From positions 1 through 9,255 of the forward strand of contig CAXIUT010000136.1 in NCBI GenBank assembly GCA_964035545.1: a DNA stretch of 9,255 nt, written 5' to 3'. Below, in pieces: positions 1 to 9,255 of the stretch. This DNA is from Bugula neritina (Eukaryota > Animalia > Bryozoa). The notes beneath the pieces are model-generated. The model was not told the origin of the DNA. It was given only the letters and a program-made list of their open reading frames with translations, and made no database searches. How positions within the stretch are numbered: position 1 is the first letter of the stretch; each line of letters opens with the position of its first letter. The translations under genes were made by a program, and so were the position numbers.

Positions 1-173
1 AACCAGACTTCGGGTGGTGCGACCTGCCATGACGCAGGGTCTTTATTCGAGCGTACATCATGAAAGTCACCAGGAACGCGGGCACCAAGGCGGTAGCTTA
101 GGCTAAACCAAATGACGGCAAGCGCTGCTACAAGGCCTAACAGACGAATCGGCCAGACGGTAATTACTGACAC
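1..173 (-). CDS. N-terminal part (57 codons visible) of a hypothetical membrane-anchored or exported protein, truncated by the left edge
   Basis: Manual translation from GTG at 173-171: MSVITVWPIRLLGLVAALAVIWFSLSYRLGARVPGDFHDVRSNKDPASWQVAPPEVW..., open to the edge. GGAGGAGG lies 6 nt upstream (plus-strand cctcctcc, 180-187). Overlaps the upstream gene end by 10 nt. Hydrophobic stretch LLGLVAALAVIWFSL. Confidence 0.7.
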   Translation of the reverse strand, partial: MSVITVWPIRLLGLVAALAVIWFSLSYRLGARVPGDFHDVRSNKDPASWQVAPPEVW

Positions 174-2518
174 AGGAAGCCTCCTCCCTGAAGTGGAATA
201 CCCTGTGGATCAAGGGCTTCCGGGTGATAGCCAATTACATCATCCCGTCCCTGCTGACGGCAGAGTTTTAGACCTTCCGCTTTTCTGTTGCCCGGTACCG
301 AGCCGAATGCACCGGGATTACGCCAGTTTATGACTTGCCTTTGCATGAGTCGGGGGGAGTTTTGGAGTGATGGTTGGTAGTTGATATGCTCTTCCATTTT
401 TAACTCTGCTACTGAGAAAGCACAATAGTAGGCAAAGGTGGTTTCCCCCGCCATATTTATCGCTTCCGGATGGAAGCCCAGGGCTTTGATACCACCTTGT
501 TCCTGACAGTTACGGTTGCCGATAACCTCTTCTTCCGGGGTTAAATGGCCAAATAATTCAGGGCGGTCAAACTGAGGAAGGGCGGTGCTGATGCTCATTT
601 GTGGGCGTTGTTGTGCGGAGTAAGTTACTTTCAAGGTTGTTCCAGATTGGTTAGCAGCAACGGCGGCGGTGTGTTTAATGCGTTGCTGCTCAGCGATGCG
701 TGCCTGCGCCTGTTTAATACGTTGTTGCTCAGCAATGTGGGCCTGCGCCTGTTTAATACGTTGTTGCTCAGCGATGCGTGCCTGCTCTTGTGCGAATCGT
801 TGTTGCTCAACAAGACGAGCGGCCTGTTCTTGTTTAATGCGTCGTTGCTTCGCAATGTGTGCTTGTTGTTCTTGTTCAATGCGCTGCTGCTCAGCGATGA
901 GTGCTTGTTCCCGTTTGATTCGCCGTTGTTCGGCGATGCGCGCCTGTTGCTCGAAGCGTTGTTGCTTAGCAATACGGGCTATCTGTTCTTGTTTAATACG
1001 TTGTTGTTCTGCAATGCGCGCCTGTTTAGCGCGTTGCTGCTCTACGATGCGTTTTTGTTCCTGTTCGAACCGTTGTTGCTCAGCAATACGAAACTGCTCC
1101 CGTTTGATTTTCTGCTGTTCTGCGATACGAGCTCGTTCCCGTTTAATGTGTTGTTGTTCTACGATGCGAGCTTGTTGTTCGAATCGTTGTTGCTCAGCAA
1201 TGCGCGTTGACTGTTCCTGTTTAATGCGCTGTTGTTCTGCAATGCGTACCTGTTCTTGTACTAATCGTTGTTGCCCGGCGCTGTTTTCCTGTTTCTGTTC
1301 TTGTGTGATCTGCTGTTGTTCTGCTCTTGCGGTGAGTACTTGTTCCTGTTCTACAGGCTGTTTTTCATCAATGTGAATTTGCTCTTGCGACTTTATACTA
1401 TCAGTTGAAATTCCCGCTTTTTTTTCAGCTGACCGATCTCTGGGTTTTATATCACCAGGGGCAAAAGCCTCTCTATTCGCATTCGCAGAGAGAAAAATGG
1501 TTTTTCTTTCTTCTGTGTTACTAACAGAGGTGACAGGTTGCGATTCTGTTTGAAAATAGCTGCTTAAGTACCCGCTGAGGCCGACGATAACCAGGCATAT
1601 AGCCAGAGCATAATAAAGTTTCCTGTTTTTGGCGGCGGTGTCGTTTTGTGCCGGAAGCGGGTCAACCAGGTAGAGTAACCGTTCTGGCGAATCTGGTCGG
1701 CTGGCACGTTTAAAAGCCAGTCCCGAATGAAGTGAGTCCCAGCTTTTTTCCGGCAGTTTGATGACCGGGTTGGGGATGCTTTCTTTTAAGGCTGCCTGAA
1801 CTGAATTGTCTTCAATAAAAGGCAGGTAGCCATTGAGCAATTGATAGAGTAGAACAGATACAGCAAAAGTGTCATCCGTCGCTACTGGTCTTTCGCCCAT
1901 CGCCACTTCAGGGCTAATTGTTGGGGCGTGTAATATTAGTCCTTGTGGTTGGTTTGCCTGTTGGCTGTTAAGAAAAACATGGTACGCGACAACCACCGGC
2001 TCATTAATGAGTTGGGCATGTCTGTTCTCCGGGTTGTACGCGATTGCGCCCGCTTCAAGAAAGGCATAACCTGATCTAACAGGGGCTGTTTTAAGCGCTT
2101 GGGTGACCGCTACCGCTGTATCTATGGCTGTAGCAACCGGATAACCAAAACGGCCTACCCGGTTTATTTCTTCCTGTAGTAAGGCATGGTGCAGGTTGGA
2201 GATAATAAACCAACACTGTTGTTCCTCTGTGCCAAAGTCATTGATATGGACATCCCATTCAGCCTCACCGGTTTGATATTTTTTCAATACTGAAATCAAT
2301 ATGGCATTGAAGCCGGGTTGCTGGGAAAGTGTGGCGTTAACGATACCTATGGTAAGTGGTTCTGCGTCTTTATTGTCGTTAATGGTTTTGACATCATGGC
2401 CAAGATAAAAGTCAACTAAGGCTGTGGATGTGCGTAATGTATGCGCGAAGTAGCGTTCATTCCCAACATGAAAGCCCGTGAAATCTTTGTCGTTTTGGTA
2501 GACCGCTAGTGTTGCCAT
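164..2518 (-). CDS. 784-aa bitopic membrane protein: N-terminal Ser/Thr-kinase-like pseudokinase, TM helix (aa ~301-322), Q/E/R-rich TolA-like repeat stalk, two C-terminal copies of a two-Cys domain
   Basis: Long ORF. C-lobe kinase motifs ISPEVAMG (APE-like), DDTFAVSVLLYQLLNGYLPF (subdomain IX) and RASRP (subdomain XI). TM segment LYYALAICLVIVGLSGYLSSYF preceded by KNRK. 15 RIAEQQR-type repeats. C-terminal domain is shared with the lipoprotein at 6884-7264. Confidence 0.85.
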   Translation of the reverse strand: MATLAVYQNDKDFTGFHVGNERYFAHTLRTSTALVDFYLGHDVKTINDNKDAEPLTIGIVNATLSQQPGFNAILISVLKKYQTGEAEWDVHINDFGTEEQQCWFIISNLHHALLQEEINRVGRFGYPVATAIDTAVAVTQALKTAPVRSGYAFLEAGAIAYNPENRHAQLINEPVVVAYHVFLNSQQANQPQGLILHAPTISPEVAMGERPVATDDTFAVSVLLYQLLNGYLPFIEDNSVQAALKESIPNPVIKLPEKSWDSLHSGLAFKRASRPDSPERLLYLVDPLPAQNDTAAKNRKLYYALAICLVIVGLSGYLSSYFQTESQPVTSVSNTEERKTIFLSANANREAFAPGDIKPRDRSAEKKAGISTDSIKSQEQIHIDEKQPVEQEQVLTARAEQQQITQEQKQENSAGQQRLVQEQVRIAEQQRIKQEQSTRIAEQQRFEQQARIVEQQHIKRERARIAEQQKIKREQFRIAEQQRFEQEQKRIVEQQRAKQARIAEQQRIKQEQIARIAKQQRFEQQARIAEQRRIKREQALIAEQQRIEQEQQAHIAKQRRIKQEQAARLVEQQRFAQEQARIAEQQRIKQAQAHIAEQQRIKQAQARIAEQQRIKHTAAVAANQSGTTLKVTYSAQQRPQMSISTALPQFDRPELFGHLTPEEEVIGNRNCQEQGGIKALGFHPEAINMAGETTFAYYCAFSVAELKMEEHINYQPSLQNSPRLMQRQVINWRNPGAFGSVPGNRKAEGLKLCRQQGRDDVIGYHPEALDPQGIPLQGGGFLCQ
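180..187 (-). promoter_or_regulatory. Shine-Dalgarno GGAGGAGG for the ORF starting at 173
   Basis: Near-perfect SD 6 nt before GTG, embedded in the Gly-Gly-Gly codons at the end of the upstream gene. Confidence 0.6.
671..1246 (-). repeat. Intragenic imperfect tandem repeat, 15 units of about 11-14 codons (last truncated; consensus RIAEQQRIKQEQA)
   Basis: Counted from the translation: RIAEQQRIKQEQST, RIAEQQRFEQQA, RIVEQQHIKRERA ... RIAEQQRIKQAQA, HIAEQQRIKQAQA, RIAEQQRIKH. The plus-strand motif cgttgttgctcagc recurs. Confidence 0.92.
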
Positions 2519-2610
2519 AGTTGTCAGTATGCATGCGAAGAGGTGTTAGGGATTACGCTGTCTCAATTTTTTAATGTTGTGATCTGCAATAGAGAGTGCA
2601 AAAGCTAACA

Positions 2611-2648
2611 CCCTCACCCCAACCCCTCTCCCTCAAAAGGAGAGGGGC
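2611..2648. repeat. BoxC/REP-like extragenic palindrome; may act as an RNA hairpin downstream of wzc
   Basis: ccctcaccccaa-cccctctcc-ctcaaaa-ggagagggg: perfect 9-bp stem (2623-2631/2639-2647), 7-nt loop, pyrimidine-rich leader. Resembles the E. coli BoxC-type CCCTCACCC..CCCTCTCCC..GGGAGAGGG repeat, from recall. Confidence 0.65.
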
Positions 2649-2687
2649 TAAAGAAATCATGCACTTTCCCTCTCGTCATATGAGGGA

Positions 2688-2795
2688 GTTGTAAAAGATG
2701 TTCCGGTGCATTCGTTCTGCCCTTCGGCTCCGCTCAGGGCGCAGCTCGATGGTACACCCGAGGGCTGAGCGGAGTCGAAGCCCGGCTTTTACGGC
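2688..2795. repeat. Nested inverted-repeat element (MITE/REP-like)
   Basis: Inner IR cttcggctccgctcag (2722-2737) / ctgagcggagtcgaag (2765-2780), 15/16 match, 27-nt spacer. Outer imperfect IR gttgtaaaag (2688-2697) / cttttacggc (2786-2795), 8/10 match. Confidence 0.6.
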
Positions 2796-2828
2796 ATCCC
2801 CCCCCTATGAGAGGGGATCAAGGCTTTA

Positions 2829-5800
2829 TCATGCAGCATCAAGAAACTTCTTATCGTCATTGTTACCGTAATTATAATAATCGTAGTTGTAGTTATAGCC
2901 ATAACCACTACCCTGTTTGGTCTTAGTAGCAACAAAGCCGATAACATTGGTACGTGCGTGGTACAGGCGTTTTAATGAGCCAAGCAATACCTGCTTTTTC
3001 GACTCACCCATAGACACGGCAACCATCGTCGCATCTGCACGGCTTGAAATCACCAGCGCGTCTGCCAGTCCTAGTACCGGTGGCATATCCAGCACGATGA
3101 CATCGAATGTTTTATCAACACGTGCCATAGCATACAGTTCATCTAAGCGATCGCTGCTTAACAGTTCCACCGGATTCGGCGTCATTGGCCCCGCTGTGAC
3201 AACATAAACGCCAGGAATCTGGCAACCCTGAGTTACGGCTTCAATATCATCCTGGTCAGTTAGGTAGTTCGTCAACCCTTTGCTGTTATCTAAGCGCAGG
3301 CGTTTATGTACTGATGGGTTACGCAAGTCGGTATCAACTAATAAAACTGTTTTGCCATCCTGAGCAAAGGTACTGGCAATATTGACCGCACTGGTTGATT
3401 TACCTTCTGCGGCCGATGAACTGGTAATAGCGATGACCGGAGGTACACCAGAGCGGGTCGAGAATTTTAGATTAGTGCGCAATGATCGGTAAGCCTCAGC
3501 AAACGCAGAGCGCGGATCGGTTTGCGTCATCATGGCAAGTTTTAATGAATCTTGTTGCTTGGCTTTTGGAATAATGCCAAGTAAAGGCAGGCCGCCACTA
3601 ATCTTGCTTAAGTCATCAGCGTTCTTAATGCGGTCATCCAGGAATTCAAGCAGGAATGCCAACACAGTTCCCAAAAATAACCCTAATACTGCGCCTAACA
3701 TTAGGTTTAGGCGTGTATTGGGTTTGTGTTTACTAAAGGGAACGACAGCTTTATCAACAACAGCAATATTATTGTTACCAATACCGCCAGCGATACCAAT
3801 CTGTTTTTGGCGATCTAGCAGGCCGGTGTAAATATTGCGGATACTGCCGAGTTCGCGCTTGAGTTCATTTAAGCCGATGTTTTGGTCACGTAGTTCCACA
3901 GATTTGGACTTCTGATCTTCCAGCTGTTGGCGGATCGCTTCTTCCTGTTCCTGTGCGGCGATCATTTTGCCTTTTAGACCTTCCTGTACGGTGGTATCAA
4001 TATTGGCTGTTTCCAGCGCTATCTGCTTTTTCAATTCAGCGATGCGTTGTTGCAGGTTAATTTTATTATTATTGTCTGAAGCACTGGTTTCACGGGCAAT
4101 TTCAATTCGGAGCTGGTCAATTTGCTTCTTTAGGTAGGATTGTGTGCCGGTTTGCAAAGCCCGTGTCTCGCGCCCAATATCGACACGCAACTGGTCAATT
4201 TTCTTTTTCAGATAAGTGCGGTTGCTGTTAGTTATATTGTTAGTTTCTCGTGCAATCTCACTTTTCAACTGATTAATTTGCTCAGTAAGGTTAGTGCGGG
4301 TGTTTTGTGTCACAGCACGCGTTTCCTGAGCTATTTCCTGTTTTAGCTGATTGATTTGCTGAGTCAGATTGTTACGTACCGATGCATTTTCCTGTACAAG
4401 TTGTTTTTTTACTTCATTAATTTTTTGACGAAGTTGAACCATTGCTGGATAAGCTGGTTTGTAGATTTGTGCTTTTTCCTGGTATTGACTTTCAAGTTGT
4501 GCCAGCTGACTTTTAAGGCTCCTTTGTATGGAAGAACCCCCGGCAGAAGTAGTGTCGCCCTGGCCACCTTGTAGTTGCGTTTGTAGCTGGGCTAGCCGTT
4601 GCTTTAGCGTTTGTACAACCGGGTTTTTAAAGGCATTGGATGCACTGATTTCAGCCTGATACTGACTTTGCAATTGTGCAAGGCGACTTTTCATCGTACG
4701 AATTACCGGATTTTCTATAGCCCTCGAGGCAGATAATTCACCCTGATAATCGCGTTGTAGTTTTGCTAACTCCTGGGTCATTGAACGAATAACCGGGTTA
4801 TCCCCGGCACGTGAAGCAGTGACTTCGGCTTGATATTGACTTTGCAGTTGAGACAGCCGTTGCCGTAAGGCACGAATATTGGAATCATCGTATGAGCTGG
4901 ATGTGGTAACGGCTGCTTTGTATTGGCTTTCCAGCTTGGCCAGCTGTTCTTTTAAAGTTTGGATAGTGCTATTACCTAAGACCTCGTTGGCACTGTCGGC
5001 ATCCCGGGTTTCGGCATAAGCAATTTCAGCTTTTACTCTTTCGGCTTCGGCTTTAGTTAAAGCAACGCTTAATTCTCGTAATTTATTATTGACAAGTGAT
5101 ACATCATCATCAGTCAGAATAATGCCATTGTCTTTTGCATATTTATTAAGCTTTTCTTCTGCCTCGAGCAACTTCTCGCGTGTGTCAACTATTTCCTTTT
5201 GAACCATGTCTTCAGCAAAAGAAGCCGACTTAATACGGCGCTCAATGTTTACTTTAATGTAATTACTAGCCAGCGTATTAACAATGGTTGCTGCCCGCTC
5301 AGGGTTGGTGTCGGTATAATGAACAGTAACAATTTGTGAATTTTTTACCGGCGCAACGGATAGCCGTGCTAACAACCTATCAGCGATAGGGCGTTCGCCA
5401 AGCAATTTTTTTTCATCGGTTTCTTCTTCCAGCGTGTCATCAACAACTGTGTCGTCCATGACAATGCTGTCTTCTCCGTTTTCATCCTGAGCGTCTTTGC
5501 TGTTTCCAGAAAATAAAGCTGTAAATTGTTTACCAAGATCAGCTATCCAGGAGGATTCTGTGCTGGCTAGTTTGGCCTGGCGGAAAACCGATTCCATACC
5601 CAAGTCTTCAATCGTACGATGCGCCAACATACGACTTTTAAGCAATTCGTATTGGGTTTGGTAAAAATCCCGTCGGTTAACATTGCCGCCTTTTTCAACA
5701 TCGTAATCCAGTACCTGTGATTCTTCCTTAATCTGTATGGTGGTACTGGCCCGGTAGGTGGGCTTCTGCATTAAGGTGAATACCAGGGAGGCAAGGAATA

Positions 5801-5996
5801 TCAGGGCGGCTATGGATAAAATCAGCCACTTGCGGCGCAACAAAACCTGCCATAGTTCACGCAGGTCAATTTCATCATCGTCATCATCCCGGTCAGTATC
5901 TTCTACCGGATAGCCATGCGGTCTGATGGCCCCCTGTGTTTGTGCGACGGGCAGCTGGCTGCCCGGTAACACTGCAATATTATCTTCGTTTTTCAT
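2829..5996 (-). CDS. wzc: Polysaccharide co-polymerase / bacterial tyrosine autokinase (PCP-2a, Wzc/GumC family) with an expanded periplasmic region. Start is either ATG at 5996 (1055 aa, preferred) or TTG at 6032 (1067 aa)
   Basis: N-terminal EIDLRELWQVLLRRKWLIL plus TM1 and PTYRAST. TM2 LNLMLGAVLGLFLGTVLAFLLEFLD preceded by VVDKAVVP...KP. AEAYRSLRTNL, Walker A ITSSSAAEGKST, Walker A' LLVDTDLR, Walker B VIVLDMPP, C-terminal tyrosine cluster GYGYNYNYDYYNYG. Directly downstream of wza. Confidence 0.95.
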   Translation of the reverse strand: MKNEDNIAVLPGSQLPVAQTQGAIRPHGYPVEDTDRDDDDDEIDLRELWQVLLRRKWLILSIAALIFLASLVFTLMQKPTYRASTTIQIKEESQVLDYDVEKGGNVNRRDFYQTQYELLKSRMLAHRTIEDLGMESVFRQAKLASTESSWIADLGKQFTALFSGNSKDAQDENGEDSIVMDDTVVDDTLEEETDEKKLLGERPIADRLLARLSVAPVKNSQIVTVHYTDTNPERAATIVNTLASNYIKVNIERRIKSASFAEDMVQKEIVDTREKLLEAEEKLNKYAKDNGIILTDDDVSLVNNKLRELSVALTKAEAERVKAEIAYAETRDADSANEVLGNSTIQTLKEQLAKLESQYKAAVTTSSSYDDSNIRALRQRLSQLQSQYQAEVTASRAGDNPVIRSMTQELAKLQRDYQGELSASRAIENPVIRTMKSRLAQLQSQYQAEISASNAFKNPVVQTLKQRLAQLQTQLQGGQGDTTSAGGSSIQRSLKSQLAQLESQYQEKAQIYKPAYPAMVQLRQKINEVKKQLVQENASVRNNLTQQINQLKQEIAQETRAVTQNTRTNLTEQINQLKSEIARETNNITNSNRTYLKKKIDQLRVDIGRETRALQTGTQSYLKKQIDQLRIEIARETSASDNNNKINLQQRIAELKKQIALETANIDTTVQEGLKGKMIAAQEQEEAIRQQLEDQKSKSVELRDQNIGLNELKRELGSIRNIYTGLLDRQKQIGIAGGIGNNNIAVVDKAVVPFSKHKPNTRLNLMLGAVLGLFLGTVLAFLLEFLDDRIKNADDLSKISGGLPLLGIIPKAKQQDSLKLAMMTQTDPRSAFAEAYRSLRTNLKFSTRSGVPPVIAITSSSAAEGKSTSAVNIASTFAQDGKTVLLVDTDLRNPSVHKRLRLDNSKGLTNYLTDQDDIEAVTQGCQIPGVYVVTAGPMTPNPVELLSSDRLDELYAMARVDKTFDVIVLDMPPVLGLADALVISSRADATMVAVSMGESKKQVLLGSLKRLYHARTNVIGFVATKTKQGSGYGYNYNYDYYNYGNNDDKKFLDAA
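3978..4973 (-). repeat. Intragenic repeat block in wzc: six ~29-aa units, the YKPAYP turn, then six 22-26-aa units
   Basis: A units start at 4973, 4886, 4799, 4712, 4625, 4538 (87-bp period; e.g. NPVIRTMKSRLAQLQSQYQAEISASNAFK). Turn at 4446-4463. B units mostly have a 78-bp period (e.g. LTEQINQLKSEIARETNNITNSNRTY). Confidence 0.9.
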
Positions 5997-6002
5997 AGCA
6001 AA

Positions 6003-6032
6003 ATTATACGTGTCCGGATTGTTAGGGATCAA
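6003..6032 (-). promoter_or_regulatory. Candidate sigma70-type promoter immediately upstream of wzc
   Basis: Minus strand TTGATC (6032-6027), 18-nt spacer, TATAAT (6008-6003), 6 nt, ATG (5996). Motif match only. Confidence 0.35.
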
Positions 6033-6076
6033 TCACTAAATATAATCGTGATTGATCATTGATCCTGATATTTTAG

Positions 6077-6793
6077 TTAGCCGCCAACCATTGAACGTAT
6101 AACATTTACCGGGCTTAATAAGGTACCGACTTCACGCAGCCAGTAACGGCTACCGGAGCGATGCGCGATGATGCGGTCATCATTACGGATATAGGGGTCT
6201 TTGGATTTACCAGCGCGTATATCGTTTAGGTTCAGATTGTAGGCTTTTACCTGTTCGCCACTTTTGCGAAATAATACGATTTTCGCTGGATCGGCCAGAT
6301 TGCCCGGCCCACCCGCGAGGGCCAGGGCTTGTAACAGGGTCATTTCACCTTTGATGGGGAAAACACCCGCTTTGGCGACTTCACCTTCTACGGTGACGCG
6401 CTGGCTGGTGAATTCTTCGATAGCGACAGTGACCTGTGGGTTTTGTAGGTAATCTTTGCTTAGACGATCAGCAATGCTCTTTTCCAGCGCGAATTGGGTC
6501 AGACCTTCGGCGCGCACATTACCAATTAACGGTAAGGAAATATTGCCGCGTGGGTCAACGCGTACTTTTTGGTTGAGTTCGTCGGCCTGGAAGACTTTGA
6601 TGCTGATTAAGTCGGAAGTGCCAATCTTGTATTCGACTCTGGGAGCTGTGTAGTCGAGTTCGGTTAGATCAGAGAATATTTTTTTGCCGGAGCTATCTTT
6701 CGCATCGGCAGAGAAACCACCGCCTAAAGAGCAGGCAGAAAGTGTTAGGCAGACACTTAGGGTGAAAATGATTTTTTTGGGACTTTTTAACAT
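6077..6793 (-). CDS. wza: Polysaccharide export outer-membrane lipoprotein (OPX; short Wza/GumB type), 238 aa
   Basis: Lipobox LSAC (Cys21). Poly_export signature YKIGTSDLISIKVF...VRVDPRGNISLPLIGNVRAEGLT...YLQNPQVTV. One SLBB domain VTVEGEVAKAGVFPIKGEMTLLQALALAGG...DPYIRNDDRI. Adjacent to wzc. Confidence 0.95.
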   Translation of the reverse strand: MLKSPKKIIFTLSVCLTLSACSLGGGFSADAKDSSGKKIFSDLTELDYTAPRVEYKIGTSDLISIKVFQADELNQKVRVDPRGNISLPLIGNVRAEGLTQFALEKSIADRLSKDYLQNPQVTVAIEEFTSQRVTVEGEVAKAGVFPIKGEMTLLQALALAGGPGNLADPAKIVLFRKSGEQVKAYNLNLNDIRAGKSKDPYIRNDDRIIAHRSGSRYWLREVGTLLSPVNVIRSMVGG

Positions 6794-6883
6794 TTTGCTA
6801 TGAACCTGTAGATTTGTTTGTCATTGAATGGAACAAGTTTGGCCCTTTGTTTGGTGGTTATAGTCGTTGTTGATAATTTTGAA

Positions 6884-7264
6884 TTAGCTACAGAGAAAAC
6901 CACCGCCCGGAATCGGTTTACCGTTAACGCTGAGTGCTTTTGGGTGATAACCGCGTGCGTGTTTTCCACCGACGGCCCGGCAGGTCTGCATGCCTTCTTG
7001 CTTTTTGTTGGCAGGAACCGGGCCGAACCACTGGCTATTGTCCCAGGCGACGGATTGTACCGGCTTACCTTTCCCCCATGTTACTTCCTGTCTTACCAGT
7101 TTTGGCGGGGTTTTGGCGTAGGTCTTGCCAACAGGTAGGTTGTGGGTTGTTGGGCCTTTGACAGCTTTGCCTGCGGTGGTGTCTACGTTGCTAATGTTGT
7201 TGGTACAGCCCTGGGTTAACAGGGTGATTATGGAGAGAGTTAAAAGGGTGTTTAGTGTTTTCAT
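6884..7264 (-). CDS. Hypothetical lipoprotein (126 aa) with one C-terminal two-Cys domain homologous to the C-terminus of the 784-aa protein
   Basis: Signal MKTLNTLLTLSIITLLTQG-C20 (lipobox-like TQGC). Strong SD. 27/53 ungapped identities (hand count) with the last 53 aa of ORF 164-2518. Confidence 0.88.
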   Translation of the reverse strand: MKTLNTLLTLSIITLLTQGCTNNISNVDTTAGKAVKGPTTHNLPVGKTYAKTPPKLVRQEVTWGKGKPVQSVAWDNSQWFGPVPANKKQEGMQTCRAVGGKHARGYHPKALSVNGKPIPGGGFLCS

Positions 7265-7271
7265 ATTGATA

Positions 7272-7277
7272 CTCCTT
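7272..7277 (-). promoter_or_regulatory. Shine-Dalgarno AAGGAG of the lipoprotein gene
   Basis: Minus strand taaggagtatcaatATG; 7-nt spacer. Confidence 0.75.
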
Positions 7278-7425
7278 AGTTGGGGTGGGAGGCCATTTTT
7301 GTTAGTCGGACAGCGAACTGTATTTGTTCAGTATAGTTGGGTTTTGTTGTTTACTTTTTTGTCTGAACCTGGATTACGCTGATTGTAGTGATTAACTGTG
7401 ATTTTAGAAGCGAAAAGAGGGGGGC

Positions 7426-7899
7426 TTAATCTAAGGTGCTGGGGAAGTTTGGATACAGGGTGGATTTTTCCAGTTGGCCGGTTTTGTCATGGAAGCTGAG
7501 TTGGCCGTTTTGATCGCAGAGCCAGAATTCCTGTGCGCCTTTGTTGAAGTAGAGTTGTTTTTTGTGTTGCATTTCAGCCTGTGTGTTGCTGGGGGAAAGT
7601 ACTTCGATACATAGTAGAGGGGCGAAGGCGGCGGCGACATTATTTTGGATTTTGGCAGTTTGTTCTGAGGTTAGTACGCCGACATCAACAACTTTAGTGC
7701 CATCGGGGGTTTCAACCGGGAATTCGGGTACTACCAGACAATCGCTTGCCTGTTGGTTTAATAGTGCAATAATTTTTCCCTGGAAAATGACATGCATTAC
7801 ACTGGCCGGACTCATGATGATTTGTCCCTGTTGATTCAGTTCGATTTTGTAAGGGAGGTTTTGCAGTGTTGGGTCTGCACAGAGTTCCTGCCAGTTCAT
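7426..7899 (-). CDS. Uma2 family (DUF820) putative restriction-like endonuclease, 157 aa; probable start ATG at 7899 rather than 7971
   Basis: KIELNQQGQIIMSPA..H, KVVDV, PLLCIEVLSPSN, K..LYF..GAQEFWLCD are typical Uma2 motifs. ATG at 7899 lies 4 nt after the upstream stop, with GGA upstream. The 7971 start would overlap the upstream gene by 68 nt. Confidence 0.88.
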   Translation of the reverse strand: MNWQELCADPTLQNLPYKIELNQQGQIIMSPASVMHVIFQGKIIALLNQQASDCLVVPEFPVETPDGTKVVDVGVLTSEQTAKIQNNVAAAFAPLLCIEVLSPSNTQAEMQHKKQLYFNKGAQEFWLCDQNGQLSFHDKTGQLEKSTLYPNFPSTLD

Positions 7900-7903
7900 G
7901 GTT

Positions 7904-8491
7904 TTATCCGTGGTGTATGTCGAGTCCAACCTCTTTTCTAACCCGGCGGTAGATATGTAGCACAGGGACATTCAATTCGACGGATTCCAGTGCGAAGGTG
8001 TCATCAGCATAATAGGCTTCCTGTTGCCAGGAGGTGCGTCGTCTAAACAGTCGTACCAACGGCACATCCTGTGAAACCACGGCGTATTCCATGAGTGTTG
8101 GGATGCTGGTGTAATTTTCGAATTTCTCACGCAGATCGGTGCGTTGTGTGCTGTCCGAGAGTATTTCAACGATCAGTAGCGGTTTGGTGCAGCTGTATTG
8201 ATCATCATTGGAGAAATCACAGGCAGCCATAATGTCGGGGTAATAAGCGTAATCGTTACCCTTGTTTTGTAGAGTAACTTTCATATCCGATTGCCAGACG
8301 CGGCAGTGTTCATTGAGGTGATTTTCGATAAAAGCAGCAAAGCTCATCGCGATGGTGTTATGGGTAAGGCTGGCACCTGCCATTGCATAGATTTCGCCTG
8401 CTACGTATTCGCTGCGTGTTTCTACCTCACGTTCGCCGGTTAGGTAATCTTCGAAAGAAACAAAGTTGTGTTGTTCTAATGCTTGCGCCAT
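7904..8491 (-). CDS. Uma2 family (DUF820) putative restriction-like endonuclease, 195 aa
   Basis: SFEDYL..E, EYVAGEIYAMAGAS..HN.I, SDMKV, YYPDIM, PLLIVEILSDST...D..EKF..Y..IPTLMEY.VVSQD. SD GGAG at 8501-8504. Confidence 0.93.
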   Translation of the reverse strand: MAQALEQHNFVSFEDYLTGEREVETRSEYVAGEIYAMAGASLTHNTIAMSFAAFIENHLNEHCRVWQSDMKVTLQNKGNDYAYYPDIMAACDFSNDDQYSCTKPLLIVEILSDSTQRTDLREKFENYTSIPTLMEYAVVSQDVPLVRLFRRRTSWQQEAYYADDTFALESVELNVPVLHIYRRVRKEVGLDIHHG

Positions 8492-8558
8492 CTATTTAGT
8501 CTCCGAGTAGAAACTCATAAAGATCGTTCATGGTTTTAAGTATACATGAAATCACCTA

Positions 8559-9255
8559 CTACATACCCCAAACCCCCAATTCACGCCCTTGCTGGTTTTC
8601 GGTACGTTGCCAGATTTTATCATCCCACGCTACATCCGGGCGGCGGTCAAAGATAATAAGGTGCGCCTCGTCCGCACCGCATTGGTCGGCATAGCCAGCG
8701 GTTTGCTCCAGTCCTTCGTTCAGGGTGGTTTCCAGTGATTTATAGAGGATTTTTAATTCCAGCACAATACGTTGCACTTCGCCGTAATAGCCTTGTTCCT
8801 CATCCACCGGCCATTCAATCAGCAGGTCGGTACGTTTTCTACCGAGTCCGTATTCACGGTTAATACGTCCGCCGCCGTTAATAATGCGTTGTAGAAAGGC
8901 TTGCAAGAGGAGTTGTGGCCCGGCTTCTTTATAGTCGAAGCGTTCGATCCAGGCGTCGGCATTTTCGCGGAAAAACTGTTGAAATGCGGCCAGCAGCCTG
9001 GGCATGTCAATGTGTCGATTCGGGGTGAGGTACCAGCTCTGTGGTTGGTACAGGCCGTCCTGAATAGGCGCAGTGATTTCACGTGGCAGGATTTCGCGAT
9101 AAATCCGGTTAGCAATCGTGAGGCTTGGTTTGCGGCGGATGAGTCCGAGGTCTCTGCTGTATTGAAGATCGTTTTCGCGCAGGTCGCCAATTTCTGCGGG
9201 GCTGCTGAGGAGGTGGCTAACAATAGCGTGTACCCTGGGTTCGCGTAATTTATCG
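8559..9255 (-). CDS. C-terminal part of a probable AAA-ATPase fused to a PD-(D/E)XK nuclease-like domain; 5' end lies outside the window
   Basis: The frame of the 148-aa ORF is open to the edge (from 9254: DKLREPRVHAIVSHLL...DLQYSRDLGLIRRKPSLTIANRIYREILPREI...HIDMPRLL). Nuclease-like motifs INREYGLGRKRTDLLI...IVLELKI...GLEQTAGYAD. The ATPase part is inferred from family resemblance and is not visible here. Confidence 0.8.
   Translation of the reverse strand, partial: DKLREPRVHAIVSHLLSSPAEIGDLRENDLQYSRDLGLIRRKPSLTIANRIYREILPREITAPIQDGLYQPQSWYLTPNRHIDMPRLLAAFQQFFRENADAWIERFDYKEAGPQLLLQAFLQRIINGGGRINREYGLGRKRTDLLIEWPVDEEQGYYGEVQRIVLELKILYKSLETTLNEGLEQTAGYADQCGADEAHLIIFDRRPDVAWDDKIWQRTENQQGRELGVWGM

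What the first reader, a model, noticed from the sequence alone, without database searches (positions are those of the whole stretch)
164..7264. Candidate undescribed trans-envelope module: one two-Cys domain shared by a lipoprotein and a pseudokinase receptor, bracketing wza-wzc
Seen: co-oriented genes lipoprotein(X) - wza - wzc - pseudokinase-TM-stalk-(X)2 - membrane protein. Domain X of the lipoprotein (6887-7045, WDNSQWFGPVPANKKQEGMQTCRAVGGKHARGYHPKALSVNGKPIPGGGFLCS) aligns without gaps to the last 53 aa of the 784-aa protein (167-325, WRNPGAFGSVPGNRKAEGLKLCRQQGRDDVIGYHPEALDPQGIPLQGGGFLCQ), 27/53 identical by hand. Established: canonical Wza-Wzb-Wzc and GumB-GumC systems have no such partners that I know of. 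Inference: X is a periplasmic disulfide-bonded module, displayed both from the outer membrane (lipoprotein, Thr at +2) and from the inner membrane on a long stalk. It may bind the polymer, peptidoglycan, Wza or itself, and so couple export status to a cytoplasmic pseudokinase.
Basis: partly seen in the sequence, partly recalled or inferred. Interest (0 to 1): 0.85.

Follow-up and report, generated by a model that had tools for sequence, protein, structure and literature searches.

The report
Dead-kinase receptor in polysaccharide export operon

Summary
The C-terminal domain X of the 126-aa lipoprotein matches the end of the 784-aa protein (28/56 identical, no gaps, E=5e-18). A degenerate second copy lies upstream (E=4e-6).

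X is about 70 residues with two invariant Cys. It has no Pfam, NCBIfam, PDB-sequence or Foldseek match. An exhaustive profile search found only 206 clusters among 1.84 billion. Most are ~100-aa lipoproteins.

The 784-aa protein is a Hanks-type pseudokinase (profile E=3.6e-18 to PknB; Lys, HRD-Asp and DFG-Asp all lost). It continues with one TM helix, a disordered linker, a ~184-residue helix made of 39-nt repeats, then X' and X.

The order wza-wzc-pseudokinase-X-(TM/TPR/CBM-like protein)-(Wzy_C) recurs in at least 8 independent loci. Fission forms also exist, with a pseudokinase lacking X next to separate X lipoproteins.

Of 82 genome loci with X, 20 have polysaccharide genes within 8 kb. These are mainly Thiotrichaceae, Chromatiaceae and Comamonadaceae. 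About 75% have none, and "bracketing" of wza-wzc is specific to the window's lineage.

Interpretation: partly supported. I read it as a non-catalytic periplasmic sensor or scaffold of a Class-3 OPX/PCP-2a machine. The ligand, X-X contact and signalling remain untested.

The parts
6884..7264 (-). Lipoprotein-X gene (126 aa): signal peptide, lipobox LTQGC (Cys20, Thr +2), low-complexity linker, C-terminal X domain
   Evidence: ORF and translation. Nine 126-aa orthologues at 60-70% identity. No Pfam or NCBIfam family.
6887..7111 (-). X domain of the lipoprotein (res ~52-126): beta-hairpin, helix carrying Cys95, two strands, Cys125
   Evidence: AF2 model with pLDDT above 90 over res 41-126. Invariant W74, F80, C95, G105, G121, C125 across 119 sequences.
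6077..6793 (-). Short lipidated OPX (Wza-like, 238 aa): Poly_export plus one SLBB, lipobox LSAC; Class-3-like
   Evidence: PF02563 E=9.5e-25 and PF10531 E=1.4e-11. Below the cut-off of every NCBIfam equivalog. Class-3 definition taken from PMC12819527.
2829..6032 (-). PCP-2a BY-kinase (Wzc-like, 1067 aa) with a periplasmic helical region about 350 residues longer than in E. coli Wzc; C-terminal Tyr cluster
   Evidence: Wzz, GNVR and AAA_31. TIGR01007 157.9 bits against a cut-off of 108. TM segments 63-90 and 773-800. Internal 78-nt and 87/174-nt repeats.
2519..2828 (.). 310-nt spacer between wzc and the pseudokinase gene, with three inverted repeats
   Evidence: No Rfam match and no terminator-like site on the minus strand here. 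The same spacer is 15-64 nt in L001, L004, L005 and L006.
164..2518 (-). Pseudokinase-TM-stalk-X'-X gene (784 aa)
1649..2467 (-). Cytoplasmic Hanks-type pseudokinase domain (res ~18-290)
   Evidence: Family profile against PDB: E=3.6e-18 to S. aureus PknB 4eqm across the whole kinase domain. Foldseek top hits are PknB and PknA, prob 1.0. HRD is replaced by G-Y-A, DFG by N-E-P, and there is no beta3 Lys and no Gly-rich loop.
1553..1639 (-). Single transmembrane helix (res 294-322)
   Evidence: Hydropathy 300-322. AF2 helix 294-322.
677..1228 (-). Periplasmic stalk: one predicted continuous helix, res 431-614 (~27 nm if straight), E/R/K/Q-rich 13-aa repeats
   Evidence: AF2 H431-614, pLDDT 54-76. 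39-nt tandem repeats across ~633-1384.
413..613 (-). Proximal degenerate X' (res ~636-702): keeps FG, GFHP and both Cys; lacks Trp and the GGGF motif
   Evidence: BLASTP E=4e-6. Alignment A1. AF2 gives the same topology, pLDDT 83-90.
167..367 (-). Distal X (res ~718-784)
   Evidence: BLASTP E=5e-18. Sister to the X of the L001 orthologue, SH-aLRT 98.
1..173 (-). 5' end of the conserved downstream gene (DS): TM anchor, then TPR and a CBM_4_9-like domain in the full-length orthologues (~420 aa)
   Evidence: GTG overlaps the stop codon. DS profile hits the window at E=7e-17. TPR match to PDB E=1e-7. CBM_4_9 in 4 of 8 members, best E=4e-4.

Best explanation
The window holds the polymerisation and export end of a Wzx/Wzy-type exopolysaccharide locus from an unsampled relative of a Thiotrichaceae MAG. 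Two non-canonical parts are built around one new domain, X. X is a ~70-residue periplasmic alpha/beta domain with two invariant Cys (probably a disulfide) and a conserved aromatic/Gly/His surface (W, FGPVP, GYHP, GGGF). I read it as a ligand-binding module, most likely for a glycan. The 784-aa protein is a bitopic inner-membrane receptor or scaffold. It has a catalytically dead Hanks kinase domain in the cytoplasm and holds X' and X on a long helical stalk in the periplasm. It is a fixed member of this machine, always encoded between the Wzc co-polymerase/BY-kinase and a TM-anchored TPR/CBM-like protein, usually followed by a Wzy_C-family gene. It most likely reports a periplasmic state (polymer presence or envelope contact) to the cytoplasmic face through protein-protein contacts, for example with the Wzc kinase domain or its regulators, rather than by phosphotransfer. 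The separate lipoprotein is an old paralogue offering the same binding activity, probably from the outer membrane. Shown: domain sharing, loss of the catalytic residues, predicted topology, conserved gene order, fusion and fission variants. Inferred: the ligand, the disulfide, outer-membrane location, and signalling to Wzc.
For: Domain sharing. Family size and make-up: 206 clusters, mostly lipoproteins with 1-3 copies of X, plus 7 long pseudokinase forms. Kinase fold without catalytic residues. Topology and stalk. The order wza-wzc-PKX-DS(-Wzy_C) is conserved in the window, L001, L004/L096, L005, L006, L076, L093 and L094. Gaps between wzc and the pseudokinase gene are 15-64 nt in relatives, and DS overlaps the pseudokinase stop codon in the window. 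Fission forms: in Thiothrix lacustris (L013) and a Thiobacillus MAG (L020) the pseudokinase lacks X and separate X lipoproteins lie within ~1-1.5 kb. Old paralogy: lipoprotein X and receptor X each pair with their L001 counterpart rather than with each other. The commonest neighbours of X genes across genomes are Wzy_C (11 loci) and Polysacc_synt_2 (7 loci). 20 of 82 X loci have polysaccharide genes within 8 kb, in several families. DS carries a carbohydrate-binding-like domain.
Against: No binding, interaction or phenotype data exist. About 75% of X lipoproteins, including all Burkholderiaceae, Smithellaceae and Chromobacteriaceae loci, have no polysaccharide neighbour. Some two-X lipoproteins sit next to RTX or autotransporter genes instead, so X is not specific to this machine. 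L004 and L096 have the module with no X lipoprotein within 10 kb. The C-lobe of the AF2 model has low confidence because the alignment is shallow. No formal background rate for the enrichment was computed, and the positive loci are phylogenetically clustered. The 310-nt spacer in the window could allow separate transcription.
Confidence: 0.45

Rival explanations
1. Homotypic trans-envelope tether. X on the outer-membrane lipoprotein binds X on the stalked inner-membrane receptor, directly or through the polymer. This forms a periplasm-spanning ruler or contact sensor that reports export status to the pseudokinase.
For: The same domain is present on both proteins. The predicted 184-residue helix plus linker could span a periplasm of ~25-30 nm. 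Natural lipoproteins with 2 or 3 tandem copies of X exist. The lipoprotein is co-inherited with the receptor in the window and L001. An X lipoprotein lies within about 5 genes of the module in 6 of 9 cases.
Against: Stalk length is not conserved. The L001 orthologue (451 aa) has only ~70 residues between the TM helix and X. Modules exist without a nearby lipoprotein (L004, L096). Most X lipoproteins occur in loci without any receptor. No multimer prediction could be run here.
Confidence: 0.15
2. The lipoprotein is functionally unrelated to the export machine. X is a general periplasmic binding domain, for example for an envelope component such as peptidoglycan fragments (by analogy with PASTA), or an inhibitor-type small lipoprotein. 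One lineage of pseudokinase receptors recruited it as a sensor. The lipoprotein's adjacency is a by-product of where the locus was inserted.
For: L002 keeps lipoX-DUF192-serS without the module, whereas L005 has the module inserted next to the same trio. 62 of 82 X loci have no polysaccharide neighbour. In several modules the lipoprotein is on the opposite strand.
Against: In the window and L001 the lipoprotein lies immediately upstream of wza on the same strand. Fission forms pair an X-less pseudokinase with X lipoproteins. X lies beside Wzy_C in three orders.
Confidence: 0.25
3. X works with the Wzy_C-family protein rather than with Wza-Wzc. It could be an accessory factor of the polymerase or ligase, or X-bearing lipoproteins could be acceptor substrates if the Wzy_C protein is a PglL-type O-oligosaccharyltransferase.
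For: Wzy_C is the single most frequent neighbour of X genes (11 loci within 3 kb). It is directly adjacent in Comamonadaceae (L036, L090) and in Thiothrix (L030, L056).
Against: In the core module DS lies between the receptor and Wzy_C. L004 has no Wzy_C hit in the 10 kb downstream. No glycosylation sequon was looked for. This reading rests on proximity alone.
Confidence: 0.1

Closest known systems
PASTA-type Hanks kinases (PknB of M. tuberculosis, StkP of S. pneumoniae, PknB/Stk1 of S. aureus)
   Same: Architecture: cytoplasmic Hanks kinase fold, one TM helix, then repeated small (~70-aa) extracytoplasmic alpha/beta domains. These are the best sequence and structure matches of the N-terminal domain.
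   Different: Here the catalytic Lys, HRD-Asp and DFG-Asp are all lost. The ectodomain is X, not PASTA: no Pfam hit and no Foldseek hit. The host is a diderm, the gene sits in a wza-wzc operon, and a long helical stalk is inserted.
M. tuberculosis MviN (ActPs3 pseudokinase fused to MurJ, with a carbohydrate-binding ectodomain)
   Same: A non-catalytic Hanks pseudokinase tied to a glycan-precursor export or assembly machine, paired with an extracytoplasmic domain and acting as a regulatory scaffold (PMC12599244).
   Different: There is no MurJ domain here and the protein is separate from the transporter. The pseudokinase family, the ectodomain and the phylum all differ. Regulation of MviN by PknB and FhaA has no known counterpart here.
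[quoted passage not shown]
   Same: Proteobacterial; all three catalytic residues lost; hydrophobic beta3 strand in place of VAIK-Lys (for example VLLLLV in P0030); TM region after the kinase domain (PMC12599244 and bioRxiv 10.1101/2025.01.12.632604; alignment).
   Different: The HRD position reads G-Y-G or G-Y-A (GYGYLE), not G-L-W. No GLW reference sequence could be fetched, so relatedness is untested. No function, ectodomain or operon context is reported for GLW.
Class-3 OPX secretion systems (M. xanthus WzaB-WzcB-WzpB and the EPS/MASC paralogues)
   Same: A short lipidated Wza with Poly_export plus one SLBB and no outer-membrane-spanning helix, paired with a PCP-2a Wzc (PMC12819527, PMC9603273, PMC9601211).
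   Different: No Wzp beta-barrel porin gene is present in the window or in the conserved module. The extra conserved members here (pseudokinase-X, DS, lipoprotein-X) are not named in the title, abstract or section headings of PMC12819527; its full text and the other two papers were not read.
EcpK, the BY-pseudokinase of the M. xanthus EPS pathway
   Same: A catalytically dead kinase-like protein needed by a Wzx/Wzy pathway (PMC12004946).
   Different: EcpK is a P-loop BY-kinase-type pseudokinase, a different fold from a Hanks kinase. The Wzc here has an intact-looking BY-kinase domain and Tyr cluster.

Membership tests
OPX / Wza, Class 3 | Poly_export (PF02563) domain | tested here: met
   E=9.5e-25, 87 bits against a cut-off of 28.
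OPX / Wza, Class 3 | Lipidated N-terminus, a single SLBB, no C-terminal outer-membrane-spanning helix | tested here: met
   Lipobox LSAC read from the sequence. 238 aa with one SLBB. No hydrophobic C-terminal segment.
OPX / Wza, Class 3 | Partner Wzp beta-barrel porin | not testable with these tools
   None in the window or in the 10-kb flanks of related modules. It could be encoded elsewhere in the genome.
PCP-2a / Wzc BY-kinase | Wzz plus GNVR periplasmic region between two TM helices | tested here: met
   PF02706 E=1.7e-17 and PF13807 E=2.2e-12. TM segments 63-90 and 773-800.
PCP-2a / Wzc BY-kinase | BY-kinase P-loop domain and C-terminal tyrosine cluster | tested here: met
   TIGR01007 157.9 bits against a cut-off of 108. 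A Tyr-rich C-terminal tail is visible in the translation.
Hanks-type (eukaryote-like) Ser/Thr kinase superfamily | Kinase fold (N-lobe plus C-lobe, APE and subdomain IX/XI motifs) | tested here: met
   Profile E=3.6e-18 to 4eqm over positions 18-284. Foldseek prob 1.0. SPE, DDTF..Y..L.G..PF and an invariant Arg are conserved.
Hanks-type (eukaryote-like) Ser/Thr kinase superfamily | Catalytic triad: VAIK-Lys, HRD-Asp, DFG-Asp, plus the Gly-rich loop | tested here: not met
   None is conserved in the 10 family members. HRD is replaced by GY(G/A) and DFG by N.P (D.P in P0155). The protein is therefore a pseudokinase.
GLW pseudokinases | GLW motif in place of HRD | tested here: not met
   The aligned positions read GYG, GYA, AYG or GFG. 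Family definition.
GLW pseudokinases | [quoted passage not shown] | tested here: inconclusive
   Similar features are seen, but no GLW sequence was available for comparison.
PASTA kinases | PASTA repeats in the ectodomain | tested here: not met
   No PASTA hit in Pfam. Only the kinase part of NF033483 matches weakly. The X model has no PDB neighbour.
Any described family for domain X | Match to a Pfam or NCBIfam model, or to a solved structure | tested here: not met
   0 of 119 members hit Pfam. NCBIfam gave only 2 stray sub-threshold hits. PDB profile search best E=1. Foldseek best E=1.4 with TM below 0.2. NCBI names are all 'hypothetical protein'. InterPro and AlphaFold DB could not be searched.

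The most novel reading that the evidence does not exclude
The lipoprotein and the stalked pseudokinase receptor form a periplasm-spanning sensor through X-X or X-polymer-X contact. The sensor feeds outer-membrane or export status back to the cytoplasmic face of Wzc. That would make a Hanks-type pseudokinase an integral subunit of a Wzx/Wzy secretion machine, and X a new fold for envelope-spanning contact.
Probability: 0.15. Interest if true: 0.8.

Novelty: new variant of a known kind. Interest (0 to 1): 0.6.

Why it matters
How Wzx/Wzy-dependent machines sense polymer passage and couple it to Wzc cycling is unresolved. This is especially so for Class-3 OPX systems, whose trans-envelope organisation has only recently been outlined. 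A conserved non-catalytic Hanks-type receptor encoded between Wzc and the polymerase-side genes is a concrete, testable candidate for that coupling. Bacterial pseudokinase families are almost entirely without assigned function, and this one comes with a defined operon context. X itself is a compact, confidently modelled domain (pLDDT above 90) with no structural or sequence neighbour, so it is a candidate new fold or family worth filing. The family is small and largely confined to Pseudomonadota (a few Smithellaceae loci aside), with the module itself seen only in Thiotrichaceae-like genomes, which limits how general the finding is.

Tried and rejected
- The search for related loci with X alignments A1 and A2 failed twice because no stretch was conserved enough. 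I replaced it with a degenerate DNA pattern for GYHP.A-(10 aa)-GG[FY].C. Of the 86 hits, 82 were true X.
- The search for homologous proteins on the pseudokinase region and on the full-length alignment returned essentially only the L001 orthologue. The word index is swamped by the repeats.
- The metagenome scan with the pseudokinase alignment gave only 5 loci.
- Foldseek of the X model against PDB found nothing.
- I considered that the downstream DS protein might be the missing Wzp beta-barrel porin of a Class-3 system. I rejected this: it has one TM anchor, then TPR and a CBM-like jelly roll.
- I considered that the two X copies in the window arose by a recent intra-locus duplication or conversion. 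I rejected this because each pairs with its L001 orthologue.
- The antisense ORFs 599-1210 and 669-1376 on the plus strand are artefacts of the 39-nt repeats.
- Neither Rfam nor the promoter and terminator scans gave anything usable.
- The window is bacterial, not human. No toxin or effector gene and no animal or plant virus is involved.


Full report
**1. What is in the window**

All relevant genes lie on the minus strand.
- 6884-7264 encodes a 126-aa lipoprotein with lipobox LTQGC and Thr at +2.
- 6077-6793 encodes a 238-aa lipoprotein with Poly_export and one SLBB domain.
- 2829-6032 encodes a 1067-aa Wzc-type protein. It has Wzz and GNVR domains and a BY-kinase domain (TIGR01007, 157.9 bits against a cut-off of 108). 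It also has two TM segments and a C-terminal Tyr cluster.
- 164-2518 encodes the 784-aa protein.
- A further gene starts at a GTG (173-171) that overlaps the 784-aa stop codon and runs off the window.
- Upstream lie two Uma2-family nuclease genes and a 148-aa ORF with no family hit.

The window is bacterial. Its nearest relative among the fetched loci is a Thiotrichaceae MAG (L001), about 72% identical in nucleotides over wzc. The window's own genome is not in the genome collection.

**2.

BLASTP of the lipoprotein against the 784-aa protein gives 28/56 identities without gaps, E=5e-18. A second match to res 650-692 has E=4e-6. The two Cys are invariant in an alignment of 119 family members, together with W74, F80, G105 and G121.

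A conserved PP.LV strand precedes the Trp. The AF2 model (119-sequence alignment, pLDDT above 90 over res 41-126) gives a beta-hairpin, a helix carrying Cys95 and two further strands ending in Cys125.

- No Pfam hit in 119 members.
- Only two stray sub-threshold NCBIfam hits.
- No PDB sequence match: best E=1 with the profile.
- No Foldseek match: best E=1.4, TM below 0.2.
- NCBI calls the members "hypothetical protein".

An exhaustive profile search of 1.84 billion cluster representatives found only 206 proteins at E<=1e-3. Most are ~100-aa lipoproteins with one X. About 25 have two copies and two have three. Seven are long proteins (451-821 aa) that all carry a weak Pkinase match.

**4. The 784-aa protein is a pseudokinase receptor**

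- The single sequence matches StkP and PknB C-lobes at E=2.4e-5.
- A profile of ten family members matches S. aureus PknB (4eqm) at E=3.6e-18 over the whole kinase domain.
- Foldseek of the AF2 model returns PknB and PknA first, with probability 1.0.
- In the alignment the Gly-rich loop and beta3 Lys are absent, HRD is replaced by G-Y-(G/A), and DFG by N-x-P. The APE-like SPE motif, subdomain IX and the subdomain XI Arg are conserved.

The rest of the protein follows from prediction:

| Residues | Feature |
|---|---|
| 294-322 | single TM helix |
| 323-430 | disordered |
| 431-614 | one continuous helix, about 27 nm if straight |
| 640-700 | X' |
| 723-784 | X |

X' and X have the same topology, with pLDDT 76-90. 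The helix is encoded by 39-nt repeats. The predicted C-lobe has low confidence because the alignment holds only 8 sequences.

**5. Conserved context**

The gene order wza, wzc, pseudokinase-X, DS (~420 aa) recurs, usually followed by a Wzy_C gene. It is seen in L001, L004 (and the related L096), L005, L006, L076, L093 and L094 as well as in the window. Gaps between wzc and the pseudokinase gene are 15-64 nt in those loci.

DS has one TM anchor, then TPR repeats (PDB profile E=1e-7) and a CBM_4_9-like region (4 of 8 members, best E=4e-4).

The lipoprotein's position varies:
- Upstream of wza only in the window and L001.
- After Wzy_C in L005, L094, L056 and in Thiothrix sp. Bin_56_1. In that genome the two genes are four locus tags apart.
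- Absent within 10 kb in L004 and L096.

In Thiothrix lacustris (L013) and a Thiobacillus MAG (L020) the pseudokinase lacks X, and separate X lipoproteins lie about 1-1.5 kb away. This fusion/fission pattern is independent evidence that the pseudokinase and X work together.

A tree of X domains pairs the window's lipoprotein X with the L001 lipoprotein X (support 94). It pairs the window's receptor X with the L001 receptor X (support 98). The two are therefore old paralogues, not a recent local copy. The tree rests on only 64 columns, so deeper branches are unreliable.

**6. Is X linked to polysaccharide genes in general?**

A degenerate DNA pattern for the GYHP...GGF.C motif hit 86 genome loci, of which 82 contain a true X. 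The taxa are mainly Thiotrichaceae, Chromatiaceae, Burkholderiales and Neisseriales.

Within the 8-kb stretches, 20 of 82 loci hold Wza, Wzc, Wzy_C, Polysacc_synt_2, the pseudokinase or DS:

| Family | Loci with such a gene |
|---|---|
| Thiotrichaceae | 8 of 12 |
| Chromatiaceae | 5 of 13 |
| Comamonadaceae | 2 of 4 |
| Burkholderiaceae | 0 of 7 |
| Smithellaceae | 0 of 4 |
| Chromobacteriaceae | 0 of 3 |

Clustering all neighbours within 3 kb gives Wzy_C as the most frequent family (11 loci), then Polysacc_synt_2 (7 loci). Five two-X lipoproteins sit next to RTX or autotransporter genes.

I did not compute a formal background. From general knowledge a genome holds a few such clusters, so a random 8-kb stretch should hit one about 1% of the time. 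The link is lineage-dependent, however, and most X lipoproteins stand elsewhere. In L002 the X lipoprotein keeps its serS-DUF192 neighbours at a site where L005 has the module inserted. This weakens adjacency as evidence for the downstream-type lipoproteins.

**7. Mechanism**

*Shown:*
- A new periplasmic two-Cys domain is shared by a lipoprotein and a receptor.
- The receptor's kinase domain has lost its catalytic residues.
- The receptor is a fixed member of a locus with a short OPX and an elongated PCP-2a.
- Fusion and fission variants exist.

*Inferred:*
- X binds a ligand, probably a glycan. This rests on the conserved aromatic, His and Gly positions and on the company of a CBM-like protein and Wzy_C.
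- The receptor acts as a scaffold that relays periplasmic state to Wzc or its partners.
- The lipoprotein faces the periplasm from the outer membrane (Thr at +2, using the E. coli sorting rule).

The homotypic tether idea remains possible. It is weakened by the variable stalk (the L001 orthologue has about 70 linker residues) and by modules that lack the lipoprotein.

**8. Comparison with known systems**

- In architecture the receptor works like PASTA kinases and like the MviN pseudokinase with its carbohydrate-binding ectodomain (PMC12599244). It is a member of neither family.
- Its motifs differ from the proteobacterial GLW pseudokinases, although the general build is similar.
- The Wza fits the Class-3 OPX description (PMC12819527). 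No Wzp porin gene is present in the module.
- EcpK (PMC12004946) is a BY-type pseudokinase, a different fold.
- A full-text search for pseudokinase, Wzc and exopolysaccharide found no description of a Hanks-type pseudokinase in such an operon.

**9. Verdict**

- Observation: confirmed.
- Interpretation: partly supported.
- Novelty: new variant of a known kind, namely a new domain family plus a pseudokinase receptor as a conserved accessory of a known export system.
- Interest: 0.6.

Noticed in passing
window 7426-7971 and 7904-8491 (-): Two tandem Uma2-family (PF05685) putative restriction endonuclease genes, overlapping by 68 nt, lie directly upstream of the lipoprotein gene. In the relative L001 glycosyltransferase and epimerase genes occupy that side.
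   Followed up: partly
window 8559-9005 (-): A 148-aa ORF with no Pfam or NCBIfam hit.
   Followed up: partly
window 2519-2828: A 310-nt spacer between wzc and the pseudokinase gene holds three inverted repeats (16-20-nt arms, one 94% complementary). The same spacer is 15-64 nt in related loci, so this may be an inserted palindromic element. It has no Rfam match.
   Followed up: partly
window 4079-4370 and 4480-4944 (-), inside wzc: Internal 78-nt (x4) and 87/174-nt repeats lengthen the periplasmic helical region of Wzc to about 350 residues more than in E. coli Wzc. The receptor stalk is likewise built of 39-nt repeats (633-1384). Both periplasmic rods seem to grow by repeat expansion.
   Followed up: partly
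window 599-1210 and 669-1376 (+): Long Cys/Leu-rich antisense ORFs opposite the stalk repeats. They are artefacts of the repeat, not genes.
   Followed up: yes
window 1-173 (-); L001:15757-17055, L004:12490-13767, L005:12113-13372, L006:5870-7120: The conserved downstream protein DS (~420 aa) has no Pfam assignment above threshold. It consists of a TM anchor, TPR repeats and a CBM_4_9-like domain. It always follows the pseudokinase-X gene and usually precedes a Wzy_C gene.
   Followed up: partly
L013:2342-5282 (Thiothrix lacustris DSM 21227); L020:44-3391 (Thiobacillus MAG): Fission variants: a pseudokinase-TM protein with a low-complexity periplasmic tail and no X, convergent with one or two separate X lipoprotein genes.
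   Followed up: partly
L012, L027, L032, L045, L070: Lipoproteins with X (two copies in four of the loci, one in L032) lie beside giant RTX-repeat and autotransporter genes. This is a second recurrent context for X, unrelated to Wza-Wzc.
   Followed up: no
L002:8197-10641 versus L005:5323-17467: The same flanks (M23 peptidase-gcvTHP on one side, lipoX-DUF192-serS on the other) enclose cysDN in L002 and the whole wza-wzc-PKX-DS-Wzy_C module in L005. The module therefore behaves as an insertable cassette.
   Followed up: partly
L001:18518-19078; L005:14754-15224; also L018, L058, L074, L079: A 156-222-aa protein with no Pfam hit recurs next to X lipoproteins or Wzy_C in six Thiotrichales loci (Thiotrichaceae-type plus one Thiolinea).
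   Followed up: no
L036:809-2625; L090:5800-7622 (Comamonadaceae): The X lipoprotein gene directly abuts, and may overlap, the 3' end of a Wzy_C gene, next to a Polysacc_synt_2 gene.
   Followed up: no
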